Shown: piece by piece, positions 1-64,000 of the stretch | Layout: every line of letters begins with the position of its first letter | Position numbering within the stretch: position 1 is the first letter of the stretch | Assembly: GCA_020891255.1 (NCBI GenBank) | Contig: BQFW01000012.1 | Coordinates: forward strand, 1,550,001 to 1,614,000 | Direction: 5' to 3' | From: Entomortierella parvispora E1425 | Taxonomy: Eukaryota > Fungi > Mortierellomycota | Length of the DNA stretch: 64,000 nt | Made by a program: the position numbers and the translations under genes | The notes under the pieces: generated by a model | Database searches by the model: none | What the model was told of the DNA's origin: nothing | Seen by the model: only the letters and a program-made list of their open reading frames with translations

Positions 1-1747
1 GAGATGACGAAGCAGGACAGTGGACGTGGCTCAGCAGTCCCCAAGGAAGAGAAGCTCGCGCCAGTGGTTGAATCGATCCTGGAGACTGTGATTACCGATC
101 TTGATGCCGCATTGGAAAGTGCTCCAGTGTCCACCCACCCAGAAGTCATCTCTCCTAAGCCAGTTTCACCAATTGCTCAGCGTAGTCCCATGGTCAACAG
201 AGGAGTGCCTCGCCCCATTAGTGTTCATTTGGAAACGAAAGAACAGGAAGAGACCAAGCCGACAGATTCTTCAGCGACACCAGAGTGTAACAACACGGAT
301 TCGGACTCTTCATTATCACCCTCTATTGAAAGTCAAGTTCTCTCAACCCAAATTTCCGACATTAGTTGCGCCGCCATGTCGACACAGTCTGCAGCTGTCG
401 TCGATTCCGAGCCCAGCACACGTACCATAAGTCCCATGTTGGCATCTGATGGAGCATCAATGCAATCGGCTCCCAGTACCAAGCCTCAGCGCCCAATTTT
501 GCATCCTCTGGACGTCAAAGCCTCTGCTGGCACGACACCCATGAGCGTCTCTGTCTCTCAGCATTCTCGTAAATGTAACCCAAATCATCGGAGATGGCCA
601 ACATGACTCGTCGGGTCGATCGTTTATCTGATATTTCCCTTTTCTTTCATTTCGAAATGATCACAATAGACTCGGACGGATCCCCTAGTGTCCACTCTGC
701 CACGCCTCTCTCCCCCAATGGACCCAAGAGACCGTGGTTTGCTCGTCTTTTTGACTTTAAACCTCAGCCTCTGACTTTCCGAAGCAACTGGCCAGCAGCT
801 GAGACCCAGGATCGACTGGAGGCGATTTTGAGGGATCTTTTTGGAGCTGGTATTACAATTGAGTCCTTGAAGCGACCAAATTATGGCGTGAAATGCCGAT
901 ATGAAGGAGGAGGTAAAAAAAAAGGGAAAAAATGGGGTCAGATTATTGAAGCAACATGCCACTGACAAAAGGTCTTCGTTTAGTGATGAACGAGCAAGTT
1001 GCGAAGGCAGTCAAGTTCAAGATCGAGATCAGTGAGAAATCTGGATACTTGATCTCCAGTGCGAGCAGCGTGAGCACAGCAGGCAGCATCAATAGCCAGA
1101 TTGTCTCGTCCTCTGCTGTGGCTGCCATTTTGGCGACGGTGGACGTTCAGCAAGGATCAGGCTCAGCCCGACATTACCACCAGTATCATGGAAACCAGAG
1201 TCAAACTCATCTTCCTGCCGGATTCCTCCCTGGAAATGTGAGCCCAGAGCCTGTCGGCGCTCGACGTGCCAGTGATGGTGGATCGATTCTTTCCAGTGCT
1301 GCAGCTGCGGTCTCGACCGGTCTGGCGGCCGCGCGGATCCCTTTCCAGAATTCTCACCACGGCAGCAACAACAGCAACAGCAACCATAGTCAGAGCGGCA
1401 ATAGCAACAGCAGTGGCAGCACCAGTGGAATCACTCATGGACAGACACCTGCTCATGTTCACCACCACCAATCACATCATTTGCATCATAACCATCCTTC
1501 GAACAGCGGTTCTAGTTCTGGCTATCCACCCTTGCCCCATCTTTTGACATTGCCACGGCGGACAGCAAAGGTGACGTTGCATCAGCAACAAGGCGCCAAT
1601 TCGACACTAAAGATGATTTACGAGAAACTGCAGGTCGCTTGGGAGCAACAACAGCAACACTTCCAATTGGCGAGCGATTCCGAGTTTAGCTTGATCGCGT
1701 CTCCCCCACCCACCATGCACAAGGCCCAGCGAGGAGCAGCCATGTGA
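1..1747 (+). CDS. 3' part of a Ser/Thr kinase, Gin4/Cdr2/BRSK-like, with a C-terminal KA1-type domain (5' end outside window)
   Basis: Frame is open from base 1. GT-AG introns at 569-669 and 913-983 join three ORF-track segments in frame: ...HS|HSDGSP...PWFARLFDFKPQPLTF...VKCRYEGG|VMNEQVAKAVKFKIEI...VTLHQQQGANSTLKMIYEKLQVAWE. WFxxLFxFKP, VKFKIE and QQxGAxST match the C-terminal membrane-binding domain of fungal Nim1/Gin4-family kinases. The catalytic domain is not in the window, so the family call is inferred. Confidence 0.6.
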
Positions 1748-2281
1748 ACGGAAAAGTCACATCATTGAAGACCAATAATTTATAGAATAGACAGAAAGGA
1801 AAATGAGGATCGTCTTTCAGAATGAAAGAGGATTGCCTCCACACCATCTGACAATAAATAAACAGACAACAAACAAGTCGAGAAGGGGATTGAACCCCCG
1901 TTTTTTGTTGAGCTTGAAAACTAGACTGGGTCTTGCTACAGAGGGATACGTTTTGCTCCTTTTCAAAGAGCAAGATGGAGGACATTTAGATCCAAAGGTT
2001 GTGTCAACTAGAATGTGGTGTTGTTTATTGATTTGAGGAACTAGCTATTAAGTGAGATATGAAAAAATGGTTTCCAAGCAGTAAAAAAAAGGAGTATATG
2101 GTGGGAAGAAAGGGGAGAGGGTTGAGTTGAGGAGAAGGCGGAAGGGATGGAAGGAAAAGGGGGGAGAGGGAGAGGGCGGAGCAAAAAAATAAAACCTTTT
2201 TGTTTGTTGATTGGGAAAGCAGAGCAAAGAGACTTTCTGGTGGTGGTGGGACTGTGGGGGAAGGAGGACGACTCTCTTTTT

Positions 2282-5200
2282 CTAAGCCAGGTCGCGTACT
2301 TCCCCTCTTGGGATGTTGATGGTTGCATCCCCGCTGCCGCCTCTTGGGATATCGTTGCGGGGTGTGTCTACACGCACCATGTCTGCACCACCGCCCACGC
2401 CTGCTCCTACACCGGCCCCGGTGTTGCCGCGTTCCGTGCCTCCCATCACGTCGCCCATGGATCCCGTGGTCGTCACCACCGTTGTCTCCTCACGAACTTC
2501 AATGTTCTATTTGAGAGAAAAAAGAAGAAGAGAAGGTCAGTCCAGTTGAATCAAAACGCGTCCATTCGAGAGAATGCAAAGGTCGAAAAAATAGGGGCAA
2601 AGTTCACTTGCCTGCCAAAAGCTAGCCCACTCCTTGTCTTCCTCCTCCTTTCGGAGGTAGGTGATCTTGAACTTGAAGGTACCCGTCTTCTCGAACCGAA
2701 GAATACGGCCAAAGACTCTCAACCGAGTGACTTCTCCTCCGACCCTAGGCAACAGACGATCTCGGACCGTGGACCGGACAAACAAAAGGACGACAAAGCC
2801 GATCGCGGCACAGGCGCAGAGCCAGTAAAAGTTTGTGTTGTAGACCTCGGGAGAGCTGGCATTGTAACCCTTGTTGATCAAATGGTTGTAAATCAGGGTG
2901 AAGAGGATACCACCGCCCACTCCGGCAATCGACCAAGCCGTCAACAGGATACCATGCAGACCCGAGATGTTGTGCATGCCAAACAAGTCGTGGATGAAGG
3001 CTGGAATGGTACCAAAGCCACCTCCGTAGGCACAAGTCAAGGTCCAGATCGCCAAGAGGAAAGCCCAGTAGTTCTTGGTCACAAAGATCAAGGGCAACAC
3101 GGCCAGGATCACGACCTGGGTTCCCAACATGACCAAGTACGACGGCTTGCGACCGATCACGTCCGAAAGCGACGAGAACATCAAACGACCCACAAAGTTG
3201 AATCCACCATTGATGGCGACCACCGTCGAGGCTGTGTCGGCCGACTTTTCAAACACGTTGATGACCATATCGGCCAAACGGGACAGGATTACCAGACCAG
3301 AGACCAAGTTGGCCAAGAACATCATGTACATACCCAAGTACTCGTATGTGCTCAGAGCCTCGCGCAAAGTCAGGTCGATGGCGGGTTCGTACACGATGCG
3401 GTTCTGGGGTGGGGTCTTGGAATCGGCAATGACGGGGGGCATGGACTTTTCATCCTGTGCCGAACCATGCTTTTGTTGCTTGCGAGTGATAAAGACGGTG
3501 CCGTTTCGGAAGATGGGACCTCGGGTCTTGGTGCGCTCAGGAGGAGGAAACCGGAAGACAAAGGCGCAGAACATGAGGATGACCCAGTAACAGGCTCCAA
3601 TCACCACAAAGGTCAGAGATAGACCGATTGCCTCGATCAATGGCAACGGGATCTTGGCGCAAATCAAACCTCCGATACCGAATCCTGAAAAAAAAAAAAA
3701 ACAAAGATGGCGCTGTTGGGTCAATGTGATTGTCCAACGGGTACAAAGGAGACCAAAGGCTTTCGTCAGCAGGGTTCTAAGACACTTACCACACACCGAC
3801 AATCCAGCTCCAAGACCCTTGCGTTCGGGGAACCACTTTTGAAGTGCAGAAATAGGACTAGAGTGGTTGAAGAGGAGAGAAGGAGGCGGGTGCAGGTCCG
3901 AGAGTTAGCAACGAGTGCCGCGAACGGCAAATTGGATGAAAAAGGCAGTAGAGGAAGACAGAATATGTACCTGATATAACAGAGTCCAAGACCAAGACCT
4001 GAAACGACTCCGTAGCCGAAAAAGACCAGGGCCATTGACTTTTTGAATCAAGGGAAAGCATGGCAAGAAAGGAAGGTTAGCGACAGTGCTTTGCTAAACA
4101 GCGCAAAAAGCGGCCGAAAGCAACAGCCACTCCTTATAACGCCAAAGGGGGCGGTCACGGCCAACGAAGAGGATTAGGGCATCAAAGGGGAAAGAGGTGG
4201 ACTGAAGACGAGGGAGAACAGGAACCAGGACGATAGGGGCAGGTTTGGATCCAGAAACAAGTGTCCAATGACGCGTTTGTCGTAAATCGCGTCTCGAGGT
4301 CGAGGTGGTCTGTGCAACATGTCTCGTGCTTTTTTTTTTTTTTTTTTTTTTTCATTTTGTTTCTTACCTTAAGATGGATTCCAAGAGCGGCAACCCAGTG
4401 TCCAACACAGAAGAGAGTGCCTCCAATTACACCAGCTTTCCTAGGACCATTACGTTCCAGCCATGGTCCTAGCAGAGAGGCGGCAATACCTAGACATCCG
4501 ATGTTGATGTAGAAGGTAATCGGGGCAACTTTCTATTGATGCAAGAAATTTAAAAAAGGATCAACCACATTAGCAACAGGTCCAGAGAGCATTACTAAGA
4601 GCCATGGCGACCCAATCCGGTGTAAGAGTTGGTCGCGCTCCATTAATAAGAGAGTTACAGATTATCCACAAAATGATTGTCCGTTGATAAAGGGAAGGCG
4701 ACGAGATCAGCGACCAAATACCGGTGTTGTGACGAAGGTAGGTGAGATGCAATGGATAGCACGAGGGAATTTTGGGGACAGCGGTGATTGAGGGGAGAGC
4801 AAAAATAAAGATGAAGGGATGGGAAAGTAAGGGGGTAAAAAAACACAGAGACGATAGAGAGACTGTAGGTTCGCAGTGAGTTTCTCTTAAAAAGGGAAGG
4901 GGGGTTGACCTCCTTCAACTTCTGGGTCCCCACACTCCATCTCATTTTTTGCTCTTCTCTCTCTGCCCCCTTGGAAATCTTGTTTTTCCTAGTGGGGAAC
5001 CCGGGGCTCAAAGGACGCCATCAAAAAGTACACCCAGACAAGCAGCTCTCCAATTGTCGCTGAGGGAAGTGGAGACATGAGGGTTGGGGGTTGGGGGTTG
5101 GGGTGTTACCTGATCGGAGCCATAAATCGCGATATCGACAGGTCGGTTGAAGACAGACCAGGCGTAAACGGATCCACAGATGGCCTGGAAAACCATGGCC

Positions 5201-5416
5201 GCAGGGGCAATATACCAGCGCTTGAAGGGCTTCCTGAATATCGTTCGATCCTGTTGAATTGCTTGCGGGGATCCATTGTACTTCGTTTCGCCATAGTAGT
5301 CTTGGATTTTACTCCAGACATAACTATCCTCCGACCTGGGGCTCTTTGGTTGGCTAATTTTGGGCGACCTTTCCTGGGGGGTGAATGGGAAGGGGCGATT
5401 ATGGGGTGATATTATC
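2282..5416 (-). CDS. MFS transporter, oxalate:formate antiporter (OFA/OxlT/YhjX)-like family; start codon unresolved
   Basis: Reconstructed exons 5416-5110, 4532-4368, 4038-3971, 3857-3790, 3684-2612, 2506-2282. Translation includes [103 protein letters not shown] and YGGGFGTIPAFIHDLFG, all typical OFA-family motifs. The last intron is GC-AG. Confidence 0.9.
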
Positions 5417-6287
5417 CTGAAGTGGGAATACACGGGGTGAAGGTGTTGAGCGGAGGGATTAGGTGTTAAGGTAGAGAAATAGAGTGGGGAGAGGAAGGGG
5501 ATAAGGATGGAAGGCGGTCCGGCTGGTCTACTATTGTGCACAGAGGAGAGAGTGGAGACGGGCGAGGAAAGAAAGAGAGAAAGAAAGGCGAGATAGAGAG
5601 AGAGAGGGAGCGCGGTACAGATGCCGAAGGTCAGTTCAACGTTTTTCTAAAGAGAGTTTACTGTGGCACAAGATCGTGGCTGTGTGGCGATTTTGCAGTT
5701 TTTTTTTAAAAAAATAAAATAAAAAACGAACCGAAGAGGTCAATGCAGGGGTGAGAGAGGTAGGAAGCTATTAGGGTATGGGTAATAAAAAAAGCTGAAG
5801 TTCAAGGAAGATTATAGCTCAAGGGAGTGTAATACGCGGCAAGAGAGGTGAAAGAGAAAGAAGAAAGGAAAGAGAGGAAGAAAGAGGTGGAAATGAAAGA
5901 AAGGGAGAGATTTCGCGATCAAATAGCGACGGGGGCAATGAGCAAAAAAAAAAAAAAAATGAAGCTGCGATGTAAAAAAAAAAAAGAGGGTAGAGAACGC
6001 AATGACGATGTTCAAAAAACACTTCAAGGAGAGGACAACGATGGGAGCAAGGGTGTTTGGGGTGTGGATTATATAACCCATATGAGCAAGTGAATGAATG
6101 AGAACTGTGAGGGTATCGATAGACTCATGGATATCACATCCGTAACGAAGGGTGAGGTTTGTACCTTGCTCACTTGGTAGTGCTTCTTTTCTGAAGAGCA
6201 AGAAAGGAAGAGTAGAGTGACGCAGGTGGTGATACTGGAGACGGGGCGTGTGGGTAAACGGAGGAACGGAAAGGGACTTGGAAAGGT

Positions 6288-6332
<45 letters not shown>

Positions 6333-8713
6333 ACTGAAAAAGAGAGAGTGTGAATGCGAGAAAAAGAGAGAGCAATGAAGGAGGCCAGCCTCTGGAGCAG
6401 AGGCCTCGCTCGAACAGCCAGGCAGGCAACCAGCGAGAGCAACCACAGTCTCAACTGTCTAAACGACCAACAGCCTTTTTGGGGACACTGGGAGGAGAAC
6501 CTTTATCCGAAAGAAAACGAGGGAACAAAAGACAAACGCGGCAGACGGAACAAAACTGTGTGGAAGGCGTTGAGTGCTAGTGTGAAGGATTGGTAAAGGG
6601 ATAAAAAAAAAAGGGATTGTTGCTAAGAACAAGAAATCGAGGACAAAACGACATACACACACACAGAGAAAGAAAGAGAAAGACAAGAGCGACGGACAGC
6701 AGCAAGTTGGGATCCCATCTCTGTCTCCCTTTCTCTAATTCTCTTTCGCCGCTCGCCCTTTCAAGGGAAAGAAGGAGGACGAGGAGGAGAAGGACACACA
6801 GACACTCGCGCGCTGATGAATTTTTCAGGAGATAAAGAATCTAAAGCCACCTTGGACCTCCATGGACTCTTTTTTGACCTTATCGAACCCAAGAGGGAGA
6901 AGGATGTCCTCAGAGAGGTGAGGAAGGTGACAAACAAAAGAATAAAAACAGTCTAAAATGCATGCTGTGTCGGTGCGTCCCTCTTGCCAACGATCTCCAA
7001 CAACCTTAGAAGCTGCCTTCCCAACTGCACACCGCAGTTTTGGGTTCCAATGGCCTCATTGCACTTGGAAGATCGACGTTATTTCAAGATACCCAATTGC
7101 GCAAACAAAAATCCTTGAACGCTTCAATGTCTCATTATCTGCAACAGGAAGGAGTGGAGTGTCCATGAGGTGATCAGGGACAGGGGAAAGGATCGCGAGC
7201 AAGTCGGGACAAAGGAGGGAATGGATGAGATGGACAAGTTATCCTTACGCTGATTTGTGGAGGAGTGTGTCTTAGGACGATTGAAAAGAAACCGAGGTGA
7301 CGGAAAATCCTGGATGTAGGGATAGAAGGAGAGAAGGGCAAGGAGTGTGGGAAGACGGACCAAAGGTGGTGGAGTGGGCGGAGTGCCGACAGAGGGACCC
7401 GATTTTATGGATTTGGTCGATAGAGAGTGCAGTGCAGTGCAGTGCAGCAAAATGCAGACTGCATCCTGCGAAAATGCGGTGCTGAGCTGCTGGCCAACTG
7501 AAAGACAGCGCACTGCCCACCATTCTCTTGGCCGAGCTATCGGTGTCAATCAAGAGCAGTAGCAGATTGCAAGGGAGGAGGAATTCACAGCGGCCAACAA
7601 GGTGGGAACACCACAGAAACAGCAGTGCGTTCGTTACAGGCACAATGGGCATCTCTATGATGAAGTTTGGGACCTCTATCCCTTCCCTTGATCCCTGCTG
7701 CTCTCTCCCTGGAGTCCCTACCTAAGAAAGCATCACAAACACAGCAAAATACACCAAAGGCTCACCGCAGTCCTGCCGGTCCCCTTCCCATCCCTTCCCC
7801 CCCCCCCCCCACCAGATGCATCATCTCTCTCTTTTTTTTTGACAACTATTTGGCGCAATCTCGCCACCTCCTCCGGTTAAACACATCTCGGGTGCGCCCG
7901 ACAACCTATTGTTGGACCTTTCTGATGATGATCGGGGCACCGGAAACTGTGAGCAGGGACAAGAAAGGGATCATCACTAAATATTCCCATCTACCCGGGC
8001 ACCTGCCTATTCAGCCCATGGCTGCACCGGCACGCCAGTTTGTTAGTAAAAAAGAGTCTTTTTTTGTGTCCCTGATTTCTTTTCTTTGCATTCTTGTAAT
8101 GCCAGATACCTCCTTGCTCCTGGATCTCGCTGCTGGTGTTGCAAGATCCAGTGCCTGCCTAGTCGGCGGTGGTGACTTCGACAAGCTTTTTTTTGTTTGC
8201 CTCTCTTATCCATGTTCCCATATTACCAGTGTGTAGGACAGAAAGCTATAGGACCACCATCTGCACATATCAATCACCTCACCACCAGTCGCCCTGCCCT
8301 TACCCCTTTTAAAAAATCAAACATTGTACAAATCCCGGCTCTCCTTGGTTCTGCTCATTATTTTTTTTTGCGGTTTTTCCTTGCCTCCTATTTTCTTGAC
8401 ACTCACAAACGCATTCCTTCCGGTGCCTTTCCCTGGTTAAATCTTCCGGTCGGTCTAGCTCACGCTACCTTTCTCCCCTTGAACCATGGGTAGGTCTGGG
8501 TTCACGAACAATGTGTCTGTATGGGTTGAAAACTTGTAACACTTAGCAAAGCAAGCACACCCCTAGAGGGAAGACCCTTCCTTCTCTGTGGTCAACTGTG
8601 GTCAACTGTAGTCAACTGTCATTGTAGGAGCCCCCCATTCCTTTTGAAGAGAAATGAAATGCGTATTGCCGCACTAGTTCATTCCTTAAAGGCACGATGT
8701 CCTGCATTTCATT

Positions 8714-9764
8714 TTACTTTTGGATACCACTAGGCAAAGGGAACGCGTATCCACCGCTAGACTGAGAATGTCCATATGTCATGAATCCAACATAAGGCAC
8801 AATGTTCCAATGAAGAGTAACGTTCGCCTCCACATCACTGCAAACGAGTAGATAGAAGACAAAATGGTTAGGAATGTGCAGTTTTGAAGAGATCCTTTCT
8901 ACTTCTTTCGTTATCATGATCACTCACGTCCACTTCCTGTTCACGTCAATAAGAGAGTATTTGTTGTTGATGTTTTGCTTTTTGATGACAGCGTCCGACT
9001 TGCGCTTGATAATTGAATCCCAAAGGACGATCTGGTTCTTGGGCTAGAGAAGTATGAGATTATTCATAAAATAAAAAAATAAATAGTTTAGATAGGGTAC
9101 ATGGTCCGAGCAATTGTGAAGTTGCTGTCTAGTCCTTACGTGTGATTTTGTCGAGTACTCGGCGACAGCATAGACAAAGAGTTGTTTGGTGTTCCAATGG
9201 AACAACGAAGACAAATCTATCATTCATAGAAGTCATTAGAGGTTAAATACTGCTAAGAGCCACGAAGCCCTAGTCCATCCCCTTGTTGACACAGCAATGG
9301 CGACCTCGTCCGGGAGCCAAGTCTCGATCTTTACCTGCATCAATCTTCATCACTGTGTTTGCAAACTGATTGTCCCTTGTCTTGTAATCCACCCAGTTTT
9401 TGTCATAACGTCCAGTGACACTAAAGGCGACAGGGGTAGAAAAATAAACGTGACGCGTCAGAGAAGGTCCAGAGCACATTTCATGAAAGACTAAGGGGTA
9501 TCCAGCGATTGCTTACACTTTGATGGAATCCAATGCCACAGAGCCAGAGGGATGCGAAGGAATGAGCAGCGCACTAAGGGCGATGGCCTACATGGACAGA
9601 AAGACAGAGGCTTAATTAGTCGTGCATTGCATCCAGGGGAAACTCTCTTTGGATGAGATGTCTGCACCACTAATGAGATTCCAGTTCCTTACGCCGAGAA
9701 GACAGAAGATGGCCGAGAGAGAGAAGGCCATGACCGAGTTGGCCCTGTTCTGAAGACTGTTCAT
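8714..9764 (-). CDS. SPC3: Signal peptidase complex subunit 3 (SPC22/23), 181 aa, six exons
   Basis: Exons 9764-9693, 9587-9517, 9420-9335, 9216-9140, 9043-8928, 8837-8714, all GT-AG and phase-consistent. Protein: MNSLQNRANSVMAFSLSAIFCLLG...DADLSSLFHWNTKQLFVYAVAEY...KNQIVLWDSII...NKYSLID...NVTLHWNIVPYVG. These are the hallmark SPC3/SPCS3 motifs at the expected length. Confidence 0.95.
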
Positions 9765-9910
9765 GATGGCGAAGAGAGATGGCGAGAGGTGAATGAAAGA
9801 GAGACGAGGGAGAGATGAAGACCAATGACGGATGGATGGCCCTCAATTTTGAGACTCTCGAGTTTGACACGTATATGAGCACGTGACTTTATTTTACTAC
9901 TGTATGCTTT

Positions 9911-11018
9911 CTACATGATGGAGCAACAGCAGAACCGGCTTTCTTCCGTCTCTACCTCCTCATTGTTCAAGGGCCCAGCTGGCGTTGTGTTCTTCATGTA
10001 CCCCTTTGTGGGGGGTAGATGTGCCTGTGGTTCCTCTACAAAGCCATGTCCTCCGTACTGCTCATGGTAATAAGGGCTATCCTGCATATCAGCATACCCT
10101 TCCCTTTGCCTCGACCTCACAATCTCCCGCACCAACTCAATCATCATCTCATTGATATTAAACCCAGTCTTAGCACTGGTCTCGATATAAAACGCGTTCG
10201 ACAGCTTGGCAAACTCTTCACCCGTGGCAGACTCCACCTCCCTTTCTTGTTCCAAATCACTCTTGTTGGCGGCGATCACAATCGGAACCTCCTCGGACTC
10301 CTTGGCGCGCCAGATCTGGTTCCTGAACCCAACCAGTTCTTGAAACGACCCCATCGAAGCAATCGAATACACGCAGATGAAACCATCTCCAGCCCTATTT
10401 CGGGAGCAAAAAAAAAAAAAAGCATGAGCTTTTTGATCAAGAAATGACCTGTATGTTGGAACAGGCGTACACCCCCAACATCAAAATACAGAGGGCGACA
10501 CACGCGCTTTGGCCAAGTCAGTGCGTTTCATTTTCCCTCCCTTCAATGAATTGAAGGAAATGAAGTGGGGAGACGGACAGGGGTGCTCACCTCATAAATT
10601 TGTCGTTCCAGTGACCGCGGTACTCTTCTTGACCGGCCGTGTCTGTGATGTCCAAGGTGTATTCTTGACCGTCCACTTCAACGTGTTTACAATACGAGTC
10701 TTCAATGGTGGGATCATACTCATCGTGGAATCTATTGACAAAAAGATGGTCAAAAAACGTGAGAAAAAAAAAATAGAAAAAGAAAAAGAAAAGCAGAGAC
10801 AGGTCAGCTTGTCAAAACGGAAGGGTAACATCTGCATTGGCATCTCCATCTCACAAAAACTTCTTTTTGGGGGGAGCCTCTATCTCCTCATCTTCCTCCC
10901 TCCTTTCTTATTTCCTCAACCACCAAACTTACTGGTCTCGGAGAAATCGCAGCGTCATGGCCGATTTACCCACCGCACCATCGCCCACCACCACAATCGA
11001 AAATCTCTGGGAAGGCAT
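9911..11018 (-). CDS. Ras-family small GTPase with C-terminal CCCSIM (CaaX)
   Basis: Three exons give [22 protein letters not shown] (G1), YDPTIEDSY (Ras effector loop), DTAGQEEY (G3), NKSD (G4), ETSAK (G5) and a terminal CaaX box CSIM preceded by two further Cys. Confidence 0.95.
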
Positions 11019-12257
11019 TGGTATTCCGTTTTCGTTTCTGAAAAAAAAAGTGGTTGTTCGCAAACTACTCCTCGCGCGATCGGTGTCGTGTTTGCCTGAA
11101 GGGGAGAGAAAGGAGGTGTATGGGCCAGGTGATAACGGTCCAGGGGTGGGGGAGGGTGAAAGGGACAGGGTGTTTTGCAGGTGCGTTAGTGAAACTAGTA
11201 ACCAATTCCGTAAAGGCAGGGGGAGAGAGAGAGAGAGGAGAGGGTCGATGAAGGGCACTGATGATAAATCTGGGAGGTAGAGATAAAAGCAGGTAGGGGA
11301 AGGAAAAAGGATTGACAGCGGCTATTGAGGATCGGGGAGAACGAAGAGAAATGAAATGCAAGAAGGAGAAAAAAAGACGAGGAAAGTCGATGGGATGAGG
11401 ATTGATAAACTGAAGGTGGGAGGTGACTTGTAGTGATAGGGGCAACGAAGAAGGAAGTGAACAAGAGAAAGAGAGAGAAAGAGGAAGAAGGGCTGTGCTG
11501 AGGTCAGTTCAAGTGGTGGGTCCGGCTTGGTGCGGAAAGGGGTCTGGTTTGAACGGACGGACGAGGATTGCTCAAGTCAGATGTGTGGGTCTGGTCGATG
11601 TTGATGACGAGATGGCTGTTGCGTGCACAGTCGTCGGCGATGACAGAACCCCGACGGTGCAGGGTGCATCTTCCAGCCCATGTCCTCACAGTCATCCTCC
11701 CCCCTCTCCGTTGCCCACCATCGCTGTTTCTTAAATCTGCATGCAAAACACAGCTCTCGATTGGCTTTTGGTTCGAGTCCAATCGTCCTCAGGGACCCCA
11801 ATCGGGGAGAAGAAGAGCGAGGGAAAGAGGAGGGAGTAGGATGTGATGCGAGTATGCAATGCAACGCCCATCTTTCCCCCCTTTGGGGTGCTTGTCCGGC
11901 TCCCTCTGTCTGTCTGTGCATGTGGTGCCCCCTCCCCTCCAACCCCCTAGTGTTGTTTTCTCTTCCTTCCTTGTCTCTCTGATCAAGAGAAGGTATCTTC
12001 AATCGTACATCTTCGACCATCATTCAATACTCCTTACAGGTCGCCCCTTTTTTCACTGCAGACAAAAAAAAAAAAAAAAAAATGTCGTGTTTGATACATC
12101 CGGGTGCATGCACTCCTTGTTTCCAATAGGCGGAAACCATGGCATCTGTTCGTTTTTTTACTTTGTGAACCCTTTTTTTTTTCTCTCTCTTCTTCTTTTC
12201 TTGTTCATCTCTTTACCTCGATAGCGCTCTCTCGTGACAGTCCAACGATTAGACTCT

Positions 12258-13640
12258 CTACAGGTCCTTTTTCTTTTGGCCCTTGTCGACTCTGTTGTTG
12301 GTGTTATTGTTGCTGGTGTCGGTGCTCACACCTTGCAGGTGGTTAGACACCGGACGCTGTGAGCTGTGAATCCTGGACCAAACACGCCGTAAGCAGAACT
12401 GGGGACCCTTTCCTCTAGGAGTGGGTAATCGCAGTGGCGCCGTCGTTGCTGTCGGCGTCACCGACGACCTGACTGTTGTTATTTTTGTTGGGGTCTGGGT
12501 CTCGTCAGTGGCAAAGCAGCAGGGGGAAGAGCACACAGCACCTTGAGGGTCGCTATTCTCACTGTCTTGGGACGCAAATGAGGAGGAGGTGACTGTCGTA
12601 TGGAGACGGTTGCACAATAATAGCCCCCGTCCCTTCCCTTGGTTGCTGCTGTGGTCCACACTGGTGTTATGGACAGTGGTGCTGATGTTCTTCTGGTCAG
12701 GGCCGTAAGATGTAGATGCAGATGCGGATTCAGAGGGAAGAGTACGACGTGAACAGGAGGAAATATAGACGGACGTGGAGGACGAAGTTGTTGCCGCCTT
12801 CCCCACCGCGGTTGATTCAGGACTCAAGGACCACAGTCGTTCCGGTTCTTGCCCAACACGGCTGTCGATCGCGCGTTCCTCTCCTTCATCTTCTGACTCG
12901 TCGTCCTCAGGAAGCAATCGATGATGGGATTGTTCTTGTTCGGTCCCGAGTTCAGATCCTTCTCGAAGACGCGTCGACGCCGTCGTCATTGTTCTGTTGT
13001 CGTTGCAGCTTGAAAATCGACTCCTGAACCACTGCTTGACGGCCCGACCTGGATGCTGGCAGCTGATACTGCTACTTGTTGGATTCGAATTCGTTTTTAT
13101 ACCGTTGGGTTTGTTGTTATTCAGCCCAACTGCAACAACAACATTCCTCGTTCTAGGATCCACACCCTTGTTGCTTGCGCCAATATCGGTTGTGGTGAGG
13201 CTGACGGCAGAACGGCCCCTCGCGGCCATGGCCGTCTCCTCTTTGGCTCTTTTCTTGTCCTTTTTCTTTTGTTTCTTCAATTCCTTGACTTGTCGCTTGA
13301 GTTCTTTCTTGAGTTTTCGGGCTCTTTTGGCCTCCTGGTATTCGCGTTCGTCCGCCTCATCTTCTGAATTAGGTCCTCCTTCAAACCGTTCCTCATCTGG
13401 ACGTGCGTAGTAGTCCTGACCGATCAAGTTTGTCTTTTTTCTTTGGGCAGAAGAATAGCGTGAGGAAGGAAGAGGATGCGGAATCTTCTGATGCGGGAGT
13501 TGATGCGGATGAGAGGTGGGGCAGCAAAGATTGCCAGTAATGGTGGAGATCTTGGGCTGTTGTTGCGGCAAGAGTGATGCTCCATGGTGAAGGTTGGCAT
13601 GTCGACCTCGGAGGACTGAGGATGGGATGTAGGAGTCCAT
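12258..13640 (-). CDS. Hypothetical low-complexity protein (~460 aa) with a basic coiled-coil segment
   Basis: Long uninterrupted ORF from ATG 13640, preceded by a pyrimidine-rich leader. It is S/T/E-rich with a K-rich helix (EREYQEAKRARKLKKELKRQVKELKKQKKKDKKR). No domain recognised; the 3' end could be spliced. Confidence 0.6.
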   Translation of the reverse strand: MDSYIPSSVLRGRHANLHHGASLLPQQQPKISTITGNLCCPTSHPHQLPHQKIPHPLPSSRYSSAQRKKTNLIGQDYYARPDEERFEGGPNSEDEADEREYQEAKRARKLKKELKRQVKELKKQKKKDKKRAKEETAMAARGRSAVSLTTTDIGASNKGVDPRTRNVVVAVGLNNNKPNGIKTNSNPTSSSISCQHPGRAVKQWFRSRFSSCNDNRTMTTASTRLREGSELGTEQEQSHHRLLPEDDESEDEGEERAIDSRVGQEPERLWSLSPESTAVGKAATTSSSTSVYISSCSRRTLPSESASASTSYGPDQKNISTTVHNTSVDHSSNQGKGRGLLLCNRLHTTVTSSSFASQDSENSDPQGAVCSSPCCFATDETQTPTKITTVRSSVTPTATTAPLRLPTPRGKGPQFCLRRVWSRIHSSQRPVSNHLQGVSTDTSNNNTNNRVDKGQKKKDL

Positions 13641-14791
13641 TGTATCAAAAGAAAACAAAGGTAGATGGGTGTAGATGGATGTAGATGGGAGATATCCTTT
13701 TTTTGGATGCTCCTCCCCCTGACGTGGTGTCGAAAAAAAAAAAGTGAAAAAGATTAGGATGATGTTCGCGTGTTTTTGAAAACAAACAGGGACTCCAGTG
13801 AAGCGATTGATGTGTTATCTCCAGCCGTCGTGGGAAAAGGTATAATACTCCCAGTGTGAGAGGGGGAGGGAGGGAGAGAGGAATATAAAAGTAACAATGG
13901 CGAGAGGAAAGAATAAAAAGAAAAGTAAACGTTGGTGAGACGTAAAGATGAAGACGGGAGACGGAAAAATGAGGAGCAAGACTTGTAAAGGTCCCACTGC
14001 TCTTCCTGCCGATCGATTTTCCTATCGTTATCCTTAACTCACTCAGTGGTTGAGGGAGCGATTGCCTCTCAATAGGAAAGAATGTTAAAGATACTTTTTT
14101 TTGAGGACCCCCCTCCTTTCGCTCACATTGCAGCTTTTCCCTCCACATCCCCCTCGAGGTGGCTCCTTTTACCCTACATTTTTTGTTCATCCCAAAAAAC
14201 CGCAAGTTTGACAACACAGTTTGAATCAAGAACCACTCTGACAGTGCTATGCCTGGTTTGTCCCTTGTCAAGATATCTCTCCAAAAGGTCTACTATCACG
14301 TCTAAACGACAATCCGGGGATCAAATCAAACAAAACATTTGATGAGCGCTATGGGAGCACGGCTAATATAAAAAAGAAAGGATGAGACCTCCTTGCGGGC
14401 TCATGCGATGCTTGTAAAAAGGGACTCCTTGCGTAAAAGGAGGTCTCCTGACATTCGGTGGTATCAAACGCGTCAAAGTTGATACAGCCTCTTTTCTAGG
14501 ATTTTGCCGTTTGCTTTCTGCTCTTTTGAACGCGTTTTGTGGGTCTTGTACCTCCTCTTGGTCATCATCCTAGGTTGGTTCATTGGCTCCTTTCACACCG
14601 GATGCAACATGAGCACGCGCGCCTTGTAAAGTACAATTAGTGGATTTTTCTTTATTTATTTGCTGTCATGTGCTGTCGAGAAAAGGAAGTGGGATATATG
14701 CATGTTCATGTCGAAAGAGAGAACAAAAACGAAAAAACTGTGAAAGCAATTATACTAGGTCAAGAGCGAAAGGCAAATTGAGCTCGGTTCT

Positions 14792-16878
14792 TTAGATGAC
14801 AAAGAACTGATCTTGCTCTTTGACCTCTCTCCTCCGGCCCGTCATGAGGTATCCCAAGGACGCAAACTTCTCACCCCACTCGCGAATCAAAGCGGGCTTG
14901 AAGAAGACAACGAAAATAACGGTTCCAATCGAGGAAACGACAAACTCTGCCGCAATCATCAAACCATAGGGTGGCAGGAATGGCGACAGTTGGTCAGCGC
15001 AGTAGTTGTGAGCGTTTCCGACCTTGAGACAGTACACAAACTTGATGATGTTGTTTTGCAGCGTCAAGGGGTTGATCTTTCGCAGCTGAATAAAGTAAAA
15101 GAGCCAGTAAAAGGTAACCGAGACCATGGCGCACACAGCCATCAAGGCAGCGCGCCATTGGATACGAATGGCCATCATGACGTGACGACGATGAGAGATG
15201 GCGGCTGCTGCACCGGCAGACAAGGTGGAGCGAGACATGGTCTCTGAATCAGCGCCGGCTTGGGTTGAGATACGAGCAATATGGAAGAAGGTAGCAATGT
15301 GGACCAAGAAAGCGGGGAAGATCATGGCAGCTAAGGGGTAGAAGAAGATTTGAGGTGCCTTGGCCTGAGATACCAAGCACAAAGTGGCAAAGTCCCACTG
15401 AATCTCGCCCATTCCCAATGCAACGGCAGTAACTGCAGTGGCATATCCCCAGCACAAGATGTGAAGAAGCCAGTACTTCTTGGCGAACCAAGCAGAGTTC
15501 CAGACAGTGTGGAAGTGAAGGTTGAGAATCAAGGCCGTGCACCATCCGCATGTAGCAACGGATGCGAAAACGAGGATAGCGCCTAGAATGGGAGGTAATG
15601 GTGGTTAGAGTTGAAATTCAATTGACACGTGTGTCCGGTGCCATTTGGAGATGGGTTCCTACCTTGAATAGCACACTTGAGGTTGTTTTGCTGGGTACTG
15701 GGATTAATGAGGTCGGCGCATTGAATGCCTCTGGTGTCAATCAAGGGGAAGATAATGACGACCGAGAAGAGGAAGACGCAGATGGAGAAGAACAGAATCA
15801 ACGCGCTTGGGTGGGAGCGCTTATCGTCCAAGATCAAGTAGGAGAGCACCAGGATAAAAGATAGGACCATGGAAACGGCACGCATGGCGTTCGTGATTGT
15901 GAATCCAGTTTCCAAGGCGCCTGTACGGTAAAGTGAGTACTGTGCAGGGCAAGGGAGGCAGCATCCGTTCATGCAGTATTGGGCGTTGGCTGTAGTGCCT
16001 CCTGGTCCGGTTTTGGGGTCCGTGACGAATGGGGCATCGCACTGTGCAGTTAAGTTACCAATGCCAGTAGGTCCAAGATTCTGGATAGCATGAACGACGT
16101 TACACGAGCCATCGGGTTGGAAGGGGACTCCAGCGGGTGGCAGGTAGACAGTAGAGCCAGGGATAGGAGCGTCGCACTTTGGGATAGCAGCTGTCTGGTT
16201 GAAGATTGTGAAAAGCTCTGAGCACTCGGTGAAGGCGTTTTGGCAGGTGGACATGCATCCGAATCTGACGTTGTAGGTGTTGCCCCCAGCAGGATCTGCC
16301 ATGGGGAAAGACGTGGAGCAGACGTACTCCATGAAAGGCTCATAGCAAGCTTCAGTGAGTTGACTCATCTGACTCGAGGTAATACCCTGCTTGGTAAGGC
16401 TGCCTTCAATGTCTGCAACGGTGGTGTTGGGAGGCAACCAGACCTCGTAGTTGACATAGTTTTTGCAGAGCGTGCCATTGTAGGGTGCCACTATTTCAAC
16501 AAGCGTGGGATAAAAGGTCAGCCGTGTTCAGTCGAGCCGTTTCAATTATTTGTAAAGCTCTTTGATTTGTGCTCGGTTGAGGTGACTTTGTCCAACTGCC
16601 CTGCCCTGGCTGACGGAGAGGACCTAAACAGCTCTCCGAGAGTAGGACAAAGAGCTCCACGTTCACGCACACCACACGCGCACGAAACAGATACAAATAC
16701 ACACACACGGGGAAAGATGTTGCGCCACCAATATCTTGCGGATTGATCGATCGGGCTTTTTCTGGCGTGGTGGGTGTTCTGCAGACTACTTACTGGATCC
16801 GAGGGCCTCGGTCATAGATCCGACAAGGCCGAGGGCCAAGGCGGCGACCGCGGTGACTTTGGTCAGGAATCGGGTCAT
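14792..16878 (-). CDS. Frizzled/Smoothened-like (class F) GPCR: signal peptide, Cys-rich Fz-like domain, 7TM (~567 aa)
   Basis: Exons 16878-16794 (signal peptide MTRFLTKVTAVAALALGLVGSMTEA), 16490-15663, 15582-14792. CRD: PYNGTLCKNYV...CYEPFMEYVCSTSFP...CMSTCQNAFTECSELF...C. Linker YCMNGCCLPCP, then seven hydrophobic segments with CAIQG (TM3), HILCWG (TM4) and LCLV (ECL2), as in Frizzled/Dictyostelium Fsl-type receptors. Confidence 0.85.
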
Positions 16879-17222
16879 GAGGGGAGAATGAAGGAGAATC
16901 AACCGAAACTAGGACGAGATGTGTTTGTTTTAGGAACGAATGGGAAGAATGGGAGGTGGTGAATGAGATTCGAGAGATGATGGAGAAGGGAGAAAAAAGA
17001 AAGGGAGCAAGGGAGGAAGGTTGATGTTCACCGGTGAGTGCTGGTGGGGACGGGAGGGGATGCGAAGCACAGAGAGGAAGAGGAGGAAGAGGAGGAAGAG
17101 GATGAGACGGAGGGAGAGTGGCGGAAGGCAGAGAGGACAAGAGGACAAAAGGACAAGAAGAAAGAAAGAAAGGCGAAAGAGGAGAAAGCGAGGAAAGAGT
17201 CTGTCGGTCCGCTCTCCCTCCA

Positions 17223-17268
17223 CAACTGACGACTGACAACTGACAACTGACAACTGACAACCGACAAC
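17223..17268. repeat. Tandem 7-bp repeat (ACTGACA), about 6 degenerate copies, upstream of the Frizzled-like gene
   Basis: caactgacgactgacaactgacaactgacaactgacaaccgacaac read directly. Confidence 0.85.
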
Positions 17269-19063
17269 GCGAAGGAGTCTTCCTCGTGCGTGTGTGCATG
17301 TAAACAGGCGGCTTCAATCCATGTCGTCTGTTCTCTGTTAGCAAGATTGATTGCACTCTTGCTCCATAGGCCGAACCTTGGTCTGTCCACACCCGTTTGG
17401 ACAGATACGACTCCGACAGTACCTTCTCGTTCTTGTTCTTTGCTTTATTATGTATTGTTCTATTCTAATCAACCGCTCGTTCCTTTATTCGCCCGTTCAC
17501 TCTCATTCAATCGTAATATTCTCTCTCCCCTGACGGAGTACGATCCTACTTCCTCGCTGGCTCCCTCTCTCCTGCTGCCCCGATCACTTTATTTCTCCCC
17601 CTCTCTTTCTCCATGTCCTCTGCTGCTGCATCCGAGAAACAGTTAAGAGATTCCCAGCAGCATTGACCTGCACCTGGCTACATGTGTCCATCTCCAACGT
17701 CTCACTCTTCTTCTCCTGCCCCCATGCTGCGCGCTGACATGTGGAGAGTCTCTCGATCACTGCTCTCAATTTCTGGTCTACAGTTTCTCTTTTGTCCCAC
17801 ATTTTGTAGACTCCCCCTGTGAATCCAAAAGGCGTGGCCGTGGTTCGATTTGTCGGACGTTGTGTTGTTGTTGTGGTGGTTGATGATGATGTTCTTGATA
17901 TTCAAAGTCGATGATCAACACGCTTACTTTGTTCCTCGCTACATTTTGTCCCACATTGCTTTCATTTCATTTTTCCAGTTCTGAACTCTTGTAAACTGCT
18001 GCACAAGGTCGTTTGACCCACCCTGTTCAGGGTATCCTCTGGCCGTTGGAGGCTCAAATGAGTTGTAGTCTACTGCAGTAATGTAATCTTTTTCCCTTTT
18101 TTTTTTTTTTTTTTTTTAATATCTTGTCAGCACTAAAAAAACATCCACGCTAAATTTATCAAGGTCAGCAGGGATCCAGCTGCAAAGAAGCCACCCTCAC
18201 CTAAGCGTCAACAAAACGATCGGGCAATTCTTTGAGGGAACCCAAGCGCAATGCCATTTTGTCCAAATGGCCCTCCTGCGTTGCTTGCTCACCGACTGTC
18301 GTGCTTCCCGCGGGACGTCCATTGCCCAGAGCCTATTGCTGATGAGTAAGTGCTCGATACATGTACTGTACTTTTTTTCCTGCTCCACATGTCCATATAT
18401 CCACACACCCACACAAGGTCCTAGAGGAGAAACAGACTCCCATCCCACAAGGCACGTTGTTGTCGAGTGAACGAACGAAACGAGTCGAAAGTTTTGAAGA
18501 GCAAAGAGAAACGCAGCGGACCCGCACCGGACTGGCTCCATCAATTTCCCAGCTGCTGCAGTCGAACGCTGTCAAAGCCAATATGAACGCTAAAGAAATA
18601 AAAAAGAGGGTTTGCTCTCTTCCTCTCCCCCTCACGCCATTGGATTGCGACCCTGTTCGCTCTCTTCCTCGTCGGCTGTAGGCCTAGAGCGACATAAATG
18701 TTGATGGGAGGGATCAGCAGAGAGAGGAAGGAGAGGGTGAGTGGAGAAAGTGACAAACCGGAGAAAAGATAGAGGGACCTGAGCTTGGGCCCCCCTCCAG
18801 AAAAGCTTCTGGCGCCTGGATATATACACTCTCTAGCCCATGTTGGCACCAAGTCGCGCGTTGCTTCACACAAAGTCCAACTTGGTCACAAAAGGAAGCG
18901 TCCCCACTGCCAGCCCTTTGTGTCGCCACGCTTCCACTCTTCCAGGGAAACGTGAATGTGCAACCTTCATCATCTTGACCTCTTTTTTATTTTTGGCCAT
19001 CAGATCATTTCGCTCATTTCATCCTCCTCTTTCTTAGCGTGAATCATCTTGTCAATTTAAGAA

Positions 19064-20939
19064 ATGCCAGTTCAGACTACGACACTCTCGACGGACCCGG
19101 TTCTTGTCCAGCAGCATCAGCTCTCTGTCACTCTGCCAAACACCAACAGCAAACATAGGGAGGGGTCTGTTTTCTCAGCAACGATCCTGACGTATGGAGC
19201 CACATTAACTCATGTGTGCTACCCTGACCGATGGAACGCTTGCCAGGACGTAGCGCTGGGCTTTGACCATTGGCAGGAGTACCTGGTCCAGGCACAACCT
19301 GGGGCACTAAACCCTTTCTTTGGGGCTATAATTGGGCGGACTGCCAGTCGGTAGGTGCATGATAAACTACATGTGTCGAAATATCAATTGAAAGTTGGGA
19401 GCCAGGCGGGGAACCATATGACAGATACGTGGAGGCGAAAAACAGGGGCAAGGGAGCGGAGGTAAAGTGGAAGTGGGGCAAGAGAGATAGTGAAAGAGCA
19501 AAAGTAAGAGAGAGCTTGTGAGTAAGTACATCTTGCATGTAGTCAATAATCCTGGAGCGGCGCGCGTTGTGCGCTCTGCGATAAGCAGGAGATGGTGGAA
19601 TCGATTCGTTTCTGTTCATGGGCAGCTGGCATGCCCACAAGAGAAAAGAAGCTGTGCCAAGGCACCACTGGACACACCTGAGACCGTTTGGCATGTGCTG
19701 CCAGGAATGCTCACTTTTTTTTTTTTTTTTTTTTTTTTTTTGATATCCGCTCAACTTGGCCCCTACTCCTGTTGCAGTATCGCCCATGCCTCGTTCATTC
19801 TCGATACTCCACAATCGGTTTCAGTGAGCGCAGGCGGTAGCGCGGACAGTCATTCCAGCGATCGCACAGGCATCACCCAGAGCAACACAACCCACACGCT
19901 AAAGGTCTCCAATGGTCTGGACTGTCATCACGGTGGTCCTCTCGGGTTCGACAAACAGCATTGGACTACAGTCAAGGTCGATCAGGATCGAAATGCCGTC
20001 CTCTTGCAGTTGGTCTCGCCTAATGGCCAGAATGGCTACCCTGGTCGACTCGTCACGACGGTCGAGTATCAGTTGACATCCGACGGAGAGCTGTGTGTTG
20101 AATATTGGGCGAAATTAGAAAAAGGATCCGACAATGTCTCTTCAGCAGCAGAGGACTTGCAGAGCACTATTGTCAGCTTGACGCATCACGCGTATTGGAA
20201 CTTGGATGGTGTCTTGAATCCCGCGGACGAAAGTATATCACCATCGTTCATGTCGTCGGCCTTGGAATCTTCTGAACATGTGAAGATTCGAAACCCATGC
20301 TCAGTCAAAGACCATCAACTTTGGCTCTGCAGCAACAAACTTGTAGAGTTGGGTGCGTCCCATCCGGTCCCGACGGGCAACATTGTGGATGTTGCCCAAG
20401 ATGCACTCTTGGATTTCACACAGGAGAAGAAGCTGGGGCCTGGACTGGAAGAGATTCCTGGAGGGTTTGGATATGATCATGTCTACGCCTTGCAAAAGCC
20501 GGGCTCAGCCCCAGGGACCGAGGTCGGTATCCAAGCCTACTTCCCAGAGACTCCTCATGTCGCCACCCTGAGCTCACTGCGCACTGGCATTCGCCTGGAT
20601 CTTTATACTTCCGAGCCTGCTTTGGTCGTCTATGCATCTGGATATTTGGACGATTCAAAGTTGCAATCGACTAAATCAAAGTCTTTGGAGATGCCCTCTT
20701 CATCATTTATTCTGTCGCCCACTGCCCCGAGCACTGCCGCCGCTGTCGCCAACAACAGGGTCGGAAAAATTGTTATTGAGGCCGGATTTGATAAATTTGC
20801 TGGTATCAGCTTGGAGCCTATTCGGTATCCAGATGCAATCCATCATCCGGAATGGTCCTCTATGGTCACACTGCATGCGGGCCAGGAGTATCGCCAGCGC
20901 TCCATTTACAAGTTTAGTGTGGAGCCATCCAAGTCTTGA
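19064..20939 (+). CDS. GALM: Aldose 1-epimerase (galactose mutarotase)
   Basis: Exon 19064-19350, 427-nt intron, exon 19778-20939. Motifs FFGAIIGRTASR|IAHASF, HHGGPLGFDK, NGYPG, SLTHHAYWNLDG, GYDHVY and GISLEPIRYPDAIHHP correspond to the GalM catalytic His/His/Glu motifs. Confidence 0.93.
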
Positions 20940-21023
20940 ACTTACAACCCAATAAAAGGCCAAGGGTTCATTTTAAACACAAATCTGCAAGTTGACCATA
21001 TATCACTTTATTTCAAATGAAGG

Positions 21024-21733
21024 TTAGATGCTAGGGTCAGACTCGGTTGGGATTTCAGGCACCACTGGTATGGACGGTCCGCGGTTAGATTCCGCCATCA
21101 TTTGGTCCTTTTCGTCATCCACTGTTTCATTCTTTTCTTCTATAGGACCCTCGTCCTTTTTTGTCACGACTACGTTCTCCGTCTCCATGGACATGGTCGC
21201 TGAGCCTACATCACCAAATCCTGCCTGGCGGATCTTGGGCGAATCTATTCGTTGCCTTTTCATTCCCGGTGTACCCAAAGATGTGTATGCATCATCGTCA
21301 TCATTGTCATCTCCATTGCCATTGACTTCCTCAGTCTCTTCAGTGGCCGGCATTGAGGTCGAATCTCCTCCTGGTAACTCCTGTCCAGTTGGTGTCATTT
21401 TCTTGCCTCTAGCACTAACGCTCATCTTTCTCTTTTCCCCTGCTCCATTCGATCCAACGACTGATGTCGACGGAACCTCCTCGTAGATACGTCTGATATA
21501 GCTGGTGCACTTTTCAGCGTCGGGTAACTCCTGTATCATTTTGGCTATTGTGTCGTTTGAAAAGCCATAATAGTCTGGTCCTGAAGCCGAGTTGGAATGG
21601 TCGCGTCTACGGATTAAATTGGCAGCTTTCACAATATGTGTCCAAGCACCAGTAGCAGTTCCAGCAATGATCGGGCTCCCGGGTTGGTCTTCTGCGTCTA
21701 TTTGAAACTGAAGTCGGCAAAAGGATTAGATTT

Positions 21734-21764
<31 letters not shown>

Positions 21765-23025
21765 TTTCGCCACCAAACAAAAATTACCTTCGGAGCCTCG
21801 CCATCGTCAATGACGCTGCATGTATATATCGTCTGCTTCGTGGGGTCCACCATGCTGTTATAGGATCTGGACACTTTGTACCCGACTGGCCAAATATATC
21901 GTTCGTTGTGGAAGGCCTCCCTGTCGTAGACAACATGGCCTGTACTCCAGACAGTCAAAATACCCACATTGACCGGCAGCTTCACAAGTCCATTCTCATC
22001 CCTTGGGAGAGCAACGACTTTCCTGACTTTGTTGAGGTCAATTCGAGGCTTGTTGGACTGATGTATACGTTTTGGTTTTTGAGTGGCCGATCCAACGTTG
22101 GTAATGGTGGACGCAACAGGGGCAGATGGTCCATTGGGTTTTGAATCTTTTGGCGCTGTCGACGATTTTGGATTGCCTCCCTTTTTGAAAGGGGACCCTT
22201 TAGACTTTGGATTGGGTCCAGAGTTGCTGGCACGCAAAGCCTCTCGTGAGGCGTACAGTGCTGACTCGCGCAGGGCAATGATCTGTCTTGCTCGGATTTC
22301 AGCCAGGACAGAAGAAGAGTCAGAATCCCTGCTGTCGCTACTCAATAAGTCATCGCTGTCTGTTCCCGATCCTGAATCACGACGTTCCAGTGTTGAGAGG
22401 CGATCTAACAGAAGACTGCAGAAGAAAAGAGTCAGAATTGGACTGAGGAGGCTGTGCTGCAGAGTTTCCAACTGGCATGGTGACAATCCACTTACTTTTT
22501 CTCCCTGCGCAATTGCCTCACACGTCGTTGTGACCTATCCAGTTCTTGGTTTATCCTTTGGTTGTCCTACAGGTCATAACAGATCAAACGTTGTGGTTTA
22601 ATGAGGATAACTGTACGCAGGAGATGTTCCGCAAGATGTCCGAAGGATGAGCCGCTTATTACCTCCAAAATTCGATCGAGCCTGGCCTCTAGTGCCTGGA
22701 GTTTGTCGTCCTGAAGGTGGACCATGTCTTTTTCCTCCGATAAGGGCGAATATATACAGCGACTGTGCGAATCGCCTGTGCTCTTGTGTGAGTGTCGCCC
22801 CTGACCATTCTGGAAAGGATGTGGCTCAGAACTATCCTCCTGTCGATGCCTGTGCGAAGGGGTAGGTGTCCTTTGGTACCGTTCCAGATGCTCTCGATGA
22901 GCACCCTCGTGCAAAGGCGGGGATGGAGTCTCTGAGGGTGTCTGATGTCGTTGCCTTTGAAGGTAATTCTTGTGCTGAAGGTCCGAGGGAACTTCTGCAG
23001 CTCCGATGGTGATCACGCCTTCCAT
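21024..23025 (-). CDS. TBRG1: TBRG1-like chromatin protein with N-terminal coiled coil and FYRN/FYRC domains
   Basis: Spliced ...LDRILE|DNQRINQELDRSQRRVRQLRREKS|LLLDRL (INO80E-like coil). LPVNVGILTVWSTGHVVYDREAFHNERYIWPVGY...YTCSVIDDGEAPK|FQI is FYRN; ATGAWTHIV...SGPDYYGFSNDTIAKMIQELPDAEKC is FYRC. Confidence 0.85.
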
Positions 23026-24071
23026 GTGCTTATGAAGGGACGTGACTTTTCAAGTGAATTGGTGGCGTCGTCAGAAAAAGACCTTGAAAAAGAAGACTAC
23101 AGAGAATAGATGACCGCGTGTGCTGTGGACTATTCCCATTAGTCTCAAGAAGTCTGCTGGCAAGACGATGAAGCAACTGTCGTTCAGGGAGCAAACTATC
23201 AGAACGCGTCCGAGAAGGATCTTTGTTAGCATAAAGAGCATTGGAATGTTGGTCAGAGCTGTGCGAAAAGACATTTCATTTCGTACCTCGGGGAAAGGAC
23301 AAATGAATGGTGAATGCGAGGCAATGTCACTTTGTAGAGGGAGGGGAGGATGAGGTGAGAAGAAAAGCAAGAGGAGAAGGAGGAAGGATGGAAGGATGGA
23401 AGGATGAATGAATGGGAGAGGGAGTGGGAAGGAGTGGGAAGGAGTGGGGGAGAGGTGCAGGGCGACCAAGGCGAGCAATGAGCACGGGAAGGGAGGGGAG
23501 TGAGAGACAGACAAGAGAGAGACCACAGAGAGAGAGAGAGAGAGAGACAAAAAAAAAGAAAGAAGGGAAAAGGGGGTCAACCAAGAGAAGGAAAGGGAAC
23601 GAGAGCGAGATGGGGATGGAGGGATGAACTGGCGTTGGGGGTGGGGACAGGTGGAGACATGGAGTGGAGCGAGACAGAGAGAGAGTGAGTGAGAGAGGAA
23701 AGGGTTAGGGGGAGCAAGGCGCGAACGTGTCTTGTTCGATGGAGCGCAGAGGGAGGAGAGCACAAGCAAAGAGAGAGAGACAGAGAGAGAGAGAGAGCGC
23801 GCGCAGCAGAGTCAGAGTGAGGAAGGGGGGCAAAGAAGGGACAGAGCGCACAGACGGACCAGACCGGGGTCGTCCAACACTTCATTTTTCTTAATTTTCA
23901 CTCATTCTTCGCACGGCGATCGTGCCTGCTCTGTGTTCTTTTTGTCTCTCCGGACGTCCATCTTTCGTTCCTTCCTTCTTTCCTTCCCTCCTTCTCTCCT
24001 TCTCTCCTTCTCTCGCCCCCTCGTGTTCTCCTTCAAACCCTCTTCACACTCCCTCCCTCGACCTTCGTACC

Positions 24072-24715
24072 ATGTCGTCCCTTTCCTCCAGGTCAATCTC
24101 ACCTGTCCAGGCCGCCACCGTGGTTGCCGCCAAGGACTGGACCCCTACTTCGTGGCAATCAAAGCCCATCAAGCAGGATGTTGACTACCCCGACAAGGTC
24201 CACTTGGACAAAGTCCTCGAGAAGATCGGCCGTCTCCCTCCCATGGTTGTCCCTGGAGAGGTAGCCCCTTCCTTCCTTCTTTCTCTGACTCATGGACTAC
24301 CTGGTCAACGGTCATTCACCACTGATCAGTCCCGCCCGTTGGAGAATTTTTTTAGTTTAATCGTTGCGAAATGCTAAATCATTCTCTTTTACTCGCAATG
24401 CTCATGTTTAGATCCATCGTCTCCGCCAACAGCTCGCAGACGTTGCCATGGGCAAGGCCTTTTTGCTTCAAGGAGGCGATTGCGCTGAGCTCTTTGATTA
24501 CTGTGCACAGGTAAGGAGCCAGACTCGACCGTTGTTTTTCCGATTTCTACCTTTGTTGAGATCTTTGATGAAGCTGCAAGACAATGGCCTCATATAATCA
24601 AGCAGCAGCAGAGTGGATCTGCGTGATCTCATCGGGCCTACCATCGGGATAGCCCTTCAAAAGGGGGCTTGCATTGCTGGCTTCTTTGGATCGCGAGATT
24701 GTCTCTGTCTCTCTG

Positions 24716-24756
<41 letters not shown>

Positions 24757-26447
24757 CCCTGTCGCTGTGCGAATCTTTCTATGACTCGTACTTTGTCCTC
24801 CAAAAATATTTGATTGTGTGATTGTGAAATCCGCTCTTGATAGGATCTGGCTCTTGTCCGGACTGGAGCCGTACTTCCGGCTTTTTTGCCCCGCAGCTCT
24901 TGCATTTACTGACTTGATACTGTTGTTCACTCATGATCTGGAAACTAGAGCCCAATTGAGGCCAAGCTCAAGGTCCTCCTCCAAATGTCCCTTGTGCTTG
25001 TCTGGGGTGCCCGCATGCCCGTCGTTCGTATTGCTCGTATGGCTGGCCAGTATGCCAAACCTCGCTCCAAGCCAACAGAGATGCACGAAGGCAAAGAGAT
25101 TCTCAGCTACCGTGGCGACAATGTGAACGGATACGATCCCGACGATCGCACCCCTGATCCCGAACGTCTTCTCGGGTAAGGCATTTTCCAACAAGAAGAA
25201 ATTTCGTTGTCCCCATACACTGCGGAGACTATTTCCGAATGACAGACACGTTCCTCCTGCTCACCGTTTTTGTTTATCAATAGGGCTTACTTCCATTCTG
25301 CCGCCACCTTGAACTATGTCCGTTCCATTCTCGCTGGTAAGAACACAGTATCTGACTAGACGTTTATCCAGGACCCGATTCTGATGGCAAGATTGCGCGT
25401 CATGAACCCATATTTAAAATTCCGACGGATTACTTTCATGATTGTCAATAGAGGGCTTTGCGGATCTTCACCACCCTTCCAACTGGAACTTGCACCACGT
25501 CAAGTCGTCCACTTTGCGCCAGGAATACCAGACCATTGTCGATCGATTGACGGATGCATTGGACTTCATGAAGACCATTGGTGCCGACCCCAATGCTGGA
25601 GGATCGTCCACACCTGCACCACCCAGCACTCTCAACACTGTCGATATCTTTGCTTCACACGAGGGACTCTTGCTTGAGTACGAGCAGGCCCTCACTAGAC
25701 TATTGACAGACCCTGAAAACGCAGCGCAGAAAAAGTACTACAACGTCGGAACACATTTCATCTGGATTGGCGATCGTACTCGTCAGCTCAATGGAGCTCA
25801 CGTAGAGTACTTCCGTGGCATTGAGAACCCTATTGGAGTCAAGTGTGGTCCTAGCATGAAGCCCGAGGAGTTAGTCGATCTCTTGAACATCTTGGACGCC
25901 GATAAGCGCCCCGGCAAGATCACCTTGATCACTCGTTATGGAGTGGATCAGGTTGACAAGTTCTTGCCTGGTCACATCAAGGCTGTCCAGGAGTCTGGGC
26001 ATGTGGTTGTTTGGGCTTGCGATCCCATGCACGGAAAGTAAGTATTATGGCCAGTTGTCTTGTCTCCAGACGGGTGTCCAATTGGTGATCGAGGACTTGG
26101 GTTGCTTACAATATGACTCATTTCCATGTTTGAATTATAGCACCAAGCAATCCGTTTCAGGAGTCAAGACGAGACATTTGGTCGACATCACAAAGGAGCT
26201 CTCTCAGGCTATCAGGATCCACAAGCAGCTTGGATCTCACCTTGGAGGAGTCCACTTTGAACTCACGGGAGACCGTGTCACAGAGTGTGTTGGTGGATCA
26301 ATGGAACTCTCAGATGCAGAGCTTTTGGACCGCTACGAGACGCATTGCGACCCTCGCCTGAACTACGAGCAGGCCTTGGATATGGCTTTCTTGATCGCAA
26401 AGTACCAAGAGAAGCAGCGTGGCTTCAGCGGAGTCATGTCGTTGTAA
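24072..26447 (+). CDS. Class II DAHP synthase (phospho-2-dehydro-3-deoxyheptonate aldolase), six exons
   Basis: WTPTSWQSKPIKQDVDYPD, FLLQGGDCAELF, RMAGQYAKPRS, YRGDNVNG, AYFHSAATLNY, HFIWIGDRTRQLNGAHVEYFRGIENPIGVKCGPS, WACDPMHGNT, GGVHFELTGDRVTEC and CDPRLNYEQAL are class II (AroA-II) signature motifs. Introns begin at 24261, 24511, 25176, 25337 and 26038. Confidence 0.97.
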
Positions 26448-26699
26448 GGAACAGCATACGAAGTGGAAATACAAAATTGTTTTTTCCTGAGCACAGTCAC
26501 AGTCGTCACGTGCACCACTTGAATGGGAGCATGGGGATGCGCGTTGGGGTGGGGGGGAAACGATGCCCTGTCAGTTCGTTCTGTCTCTCTCCTTTCTTCC
26601 ATTCATTCATCCACACACACATACATTCACACACGCGCACGCACACGTACGGCTTTATCTCCCGACTAAAAGCCTTCTCATTACGCAACAACCCAGACC

Positions 26700-28064
26700 A
26701 TGAGTGGCTTCTTCAACATCAGGTACAGAACATTCACCTCAGATATTAAACTTTATTGTCCATCTCCGCCGATGCACTCGCGCCGAGCTTTGAGAGTCCA
26801 TGCATGCCATGGCAAGAATAAACATTACAAAGGCTATGGTAGCTTGCTCGGCTCGTTGTATATCAAGCGTGTCTCTTTCTTTTCTTTCTTTTTTGTTCTT
26901 TTTTTTTTCTTCTTTTGCTCACGCTCTCCTGCCTTCAATCCCTTGTTTCTCTTAATTTGGGTTAAAACAGTGGCAAGTTTGGAGGCAAGCCCAAGCCAAA
27001 GAGATCTTCCTCGGCAGCGAGGCCACTCTTTCTTTGTCAGCCCTACTGCAACAACTCAATCGTCAAAGGAAACTTCAAGACAATTGTACAGCTGCCCAAA
27101 CACGTCGACATAAACGAATGGCTCGCAGCCAACGGTAAGTAGAGATACATGCAGCAGTGGGATCCCAGATTGTAATATCAATTAGGAAAGGAGGGGGGTA
27201 TCTTTCTCCCAAATCACAAGCAGAAGCGAAATGTAGGCGCGTTTCATGTTGTGAAGTCGATGGGTCTCTTTATCATGCAAATGTTTGGCTGCTCGGGGGT
27301 CATCTTGAATCTCCCAGGCATGAATGTTCTGTATCTCACAAAGTGAAGAGCCCGTACGGGAAGCAATGTCCTCCAAGCATGTTGTTCAAAACTAACGCGT
27401 GTCTTTTCGTTGGCACCGTATAGTCTTTGACTTTTACAACTACATCAACATGTTCAATGGATCTATATCCGAATTCTGTACTGCTCGGGACTGCCCTACC
27501 ATGTCGGCTGGATCAAAGTGAGCCTCAGTGACCTTTCGCAAAAAAGGATAGGCATTACAACTCAGTGCCGTTGATTGACAAGTCTTATCGTCGTGTTAAT
27601 AGCTTTGAGTACCTCTGGATGGACGGACAGAAAAAGTCGAGCAAAGTGCCGGCTCCGCAATACATTGACTTTGTGATGACCTGGATCCAGACACTGATCA
27701 ATGACGAAAATACGTTCCCAACTAAAGATGGTATGCTCGCGGAAAACTCAAAGCCTCGTCTTTGTTTTATCGTCATGTCGTGAAGGCTAAAAGTCGCATT
27801 CCTTGTACCCCTCTAGGACGCGAGTTTCCATCAACATTCCAGCAGACAGTGCGAGCCATCTTCAAGCAATTGACCCGTGTCTTTGCGCACATTTATCATT
27901 CTCACTACGACAAGATGTTGTCGTTATGTCAGGAGGCTCATCTCAACACGCTTTTTGCGCATTTTGTCAGCTTTGGCCGAGAGTTTGATCTGCTAGACAA
28001 GAGAGACATTGTACAACTGCAAGATCTCATCGATACCATGGACAACAACGGAATCTTGTGTTGA
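26700..28064 (+). CDS. MOB2: MOB kinase activator, Mob2-like, five exons
   Basis: Spliced MSGFFNIS|GKFGGKPK...PLFLCQPYCNNSIVKGNFKTIVQLPKHVDINEWLAAN|VFDFYNYINMF...CPTMSAGS...YLWMD...APQYIDFVMTWIQ...FPTKDG|REFP...IFKQLTRVFAHIYHSH...AHLNTLFAHF. PLFLCQP and VKGNFKTIV are characteristic of Mob2. Confidence 0.92.
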
Positions 28065-28267
28065 CAAGCCATTTCTCAGCTTTTATTATTTTCCCAAGTT
28101 CAACCACACTTTCTTCCCTCTGTTTAGAGCCAACAGTCCATTAAAGATGTAGTGAGAATTTGATTGTATTTTTTTGCATCATGAAGAGCTCTATCTCCGG
28201 CAGTATTTTGAACTGATTGTTCATTGGGGAATAAGGATAAGAGTGCGACAACGAGGCTGGGAAAAGA

Positions 28268-28849
28268 CTACTCGTAGTCCTCAAGTGCCTGAACAGCGTC
28301 TTCATACTCCTTGGAAGTCTTGAGCTCTGGGTTGATGTTTGTCTACACAGAAATGGCGCATCGAATTTTTGATTTACCAGGTTAGTATCAGAAGAACGAA
28401 TCCGAAGCAGTTATGAACCACAAAGTGCAGATAGACAAGGGGACTTACAACGAGGTTTGCCAAGTCTTGGTGGGCCGCCTTTTTCCTTCTCTCCACATCT
28501 GGCAACATGTCCAGGGTCTCCTCCAACACTTCGCGCTGCTTCTTGATATCGTAATCCTCGGGGTCCTTGGCGATCATGGCATCAATGCGTCCCTGCTGGT
28601 TCAGCTTTTCGCCGTTGTAGAAGATTTGTTCTTTGGCCAGTCTGTCCGAAGAGAATGGGGGAACGAGTCAGTTTCTGGGAAAGCGGAGGTGGGACTGTGG
28701 CTCTGCTGCCCATTGGCTTCTTTTTTTTTTCGGTGGAATGCAACGCCGAGGAGAAAAAAAAAAAAAAAAAAAAAAAAACTAGATGACAAGAGGGGGGGGG
28801 GTTACCTCTTGAGGACATTAGTCTTGATGGAGAGATCGCGGGTCGACAT
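28268..28849 (-). CDS. TBCA: Tubulin-specific chaperone A (cofactor A / Rbl2)
   Basis: Three exons: MSTRDLSIKTNVLKR|LAKEQIFYNGE...YDIKKQREVLEETLDMLPDVERR...LANLV|TNINPELKTSKEYEDAVQALEDYE*. LxIKTxVxKRLxKE and YDIKKQxEVLxE are TBCA motifs. Confidence 0.93.
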
Positions 28850-29295
28850 TGTAGCAGTTGTTGATGTTTGAGTCTGAAAGGAAGCAGTGGAGGAGGGAGA
28901 AGGCAATGAGAGATGGTGGTGCAAACGGGTTGCTTGGTGCGAATGAGAGCAACAAGATGCAGCCCTTTTTATGTTCAGGGTTGCTTCCACAGCATTCGCT
29001 TAGCCTGCAAAACAGTCCCGTAGTCACGTCCCGTCCTATCTGCCGCGGCGCGAAGCCTCTTTCCTTCTTTGGCGTCTTTTCTTCCTTCCCCTTCTACTCC
29101 CCTTACTTTCCCTTATCCCTTCAAAGCCCCATCCTCTCAACACGCGCTTCACTACTTTTTTGGGGTTTTTTATTATGATAATGATAATGATGATGATGAT
29201 AATTACATTAGGATGACTAGAAGTCTATGTACACAGAAAGACTGCCTCTTTTTTTTTTTTTTTTTTTGAGAAAAAAAAATAATGAAGAAAGCAGT

Positions 29296-30777
29296 TTAGT
29301 GGATGGCGTTGTTGACATTGCCAGCGACATTATGGGCTCCAGTGCTGACAGCGTTGGCAGCGTTGTGGGCACCGGTGTTGATGGTGTTGGCGGCGTTGCC
29401 AAGACCGCTACCGGTCGAGTTCACGGTGCCGTAGGCTCCGCTGTTGACGTTCGAGGCAGCGTTGTGGACATTGCTGATGGTAGAGTCAACGACACCGGGG
29501 CCACGAGGCTGGGTGTTGTAGCCGGAGGTGGTGGTGGTGTTATAGCTGGTGGCCATAGTGGGGTTATGGACACCAGCAGTGTTCACACCAACAGCGGGGG
29601 CCGTGGTGGTGTGGTAGGCGTTGCCAGCAGGGACCGAGGACGAGGCAACGACGGGGGCGCCAGTGTTATAGGCGGTGGTGGTGGCACCGGTGGGGACAGA
29701 CTTGACAACGACGGGCTCGATCTTCTCAGTCACGACAGTGCGGGTAGGGCCGCGGTTATCATAGTTGGCGGCCGAGCTGTTGTAGACGGTGGTGTGCTCG
29801 CCACGCTTTCTTCTCCAGCACCAGCCCAAGAGACCGGCCAAGGCGGTGGCGGCCAAGCATCCCAAAACGATACCGGCGATGGAACCGCCAGAGATATGGT
29901 TACTCTGCGTCGTCACGAAGGGGGTCCCGGTGGGAGAGGTGATGGGGGCGGCAGTGCGGGTGCCACTGACACGACGCGTCGACGTGCCGCGGATGATGCC
30001 GGGTGTGCCAGAGACCCAGGTGGTGGTACCGGGCAAGATGGCAGTGCCACCAACAATAGCCGTGGCACTGACGATGCGGGTGGTGCCGCTGACAACAGCG
30101 GTCTGGCCTCCGTAGTAGGTGGTACCGTTGTAAATACGGGTAACAACGCTGCCGCCACCGGCAGGCGAGGAAGGCGAGAAGGTTTGGGTACCCTGGCCGG
30201 GCCGGTACTGGTAAGGGTTACCAAAAGGGTTGGTCAAACCAGCCATGCCGCAGCGACGAAGGAGACCCTCGACGTTGACAGAGTTCTACATTCATATTTG
30301 GGTGAGGAAGAGAGTGAGTAGACTGGCTTTTTCAATGTGCATCGACATTGCCTAGATGATGAGTCCGAGCCAATCACAGACATGGCAGACAGGCAAGACA
30401 AGGCTCAATTGCTCCGCGTTATCTTTTACCTCATAGAACTGGGTAGAGCTGCGACGGCATTGGCAGGCAGCGTAGTTGTTAATGTAAGTCTGGTTGCACT
30501 GCTTGGCATTGCACTGCTGGACGTTGACATTAGGGTTGCTGCAGGTCACTAAAATGTCACATCATTGTCAAAAAGTTGGTAAGATTGTGCGATTCCAATT
30601 CCAATGCCCAATCTCAATTGCTCAACGTCATAAAAAGAAAAAAAAAGGGTTTGTAAGCTTACAAGGGTAGACGTTGATGGCGCGGCACGCCTGGTTGACA
30701 GCAGAGGTGTCGGGGCACTGGTAAGCAGAGGCAGTTGAGGCAACTGCCACGGCGGCGAGGATGAAGGTGGCCTTCAT
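29296..30777 (-). CDS. Type I membrane protein: signal peptide, 8-Cys extracellular domain, S/T/G-rich stalk, one TM helix, low-complexity tail (407 aa)
   Basis: Exons 30777-30663, 30548-30430, 30285-29296, phase-consistent GT-AG. Signal MKATFILAAVAVASTASA; Cys at residues 21, 31, 41, 51, 56, 67, 69, 90; TM ISGGSIAGIVLGCLAATALAGLLGWCW followed by RRKR. Confidence 0.88.
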
Positions 30778-30877
30778 GGTTGACTTATTTTTGCAAAGAG
30801 AGTAGTGGAGAGGATGTGAAGTGCGATGAAGAAGAGCAAGAGAAGAGAATTTTTTTTTAGAAAACGTCTATGGAGGG

Positions 30878-30885
30878 TTTATATA
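30878..30885 (-). promoter_or_regulatory. Putative TATA box (TATATAAA) of the 8-Cys membrane protein gene
   Basis: About 100 bp upstream of ATG 30777, followed on the minus strand by a CT-rich leader. Confidence 0.55.
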
Positions 30886-31503
30886 GCTCCCGCCGAGGGG
30901 CACGGATGGGACGACGCGTTTTACAACACTCGGCGACCGTTGGTCGATCAAAGACAACTCGGTCTTTGCTTAATGTTCGATTCATTATAAAACCGCCAGA
31001 AAGGATTTTTCGGTCCTGCAGCGCGCAGTCCAAACAGGAATCAATCTTCCCAAAGACACCAGATGACTGCAGGTCGCCTTCTTGCATCCACTTTGTTCAA
31101 CGGTGTGAGACCACTCTGGAGAGACTTTTTTTGGTCTCACGACTCGCAAAAAAAAAAAAAAAAAAAAAGTGGTCGAACTCGGACGAACGAGCGACGACGC
31201 TCACCATGCGACATTCGTCCATTTTTTTTAGAGAAGGGACGATCAGTTAGAAACAGAACGCGTCTCGATCAAAGCACAACAACACCCTGTTTCAACTCGC
31301 ACAGACCCCCTTTCTGCTATGTCTGTTCTTCTTAGAGATGCACTTTTATTCATCAAATGTTCATGTTATGTACTATGGAGAAAGAGATGTACTACGATTT
31401 CAAGAATGGAATGGGGTTCATAAACGCTACAGGGACCGGCCTCTTTGGCATCAGATGTGTGATGTCTCCTGTCCCCGGTTTCTGTCTGATGTCTTTCGTG
31501 CTT

Positions 31504-31737
31504 TCAAAGGACATGTACGTTTTGGACCTTGGCCTTGACGGGGACACAGACTTTGGTCTTGACATTGCTGACATTGACGAGACCACGCTTTCCGAGGGCC
31601 GCACTACCGCTATGGGGAGAGGCGTTTTGGGGCTTGATGTCAGCAGTAGCCTCCACAGAGGGCTCTACCACCTTGTGGGGCGCGGCTTGGACCAAGGCGA
31701 TGGCGGCCAGGACGACGAAAACGGCTGAAATCTTCAT
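31504..31737 (-). CDS. Small secreted prepro-peptide (77 aa); a Kex2 site would release the cationic Val-rich 26-mer GLVNVSNVKTKVCVPVKAKVQNVHVL
   Basis: Intronless ORF with signal peptide MKISAVFVVLAAIALVQA/AP, a pro-region ending ALGKR and a C-terminal peptide. It has a TATA box upstream, and its first 12 nt (ATGAAGATTTCA) are identical to the neighbouring repeat precursor. Confidence 0.82.
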   Translation of the reverse strand: MKISAVFVVLAAIALVQAAPHKVVEPSVEATADIKPQNASPHSGSAALGKRGLVNVSNVKTKVCVPVKAKVQNVHVL

Positions 31738-31841
31738 GATGAGGTTTTTTTCTTTCTTTTCAAGTTATTGGAGAAGAGGGATGAAATGGGTAAGGAAGAG
31801 GCAAGAGAGTGTGAAGAGAAGTGCAAGACGGCTCCCTGGTC

Positions 31842-31848
31842 TTTTATA
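31842..31848 (-). promoter_or_regulatory. Putative TATA box (TATAAAA) of the 77-aa prepro-peptide gene
   Basis: About 105 bp upstream of ATG 31737, followed by a CT-rich leader. Confidence 0.55.
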
Positions 31849-32632
31849 AGAACGCGGTGAGATTCAAAGACAGATTACACATCCACAGAGGTCGGGCTTG
31901 ACATGAAGCGGACCTCCTTCAGCTGGGTCATATTCGATTGCCATGCGACAGGCTCTTCCCCACCTCCTTGATTTTGTGCCTTGCAGGAGTGAAGGCTCTG
32001 AACCAACAAGAAGAAATGAATGGCTAACTAACATGGTCTTGTTTCTGGTAAGAAGAAGAACGAAAAGTACAAGGAGTCGCACATGTATTATTGAGGATGA
32101 AGTGTAGAATGGAATCATGTCCATCTCTGTCTCCGTTCCTCCGCCACTTTAAGGGAAGGTCGGGGCTCTTTCAAAGAGTTTTCTACCATTAATTTCGTGA
32201 GAGATGATTTCGAGCATTCTGGGGCGACGGTCAAGGTCATTGTTATGGGAAAGCCCAACCCGTTTTCCAATGCTAGGACACCTACGGGATTGGGCACACG
32301 ATCTATAACTTCTGCAACTTGAGTTCTGCAACTTGAGTTCTGCAAAAAAAAAAAAAAAAAATCGATTCGATCTTCGAGAGTTCGTGGTCCAATGGTGGAA
32401 GGTCGATGTTTACGCAAAATCGCATATTTAATTGTTTACTATGTGAAGATGTGTTTTTCTCTAGGTTCAGTAGATAATGGTTCTTATTATGTTCGGCACA
32501 ATGACTTTGACAGTGTGTAGATGTGTAGATGTGTAGATGATGTGAAGTTGCTCTTCGCTTGTGGAGTCCAGCTCTTGCGGGAGCAGACTGAGCAGACAAC
32601 TCAAATTCAAGAAGGCGGAAGATACGATCGAT

Positions 32633-33694
32633 TTAAAGGAAGAGGAAGCGCTTCTTGAGGTCCTCGTTATCCTCCTCTTCATCTTCATCGTCCTCCTCGC
32701 GCTTCTTGAGGTCCTCGTTGTCCTCCTCATCATCCTCATCGTCCTCCTCGCGCTTCTTGAGGTCCTCGTTGTCCTCCTCATCATCCTCATCATCCTCCTC
32801 GCGCTTCTTGAGGTCCTCGTTGTCCTCCTCATCATCCTCATCATCCTCCTCGCGCTTCTTGAGGTCCTCGTTGTCCTCCTCATCATCCTCATCATCCTCC
32901 TCGCGCTTCTTGAGGTCCTCGTTATCCTCCTCATCATCCTCATCATCCTCCTCGCGCTTCTTGAGGTCCTCGTTGTCCTCCTCATCATCCTCATCATCCT
33001 CCTCGCGCTTCTTGAGGTCCTCGTTGTCCTCCTCATCATCCTCATCATCCTCCTCGCGCTTCTTGAGGTCCTCGTTGTCCTCCTCATCATCCTCATCATC
33101 CTCCTCGCGCTTCTTGAGGTCCTCGTTGTCCTCCTCATCATCCTCATCATCCTCCTCGCGCTTCTTGAGGTCCTCGTTGTCCTCCTCATCATCCTCATCA
33201 TCCTCCTCGCGCTTCTTGAGGTCCTCGTTATCCTCCTCATCATCCTCATCGTCCTCCTCGCGCTTCTTGAGGTCCTCGTTGTCCTCCTCATCATCCTCAT
33301 CGTCCTCCTCGCGCTTCTTGAGGTCCTCGTTGTCCTCCTCATCATCCTCATCGTCCTCCTCGCGCTTCTTGAGGTCCTCGTTGTCCTCCTCATCATCCTC
33401 ATCGTCCTCCTCGCGCTTCTTGAGGTCCTCGTTGTCCTCCTCTTCATCCTCATCGTCCTCCTCGCGCTTCTTCATGACCTCCTTGCGGTCCTTCTTGCCC
33501 TCCTTCTTGGGCTCCTTCTTGTGACGCTTGATGAGCAGGGAGCGCTTCTGGGCCATGTTGTTGCGGTGGTGTTCACCTTGAGCCTTGGCGTTGGTGTGGC
33601 TCATGGCCTTGTTGTCCTGGTGGTGGGGGACAGGGGCGGCATGGACGACGAGCAAGGTCGCAGCGAGCGCAGAGAGAATGAGTGAAATCTTCAT
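32633..33694 (-). CDS. Secreted Kex2-processed repeat protein (KEP), 353 aa, with 16 copies of EEDDED(D/E)EEDNEDL-KKR and terminal FLFL
   Basis: ATG start and signal peptide MKISLILSALAATLLVVHA/AP. Dibasic sites AQKR, LIKR, MKKR and LKKR after every repeat. Composition: 77 aa leader + 16x17 aa + FLFL = 353 aa. TATA box upstream. Confidence 0.9.
   Translation of the reverse strand: MKISLILSALAATLLVVHAAPVPHHQDNKAMSHTNAKAQGEHHRNNMAQKRSLLIKRHKKEPKKEGKKDRKEVMKKREEDDEDEEEDNEDLKKREEDDEDDEEDNEDLKKREEDDEDDEEDNEDLKKREEDDEDDEEDNEDLKKREEDDEDDEEDNEDLKKREEDDEDDEEDNEDLKKREEDDEDDEEDNEDLKKREEDDEDDEEDNEDLKKREEDDEDDEEDNEDLKKREEDDEDDEEDNEDLKKREEDDEDDEEDNEDLKKREEDDEDDEEDNEDLKKREEDDEDDEEDNEDLKKREEDDEDDEEDNEDLKKREEDDEDDEEDNEDLKKREEDDEDEEEDNEDLKKRFLFL
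32648..33463. repeat. Coding minisatellite, 16 x 51 bp
   Basis: Plus-strand unit gcgcttcttgaggtcctcgtt(g/a)tcctcctc(a/t)tcatcctcatc(a/g)tcctcctc; 816 bp is exactly 16 units. Confidence 0.97.
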
Positions 33695-33814
33695 GTTGTG
33701 TAAATGTGTGATGTGGTAGGTGAGAAACGGATATGAATGTCGATGTCGATGAGAGAGAAAAAGAAAAGAGAGGAGAAAAAAAAAAAGAGAAGAGGGAGCA
33801 CGAATGGCCTTGCA

Positions 33815-33820
33815 TTTATA
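33815..33820 (-). promoter_or_regulatory. Putative TATA box (TATAAA) of the KEP gene
   Basis: About 120 bp upstream of ATG 33694, followed by a CT-rich leader. Confidence 0.55.
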
Positions 33821-35754
33821 CCCTCCAGAGCCGGGGTGGTTCCCAAAAAGAACCCATTAGGACCTCCTTGACCCCCCAACCTGTCTTTGTCCTGGTCGAC
33901 CTTTTCCCCCCCCTCCCCCACAGTCTCCAAGGCGATTAACTACAGCAACAAAAAAAATGGAAATAGACCCATTTGTTATCTCCTGTTCGAGTACCTGGCA
34001 AAAAAAAAAAAAAAAAAAAGGCTGGGACCAGCTGGGTTCCCTTGAGCCCTGATCCTCCTTTCCTTCCTTCTTGCTGCAGCAACGAAAAGGAAGGGACAAA
34101 AGACTACGGAAATCATCAGGACCATGTATGACCTCCTTGAAAACGAAGAGAAAAAAAATAGTATATATAGCAGAAAAAAGGAACCGTAGGCATGCCCCAT
34201 GCAGACTCAATTGAACTGGAAAGACGTGAATGCAGTAAAAGATGAGTGCAAAGAATACAAAGGTCCCAAGTCAGTCGCCTCAGAAGGGGTCAGTTGCAGA
34301 AAGATGAGGAAGGGTGAAGGGAGATGAAGGAGGTTGGGGGGGAGGAGAAGGAGAGGGAGAGAGGAGGCAGGGAGCAAACTTGGAATAATTTTTTACGAGC
34401 TAGTGTCGCGTCAAGGGATCCCGGGGTCCAGGGAACACAGGAATTTCCTCTCGATAGTGGTACTGACGTGTCGCGGAAGCTTCAACAGCGAACATTGCCA
34501 TATTGCCTCTTTTTTGCCTGATGCCATAGTCCTGGGTTGAGCATTGCGTTATATCAATCCGCCGAATGAAAGAGGCGAAGGGATGGAGAGAGGCCAATAG
34601 GCCACATAACTAGAATCCAATAGGTACGAACAGACCAGTGTATCGGAATAGGCAAAATCGTCCCCTTGACCAAAGCGAAAAAGAGAAAAAGAGATGGGTG
34701 CCAGACAGGAGTCAGGAGGAAGACCGTCATGTCCATCCAAACAAGGTCGCCTTCGACATGCTCGAGATCTGCCATCAGCGATTTGCTGGAAGTATGGTAC
34801 TTGTGGCGCGCTCTCCTCCTCTCCTTCTCCCCCCTCTCTCGCTGCCTTCCTCTCCTATCCCCCCCTTTATTTCGCTACAACGACCTTTGTTGGTGTGCGA
34901 CAGCTTTGACTCCTTTATTCGCATGGTGCTACTCTATGCCATCCCTTCCTTTCCCCAAAGCCAGAAACAAATTCAAGGAGAGCTGCCGCGAACTGCAGCC
35001 CAATCCTGCAGCAATTGACACACCACCGATTTTTTTTTGTCTTGTTCAAAAGTACTGTATGTCTATCTTTCCGCACTCCCTGGCTGATTTTCTTTTTGGC
35101 ATCCAAATGTCGCAACGCGCACCTGGAGCTGAGGAGGGATTGAGGAAGAGGGTGAAAGGGAGGGGCCAGGGAGGGGAGAACGAGGAGAATTCCGAGGGGA
35201 GACTCTGCCGATAGAAGAGAAAAGAGTCTGGTGCCTTACCAAGCACGGCACCAGCTCCTTAGCACGCAATCATCGGAGGGGGATAGAAAGGATAGGCTAT
35301 GCGTAGGACGCGCTATGAGCACAGAAGGCAAAACGCTAGATCATCTTCTTGACGCCCACTTTCCCCTCAAGGGCCGTTTTTTTTTCTATTGGCTTCTGAG
35401 GACTTATTGTACAGCGAGCCTCCTCCATGATGATTAATGAGTCGTTGTCGAAGCTTTTCCCCTCCAAATGGCCCGGTACCTGATTCACCTGCCACTGAAG
35501 CACGTTTCTAGTGTGCATGTCCAACTCATGATACAGCTACTAATGCACCTTGATCCACAGCAAGGGGAAATGAGAAGCGTAAGCCAGATCCCAGTAGATT
35601 CATTCAGACACGGAGGTTTGAGCTTATATTGCCATAGGCAGCTTCTTTAATTGCTATCAATTTTCAATTTGACAAGACACAGAACAGAGTTCCAAACCCT
35701 TGGACTACTGTCGCGTTCAATTTACAGGGCTTATTGGGTTTCGTTGGGGGTAGG

Positions 35755-36936
35755 TTACAAAAGGGTCTCGCCAAGTGCACATCGGACCAAAGAACAGCCA
35801 ATGGTGACAGTTTGGAAGACAGATTCGTCATCCTCCAAAGTAGGGTTCACCTCCATCAGGTCCATAGCGACCAGGCAACCCGTTTCATAAATGGCCTCAC
35901 AAATGTAGTGTCCCTCTCTGAACGTCAGTCCTCCGCGGACTGGGGTACCTGTCGAAGGCGCAACAGAGGGGTCCAGGGCATCGACGTCAAAGCTCAAATG
36001 GATCGGTCTTGATCTATTGGGGGAAACATGCTGGACAGCCATCTCGACCACCTTTGCGATTCCATACTTGTCGACCTCGTGCATCGAAAAGGCTTTGATC
36101 CCATGATCCCTCAGGATCTTCTTCTCCCCAGCATCGACATCCCGAAGTCCGATATAGACCAATCGATCTTTGGTCAGACAGGGTTTGACCCAGCTGAATT
36201 CCTTGACTTGTCCTGCGATTCCCAAAAGGAACGAAACGGGACAACCGTGGATGTTTCCACTATCGGTCGTCTCTGGAGTATTGATATCCTAGGTTTTTAT
36301 CGTGGGGGAGGGGAGGGATGGTTTGTTTGTTTGTTTGTTTGATTTTTTTTTTTTTTTTTTTTTTTTGGATCAGATAAACCGTGCGAACAATTTTTGTACT
36401 CGATTTGGGGTGGCACAGACAAATATTTCCACCTACCGCATGGGCGTCGATCCAAATCAAAGCCGCGTCGGGATGGACAGACATGGTGCCCGCGACTGTC
36501 CCCAAAGCAATTGAGTGATCGCCTCCCAAGGTCAAGGCCAAGGATCCTTCCCTCAGATGGGCCGCTACAGATCCTGCCACGGATTCAGTGACGGCAGAGA
36601 CATAGCGAGAGTTCAGGAGTTTGCCCACGGGCGGATCGGAGGCGGGTCGCAATTGAGTATAATCCCTGTGGCCATCAAACCTGACCTGCCAGTCCAGTTC
36701 CTTCAGCTGGTCCAAGAGCCCAAATTCAATCATCTTTAGAGGACCTCGGTCGACACCATCCCTTGGCTACGAATTTGAAGGGGGAAGAGATGGGCCAAAG
36801 GGCGTTTAGCAACCTACACTGTGGGGTCAAGGAGAACATGCTATCTATCGCCACTACTTGCCTGCCCTCCTGAGAAAGGCACAGGGATGACGCCTACAGA
36901 TCTTTTCTTGAGGAATTTCTGGTTGACCGACGACAT
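35755..36936 (-). CDS. CAR1: Arginase
   Basis: Exons 36936-36862, 36766-36437, 36288-35755. Motifs PFSGGQ|PRDGVDRGP, LTLGGDHSIALG, WIDAHA|DINTP, SGNIHGCP, IGLRDVD, HLSFDVDALDP and GGLTFREG. The first intron is GC-AG. Confidence 0.97.
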
Positions 36937-37072
36937 TGTTGGTAAGTACTTTCGGTCTAGTTTTGAAGAGCGGTGGAGGAAAGAGAGGAAAAAGAGGAGG
37001 GAGGCGAGATTGGGGATAATAGAAAAGAAAAAAAAGAAAGAAAAAGACAAAAAGAAAAAACAAAGAGGAAGA

Positions 37073-37128
37073 GGAATGAAGGAATGAGGGAATGAGGGAA
37101 TGAGGGAATGAAGGAATGAGGAATGAGA
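37073..37128. repeat. Tandem ~8-bp repeat (GAATGA[G/A]G), about 7 copies, in the arginase upstream/leader region
   Basis: aggaatgaaggaatgagggaatgagggaatgagggaatgaaggaatgaggaatgag read directly. Confidence 0.8.
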
Positions 37129-37494
37129 GTTGTCGTCCCGACCTTCATTCACTCACTCATCCGTTGTTCAGACTTGACCAGGCTTTCCAGGCAAGCGCGC
37201 TTTTTTTCTTCTTTGTTTGTCGTGCAAACGCAGGGAAAATAACTCATGTTCGCCAACAAGTTGCGAGGAATTTCTTTTCTTCTCCATCCTCATCAAATGA
37301 CGCATACGCACCAGGGGAAAGGGTTGATCCCCTTTCTGTCTCTTTCTCGGACGCAATGAGCAGACACTCTGTGGGCTGATTCACCTCATCCCCCAGCCTC
37401 CCTGTCTTTCGTCTTTGATGGTTGGCCAATTGGATCTGGTTTGGATGCGTCTTTTTCGGTGTTCTTATTAAAACAGAATGTCATTGGTCTTTAT

Positions 37495-40400
37495 CTATCG
37501 CTTTGTCCTGTCTTTCAAGTTTCGAGAACAATGAAAAGGGACTAGAGTGGGAATGGTCGTCCGCCACATCCGTGCCGCAATCTCATCTTCGGTTCGTACT
37601 AAATAACTGGTGCTGCTCGTGTTAACAGAAGTGCACATGAAGATGTTGTCTAATTGGCAAAAAAAAAAAAAAGGGAATGGCACGTTAGAAAAAAGAGCAG
37701 ACATCCCCAAACCAGCCGTTTTGGTTTTTTTACTTGCCCTCTGTTGTGTTGCTAACGCTTGTCAGGCGCGACACAGGTTCGACCAGTTTAAAGCTCCAGG
37801 GTGTTCCCTCCTTGCGGTTATATCGGCTGATGACTCTCTTGGTCCACAATACAATATCCGTAAAGACAAAAACGTGGTACTCAGAGTCGGCATCGGTCGA
37901 GTTCTTGATCGCTCCCGGTAGATGCAACGCCGACGATGACATGTTTCGAGGGTGTCCTCCATTTCCCGTGAAGCTCGAAAAGCTGGATGACAAATGAAAA
38001 TTGTACTGCGCGACAAGTTGCGAGACTGTCGGCTGCAACTGTTTTCGTTTGGAGGTTGGCGATGAAACTGGGGACATTTTGTCTCCGAGCGACGATGAGA
38101 TGGAGACTAGAGTGGTGGCTGAAGGTGGCGACGTCGGACTGATCAATGAGAACGAGGTTCTTTGGGGTCCTTCATCCTGACTGTCGAAATAGCTTCTAGA
38201 TCGGGAAGATGGGATACTGATGTTTGGAGAGGTCGGGACTGAGCTGAAAGAGGACGACGACGTGTAAGATGATGATGACGAGGTAGAGGACGATGACGAA
38301 GAGGAAGGAGGATGGGAGGGGAACGCTGGCTTCGAGTGCAGGTGATGGTACTCCAACTGACTTGGTCGATGAATGACTGTTGGGGTGTTGTCCTGCTCTC
38401 GGAGACTTGTAACAGGAGATCGAAATCCTTCTCGCCAGTCCGTCGGTGGACTTGGAGGCGCCAGGGATTGACCGTGACCTTCAGACTTGCTATTGGCGCG
38501 AGACTTGCTATTGGACGTTTTGTGGGACTGGCGGGCAGTAATCCGATAGACTGGTCCATCAAGGATCAGATACCGATGTTGTTCAACTAGAGAAAAGTTC
38601 TAGAGAATAGGCGAGCAAGTCCAATAAGCCTAGCGTACTCGTTTTGTCTTTGGTGTAGCTCTTGCTATTCTCTGTTTTGATATACTTACCGAAGGTAGTC
38701 CTTTGATACGCTGTTGTAAGTCTGTCAACATCTCGTTATGTTCATCGATCCATATCCGATCATCAATCTTTGTGAGTTCCCGTTGGTGATTGCTGAGTGC
38801 GTGTTGTAGTTGGGCGTAATCGGGGTCCGTTCTTGCAGTCATACCCAGAATATCCTATATGGGAGGGAGGTAGATAGTCAATGACTATCCATGTCAACGC
38901 TGCGGTCTTACTAAGTACGTACCTTGAAGAAGAGAGGGTACTTTTGGAGGCGCTGGATCGGCTTTAAAAAGATGCCCTCCAACGCCAACGATTTACATCT
39001 TGGTGATTTCAATAGGTCCTATCCGGGCGAATTGTATGACAAGTCATCAGAAGGTGAAGGGAGTAGTTGCGCCGATTGTCCCTGAAGTCCTTTGCAATAC
39101 CTTAATGATAAGGCACAACTCTGAGGATCCTGACATGATGTGGGGAAAGTCCTTTGATGTTGTTGTATACTGGCCAAAGTACGAGTCGTAGATCGAGAAC
39201 ATGTAGAACTATGAAATGCCACATAGTCAAAGGAGTTAGTCACTTATGGAAAGACGTGTTTTGACGCTATCCATTCCACGTACACTTTCAAACACGCTGC
39301 CGATCTCCTTGACCACAGGGCCAGAACTTTTTTGTTTTTGCTGCAGACTCTGTACACATGAAGTAAGATGGGCTGAATTAGCGTGGATCCACCGATCGAT
39401 CGCGTCGTTTGAAATTGGGCGACAAAGGCAAGGGTGAGTGGACTCACAGTGAGGAGGGATTGATGTCCATTCCAAAGATCTTTGATATGGGACAATAGCC
39501 GCGCCAGTCGCTCATATAGCTTGATATCCGCCTTGTCCGGATTCGATCGTTTCTTGCGTCGTGCTTCTGCCATTTTGACGTTCAGTTCCTCCACAAATAT
39601 CTAGGTGTAGTAGAATCCATTAGCTCATGTTGTGAGCTGTGCGACAGAGCCAAATCTGCAAATCCAGGGTGCTGTGCTTAGGAGTTTGTCCCTTACTCTG
39701 TGAATAGTTTTGAGATCGTCCAGATACTCTGATTCCGTGTAGATGAGCTCAAAGATTGTCTCCTGCTTTTGGATGTCCTTGGTGCTTAATCCGAGTGCTA
39801 GAATTTCCTCTGCGTTTGTGCGCGTGTTGCGCCACAATGGTTTGCACCAGTTCACGGGCATGGTGGAAATCACCGTCGTTTTAGAAACGACAGGTCGAGA
39901 AGGGGTGCTAGACTCAATTGCTTCCTTTGCAGTTCCAATTGGCATTCCCGGGTCTTTTGTTACTGTTACCTTCTGTTCTGTTGTCACTGCAGTAGAGTTG
40001 TCTTGTCTATCCAGTGTTTTCTTCGCAGGTAGTTGAGAAGTAGCCATGGTGATACCATCAGCTACTTCCGTTGAGGTTGATGTAGACAGCATCATATCTA
40101 GGTTGATTTTTCCGCCTTGGCCGAGGCGACTGTTGCTCTGTATCATATTGGGACACGAGGTGCAATCTGATTCTGCACCGATGACGCCTGCCTTGCTGGG
40201 AGCAATCTCGTTGTCGGTAACGATAAAGGGGATCAGATTCAGATTCTTGGCTTTCATTGACTTTGATCGACCCACCAGTCGTCGGAATGGAGTCAGGGAC
40301 TCTTTTCTTTGTAGACGGTGAGTGTCGGATCTCTTTACGGTTGCGGAGGACGAGTAGGAAGAAGAGGAGGACGAGGTTGTAGGGTGATGACCATGCCCTG

Positions 40401-41224
40401 CTGTCGAATCCAGAGATTTTTGGATGCTGGTGAGAGTGAATCCCTTGGAATAGTGGCCACCAGGGATCGCCTGCGACGGACTCCAGCTGACACGTCGACT
40501 GGCAAATGGGATGGAGATACTGGACGGGGATGCGGGTTTGCAGAATCTAGGGCTGATCTCAGGGACTTGGATGTGAAGGTCGATCTTTGGGACAGGCTGT
40601 CTGGGCAGGGTGATCCTAATAGGTCGGCTTGCAGGAAGATCTGTCAAGAGATTCCGAAAGAGTGAGGAGAATGGACAACGAGAATGAGAAGAAGAGAAAT
40701 GCACCTCCATCGACTTCATCCTTCCATCACCTCCATTCCCTTTACGGCCCTTCTGGGCACGCAAAGAGGAGGGAGGTCAGCAGCAATCCCACATGCCCAC
40801 AAGACTCAACCCGTTGTATCCACACAGGGCGATGGAGTCAGTTGTCCAAAAATAAAAAGGGGGTATAATGGCCATTGCTATGCTGGACGACAGGGCAAAG
40901 ACGAACCACTTTCACAGAGCATGGACGCTCACCTTGTTCAGCGGCACTATCGCTGCTGCTGCTACTGCCGCTATTGTTGGTGTTGTTTTCTTTAGATGTG
41001 GCGGGGCTGGTGATGGCATTCATATCGACAGAGCTGACCTTGGGGCTTTGACCAAGATATGTAGGCGAGATGGAAGAACAACCATTGTTCACAGTGGGCA
41101 GTTTTGAGGTCTGGAGTGAGATGGGTGAGCGCACAATTGGCAAGTTTAGTTGATGACGAGCAAGCCCCTTCTTGTCGGGTAAGACAAGAGCAGAAGGCAA
41201 TGGCAGAGGATCTCTGGCCGTCAT
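37495..41224 (-). CDS. Rho guanine nucleotide exchange factor (DH-PH), about eight exons
   Basis: DH motifs IQKQETIFELIYTESEYLDDLKTIHR|IF and LEGIFLKPIQRLQKYPLFFK|DILGMT...DPDYAQLQHAL. PH-like parts HRYLILDGPVYR, YHVFVFTDIVLWTK and TE|DNIFMC...YLVRTEDEIAARMW. Long S/P-rich N-terminus; start codon tentative. The last intron is GC-AG (37737-37650). Confidence 0.88.
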
Positions 41225-42275
41225 TGTGTTTCCCTTCTATTTCTTTGTTTGCTGGTCCAGGTGGAGTCGAATGTATCAAACGATGTCGATGCGTGGTGGT
41301 GAAGGCAGAGAGTCCTGCAAAGAATAATAAGAAAAACAAATAACGGTCAACGAAACAAACAAGAACCATGACTAGCAGCACCATCAAACGACATCATCCT
41401 CTGTGAATATACCAGGCACCCGGGGAGGACTCGAATCGCATCAAATCGAAATCCAAGCATGGAACGCATTCGTATATCATGTGCAAGGCAAACCGCCCAC
41501 TGGACCGATATGTGCCATGATGAAAGACGGGCTGAAAGCAGGGTTGCAGCACTCTGGACCCCAGCGCCATGGAAGCGACAGAAAGACAGAAAGACAAACG
41601 ACAAAAACGACAACCGCGCGTCCTTGACAAGCAGCGCAAGGACGCGCCATCACCCGCGATGTTTCACGCCGTGTGCAAATAGAGAGGGTTGTGGTGCAGT
41701 CAATTACAGATCGGCCATCCTTCCCAACAGCATGCGAACATCCGGTCGACTACATTTAATCCATCACCACCATCGACACATCCATCCCTCCATCTCCACT
41801 CCCGTCAGCCGCTCCCAGCGACCACTCGACTGCCCGCCCATTCCTCGCCCTGCTCCCGCCCCCCCATACACCTTCTGACGGCTGTTGTTTCCACCCAGGT
41901 TCACCCCTTCCCCACTATTGTTGCTTTTGCTTCAAGGAGAGCGCCGACCCAACACCGCCGCTCGGTCTTCATCTCCAGACCCTTGTCGATTACATTCATT
42001 TTTCATTCGCCAAACCCATCCTTCTCTCTTCTCTCCCCTCTCTTCCATTCAATCTTGTTCTCATCCACAGCACTGCCTCTGCCATCCGCATCGCCCATTT
42101 TTTCTCTTCACTGTTTCTCCGCGGTCTTTTTATTACGTTCCCATACAAGGTCGCGCCCTTACTCTCCACACCAACCCGTCGACACAACACCGTTCTGCAG
42201 CCTGCCCTTTCTCGTTCCTCTTGTTTGTCCTCTCTTTTTCGTTTCTCCTACCTCTCCTCCTATCCCTGCACAATT

Positions 42276-44039
42276 ATGTCCTTGGCACGAGCACATGCGA
42301 AGCGGATGAAGCCAGCACTTCATGTCCAGCTCAACTCTCCTTCTTCCAACCCAGTGGCGCCTTCACCAGCGCCAATCATGAACGTAAGTCCTGCTGCAGC
42401 AGCTATCACTTTGCCTGGGTCGTATCGTGTACTACCGATCGATCGCCCAAGAGAGAAAGAAAAAAAAGAAGAAAAAAAAAGAGCTAGACGTGCATGGGCT
42501 GAGGACTCCAAGCTCCTGCTTCCTCTTTCCCGCTATGTCTTTCTCCTCGCTGAAAAATGTATTGCCTGTTCATTAGCGCCCCCTGATGGAGTACTTGGAA
42601 CGCAACCCGCGCGATCCCTCAAGAGAGAGCCAGTATTCGATTGCAGCAGGGGCTGATAGGGCTCCTGGATCCATCCGAAGCATCCCTGAAACCCCAGGAG
42701 GTACGCGTGGACCCGATCCCTTGATGAACTACACGCTCCGGCCAGAGGACATGGTGACGATCAAAAAGTTGGGCGAGGGTTCAGCTGGTACTGTCAGCAA
42801 AGTCAAGCATGTGCCTACAGGCTTCGTCATGGCCCGGAAAGTAAGTGCGAGTCATCTGGAACAAAGGCTTGCAGGCGTTGTCCCGTGTTGCCGCTCTGCT
42901 GCAGTTACTGACCCCCTTTCCTTTTGATACCACATTTTAGCACGTCCGATGTGATCCCAACCCAGATTTCCAGAGACTTCTCCAGCGCGAACTAAAGACT
43001 TTGGACAGATGTCATTCACCATGGATTGTAACATTCTACGGCGCTTATATGGAGGACGACGAGTTGGCCATCTGTATGGAGTACTGCGAGGGAGGAAGCA
43101 TGGACGCAGTGTATAAACGTGTCGCAGACAAAGGACAAACAATATCGGAGAATATCCTCGGGAAGATCAGCGAGGCGGTCCTTAATGGGCTTGTTTACTT
43201 GCACAAGATGCACCATGTTATTCACAGAGGTATGGATTCAGTGACCCATTGACAAGGGTTTATTTGCATGTTTTTCTTTTCTCGCCTATAGATATAGCTG
43301 GAGATTTTTGCTGACTGCCCTCTTGTGTTTCTATAGATTTGAAGCCATCCAACATTGTGGTGACAGTGGATGGAAGGATCAAACTTTGCGACTTTGGAGT
43401 CAGTGGTGACCTTGTCAATTCGCTGGCAGAAACCTTTGTCGGCACCAGTTATTACATGGCGGTATGTCATCTCTAGTCTTGCATGATTTAATTGAAATGC
43501 GGGGATGTGGCATTTGGACGCACGTCCTTTTATCGGTCAGCTCTCTAATCACTTAATTTTGGTTTATTTATATGGACAAATAGCCTGAGCGTATCCAAGG
43601 AGGCAAATATCCAGTCCAGTCGGATGTGTGGTCTTTGGGCTTGACCATGATCGAGATTGCTCAAAAGAAGAACCCATTCCCTCTGAACCTGGCCGCGTTT
43701 GAGCTTCTTCATTACATTGTCAACCAGCCTGTCCCTTCCCTGCCAGAGGATGAGCCATGGTCCGAGGAGTTTAGGGATTTCCTTGGCCAATGGTAAGCAC
43801 ACTTGATTCGATGAGTACGTTTTTTGATTGGTGTATGGATTGTTGAACTAAACATGGATATCCTCTCATTCACGCCATTTAGCTTGATCAAAGACTTTAT
43901 GAAGAGACCAACACCTGAGCAGATCATGGAACACCCTTTTATTGTCGAATCATCGAAGCGGGAGGTCGACATGAAGGCATGGATTCAGGACGTCTGGGAC
44001 TTTGCAAGCCCTTCAATTCAGTCACCAAAAGTCGTATAG
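42276..44039 (+). CDS. MAP kinase kinase (STE7 family), most similar to the Mkk1/Mkk2/Pek1 type
   Basis: Six exons. [16 protein letters not shown]|HVRCDPNP...[25 protein letters not shown]|[32 protein letters not shown]|PERIQG and DVWSLGLT; activation loop SLAET. Confidence 0.92.
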
Positions 44040-44245
44040 TTGAAAATACTGAACGATATTCTACGCTGGCGTCCTTGGATTGGGATTCGTGCCCATGACG
44101 CTCAGCTCGCACATAGAGTCTCTTCTCTTTTTTTCTGTTATGTCATAAAGCATTGCATGTCATTCAGTCAGCGCCTCACTCGGATGAAGCCTTCCTTTAT
44201 AATGTTTATTGTGATTGTGGTCTATGATTTAGGGTGACTCACAAT

Positions 44246-45011
44246 TTAGGCCATGAATTTTTGAAGCATGAAGAACAGTTTGGACGCAGGAAGTCCAATG
44301 ACGTTCCATGAGCAGCCATTGATGCCCTTGACCAGCAAGCAACCGGTGGTCTGATAACCATAGGCACCGGCCTTGTCCATGGGTTCACCTGTGGCCACAT
44401 AAGCCTCAATAAGCTCCTTCGTGAGAACCTGCATTTTAACCTCTGTGCCTTCCACATCCACCAGAATTCTAGGTTTGTCGGAGCCGTCCACTGGGGGCGC
44501 GATCAAGGCGACGCCAGTGTAGACCATGTGGGTTGATCCAGAGAGGCTGGTCAGCATGTCAATCGCTCCTTGGACAGATCGAGGCTTCTCAAGGATCTTG
44601 GGTCCAAGCGCTACCACAGTGTCGGCACCAATGACCAAATCGGGGGACTCGCCGTTTGCCTGGTGCAGATGGAGAGCGGTGGAGAGGTAATACAAAGAGA
44701 ACAAAAAAAAAATTAGAGGTTTGGTTGGCGTGTGCTCTCTACTGTAGGAGAAAGGAGTGTTGAGGGGGGGGAGCGGTGTTTACCTTCAAGCGACTGTAGA
44801 CCTCCAGAGCCTTTTGCAGGGCGTTTTCCTTGACATAGTCGGTAGGGTGGGGGAACAGGGCCTTGTCCAGGTTCTCTTCAAAGGTGGTAGCCACGATCCT
44901 GTAGTTGATCGCAAGGTGGTCCATGATCTCCCTGCGCCGAGGGGAGGTCGATGCAAGAATGACCTTCTTTGTGTTGAGCTGATTGAGCCATTCGACGTTA
45001 AGGACGACCAT
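44246..45011 (-). CDS. maf: Maf-like nucleoside triphosphate pyrophosphatase (ASMTL N-terminal/YhdE type)
   Basis: Two exons. VILASTSPRRREI, FEENLDK, KALEV, VIGADTVV, ILEKP, LSGSTHMVYTGV and EPMDKAGAYGYQ. Confidence 0.93.
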
Positions 45012-45269
45012 GGTGGATGGAATGCTGTGCCGGTGCAGTGGCGGAGAGGGAGCAGAGAAGAGGACGAGTGAGTGTATGTGTGGCAGACCGGCAGACTGGC
45101 AGACTGGCAGGCACACACACACAGCAGCAACAGGTTCAGGTTGGCTCTGCCCAGCCCAGATTCAGCACGTGACACGATCGATCGAGCGATTCACCGATTC
45201 GCTCCCTCTTTCGCCCTCAGGATGATGAGGTTCTGCATTGTTCTTTGGGAGGGAGGGAGAGAGGGGGGG

Positions 45270-45310
45270 AGACAGAGAGAGAGAGAGACTGAGAGAGAGA
45301 GAGAGAGAGA
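45270..45310. repeat. (GA)n microsatellite in the Maf/SPF1 divergent promoter; similar tracts at 6291-6330 and ~23520-23550
   Basis: Dinucleotide tracts read directly. Confidence 0.85.
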
Positions 45311-45597
45311 CCTTGCTTTCTTTCTTTCTTTCTTTCTTTCTTCATCATCATCTCCCTCTTTTATTTCCACGGGTGCTCCATCTGGTATGCTGTCCCCCCC
45401 CTCCCCTCCCCTTCGTCTGCTCATCTGTCCCACTTGTGCCAGCACATCGCTCATGTGCTGCACTTCATTTCTTCATCAAAGTCCGCATTGCTAATCCTCA
45501 TCTCCTGTGCTCATCTTGATTCAATCCTCCGCCACCACAGTAATCTCTTCTTGTGTCTGCTGCTGCTTTCACTTGTTCAGGCACATCACCCGCTGAA

Positions 45598-48500
45598 ATG
45601 TAAGCAGGCGTTTCAATGCACTTGCGATGGATAAAAAGTCAGTTCAGCAGCCACCGTTCATGCTGATTTACGGTCTTGTCTCGTTTAATATAGGGCCCCG
45701 GCCTCCATTGTCCAGACAAAGCTGATCACAGCCTCGTCTTTGCACACCCGTTTGCCTCGCTCCCAGCATGCCTATGTCTGGCCCTTTGTTTTCCTTTACC
45801 CAGCCTGGATCTTTGTCTACCTCTTCCGCTATGACGAGTGGATCAGATCCGAGGAGATTACCTTTGTAACTCTGGGTCTCCTTATGACCGTCCACTCTCT
45901 TTTGTTCCTGACCTGCCAGTGGAGCGTCTCCATCAAGGCAACTTTGACCTGCAAGAAGGTATGGCTTCAACTCTGCAACTCGGAACGGATTTAGTCAGAG
46001 CTGCAGGGCAGGAAGGCTGCGATGTGGATAGGTCTATGTACTAACCGCTGATCGTCTCGACCATGTTTTCATCGCCACGACCTTTTCATTCCATTCAGGA
46101 AACTGACCCCACCAAGGCCACCATTATCCGAATCATCCCAGACAAGCATCGCGGACTGGGAGCTCTTTGCGATCTCCACCATGAGGTACGGTTGCAGCAG
46201 GCCCAGGGGGACCACAAACATTTTGCTGTCGATCGCTGAATGGCTCCGACTTACCCCACCACACAAATTTCTTTGTCGATCTGTAGAACGGTGACACGTT
46301 TTTCTTCTTCCAGAAGAAGAAATACATCTACAATGCCGACAAGAAGCTTTTTGTCAAGATCAAGTATCCCTCTGACATTGGTTTGACTATGGGCGAATTC
46401 CAGAGGGCGAAGGGCTTGAACGAAGAGCAGGCAAAGTCTTCCCTTGCCACCTATGGTCTCAACAGATTCGACATTCCTCTGCCAAAGTTCATGGAGCTTT
46501 TCAAGGAACACGCCGTCGCTCCCTTCTTCATCTTCCAGATCTTCTGTGTCGCACTTTGGTGCTTGGATGAGTACTGGTACTACTCGCTCTTCACCCTGTT
46601 CATGTTGGTCGTCTTTGAGTCCACTGTCGTTTGGCAGGTAAGTTATGCTTCAAAATACCAATGAGCCGCTCTCTCTAAACCGCGATACTCATACCCTCCT
46701 TTTGTTTTGCATGTAGCGTCTGAAAACTATTGGAGAGTTCCAGGGCATGTCCATCAAACCTTTCAGTGTCAACGTGCGTCGCTCAGGAACCTGGATTAGC
46801 ATCATGTCGGACGAACTCTTGCCTGGTGATCTTGTCTCGATCGTTCGCACAAAGGAGGACTCTGGAGTTCCTTGTGATATGGTTATTGTGGACGGCACTT
46901 GCATCGTCAATGAGGCTATGCTCTCTGGAGAATCTACCCCCCTCTTGAAGGAGGGTGTTATGCTTCGCGAGGCCGACGACATCTTGGAATTGAACGGCGC
47001 TGACAAACTGAATGTTCTTTACGGAGGCACCAAGGTCCTTCAGGTGACATCCCCAACCAGCAACTTGAGAGCACCTGATGGTGGTTGTCTCTGCTATGTG
47101 GTTCGCACTGGATTCGGTACTGCCCAAGGAAAGTTGGTTCGCACCATGGTCTACTCGACAGAGCGTGTCACCGCCAACAACTTGGAGGCTTTGTTGTTCA
47201 TTTTGTTCTTGCTCATTTTCGCCATTGTTGCCGCTCGTTACGTCTGGGTTATCGGAGCCGCCAGCGGTCGCAAGAAGGGAAAGCTGCTGCTGGACTGTAT
47301 TCTGATCATCACCTCGGTTGTTCCTCCTGAGCTTCCCATGGAACTGTCTCTTGCCGTCAACACCTCCTTGATCGCTTTGGCTCGCCACCATATCTTCTGT
47401 GTTGAGCCTTTCCGCATTCCCTTTGCTGGAAAGGTTGATGTTTGCTGTTTCGATAAGACTGGAACTCTGACCGGAGAGAACCTCGTTGTTGAGGGTGTTT
47501 GCGGTATTGATGTCAAGGAGCCTGAGAAGTTGGTCATGCCTGACCAGTCCCCCGCCGCGTCTCGCCATGTCCTTGCTACTGCTCACGCCCTTGTCCAACT
47601 TGATGAGGGTTTGGTCGGAGATCCCATGGAGCGCGTCACTTTGGAGGCCCTCAAGTGGAAGGTCGGTAAGCACGATAACGTCTATCCTGACAACGCCTAC
47701 AACAAGTCCGAGCATCTTGTCATCCGCCGTCGATTCCAGTTCTCTTCTGCCCTCAAGCGCATGTCCACCATTTCGACCCTTACCAGCCCCGAGTTCAGAA
47801 CCACAAAGCTCTTTGTCGCCGTTAAAGGAGCCCCCGAGACTCTCAAGAACATGTACACTCAATTGCCCAACCACTACGAAGAGACCTACAAGCAGTACAC
47901 TCGCCGTGGAAGCCGTGTCCTTGCTCTTGGTTACAAGTACCTTCCCGATGGATTGAACGCCGATCAGATCAACGGTTTGAACCGTGATAACGTTGAAAGC
48001 CAACTCGTCTTTGCTGGATTCCTGGTCTTCCATTGCCCATTGAAGTCTGACTCTGCTCAGGCCATCAAGATGTTGAACGAATCCTCTCACCGCTGTGTTA
48101 TGATCACCGGAGACAACCCCTTGACTGCCTGCCATGTCGCCCGCGAGGTTGATATTGTGAACCGCGATGTCCTCATCATGGATGTTCGTGAGGATGGTGC
48201 CGGCCCGCAGGACCTTGTCTGGAAGTCTGTGGATGAGTCCAAGATCATTTCTTTGGATCCTTCGAAGCCCTTTGACCCAACCGTCTTCCGTGACTATGAT
48301 ATCTGTGTGACTGGACCAGCCATGGCCCAGTATGAGAACAAACCCACCTATGCCGAATTGGTCCGACACACTTGGGTCTATGCCCGTGTTTCCCCCGGAC
48401 AAAAGGAGACTATTCTTACTACCTTGAAGGCCTGCGGTTACACGACCCTCATGTGCGGAGACGGCACCAACGACGTTGGAGCATTGAAGCAGGCCCATAT

Positions 48501-49590
48501 CGGTGTCGCCTTACTGGACGGAGAACCCGAGGATTTGATCCGCATTGCCGAGTACAATCAGATTCAGCGTCTCAAGAATGTGTACGAAAACCAGATCAAG
48601 TTCACTGCACGTTTCAACATGGCTCCTCCCCCTCCCCACGCCAAGATTGCCCAGTATTTCCCTCCAGAGGTTATTGCTGCCAAGCAGCAAGCTGCTCGTG
48701 AGGCTGCCGGTATTGGCGCTGTCGATGAGAATGGTCGCCCTGTGCCTGCTGCCAAGCCCAAGCTCGATATGGATGGACTCGCCAACATGATGGAGGATAT
48801 GGATGACGAGGCTCCCCCCACCATCAAACTCGGTGATGCCTCGGCTGCTGCTCCTTTCACTTCCAAGCTTTCGACTCCAATGTCTATCGTCAACATTATT
48901 CGCCAGGGACGCTGCACTCTTGTTGCAACCATGCAGATGTACAAGATTTTGGCATTGAACTGTCTGATTACCGCTTACAGTTTGAGTGTTTTGCACTTGG
49001 ACGGAATCAAGTTTGGAGACTTCCAGGTGACCATCACTGGTATGTTGATGGCGGTCTGCTTCATGTGCATCTCAAAGGCCACCCCTCTCGAGCGCCTGTC
49101 GAAGCAGCGTCCCCAGCCCAACATTTTCAACTTTTATATTATCCTGTCCGTCTTGGGTCAGTTTGCCGTGCACATCATCTCTCTCGTTTACATCACACGC
49201 GAGGCCAAGGTCTACGAGTCGGATCGTACTATTGATTTGGAGCGTACGTTCGAGCCCGGTCTTTTGAACTCTGCCATCTATCTGATCTCGCTGTCGATGC
49301 AGGTCTCGACCTTTGCCATCAATTATGAGGGACATCCTTTCCGCGAGAGCTTGAGGGAGAACACCTACCTGTACCGTGGCTTGTTGGCTGTTGGAGGTGT
49401 CGCTGTTGCTGGAGCGACCGAGTTTGTGCCCGAGTTCAACGAGTGGCTTCAGCTGGTTCCATTCCCTGCGGAATTCAAGACCAAGTTGATGGGCATCATG
49501 GCGTTTGACTACTTTGGAGCGTGGGCGCTTGAGATTATCTGCAATACCCTCTTTGGCAACTTTGCGGCCAAGGACATTGTCCGAAAGTAG
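45598..49590 (+). CDS. SPF1: P5A-type ATPase (ER transmembrane helix dislocase, ATP13A1 orthologue)
   Basis: Start codon split AT|G by intron 45600-45693; further introns start at 45959, 46186 and 46637. Motifs FKEHAVAPFFIFQ, VNEAMLSGES, VVPPELP, DKTGTLT, MITGDN, MCGDGTNDVGALK and QGRCTLV. Confidence 0.97.
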
Positions 49591-49906
49591 ATTGTTTTTT
49601 TTGTCCTATTCCTATTCCTATTCCTTTCTCCCCTTTTGCACCTCTTACACGTTATATTAGTTTGCCTTCATAAAAAGATAATCTTCAAGTTTATTCGCTC
49701 TTACCACGCTTTGTTGGAGTTGAGGTCGAGTTCCTCGCGGTGGTGGCTTTTTCGTGACTGCTTATCAGTCTCCGAGACGCCATGTCGCGAATGCCGAGAT
49801 GCAGACCACGATCAGCTCTCCACTTTGACCCATCCGCTTGCACGACGCGAACCGCTCTTTCCAGTCTAGGACCACAGGACAATAGGACAACAACGTATCC
49901 CTCACA

Positions 49907-50996
49907 ATGGGAAACTCTGCCTCTAAATCAGCCGCTTCAGGAGCAAAGTCCGCAGCGCGTCACTTTCCGTCGGCTGCGTCTTTGCAGGAGCGGACTGCGA
50001 CGGCCACCTCAGTGCATGCCAGTGCAAAGGCGAATGCCAATGCGGCGCATGCCAGCATGAACTCGTCGCCCAAACAGGACTACTTGGCGCAGCAGAAGCA
50101 GTTGGAAGAAGAAATCGCACGTTATGATCGGGAGATTGGCCAGAGCGACAAAATTGGTAAACAGCAGGAGTATCTCTTTGCAGGACACGATGTAACAGGA
50201 TGGGGATCTTCTTTTGTATCTAACAGTCCCTCTATGCTTTCTAGATGGAGAGAGTAGACCTCTGGAAGATACGCCATCGGCAGCAGAGATGCAGTTTTTT
50301 GGAAACCTGCGAACCATTGGACAAGTCAAGGTGGATGATCCCGATCAAGTCAAGCATCATGAGGTATCCCAAAGGGACAGGAGCCTACTGTTTATAATTC
50401 TTAATGTCATAAAAAAAAAAAAAGGACTCACGAAAGATTGTACTCGGAACCTCTCTTTTTAGGCAGAAGCCATCTTGAAGCGCAAGTTGCCTCAAAAGTC
50501 GACCTCTTCTAGTTCCAGCAACAACAACAACAACAAAACCATTCCCAGCAGCACAGGAGCCTTCACCCCCTTTTCATCTTCTTCGACCGTGCAATCGGCC
50601 GCCAGCACCGGATCGACCTTGACGTCTTTGAAGCTCATGAACATTCTTCAGCTCCGGAACAGGGATCCATCTGTCTGGACCTTGGACCGACTCTCGGAGG
50701 AATTTGATATCAAGAAGGCAGACTTGAAGGCCTTGACCAAATACATCAACACGTATACGATCCTGCCTGGAAAGGATGCCAAGGGAAGGGAGGCAGGCGT
50801 CTGGTGTGAGGATATCCGGGGTGTGGAGATCTTGGAGAGACCTAGTGTCGTAACGGAAGCTGAGGAGGCTGCAGGCATTGTCAGACCCCCTACCGCATCT
50901 TCAACCTCAAAATCCACGGCAGCGGCATCATCATCGTCGTCATCATCATCGTCATCAGCAGCAAAATCGGCTACTGGAGAGCGGAGGACGACGTAG
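49907..50996 (+). CDS. NDUFAF4-like (UPF0240) mitochondrial complex I assembly factor
   Basis: Three exons. N-terminal myristoylation-type MGNSASK...RHFP; FFGNLRTIGQVKV; C-terminal LTSLKLMNILQLRNRDPSVWTLDRLSEEFDIKKADLKALTKYIN resembles the NDUFAF4 C-terminal WTxExIAxxY motif. The family call rests on motif recall only. Confidence 0.65.
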
Positions 50997-51224
50997 ATGA
51001 CCTAGTTTTTTTGTAATACATGAATTTCCCTGTAACGACTCCCCCCTATGCAAGGCAAAAGTCACTTTTTTTTTATATTGGCTTTATTCGCCTCGTAAAA
51101 ACATGAAAGGGCGTTAGAAATCCCATTAGGTCATAAGAAAAGGTCATGAGATGCTACAGTGGAATTGAATGGCATAGATGAACTAAGAAAAAAAAGAACA
51201 AAAAAGTTGAGTGGCAGCCAAGGT

Positions 51225-54200
51225 CTAATTGAAAAAGTAATCAAAGTCGTTCGAACCATCACCCTCGAGCGAGGGGAATAACGGTGGGAGTTGCTGGTAT
51301 CCTTGGAACTCGGATGAGGACAGTAATTGCGGCTGCTGGGGCAGTTGACCCAGAGGCAAGTGCTCTTGAACACCTGGGAACTGCGACTGCAACTGGATAG
51401 GAGCAAACTGAGGCTGAGGGAGTTGAGGCAGAGGTTGAGCTTGAGGGAGTTGAATCGAGGGTAATTGCTGCTGCTCCAGTTGCTGCTGCTGGATCGGAGA
51501 AAGTTGGATTTCCGGTAGCTGGAGCTGGAACTGCTGCAGCTGGGGCAGTGGCGGCAGCTGCTGCTGTGCCTGCGACTGAGGGAACTCTATCTGCGGCTGC
51601 TGAAGCTGGGGCTGCGACTGAGGGAGCTCTATCTGCGGCGACTGAAGCAAGGGCTGCGGCTGTCGGTGATGGTCGAGCTGCTGGCTTTGCCGACTCTGTT
51701 CCGACTGCTCAAATAGCAATTGGAGCATCTGCTGAAGCTCCAATTGCTGTTGGCGTTCAAACTGCTGCTGAAGCTCAAGCTGATATTGGAGTTCGTATTG
51801 CGATGGTTGATGAGGCTGGATTAGAGCCTGTGGAAGAAGTGTTGGGGGTGAGTGCTGCTGAGGCGTCCATGGCGAAGATGGATGTGAAAACTGCTGTCGG
51901 GAGCGCGTCCATCTGGGCAGCTGTTCAGCAGGTCCTTCAGGATGCCAGTTTATCTCCTCGTGTGGGTTCGCCATATGATCCATCACTAATCGATGCAAGG
52001 AGTTGGCCTTCCGGGCAGGGATAGGGCCCTGTAAGATCTCAATGGGACTGACTTGGGATAGATCCGGGTTGCGGCTCCTCATGATCTGGAGATCGGCCTC
52101 AAGGATAAAGGCCGGCGCCTCGGAGCGGTGGATTCGAAGCACTCTGTCGAGGTCTCGTCTCCATTCAAAGACGAACTCTTCAGCAGTGGTCTTGATCAAG
52201 TCTCGCTCCTTGCCTCCAGCGCTTGATCCTTCGGTTTTCTCGTGGGCAAACACGCACGCTCCTCTCGGAGAATATCGCATGTCTCTGCCGGCGGCTATGT
52301 TTTCGTCCTCCTCCATCTTTTCTCCAGTCCGGTATTTCCACCGTTCGACCTCCTCCGTGGCAAGCCCCTGCGCATCGTCCCAGAGACCTTTTGCCATATC
52401 AAGGATCGCCGATCGTTCGTTCTCAAAAGGTCGGTCCTTGGCAATGAACCACCGAAGCGGATCCTCGTAAAAATCCTTGACAGTGGGTTGCCGCCGGCGG
52501 AACCCATGCCAGGCCATGGTCTCATGATGGAAATCCTTTCGGTATTGGACACGGTCAAAGGGGTAAGGTGCATTCAAGGGGAGTGTGGCAAAGAACGGGA
52601 TAGGATCATTCTTGAGGTTTTCGTTGGACCGGCGTTCCAGGACTGAATTGTGCAATTGCCAGGTCAAGATCCGTTGATGTTCATCATCGAGGGCCTTGAT
52701 GTTAGCAAAGAGTTTGTGCATATGGTCGTCAGGTCCAAGGGGGACCTTGTTCTTGGCCCACTGAATAACAGTTGGCATGACTTTTTGTGGTGACCATGTT
52801 GGATATCAAAAGTGACTTAGTGCATGATGAGAAAGATAGGAATTCAAAGCAGCTTCTATACAAAAAAAATACACTTACATGGGATGTACAGCATCAGCTC
52901 ACGTCGAAAGTTGAGATACAGGTTCAAAGCCTCGAGCTCCTTGGGATGAGCCAGTGACAAGAACGCGACGAGATCCTGGGTGCTGATATGGAGCCAATGC
53001 GCGACGTCGGTCGTTCGCAAGTGATACACAAAAGAATCCGACTTTGACTGTGGTGCAGTGACGGGTCGAGGTGAGATTCTGCCAGCAGAAACAACTGAAA
53101 AGTCGGTGGATGAGCAAACGGGCCAGACCGGTATCACCCAGTACTGAAATTGTCCTCCCCAGGCTCGCTGATCCAGTCCATCTGCTGGTGGGATCCTGGG
53201 CATCCAGTAGATCACAGTAGAGAGCGGGTTCGCGCTTGGGCCCGTCGATAACATATGGTCAGCAAGGAGGCGATCCGTGATCTGCTTTATCCATTCGTTC
53301 ATCTGGATCCCGTCAGGAACCTTTGAAGAAAGACAAGAGTTGAAGGCACTTTGATTAAAATTTGTGCTACACAAAAGCGCATCGCTTGGTTTTCTGACGG
53401 AGAACAATAACAAAGACGTACCAAATGTTCGAAACGTGGAGTTGCGCCCACCTGTGGTATCTCATCCTTGATTGGGTTTATCTCCGTTTCCACGCACTGA
53501 CCCCCTCTGACCTTACACGATTTTCGTGATGCTTCCTCTGAATGGTGTCCGTCGTCGTCATTGTCGACCTTGCGCTTCAGTCGTCGCTCGTGTGACAGGA
53601 CGCGTTGTTTTTCCAAAAGAGCGATGCGATTGTCTGAAATCTGGGGAGAAAAAATATAAAAATAAAAGTCATTATGAGGGCTACGGTCAAAATGGCGGCG
53701 AAGGAAGAATAGGTGGTTCACACTGTAGCCCATGTTGTTGATTACCTCTTTTGTGTCTGATCCGTGGGTGAAAAGGGGACAGCGAACCGGTGCTTGCATC
53801 TGTGTTTCCTCAGCGTTGTCATCTGTAGACGCATCTCCCTCTGGCTCTTGAAAACCATAGAGGGCATCGGATAGTTCCCGCAGCCTACCATCCTCAGGAA
53901 ACCCCACGCTCAGCGCTGGACTCGGGTGGCCGGGGGAAAGCAGAACCAAGGCTTGATTTGGTTGCTGACGAGTCGAGGACTGTGGAGGGAACAAAGCCTG
54001 CAAGTGCAAGTCTGCTGAAATATCCGTTGTTGTCAAACTTGGAGTCGAAGGGGACAACGAGTATACCGTGGAGTTAGCTTCTGAAGTTTCTGCCGATGCT
54101 GCAGGCTGAACCTGATGAGTTGTGATCGCGCCAGTCATGGGCTCAGGCACTGCTGGTAGCAGCATGGCAGAAGCAGGGGCAAGCAAGGCGGCTGTGTCGG

Positions 54201-54987
54201 GGAGAGCAAAATCAGCTGTGGCGGCGGTAACAGCGGCAACAACAGCGGCAACTAAGGCTGCGGAGGTGGTGGTCGCAATGGTGTGGGCGCCAAAAACAGC
54301 ATCTGCAGCAAGATCGGCAGGAGCGGCAGTCACCTCCTCCTGGGGAACTTCTTGTTGGCGCTCGCCCAAAGCCTGAGTTAGGCGAGAACGAGTGCTAACA
54401 GGGTCATTCTCTAGTTGCATCCCAACCATCGCGTGAAAAGATGACACGGATACGGCTGCCGACGTCGATCCATAGGGAGTACTGACTGGAGTGGGAGGTG
54501 ATTCATTTCGAGCGCGCCCCTTTCCCTTGTCAGCGGAAGTGCGGCCGTATGTGAGTTCTTTGGCGGCATCCCTTCTCAGAGTTTTCCCTTGAACCTTAAC
54601 AGGAGTCCTGACAGAGGTCCCTATCGGAGTCTTGGATGAAGTCTTGACGACTGGTTTGCGCGCTTTGACCCCAAGGCTAGATGTACCAGCAACACTGGGG
54701 ACAGCTAGTGCCTTGGCTGGCGTCTTGGATAATCGCTTGGAAGCAGGGGATGAAAGTGTGGGTTCTATCTGCTGTTCTGGCTCTAGAACGGTGGCGGAAG
54801 AACTTTGGGATACAACAATGGTCGTGGCGGCATCTTGGGTTGCGGAGACAGTTTTGGCAGCAGCGGCGGCTTGAATGGCGGCCTTGACTCTTGCGTCTCG
54901 TTCATTTCGATCTCGAATTCGTTGGGAAGATCTTGGAAGAGAAGGTCCTTCGTCGACAGGAGCGGACCCAGGGTTATGGGCACACAT
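51225..54987 (-). CDS. Large hypothetical protein (~1150 aa): disordered N-terminus, predicted folded central region, Gln-rich C-terminus
   Basis: Three ORF-track segments join through introns 53745-53641, 53497-53394 and 52878-52781 with consistent phases. No family recognised. Confidence 0.7.
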
Positions 54988-55264
54988 AGCTCTGGTTCGA
55001 AGAAGAAGACGAACTGAGTTGGCTGATTGGATGCAGATTCGTATTCTGAAGTAATGAGTTTTAGGGAGGATGATAGGGAGAAAGTGAAGGAGGAGGGCGG
55101 AGGAGGAGAAGAAACTTCTGGGCTAAAGATCACTTTTATACCCCGGCAAGGAACGATGGATACCTAGGAATCAGGGTTGGGTTCAAGGCTACTGCCAAGG
55201 GTGGTGTTCACTTGGATCGGCTGGAAGTATCTTTCTGAAAAACCATGAGTTCTTTGCGCCATGC

Positions 55265-55295
<31 letters not shown>

Positions 55296-56701
55296 AAGAG
55301 TGGATCACACATTGCAACGCGCGACACGAACGACGGCTTTCTGGAATCAAACGCGACATCCTTGTTACAAAGGGCGACTACCAAGGGTGTCCCACAGAAC
55401 CTGTATTCGTAGAGTGACCACGTCTTTTCACTTTGCAGTCCGACTACAGCCTACCATTCGGGGCATTGCTCTTTCTCGTGTATACGCTAGTAATGTTGCA
55501 GTTATGGAGCAGACTCGACAGGGAAAGCCGTGCTTGAATTGGTGGCGTGCATGCTGCAATGATAGAAGGACGCGTGTCCTCAAGAGATTATGGAAACTGA
55601 TTATAGACAAAAGGCCCGGGTCATTCAGATGGATAGAGAGTCATGGCAGTGGGTGAAATGTCAAGGCGCTTTGACTCGCTGCTCCGTCAGATGAGTCTTA
55701 ATAGCGAGGGCATGTGGAGACTTGGCAATCTGCTCCCTTCGCAGACCCCATTTCTATCCAACGAGCACAAGGACACGCCTGTGGTCGTTAACATGCCTAC
55801 AAAAAAAAGTCATCTGAAATTGCCTCATGGATCAAGAGACAGGGCTCGACTCTAGTTGGATCGGGGCCACCAGTGTTCCCTATCAATCTATCACCTGAAG
55901 GATTGTTTTCTACCCTTCAATGGATCCGCAGATGGCACGTTACCTTCCTGGAATTTCAACTGACTTGCATGACATCGTGGGCTTTTAAGTCTGGACCTAA
56001 ACCACAACCTTTTTATTATTATTAAAGCCATCATCCAGAGTTGTATTAAGAATTGCGAATCAAGGAGAGGATTCAAGTGCAATAGTGGTTCCCTTTGTAG
56101 AACATTGAGAGGATCCATTGAACTATGACCTTGACGTTTTTTCTTCTAGCTGGCCCATTCTGATAAACATTGTGGAAGTGCGCAAGTCGAGGGAGTGCTC
56201 TTAATTGCGACCGGACAAGACACAAATGCCACAAACATGACAACAGGTCGCTCTTCTACTGGTGTAGCATGCCCTGTGCGTCTTTGGGCAGACAGCACAG
56301 TTTTGAAATTTGCATTGGTGGCACAGGGAGAACCAGAGTGTAACTTTGCCTCTAGTTGTGGAAATGTCTGGTGTCGTATTTCCCGCGATCCCGCAAGCCT
56401 GTTCAGGGCAACAACAATCCGATCCAATAATCGAGCCAACTCAGTCATCGTCGTCTTCTGTTCTCACTCGCTAAATATGGGGTGTTGCACACTTTAACGG
56501 CCATGCACATGGTTCAGATGAATTTTATCCACGGTCATATAAAGACATTCGAACGCTGTTTTTTTCACGTTCAAATTCAAGACCTTGCCACAACCGTTCC
56601 CTCATCCCCACGAACACACGCACACTCACCCATTCTGGACCACCACAGTCAACTCACTGGACCCCGTTCAACTCAGAAACACCAAAACAGCAACAGAGCA
56701 G

Positions 56702-58368
56702 ATGAGCTCGATACCGCAGCCCCGGACCCTTGGCGATGCTATCCTTGAAGCAATATCTGCCGCCTCAGACTCGAATCAAGAGGAGGACCAACCTATCGTT
56801 CAGACAGAGGATCGTCCTCTGCATTTCAGCTATGTCGCACACAGCGACGCTGGTATCGTAAACAACCTTTTTCCCGATTTGAACTGGGGTTACAATGCCG
56901 CAGCTCACGATCTCTCGCATCTGGATCCGCACAGTGATCAGCAACAATCGCAAATTTTACCAACCCCACAATGCCTGCTTCAGATGTCTCTAGAATTTGG
57001 ACAAGAGCACGCCAGTCTTTCAGCCCTGGCTCAGTCGCACAACACACAGGACTATCTTCAATCTGACGATCAGATCGAACAACCTCTTCAATTGTTTTCT
57101 GGGCCCCTCGCTACACCTCTCTCCCACCATTCGGTTCCAATGGCATCGATGACTCCACCTTTCACATTGCCATTCTTCCCACAAGAGAACCAACAATGGC
57201 TGTTCCATCGACCTAATGGATATCTTCCAAACGACTTTGAGGCGGCTTACAACCAGCATGCATTTCAGCCAACCCCCACTGCAGTCTATGAGGCGCATTT
57301 TGAATTGCCATTGGAAACAGATTTCAGCAACTATCGCTCGCCAACGATCAATCGACTTTCAAGTCCAGATGATTGCTCTTCGCCCCTTTCGGCTACAGAG
57401 TCGTCCTCTGACCAAGGATACTTTGAGTCATTCGATGCAGACGCCTACGCGATTTCTATTGCATTCTCGGGCTCTTCACTATCCGGCTTCTCATCGTCCG
57501 CATCATCCTCCCCTGCACTCCCAACCGAGACCTTTGCGAGCCACAGTCACCACTCTAGTCTTTGCGACACACTGTCCGGTGTGTTTGGCGACCTAGGGGT
57601 TTCGAACCCCTTTGGCTCACCCGCATCCACAATGACTAGTCCAAACGAAGTGACATCCTCAAAGGGTAAATCTCGATATCGCCGTTCCCAGCAGCTGACT
57701 GCGAGATCAAGCTCTCCAGTTCAAACGCCATCCATCTCTTCGTTCATGTGTACAACTCCAACCCAACCATCTCCTCTCAAGCAGCAGTTCTCGTCCTTTG
57801 AATCCGATGCAGACCAGTCGAACAATGACAATGAGGACGATCAAGACACTGATGAAGGCAACGGTAGAAACCAGAAGCCTAAAAAGAAGCAAAGGAAGCG
57901 CACCCGCCGGGACCCTGAAGACAAGTCCAAAGCACCAAAACTAGTCCTTCCCGTATTGTCTGATGACATGTTCTTTTGTGTTTTTTTTTTTTTTTTTTTG
58001 GCATCTTTGAACAGCTTTGCTCACCAAATGTTTTCTTCCCTGCTCCATAGTGCGATTACCCAGAATGTACTGTCACCTGCGCCAGTCATCCCTCTTTAGT
58101 ACGGCACCGAGAGAGTCACAAGTGGCGAGGAAGGTACGCCCCCGTCCGTTGTGCGGCTTGCTGGACGCCTTTGTCGAATGAGTTCTCAGTCCAGCGTCAC
58201 ATCATGAGATCGTCCGAAGCTTCGCGTTGTCGAAGAATGCGAGGGTATAACAAGATGGAATCCGAGACGGCGATCCTTTCCACCGTACGGTTTTATCCGG
58301 ACCGTGGGCATGGGAAGAAGACTGTCCCTGTCAATTTGGAAAAGATGAGGGAAAAATACCCTGAATAA
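56702..58368 (+). CDS. Zinc-finger transcription factor (C2H2 + C2HC), ~522 aa
   Basis: Intron 57953-58050 joins ...KKKQRKRTRR...KLVLP|CDYPECTVTCASHPSLVRHRESH (Cx4Cx12Hx3H), followed by CAACWTPLSNEFSVQRHIMRSSEASRC (Cx2Cx12Hx9C). Acidic/Q/S-rich N-terminus. Confidence 0.85.
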
Positions 58369-58936
58369 GAACAAGCAAAAAAAGTGACCTGGACTCCGGC
58401 AGGCCGTTCTCCAAAACGAGTCTTTTTTTTTTTGTGTGTGTTGTTCGCGTTGAACTGTTCCATAGAATACACACAGGTAGCTGCATCGTGCTAGATAGAA
58501 CATACTCGACGATGATATCAATTAAAAAGCCTTCTGCGAACAGTGAACGAATAACGGGCCTCATTTCGTGCAACAAGCAACGCTCACGGACATGATCATA
58601 AAAATTTGATATGTCTCTGCAAGGAGAAGCATGGGTCGATTTACCACACTACCATTTTGATATGAATAGACATCTGTCCCTTTATCAAGTCATTGCCATT
58701 GTCTTTCTTCGCTTTGTATCGACAATGAAAGTAGATTGGGGAAAAAAAGCAAAGGCGGGAGGGAGAATTCTCAAGAGGAAGCACGCCACCAAATAAAGCT
58801 GCAAGTGATATCTACCTTTCCCCTCTCTCTGTTTCTTTCTCTTTCTCTACCTTCTCTTCCATACTTCACCCTCTGCCTTCTTACCTTACACCTATCCACC
58901 CATTTACTCTTTCCTAGTCCCCAGAAACGGACTGGG

Positions 58937-60604
58937 ATGCACTCGGCCACTAACCCTTCTCAAGACGGCAGGCACGTCTTTATCACAATTAGTCCACTCC
59001 CTGACCAGACGCTCACTACAAATTCGCGTCTAGCCAACAACACGCGCCCCGCGGCTGATCCCCGAAGATTGGCCACTCAACTCGAAGCCAACGCCTTCAG
59101 ACCTACAGGATTCGGCATGCTCTTGGACCCAATGCTCACAGACAGCCCCTCAGACTTTGCTGATCAACAGGATCGACTGGAGGGGCTTTGTGCTGCCTAC
59201 GTTCCACTTGACCACCTACCCCTAAACTCGAATCCCTTTTGGCAAGACTTGGCTCGAGAAAATCCAAGCTGGGGCCTCGGCACCACCCAGGCGAACCACC
59301 AGCTGCAACCCATTGTCCCCATCGCTGTCGTTTCGCATCACTTACTCGGGCTGAATATCGGATCTCAAGATAGCTCAATTGCCAGCTGCAGAAAAACAGC
59401 ATCTTCCAGTCAAGAGGCGAACCTGTCCGAAGATGACTCCTCTCAGTCTCAGAATAGGACAGCCTCTGCAGGCTTTGCAGAGATGGACGCTACGACAACG
59501 ATGGCGACGACGGCTTCGTCGCCCTCTGTGCCGGCTCAGTCCACCCCTTTGATTCGAGACGACCATGCAATTTTGGAGGCTGTCCGAGCCTCGTTTTTGA
59601 AAGAACCATATATCTCTCCCTTGTCGAAGACGACCCAGAGTTTCGCTTCTCTTTCAGCAAACTCACAGGAGGGTATGCCGGCTCGACCGTTCAATCGAAG
59701 TATAAAAAGACGATCAAGTCATGCAGCCAAGCAGGACTGCCTCACTGACCAAGAGGACGAGAGCGACGAAGGTGACAGCGAGAACGACGAAGAGCCTTCA
59801 TCCCGAGCAAATACCGCCCGCAGTTTTCTCAGCCAAGGAGGACGAAAGCGGACTCGAATCACTGGTCAGGGCCACCATAGCATCCAAGGAGGAGGATGGG
59901 ATTATCAATCCATGATGTATAATATGGCGACCATGTCTATGGTGGACCTACATCAGGAGTCAGCTTACATGTCTTCGTCGTTGATATCAACCCCTGGGTC
60001 TGACAGTGCTACTTCTTCTGACCCCTCCACATTGATCAACCTGCCGTTGCGCACTCAATTGAGGCCATCCCCTTTCAAGAGTCGTTACACACGCTCCAAC
60101 GCTCCACCTCCGTCCTCTCGTTCAGGCTCATCGCCACCATCGGATCTACCGATCGAACCATCGCACTACTTTGCAGGGGGTTCATCTGGCCAGTCCACCT
60201 CGTCGAGGGAGTCCTCCTCCCCTACCTTTTCTCCCCCTGGGATCAAGAAACGCCGCTCAAGAGACACGCGGTACCTCCAGTTTAAGGGAATCGTCACTGA
60301 CAAAGGCGGCCGCCTCACTTTTGAGTGCAACGCTTGCCCACGGGGTCATTTCCAGTTCCATGACGATCGACAGCTGAAGCGACATGCGGTCTCTCACCTC
60401 TTTTCCAAAAGCAGGAACAAGTTTCGTTGTCTGGATTGTCCCGATGGACAAAACTTTGCGCGCAGGGATGCCGTGCGACGTCACTTTGAGAGTGTCACGT
60501 ACAAGTGCTGCTTTGACCGAGGATTCTACGAGGAACTGGATTCTGACAGGGATGAATATGTTCGACGTCGTATTGAACCTCACTGGACCAAGTCGTCGAG
60601 ATAA
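58937..60604 (+). CDS. Zinc-finger transcription factor (C2H2 + C2HC), ~555 aa
   Basis: Intronless ORF. Basic NLS-like KKRRSR, then FECNACPRGHFQFHDDRQLKRHAVSH and FRCLDCPDGQNFARRDAVRRHFESVTYKCC. Confidence 0.85.
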   Translation: MHSATNPSQDGRHVFITISPLPDQTLTTNSRLANNTRPAADPRRLATQLEANAFRPTGFGMLLDPMLTDSPSDFADQQDRLEGLCAAYVPLDHLPLNSNPFWQDLARENPSWGLGTTQANHQLQPIVPIAVVSHHLLGLNIGSQDSSIASCRKTASSSQEANLSEDDSSQSQNRTASAGFAEMDATTTMATTASSPSVPAQSTPLIRDDHAILEAVRASFLKEPYISPLSKTTQSFASLSANSQEGMPARPFNRSIKRRSSHAAKQDCLTDQEDESDEGDSENDEEPSSRANTARSFLSQGGRKRTRITGQGHHSIQGGGWDYQSMMYNMATMSMVDLHQESAYMSSSLISTPGSDSATSSDPSTLINLPLRTQLRPSPFKSRYTRSNAPPPSSRSGSSPPSDLPIEPSHYFAGGSSGQSTSSRESSSPTFSPPGIKKRRSRDTRYLQFKGIVTDKGGRLTFECNACPRGHFQFHDDRQLKRHAVSHLFSKSRNKFRCLDCPDGQNFARRDAVRRHFESVTYKCCFDRGFYEELDSDRDEYVRRRIEPHWTKSSR

Positions 60605-60818
60605 TTCTCGCAGGATGGCTCAATCGCGCGATACAAGACTACCCAATAATCCTCTCTCAGTTTTTTTTTTTCTTTTGCTTCCTCAAACATGTTTATTGCA
60701 TCGCCAGCACGTAAACTATATAGATTTGTCCTCAATTCTCCCCAAAAGTCTAGGGATGGAGTGGAGGATGGCCAATAAAGTCATTCACTCTTTGTTATGA
60801 ACAATACACTAAAAAGCT

Positions 60819-62792
60819 TTACGAATATCCAAACCAACGACGCGCCCCAAAGTTATAGGTATCTTCCTCCACTGGTCCCAAATTTGGCCAGAATTTTCTA
60901 GCCCACGCCTGTTCGTCCGCGTTGTAAAATTGGACCGACATGCCCATGAGCCCCACGTGTCGCAACTCTTTCAGGCCCCGCATCCGATCCAATCCACTCG
61001 CCAGGGACATGTCCAGACAGTCGTACTGATATCCGACCTGGACATGATTCGCATGCGCGTGGACGCCTTCATTCTGCGCATCAACGAGATATAGCCCATA
61101 ATTGGATCCGTCCGTCTCCTCGTCATGGCCCAGAACCAATTCGCACAAGTTCTTGAGCTGCCCCAGCCGCTCGTAGATCATCTCTTGCTTAATCCTTGGA
61201 TAATCTTTGCCCATATGATCCCTTTCCTCATGTGAAAACGGTCGTCCATTCGTCCTCACTCTGTGTTCTGGTCTAGGAACTTGCCTGATCTCCAACTGAA
61301 GAACCTCCAGGCTATCACAGCAGGCCCATGCCGAAGAGAGCAGATCCCCGGCCATCAGACAGACCTCATTACCATAAGCACCCTTGCTCTCATTCAGTGC
61401 ACACAGTCGCTTCAGGTAGGGTGCATTACTCAATAGAGTCTGGACATTTCGGCTTGAAAAGTGTGTGATACCATCCACCCATAGGTTCTGAAGTGAGGGT
61501 GCAGACTCCAGGATCTTGGCGACAGAAAGAGGACCAAGTTCTCTGATCTGCCCCAGTCCAAGGGTCCTCCAGCCCTCGGTACTGGCTGCCAAGAGATTTG
61601 CCACATCCCTATCTGCAATGATACGATCGTCTATAAACAGTTCGTTCAATCGTGGGCAATTGCTCTTCAGTACCTCCGCAATCATTCCGATTGGAAAAAA
61701 CCGGGTGTCGCCCATCCAAAGCGCTTCCAAGGCGACGCATCGCACCAACAGCTCACAGAGCGTGTGGGTGGTGAAGGCGGCAGTAACCATTAAAGTTCTG
61801 AGATGTGTTAAGAGTGGTCCAGATGGCATGGGCAGTGGACTCGCATCCGAGAAGAGGGTCGGGTTCTGCTGCCCAAAAAAAGAAGGGCACTTAATCAGAG
61901 ATTCGATCGAGTTGGGTAAGGACATGAGCACTCGCCTCACATCTGTTGCTACACTTGGTACAGATGATTCGATATGTGCCTTGATTGTTAAAGACCGTAG
62001 TTTGTTGTTGCGTTGAAGAATTAAGGCCAAGTACGAAAGGAAGGCATCGGTCTTTGAAGAGGATGATGCGGGTGGACGTGCCATTCCGAAGGGCGTTGAT
62101 AGCGAAGGGGTATTGTAGGCACCGAAGCCAAAAAATCCAGGGGTAGAACCCACTGAAGCTGCAGGTGCAGAAGGTGTGTCTGATACTCCATTCAAGGCCG
62201 AGGTTATCGCTCCAAATCCGGATGTCGTGGTGGTGGTAGACCAAAGACCAGCACCAGTTGACGGAGCCGTTGATCCAAAGGCGGAACCCGATGGTGCTGT
62301 TGATCCAGAAGCAGCGCCAGACCCAAACCCAAAGGACGACGGAGCCGTAGACCCAAAGGTGGCACCGGATCCAAATCCAAAGGATGCGCTTGTGGATGAG
62401 GGTCCTGGATAGAAGCCGAATGAAGACGTCGAAGTAGCGGACGCCGTCCCTGCGAACCCTGAAAAGTGTAGAGTCTCTCTCGAATCCACCGCGAGTTCAA
62501 TGAGGCCAGTGCACGTTTGGCCCAATTTGGCCACCAGCTCGACTGCATCACGGAACCTCAGGTCTAGTGTCCGGATATGATGCCCACTCCTAATTAACGC
62601 GCCCTCCATGACCGCGGAGACGAATCGCTCCAAGGCTTCCTGGGTTTTGATATGGATGCTCGACCAGAGAAAGGGCGAAAAGTAGTCATGCCAAGTAGAG
62701 CAGACGCGACTCGCCATGGCAAGATCATGCTTGGAGAGACTGGGGATGATCATGTCATTGATCTCTTGTGGTAGCTGTTGCATGGCGTTCAT
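60819..62792 (-). CDS. F-box / RNI-like leucine-rich repeat protein with FG-rich insertion (~657 aa)
   Basis: N-terminal F-box LPQEINDMIIPSLSKHDLAMASRVCSTWHDYFSPFLW. LRR-like segments (LRTLMV, LEALWM, CPRLNEL, LQNLWV, LEVLQL, LGQLKNLCELVLG) and C-terminal SLASGLDRMRGLKELR, typical of the expanded Mortierellaceae F-box family. Confidence 0.88.
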   Translation of the reverse strand: MNAMQQLPQEINDMIIPSLSKHDLAMASRVCSTWHDYFSPFLWSSIHIKTQEALERFVSAVMEGALIRSGHHIRTLDLRFRDAVELVAKLGQTCTGLIELAVDSRETLHFSGFAGTASATSTSSFGFYPGPSSTSASFGFGSGATFGSTAPSSFGFGSGAASGSTAPSGSAFGSTAPSTGAGLWSTTTTTSGFGAITSALNGVSDTPSAPAASVGSTPGFFGFGAYNTPSLSTPFGMARPPASSSSKTDAFLSYLALILQRNNKLRSLTIKAHIESSVPSVATDVRRVLMSLPNSIESLIKCPSFFGQQNPTLFSDASPLPMPSGPLLTHLRTLMVTAAFTTHTLCELLVRCVALEALWMGDTRFFPIGMIAEVLKSNCPRLNELFIDDRIIADRDVANLLAASTEGWRTLGLGQIRELGPLSVAKILESAPSLQNLWVDGITHFSSRNVQTLLSNAPYLKRLCALNESKGAYGNEVCLMAGDLLSSAWACCDSLEVLQLEIRQVPRPEHRVRTNGRPFSHEERDHMGKDYPRIKQEMIYERLGQLKNLCELVLGHDEETDGSNYGLYLVDAQNEGVHAHANHVQVGYQYDCLDMSLASGLDRMRGLKELRHVGLMGMSVQFYNADEQAWARKFWPNLGPVEEDTYNFGARRWFGYS

Positions 62793-63184
62793 GACCGAGA
62801 ACCAATGAGGAATGGACGAATGAATGGATGGATGAATGAATGAATGAATGAACGAAAGAGATGAGAAGAGATGAAGAGCCAGGGTCAGTTTGTCGCTCAA
62901 TGGTCTTTTTTTTTTTTTTTTTTTTTTTTTTGAAAGCAATTGTTGTGCTGCGCCCACAAGGAACGCCTGTTGGAGTCTTCTGAAATGGCAAGTTTTTTTA
63001 TTTTTATTTTTTAGAAGGCGAGGGTAGCAATGCAATTGAAGGATCTTGTGTATTATAGGAAAGAAAACGGGCAAAGAGTGGAAAGTGTAGAGAGATAGAA
63101 GGAGGGTATAACGGCAAAAACCGAGGACCGTACAGGAAAAGTCGGGGTATATTATTAGCGGCGTGGTGGGGAGGATGCAGGGCA

Positions 63185-64000
63185 CTATGACATCTGCTCC
63201 TGCTTGATGACATGTCCCCAGGAGAGGTTGGATTCCATGCCCGTGCAGGCATTGGCATTGGTGTTGGTATTGGTATTGGTATTGGTATTGGTATTGGTAT
63301 TGGTATTGGCATTGGCCGAGGCATTGGCAGCGGCGGCAGCAGCGGCAGCGGCAGCAGCGGCCTTGGACCGATCAATCTCCTTCCTCAAAGCAGTCGAGAT
63401 CTTTTTGCCCATGCGGCTCATGACCTCGTCCAAGGGCTTGGCGCGGTAGGCACTAATCTCAAAGTGAACCTCGACACCATTCGCCGTCTTGATCTGGCCA
63501 ATGGTACCCACAGACCGGCAAACAGAGTCCATTGGGGACAAGTTGATGTGGCGCGTCACGGCATCGCGTCTTGACAAGTTGGACTTGCAACCCATGCAGT
63601 TCCAAAGAAGCTTGTCGTGGATCGACTCGATGTGGCGGACCAACACCGCGGGACCAGCAAAGCATTGACCGCAGTTGGGGCACTGGTGCGTGGGCGAGGA
63701 CGAGCTGATCACATTGCCATTGTTGTTGGAGGGTGATGTAGGCGAGAGCATGGACGATTCTCGGAGGGTCGACATCCGCCTCTGCGATCCCAAAGAGGAA
63801 TTGGAGGAGATGGAGGAGGTCGAGGACTTGCGAGAGCGGATGATCAGACTTGAGGACATGGATGGAGAAGTCATGGCCATGTTCTCAGAGTATCCGTGCT
63901 GCTGCTGTTGCTGCTGGCGAAGTTTCCGCTCCGTCAGGTAATTGTCGTAGATGCTGTTGCAGGTCTGACCGAACGATGCCGTGGGAGACGTCGCCCTTGA
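63185..64000 (-). CDS. 3' part of a zinc-finger protein (C2H2 + C2HC) with poly-Ala and (NT)n tail; 5' end outside window
   Basis: Frame is open to the window edge. HQCPNCGQCFAGPAVLVRHIESIH (Cx2Cx12Hx4H) and WNCMGCKSNLSRRDAVTRHINLSPMDSVC (Cx2Cx12Hx9C). Confidence 0.85.
   Translation of the reverse strand, partial: SRATSPTASFGQTCNSIYDNYLTERKLRQQQQQQHGYSENMAMTSPSMSSSLIIRSRKSSTSSISSNSSLGSQRRMSTLRESSMLSPTSPSNNNGNVISSSSPTHQCPNCGQCFAGPAVLVRHIESIHDKLLWNCMGCKSNLSRRDAVTRHINLSPMDSVCRSVGTIGQIKTANGVEVHFEISAYRAKPLDEVMSRMGKKISTALRKEIDRSKAAAAAAAAAAAANASANANTNTNTNTNTNTNTNTNANACTGMESNLSWGHVIKQEQMS
63248..63360. repeat. Coding microsatellites (ATTGGT)n and (GGCAGC)n, encoding (NT)n and poly-Ala on the minus strand
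   Basis: ggtattggtattggtatt... and gcagcggcggcagcagcggcagcggcagcagcggc read directly. Confidence 0.85.

Follow-up and report, generated by a model that had tools for sequence, protein, structure and literature searches.

To our knowledge, Kex2-processed repeat proteins (KEPs) are numerous in early-diverging fungi, and none of them has a known function there. How is a member of this class recognized? The published criteria are a signal peptide and at least three similar units split by KR, RR, or KK, with the repeats making up at least 15% of the protein (PMC6339444). About nine KEPs per strain have been catalogued in Mucoromycota, and eight in Mortierella verticillata (PMC6339444, PMC7329392). 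Another secreted precursor, Rep1 of Ustilago maydis, is cut in the secretory pathway, and the products form amphipathic amyloid fibrils on the hyphae (PMC3133707). Among surface proteins, the CFEM domain is defined by the consensus PxC[A/G]x2Cx8-12Cx1-3[x/T]Dx2-5CxCx9-14Cx3-4Cx15-16C and has been reported as absent from "Zygomycota" (PMC4530338).

The locus considered here comes from the soil fungus Entomortierella parvispora E1425 and lies in a 64-kb stretch of contig BQFW01000012.1, referred to below as the window; coordinates of genes A, B, and C count from its start. The genes for TBCA and arginase bracket three co-oriented minus-strand genes, A, B, and C. Of these, B and C are predicted to be small secreted pro-peptide genes, and both lie upstream of the membrane-glycoprotein gene A. 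Each feature is given below with its conservation at orthologous loci, of which L003 is on a congeneric metagenome contig.

around 28374-28990, minus strand: TBCA gene, from its ORF and synteny with PF02970 genes
29296..30285, minus strand: gene A exon 3 (end of the Cys-rich domain, Ser/Thr/Gly-rich stalk, transmembrane helix, and cytoplasmic tail)
30430..30548, minus strand: gene A exon 2 (middle of the Cys-rich domain)
30663..30777, minus strand: gene A exon 1 (signal peptide and start of the Cys-rich domain), from sequence and the match to protein P0003
30879..30885, minus strand: gene A TATA box, TATATAA; also 135-145 nt above the A orthologues in L004, L005, and L006
31504..31737, minus strand: gene B, a 77-aa pre-pro-peptide (signal peptide, pro-region, one KR site, and 26-mer)
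31507..31584, minus strand: coding region of the C-terminal gene B 26-mer (charge +4, one Cys)
31842..31848, minus strand: gene B TATA box, TATAAAA; kept in L003
31910..31919, minus strand: 10-mer AAGGAGGTCC above the gene B TATA box; the aligned site in L003 is AAGGAGGTTC
32633..33694, minus strand: gene C, an ORF for a 353-aa secreted precursor
32648..33463, minus strand: gene C repeat array, 16 x 51 bp, each unit an acidic 14-mer plus KKR
33814..33820, minus strand: gene C TATA box, TATAAAT, followed by a CT-rich tract; kept in L003 and L006
33860..33869, minus strand: 10-mer AAGGAGGTCC above the gene C TATA box, one of two exact copies in the window; kept in L003
35758-36225 and beyond, minus strand: arginase gene

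A preliminary description of this DNA had the layout right: three adjacent minus-strand genes between two housekeeping genes, all three having a signal peptide and an upstream TATA box. Its view that all three products are secreted or surface proteins holds as a prediction. The TATAWAW motifs are on the correct strand and begin 108 nt before the ATG in A, 111 nt in B, and 126 nt in C; since just 22 such heptamers occur on both strands of the window, their presence at this position in all three genes is not a matter of chance. The public gene models wrongly join B to A, and A to TBCA; the annotation is corrected here.

The gene C product opens with a signal peptide and a basic, His-rich pro-region, continues with the 16 acidic units, and ends in an FLFL tail. 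The signal peptide is predicted from its make-up, in which MK precedes a hydrophobic core of 14 residues and the cleavage motif V-H-A; L003 has the same first 23 residues. As had been described, the precursor holds 16 anionic 14-mers; each has a charge of -12 and is nearly pure Asp/Glu. There are exactly 16 units of 17 aa, 14 of which are identical (14-mer plus KKR), and the first and last have one residue changed in each. Tandem Repeats Finder gives 16.2 copies at 98% identity, and variation among the units is confined to 11 synonymous and 2 non-synonymous positions. An array so nearly identical at the DNA level must be very young. With its predicted signal peptide, 16 units where at least three are needed, and repeats covering 272 of its 353 residues (77%), gene C qualifies by the published criteria as a KEP, the processing itself being predicted. 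Like the KEPs described by Le Marquer et al. 2019 (PMC6339444) and Umemura 2020 (PMC7329392), it combines a signal peptide with near-identical short units split by dibasic sites, and its unit number and unit sequence change quickly among species. Unlike them, its cargo has no hydrophobic or aromatic core, and its cleavage is a prediction from sequence. In the Pfam tables of six orthologous loci, there is no DUF3328 (UstYa), tyrosinase, or methyltransferase of the kind that marks a ustiloxin/dikaritin-type RiPP cluster; the neighbors of the peptide genes are A, TBCA, Mob1, and arginase.

Gene B encodes a 26-mer that, as previously noted, has 4 Lys and no acidic residue; it also has 1 His and 1 Cys. 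Orthologues are found in L003, L004, L005, L006, and L008, and six taxa keep the KR site and, after it, a one-Cys peptide that is 26-34 residues long (26-28 in all but one). Compared with L003, gene B has a dN/dS of 0.28, the 26-mer being its most constrained part (dN 0.148, dS 1.2). A full-library HMMER search returned relatives with 2 and 4 units split by KR/RR. E. parvispora itself carries an 8-unit paralogue, unlinked and on another contig, whose promoter has TATAAAAGACC in common with that of gene B. This paralogue fits the KEP class too. Gene B differs from KEPs in being single-unit: because it has one KR site and one unit against the three or more required, it lies outside the repeat definition, but it is homologous to the units of the 2-, 4-, and 8-unit proteins. 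That homology places gene B, with its single unit, in a KEP-type peptide family.

What kind of peptide might this be? From its single sequence, AlphaFold2 models the 8-unit paralogue as all-beta stacked hairpins (pLDDT 78, pTM 0.75): each unit contributes two strands of about 11 residues, and the dibasic sites fall in turns. Repeat sequences can, however, be over-modelled as solenoids, and ESM Atlas gives a poor model of this protein (pLDDT 0.55). The beta hydrophobic moment of the B peptide exceeds the shuffle mean in all six orthologues (P of 0.04-0.26 per peptide, a trend only). The B-type unit may resemble Rep1: it is Val/Ile/Lys-rich with an alternating pattern, and its stacking as beta-hairpins is modelled in the 8-unit paralogue, a likeness of composition, pattern, and model rather than of sequence.

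The three-exon splice model of gene A reproduces protein P0003 (EMPS_08868, 407 aa) letter for letter. The protein has a signal peptide, an ectodomain with 8 Cys at residues 21-90 and a stalk that is 30% Ser plus Thr, and a transmembrane helix at about residues 216-238. RRKR follows the helix, and the tail, 164 aa long, is rich in T, A, and N. The earlier account of an 8-Cys single-pass membrane protein is therefore apt, with 2 further Cys in the transmembrane segment bringing the total to 10. There are 87 homologues (16 rows are without a source name; the named ones are all from Mortierellaceae), and the full-length family models examined all carry the Cys-rich domain, stalk, transmembrane helix, and tail. 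By homology, gene A belongs to a large family, found only in Mortierellaceae in this search. Its layout of a signal peptide, a Cys-rich and Ser/Thr-rich ectodomain, one transmembrane helix, and a tail is that of Wsc/Mid2 sensors, in layout only, and its 8-Cys N-terminal domain and the basic stop-transfer sequence after the helix recall both these and the CFEM membrane proteins. Is it a CFEM protein? Some family members are named "CFEM domain-containing" by UniRef, and one distant member "Mid2 domain-containing." However, the Cys spacing of gene A (9-9-9-4-10-1-20) does not fit the CFEM consensus, and the pattern, strict or relaxed, has 0 matches among the fetched proteins, including 87-89 members of the gene A family. 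The Pfam column, read for CFEM (PF05730) and for the WSC and Mid2 domains, is empty for every member, and a gene A profile run against PDB sequences found nothing relevant at E values up to 10. AlphaFold2 builds the ectodomain as five helices (pLDDT 76 in one of five models only); Foldseek and VIA-align found no CFEM chain among the matches to this model, and nothing matched a solved structure of CFEM or WSC. With C in the KEP class, B in a KEP-type family, and A in a large Mortierellaceae family, the earlier statement that no described system has this layout was overstated.

Why do the three genes lie side by side? Linkage in other Mortierellaceae had been set as a test of a three-gene module, and the order C-B-A-TBCA is indeed kept in Podila horticola, Podila clonocystis, and Gryganskiella cystojenkinii; the L003 contig has arginase-C-B. 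The order is thus shared by several genera, but the trio is not obligate. The fetched loci of Linnemannia and Dissophora have B-A without C and C-A without B, respectively, and Lobosporangium has A with neither. In seven taxa, representing six genera, the gene directly upstream of the TBCA-linked A orthologue is B or C, and A-TBCA-Mob1 is syntenic at every orthologous locus, including that of Lobosporangium. Neither the two paralogues of A nor the 8-unit paralogue of B has partners of this kind beside it, which likewise speaks for independence. Because TBCA and Mob1 downstream are equally syntenic, inherited gene order is enough to account for the adjacency. On present evidence, the three-gene neighborhood would be inherited gene order and not a proven functional module.

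We consider it somewhat better than an even chance that B and C are lineage-restricted, fast-evolving, Kex2-type pro-peptide genes at the upstream edge of an old A-TBCA-Mob1 block, with gene A independent of them. The two peptide genes probably arose one from the other by tandem duplication. Their signal peptides would bring both products into the endoplasmic reticulum; in the late Golgi, kexin would cut after KKR or KR, and a carboxypeptidase would trim the basic residues. C is predicted to yield 16 hyperacidic 14-mers, and B one basic 26-mer with a single Cys. The B product is most likely a beta-peptide comparable to the U. maydis repellents: self-associating, surface-active, or wall-associated. 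Gene A, with its Wsc/Mid2-type layout of an 8-Cys helical domain and glycosylated stalk, most likely acts independently.

Tandem duplication had been suggested from the opening 12 nt (ATGAAGATTTCA) and the leader that B and C have in common. Both features are present, and the common leader together with the upstream 10-mer makes the duplication plausible; in addition, Dissophora C and B match at 60% when their first 20 residues are compared. The 10-mer, AAGGAGGTCC, occurs exactly twice in the 64 kb, 49-71 nt upstream of the B and C TATA boxes. Combined with the C-B-A order in three genera, the leader and 10-mer could point to co-regulation instead of mere inheritance. Could B and C then form a true two-peptide module, in which the polyanionic C peptides neutralize, chaperone, or template the cationic B peptide, as a counter-peptide or by co-assembly, in the secretory pathway or at the hyphal surface? 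We think this unlikely. C and B are adjacent in E. parvispora, L003, the two Podila species, and Gryganskiella, with the 10-mer kept in L003, and B is cationic in five of six taxa (+3 to +7), with C always strongly acidic. Against this, Linnemannia and Dissophora each keep one peptide gene without the other, and none of the promoters from Podila, Gryganskiella, Linnemannia, and Dissophora has the 10-mer. Nor is the charge complementarity proposed at the outset conserved: Gryganskiella B has a charge of just +1, paralogous B-type units range from -3 to +1, and the 8-unit paralogue has no acidic partner within 9 kb.

Next comes the doubtful proposal that C is a secreted, disordered, polyanionic protein (e.g., cation- or mineral-binding or wall-associated), its KKR sites in E. 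parvispora being a by-product of recent amplification of the C-terminal unit. The youth of the E. parvispora array fits this, as does a near-neutral pro-region (dN/dS 0.91). C has orthologues in L003, L006, and L009, and the L004 and L005 contigs end in partial copies; the acidic regions vary in form. In L003, there is one acidic block of 8-residue acidic repeats, with KKR at its two ends only, and Dissophora C has a long S/D/E-rich stretch with few KR sites. The 14-mer cargo first described therefore stands for E. parvispora but not for its closest relative or Dissophora, where the acidic region is not split into KKR-bounded 14-mers, and a discrete peptide may not be the selected product. On the other hand, a unit made of an acidic stretch ending in DL, then KKR, is found again in four more taxa. 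Podila horticola has 8 such units of the same 17-aa length as in E. parvispora, and Podila clonocystis and Gryganskiella have at least two each at contig ends; this boundary is kept despite differing acidic cores. Since even L003, the fourth of these taxa, retains KKR at both ends of its single block, the dibasic sites are argued to be selected.

Defensin-type cationic antimicrobial peptide precursors carry anionic pro-pieces. They likewise pair an acidic polypeptide with a cationic secreted peptide, but there the anionic piece is in the same chain, whereas here it would be a separate gene product (C), the B pro-region not being anionic. One long-shot speculation is a two-gene Mortierellaceae system in which the hyperacidic, Kex2-released 14-mer would act in trans as a counter-ion or chaperone controlling the secretion and cross-beta assembly of the 26-mer on hyphae, possibly read by gene A. 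Very improbable is a peptide-sensor pair in which the B 26-mer or C peptides are autocrine ligands of the Cys-rich ectodomain of gene A: the receptor-like layout and the upstream position of B or C in the seven taxa agree with it, but Lobosporangium has A and neither peptide gene, two gene A paralogues have no peptide-gene neighbors, the B/C 10-mer is missing from the A promoter, and the ectodomain model is weak.

As it stands, the main gain is the addition of two families to the known KEP class, plus the annotation correction. The locus offers a tractable case for KEP function. Gene C is a hyperacidic KEP with an unusual cargo, a beta-type peptide family whose precursors have one to eight units is newly delimited, and the peptide-gene neighborhood is kept across several genera of common soil fungi. 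As far as we know, hydrophobins are confined to Dikarya, outside of which the Mortierellaceae lie. If the acidic and basic peptides do act together, they would represent a trans version of the anionic pro-piece principle and could provide a hydrophobin-independent hyphal coating.

Three adjacent minus-strand genes, here called A, B, and C, lie between genes for TBCA and arginase in Entomortierella parvispora, a soil fungus of the Mortierellaceae with a Mycoavidus endobacterium in its sequenced strain, E1425 (PMC8759367). The window corresponds to G000:C12:1550001-1614000, and the source genome comprises 38.9 Mb in 20 contigs. A preliminary description had presented the trio as a co-oriented, TATA-driven module of secreted and surface proteins with complementary charges, and an ORF listing and direct reading bear out the gene calls and their strand, as well as the two flanking genes.

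Exons 30777-30663, 30548-30430, and 30285-29296, minus strand: gene A, both introns GT-AG
31737-31504, minus strand: gene B, 77 residues
33694-32633, minus strand: gene C, 353 residues

Each gene does have a TATA box of the form TATAWAW on the correct strand, starting 108, 111, and 126 nt 5' of the ATG of A, B, and C, respectively, and followed by a CT-rich tract. Since just 22 such heptamers occur on both strands of the window, these boxes are taken to be real promoter features. The C-B intergenic region contains a perfect 14-bp tandem repeat of 2.6 copies adjoining a T17 run (32310-32345), and long A/T homopolymers lie at 28754-28778 and 29245-29275. No RNA runs came up when the full 4.5-kb region served as the query for sequencing runs, and exact lookups with B and with C matched no public assembly.

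What kind of protein does gene C encode? A signal peptide is followed by a basic, His-rich pro-region, exactly 16 units of 17 residues, and a hydrophobic end. Each unit is an acidic 14-mer with a charge of -12 and then KKR; 14 of the 16 are identical, the first and last are each one residue off, and variation among the units comprises 11 synonymous and 2 nonsynonymous positions. Gene C falls within the published operational definition of Kex2-processed repeat proteins, or KEPs (PMC6339444). KEPs have already been catalogued in the Mucoromycota; in the tally of Umemura (2020), Mortierella verticillata has 8 and Lobosporangium 0 (PMC7329392), and the latter figure agrees with the lack of both B and C there (described below).

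With the N terminus of C as the query, the single match was P0002, a protein encoded on a metagenome contig of 9.7 kb (L003). The arginase exons of this contig are 86 to 93% identical to those of the window and its intergenic DNA about 45 to 75%; the organism, judged by sequence, is congeneric with E. parvispora. Residues 1 to 23 of C are identical there, and the pro-region is nearly neutral (dN/dS 0.91). The acidic block in this closest relative consists of 8-residue repeats with KKR just at both ends. Podila horticola has 8 units, each of 17 residues as in E. parvispora, Podila clonocystis and Gryganskiella have at least 2 units each before the contig ends, and Dissophora has a long stretch rich in S, D, and E in which KR sites are sparse. 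The unit end, DL plus KKR, is kept between species and the acidic core varies; the conserved feature of C is predicted to be a secreted polyacidic segment with dibasic sites as its borders. Given that the 16-unit array has 98% DNA identity and that the acidic blocks of relatives differ, the array is a young, lineage-specific expansion. Two public assemblies end exactly within the acidic array of the C orthologue (L004:1-100 in Gryganskiella and L005:1-125 in P. clonocystis), which suggests long arrays there as well. After the last KKR, the hydrophobic tail reads FLFL in E. parvispora (window 32633-32647), LFLL in the metagenome contig (L003:8106-8117), and LFLRRNA in Gryganskiella (L004:90-110), and it is missing in both Podila orthologues.

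Gene B encodes a signal peptide and a pro-region, then a single KR site and a 26-mer that contains 4 Lys, 1 His, and 1 Cys but no acidic residue. Compared with its L003 orthologue, it is under purifying selection (dN/dS 0.28), and the 26-mer is its most constrained part (dN 0.148, dS 1.2). The dibasic site and one-Cys peptide are kept in six orthologues, with peptide lengths of 26 to 34 residues (26 to 28 in 5 of the 6) and net charges of +4, +3, +1, +6, +7, and +3. A word-index search with B returned B itself alone; relatives were obtained instead by the synteny route and by a full HMMER search. The latter, run against the full library with the B alignment, added 2 proteins, one with four B-like units and the other with two, with RR or KR between units. 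At L011:10001-10438 (GCA_048593815.1), a 109-aa secreted protein with two net-acidic B-like units (-3 and -2) adjoins a DUF3723 gene in a 3-Mb contig. E. parvispora itself carries an unlinked paralogue.

G000:C2:935196-935981 (= L002:1483-2268; also L026:197-985): 8-unit paralogue of B, a 262-aa secreted precursor

Its units of 27 to 29 residues are separated by RR or KR, its leader is like that of B, and it carries a TATA box of its own, at which TATAAAAGACC is shared with B; as a predicted precursor, it fits the KEP definition. In the B paralogues the Cys is replaced and unit charges run from -3 to +1, so cationic charge and Cys are traits of the A-linked orthogroup and not of the whole B family. 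A single-sequence AlphaFold2 model of the 8-unit paralogue is all-beta (pLDDT 78, pTM 0.75), with stacked hairpins, two strands of about 11 residues per unit, and the dibasic sites in turns. The atlas gave no fold match for the paralogue. Because solved folds gave nothing beyond weak beta-helix rows and the ESM Atlas model was poor, the beta model serves only as a lead. In each of the six orthologues the B peptide has a beta hydrophobic moment above the shuffle mean, individually without significance, and a complex prediction with four copies of B residues 48 to 77 scored 0.03 (mark, 0.32), which speaks neither for nor against self-association. In function, the nearest analogy is the Ustilago maydis protein Rep1, whose cleavage yields peptides that assemble into amphipathic amyloid fibrils on the surface of aerial hyphae (PMC3133707).

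The spliced model of gene A equals EMPS_08868 (P0003) exactly, and exon 3, translated, is 100% identical to this E. parvispora protein. A signal peptide precedes 8 Cys within residues 21 to 90 (spacing 9-9-9-4-10-1-20), a stalk of 124 residues (30% Ser+Thr, 17% Gly), a transmembrane helix, RRKR, and a 164-residue tail in which T, A, and N are abundant. At least 87 proteins belong to the family; wherever a source is named it is one of the Mortierellaceae, and 16 rows are nameless. The Cys-rich domain is strongly conserved, with 21 invariant columns across 25 sequences. One AlphaFold2 model shows the ectodomain as a five-helix bundle, for which Foldseek against the PDB, VIA-align wide, ESM Atlas by shape, and the protein atlas gave generic helical matches only. 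UniRef names several family members "CFEM domain-containing." As the published consensus (PMC4530338) matches 0 members, no Pfam hits are on record, and sequence and fold searches retrieve no solved CFEM protein, gene A is described by its layout and not filed as CFEM. Public gene models are fused in two species: Gryganskiella P0004 (520 aa) has the start codon of the B orthologue as its first codon and continues into A (L004:1290-3673), and P. clonocystis P0006 (484 aa) joins A to TBCA (PF02970; L005:3211-5839).

How old is the arrangement? The L003 contig carries arginase and the C and B orthologues in the order and orientation of the window, and gene A homologues led to orthologous TBCA-linked loci in six further species.

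Podila horticola (L006): C-B-A-TBCA
Podila clonocystis (L005): (end of C)-B-A-TBCA, contig break inside the acidic array
Gryganskiella cystojenkinii (L004): (end of C)-B-A-TBCA, contig break inside the acidic array
Linnemannia zychae (L008): B-A-TBCA, C not found in 3 kb upstream
Dissophora ornata (L009): C-A-TBCA, without B
Lobosporangium transversale (L024): A-TBCA, without B or C

In most of these loci TBCA is followed by Mob1 and a FYRN/FYRC gene, and this constant order implies that A heads an old synteny block, with B and C as variable additions at its upstream edge. An M. alpina locus (L023) holds a paralogue unlinked to TBCA and is uninformative on synteny.

Do the three genes, then, form a functional module? 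The linkage is conserved in part: the C-B-A order recurs in three genera, but B or C is missing in some loci. B and C agree in their first 12 nt and closely resemble each other in the leader, Dissophora C is 60% identical to E. parvispora B over 20 residues, and the 10-mer AAGGAGGTCC has exactly 2 copies in the 64-kb window (31910-31919 and 33860-33869, minus strand), 71 nt (B) and 49 nt (C) upstream of the TATA boxes, both kept in L003. Together with the gene order, these features make tandem duplication, as originally proposed, and some shared regulation plausible within Entomortierella; AAGGAGGTCC may be a cis-element or a duplication remnant. However, it was not found in Podila, Gryganskiella, Linnemannia, or Dissophora promoters, nor at gene A. 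The shared leader, searched as a genome-wide pattern, matched B alone. Against a putative three-gene module also stand the downstream block, which is as syntenic as the trio, and the paralogues, which are unlinked to partners: the B paralogue lies elsewhere, and no B- or C-like neighbor was found at the A paralogues EMPS_06065 and EMPS_01783. The proposed charge complementarity of B and C breaks down in Gryganskiella, and that the two act as a charge pair is unlikely. Gene A has the same layout as Wsc/Mid2-type surface sensors. It is very improbable that either peptide is its ligand. A RiPP-cluster reading is rejected for lack of tailoring enzymes nearby.

Overall, we lean toward regarding the adjacency as an inherited order of independently acting genes. 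Gene A is a Mortierellaceae-type 8-Cys membrane glycoprotein, gene B belongs, with its single unit, to a beta-type family of KEP peptides, and gene C is, from its predicted product, a hyperacidic member of the KEP class.

Follow-up and report, generated by a model that had tools for sequence, protein, structure and literature searches.

The locus and its predicted precursor

The window, by which we refer to the whole 64-kb stretch with coordinates counted from its first letter, hosts on its minus strand an ORF that is largely occupied by a tandem array (Table 1). Tandem Repeats Finder placed the repeat at positions 32648-33472 (period 51 bp, 16.2 copies, 98% matches, score 1559). Translation resolved this array into exactly 16 units of 17 amino acids, a copy number that rests on one long-read assembly. 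Each unit represents an acidic 14-mer closed by KKR, and the reading frame is maintained throughout the 816 bp. The 14-mer reads EEDDEDDEEDNEDL in 14 of the 16 units, with the first and last unit carrying EEDDEDEEEDNEDL, in which Glu replaces Asp at position 7. Asp and Glu account for 12 out of 14 residues in every unit, giving the peptide EEDDEDDEEDNEDL a computed mass of 1709.55 Da and a charge of about -12 at pH 7. Only four sites vary among the units, all of them at codon position 3, with three of the changes being synonymous and one producing the Asp/Glu exchange. A previous sequence-only reading of this DNA had described 16 KKR-closed units with 12 of 14 acidic residues; number, closure, and composition were reproduced, and the assumed identity of all units had to be given up in view of the D7E exchange at both ends. 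That reading had also omitted the three Lys-Arg sites of the pro-region (AQKR, LIKR, MKKR) and the C-terminal FLFL.

Table 1. Features of the locus, with positions counted from the first letter of the window
Feature	Position	Strand	Description	Basis
Acidic-precursor ORF	32633-33694	minus	353 codons/aa, single and uninterrupted, one exon	ORF calling, translation
TATA box (TATAAAT)	33814..33820	minus	126 nt 5' of the ATG, followed by a leader of 76% pyrimidine	Present at all seven orthologous loci
Signal peptide (predicted)	33638..33694	minus	Codons 1-19, MKISLILSALAATLLVVHA; likely cut after V-H-A	Hydropathy, (-3,-1) rule
Pro-region	33464..33637	minus	Codons 20-77, His/Lys-rich, KR sites AQKR, LIKR, MKKR	Translation
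Array	32648..33463	minus	Codons 78-349, 16 units of 51-bp repeats	Tandem Repeats Finder, translation
C-terminus	32633..32647	minus	FLFL and stop codon	Translation
3' flank, probable 3' UTR	32427..32632	minus		Alignable with L009
77-aa ORF	31504-31737	minus	Predicted second small secreted prepropeptide: signal peptide, pro-region ending GKR, cationic 26-mer with one Cys	
316-aa ORF	29296-30246	minus	Ser/Thr/Gly/Asn-rich; one membrane-like segment, then a short basic motif	

The N-terminus of the predicted protein displays the layout of a signal peptide, with Lys2 followed by a 15-residue hydrophobic core and V-H-A, reaching a Kyte-Doolittle 11-residue maximum of 2.53. After residue 25, no second hydrophobic segment was detected (19-residue Kyte-Doolittle maximum of -1.28). 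Layout, hydropathy, and conservation at seven loci agree with the signal peptide that had been proposed before. The predicted mature N-terminus opens with Ala-Pro-Val-Pro (residues 20-23), invariant in all seven orthologues and composed of two X-Pro dipeptides, the kind removed by Ste13-type dipeptidyl aminopeptidases. An in silico cut after every Lys-Arg (19 sites) generates 20 fragments, 16 of which are near-identical. In order, these are a 51-residue leader ending in AQKR, SLLIKR, a 20-residue basic piece ending in MKKR, the 16 units, and FLFL. The pro-region is predicted to yield a 30-mer, SLLI, and a basic peptide of 17 residues. Every unit opens with Glu-Glu-Asp-Asp after KKR, the unit junction being L-K-K-R↓E.

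Long plus-strand ORFs over the array were discarded as mirror frames of the repeat, and a GPI anchor or ER retention was dismissed, the tail being just FLFL without HDEL or KKXX. No Pfam family matched the window protein, one orthologue, or the neighbour protein. The Atlas model of the window protein did not reach a confident fold (pLDDT 0.49), and the protein is taken as disordered. Candidate relatives in the ESM Atlas were likewise rejected, with the best feature match of 0.76 lying below a meaningful level and the structure matches consisting of long low-confidence helices. The flanks of the gene (32310-32345, 32514-32539, 32346-32362, 34000-34020) contain microsatellites (a 14-bp unit in 2.6 copies, an 8-bp unit in 3.2 copies) and long poly(A) runs.

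Of the two ORFs found downstream, the 77-aa prepropeptide is conserved at the same position in the nearest relative, L009, with 65% identity and a nearly identical mature peptide. Its signal peptide agrees at 15 of 20 positions with that of the Linnemannia exigua orthologue of the acidic precursor, a hint that the two predicted precursors have a common or duplicated leader. The 316-aa ORF matched no Pfam family.

Orthologous loci within the Mortierellaceae

The gene is present as a single copy in the 38.9-Mb, 20-contig genome and has no paralogues therein. Searches, among them a profile search against 1.84 billion representatives, recovered six relatives, exclusively from Mortierellaceae or from metagenome and sequencing-run contigs. 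These are an ENA metagenome contig (P0001/L009), Gryganskiella cystojenkinii (P0002/L010), L. exigua (P0004/L014), L. zychae (P0005/L015), L. gamsii (P0008/L017), and a Logan sequencing-run contig (P0007/L016). An arginase gene precedes five of the six in the same arrangement as in the window (arginase at 35755-36733). The synteny of P0007 cannot be judged, since its contig spans only 3.4 kb. A RhoGEF was additionally called at the three Linnemannia loci, and L009 aligns to the window across the RhoGEF region. Based on this shared synteny, we consider the loci to be orthologous. The search across the family that the sequence-only reading had suggested thereby led to arginase-syntenic orthologues in Gryganskiella and three Linnemannia species.

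L009 and the window align upstream over 5.9 kb at about 75% identity, and the alignment resumes downstream of the acidic region, which itself is not alignable at the DNA level. By blastn, L009 5766-5987 matched window 32662-32427 at 73% identity, which spans the 3' flank and the final 30 nt of the ORF. Signal peptide, TATA box, and Lys-Arg sites are common to all seven loci. The promoter architecture consists of TATAAAT or TATAAAA at -117 to -189 from the ATG, followed by a leader of 68-77% pyrimidine, at seven out of seven loci. Within the first 23 residues, L009 is identical to the window with four synonymous codon changes and no replacement, and Gryganskiella differs by nine synonymous and two non-synonymous changes. 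These ratios (4:0 and 9:2) point to purifying selection on the signal peptide. Judged by this comparative evidence, the window gene is a real, conserved gene.

In four of the six relatives the assembly is broken within the gene, either by a contig end (L010, L015, L017) or by an N gap (L014, 6320-6420). As short-read assemblies break or gap inside the repeat, the acidic-precursor family is under-annotated. The public protein models of the Gryganskiella orthologue and the three Linnemannia orthologues are hence partial or wrongly spliced. A metagenome scan returned 122 pattern stretches matching the alignment query, with no relative among them, and an exact-protein look-up of the window protein and the neighbour protein matched no contig. 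Two further candidates were rejected as relatives: P0003, a 1586-aa repeat protein, owing to a spurious match of 21 residues only, and P0006 (365 aa), whose resemblance to the window protein is limited to the leader and a brief SHTNAKA motif within its first ~70 residues. Beyond these, P0006 is of unrelated, apparently globular sequence. It matched neither a Pfam family nor the genome carrying the window, and the leader of the acidic precursor may have been reused in it.

Conserved boundaries and divergent acidic units

The orthologues follow a common plan, in which two to three Lys-Arg sites in the pro-region precede a segment usually starting with His and Lys/His, followed by an acidic low-complexity tail. 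The arrangement KR-SLLI-KR-HKK is common to the window and Gryganskiella. Five of six orthologues have a His behind the Lys-Arg site that immediately precedes the acidic part; the window protein has it after LIKR, one site earlier, and the window lineage contains an additional MKKR between basic head and acidic tail. The acidic low-complexity units of the relatives comprise 47-61 residues, with tail sub-repeats of 8 residues in L009, 11 residues in the three Linnemannia species, 9 residues in P0007, and longer ones in Gryganskiella. The 14-mer sequence of the window was found in none of the six relatives, rendering the 16:1 design lineage-specific rather than conserved.

The acidic segment is closed by a DLKKR boundary at four of seven loci (window, L009, Gryganskiella, and L. 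zychae). Further acidic residues come after this boundary in Gryganskiella, up to the contig end. In L. zychae, a 61-residue unit restarts after DLKKR, its copies differing at 3 of 132 nt, all synonymous. Taken together, the differences between repeat copies in the window and in L. zychae amount to six synonymous and one conservative change. L009, the nearest relative, possesses just one acidic segment of 57 residues, flanked by IKKR and DLKKR and devoid of internal sites, and its C-terminus KKR-LFLL resembles the FLFL of the window. P0007 and L. exigua show no closing site, the L. exigua model spanning an N gap. With regard to the expectation that orthologues keep the dibasic sites, this was the case ahead of the acidic segment and for the closing DLKKR in three of them; it was not the case for internal sites in L009 or for a closing site in P0007. 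In a similar manner, the idea of sixteen 14-mers as the designed product retained its array and lost its conservation, and it is weakened by the orthologues carrying other acidic units.

From this pattern, acidic composition and cleavage sites both look selected. We read the 16-fold array as a recent, lineage-specific expansion of the terminal unit along with its DLKKR, and the family as one that repeatedly multiplies DLKKR-bounded units.

Acidic sequences that evolve this freely resemble spacers, and the array could instead be a carrier or pro-domain that neutralises, solubilises, or escorts the cationic His/Lys-rich N-terminal pieces of the precursor, or the cationic 26-mer encoded by its neighbour, on their way through the secretory pathway before being discarded. 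The anionic propieces of many antimicrobial-peptide precursors neutralise or escort their cationic parts and are discarded thereafter. Along this line, the units of most orthologues combine a basic head of His/Lys with an acidic tail, the His after the unit-opening Lys-Arg is among the few conserved residues (His at P1' in 8 of 19 Lys-Arg sites), and the gene next to the precursor codes for a conserved cationic peptide preceded by GKR. However, a single basic head gives little reason for a 16:1 excess of "spacer", the acidic units are separated by KKR alone, so that they space nothing, and the basic head sequences are poorly conserved as well. We therefore regard a carrier function as unlikely.

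The array could also be selectively neutral: the gene would be real, with the array being a recent minisatellite expansion of the last acidic unit or partly a long-read assembly miscount at a possibly weakly expressed or silent locus, and the 16:1 stoichiometry would be biologically meaningless. The 98% identity of the units at DNA level indicates a young array with little time under selection, every species differs in repeat type and number, the acidic region is unalignable with the closest relative even though the flanks are about 75% identical, and the assembly is presumably Nanopore-based. In addition, no RNA run was listed for the stretch, a mycelial RNA-seq library being published for the presumed species, so that expression in vegetative mycelium may be low. 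Against this stand the perfect frame over 816 bp, the restriction of the four variable sites to third codon positions with three of them synonymous, the multiplication of DLKKR-bounded units in L. zychae as well (3/3 differences synonymous), the resumption of acidic sequence after DLKKR in Gryganskiella, and a promoter architecture kept at all seven loci. A merely neutral array appears quite unlikely to us on this evidence.

Lys-Arg sites and the host kexin

The Lys-Arg pairs appear to be selected as Kex2 sites. They account for 19 of the 21 Arg residues of the window protein and typically for three out of four in the orthologues, where shuffling of the sequences leads to an expectation of 0.3-0.6. 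This enrichment over shuffles is significant in most orthologues (p about 0.001-0.01 per protein) and weaker in L009 and the short L. gamsii fragment. Taking the seven proteins together, 16 of the 19 non-redundant Lys-Arg sites have Leu, Ile, Val, or Met at P4 versus a background of 7.9% of the mature sequences, a statistic that overcounts independent events because the sites are partly orthologous across species. The remaining three sites carry Ala, Lys, and Gly at this position. The aliphatic P4 is retained although the flanks of the sites have diverged. Kex2 is described to require Arg at P1, to prefer Lys/Arg at P2 and an aliphatic or basic residue at P4, and to tolerate all but bulky residues at P1' (PMC3777899). 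The array junction, with Leu at P4, Lys at P2, Arg at P1, and Glu at P1', agrees with this published specificity.

The genome carrying the window (G000) encodes a kexin with a P_proprotein match of 98.5 bits and a Peptidase_S8 match on the same strand (C4:2518284-2521541), the subtilase domain preceding the P domain. P-domain matches fall into two sets on one strand, separated by 4 kb (C4:2515437-2515785 and C4:2519784-2520041), which suggests tandem kexin paralogues; the second set contains stop codons, possibly introns. Moreover, several S10 carboxypeptidases are encoded, the family to which Kex1 belongs. The Kex2-type dibasic architecture that had been proposed beforehand is in line with the enrichment of Lys-Arg, the aliphatic P4, and the presence of a kexin gene.

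The least probable of the alternatives is a largely uncut, secreted or wall-bound, disordered block-charged polyampholyte with KKR as charge pattern instead of cleavage site, suggested roles being a hydrated coat or a counter-ion for cationic wall polymers: it would suit a protein of pLDDT 0.49 and no Pfam match, the highly charged repeats that KEP pipelines can yield as false positives, and the long acidic segments without cuts in some orthologues, but the Lys-Arg sites are accessible within a disordered chain and conform to the extended Kex2 consensus (aliphatic P4 at 16/19), Arg is nearly confined to them (19/21 in the window protein, three quarters in most orthologues), and the genome has a kexin.

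Comparison with KEX2-processed repeat proteins and other systems

KEX2-processed repeat proteins (KEPs) have been delimited by a signal peptide, the lack of a membrane segment, and repeats covering at least 15% of the length, together with at least four fragments between KR/RR sites, at least three of them similar (Le Marquer et al. 2019, PMC6339444). The window protein has a predicted signal peptide, assigned by hydropathy and sequence rules and conserved at seven loci, and no transmembrane segment past it according to Kyte-Doolittle analysis. It comprises 20 fragments with 16 near-identical ones, and its repeats cover 16 x 14 = 224 of 353 residues (63%, or 77% including KKR). The host possesses a Kex2-type protease. 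Since all of these sequence features coincide with the definition of Le Marquer et al., we class the protein as a KEP. Most likely, it constitutes a new KEP with an unusual cargo, belonging to a family found so far only in Mortierellaceae. KEPs as such are known from Mucoromycota, with 357 in 38 strains and eight in Mortierella verticillata (Umemura 2020, PMC7329392). Hyperacidic cores are unmentioned in the main text of both surveys, an absence of mention and not a proof of novelty, and the accessible part of the survey supplements contains no matching acidic-core motifs.

With MFalpha1, Ustilago maydis Rep1, and the surveyed KEP classes, the window protein has in common the signal peptide, the lack of a membrane segment, near-identical tandem units that fill most of the protein, and a dibasic Lys-Arg site with aliphatic P4 closing these units; the expected route via Golgi kexin and subsequent Kex1 trimming would be the same. 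In contrast to them, its core is almost pure Asp/Glu with one Leu and otherwise no aromatic or hydrophobic character, its units lack a Ste13 (X-Ala/X-Pro) spacer after the cut, and its family varies in core sequence between species, while keeping boundaries and composition. An alpha-factor-type pheromone precursor was rejected on this basis, with no Ste13-type X-Ala/X-Pro following KKR and the units starting with Glu-Glu-Asp-Asp.

Many short cores between Kex2 sites are likewise characteristic for the precursors of dikaritin RiPPs, such as ustiloxin UstA, phomopsin, and asperipin. The core peptide of the window is devoid of Tyr. No tailoring genes were found nearby, the neighbours being an arginase upstream and, downstream, the gene of the 77-aa prepropeptide and a membrane protein of no assigned class. 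UstYa/DUF3328 (PF11807) had no match in the whole genome, in a search that matched no control genome either. The RiPP reading was rejected accordingly, in the absence of both a UstYa match and a core Tyr to cyclise; this is in agreement with the initial statement that DUF3328/tyrosinase-type tailoring is missing from the surroundings of the gene.

Short anionic peptides are found outside fungi. The ovine surfactant-associated anionic peptides comprise an Asp-only heptamer and two analogues, whose activity depends on bound Zn(II), showing that acidic peptides of this sort can be bioactive (PMC8267837). The likeness to the window 14-mer, i.e., short, secreted, and composed almost entirely of acidic residues, is an analogy on the level of composition only, as the ovine peptides are mammalian, seven residues long, and have no known tandem Kex2-type precursor. 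Granins (chromogranins and secretogranins) are acidic, disordered proteins of the secretory pathway with dibasic sites, located in animal secretory granules. They act as low-affinity, high-capacity Ca2+ binders and are cut into peptides by proprotein convertases. They have no sequence relationship to the window protein and are not tandem arrays, and regulated dense-core granules are not known from fungi.

Proposed processing and role

The interpretation of the architecture as a secretory KEP precursor is well supported, and the protein is most likely cut into sixteen almost purely acidic 14-residue peptides. According to the sequence, the pre-protein would enter the ER, where signal peptidase would cut after V-H-A. 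A late-Golgi kexin would then cut after each of the 19 Lys-Arg sites, 16 of them reading L-K-K-R↓E, and a Kex1-type carboxypeptidase would remove Arg, Lys, and Lys from the basic tail. Each molecule would thereby give rise to EEDDEDDEEDNEDL in 14 copies and the D7E variant in two, besides FLFL and a small number of His/Lys-rich pieces, so that about 16 free 14-mers would leave the cell along with a few basic pieces. In other fungi, KEP peptides including partly trimmed forms were detected by mass spectrometry, and those of Coprinopsis occur with and without residual Lys (PMC9769878), making incomplete Kex1-type trimming plausible here.

Outside the hypha, the payload would most likely work by its negative charge in bulk, and it may bind di- or trivalent cations or other polycations. 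A charge-based extracellular role of this kind is favoured by the fact that the orthologues keep acidity and boundaries and not sequence. A receptor-ligand role is disfavoured for the same reason, given that the peptide sequence is not kept by selection. Our confidence in cation or polycation binding is low, as it is deduced from composition and conservation, and the binding of metals or minerals by the acidic peptide is speculative. The explanation as a whole, a KEP precursor that is kexin-cut and Kex1-trimmed and whose payload acts by bulk negative charge, appears to us somewhat more probable than improbable.

A broader version of this explanation extends to the family. The Mortierellaceae precursors might represent a fast-evolving secreted polyanion that is selected for composition, yielding in the present case 16 peptides per transcript and acting by bulk charge. 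Such a polyanion could chelate or buffer Ca, Zn, Fe, and Al, steer the dissolution or nucleation of minerals, or neutralise polycations such as chitosan or cationic peptides. We put this forward as a tentative and rather doubtful possibility. If true, this payload would be the first among KEPs to work physico-chemically instead of serving as a ligand, toxin, or amyloid.

Implications

To our knowledge, KEPs are widespread in fungi, with almost none having a known role beyond pheromones, repellents, and toxins, and those of early-diverging fungi are nearly unexplored. The locus offers a clean, testable case in this respect: one exon, a peptide of known mass, and orthologues that keep boundaries and acidity and leave the sequence free. 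It also illustrates how a KEP array can arise, with the last unit and its cleavage site being amplified jointly. Should the peptides be made, they would demonstrate that small polyanions can be produced by fungi along the Kex2 repeat-precursor route, which would be relevant to metal and phosphate mobilisation, the field in which the Mortierellaceae, as soil fungi, are of agronomic interest.
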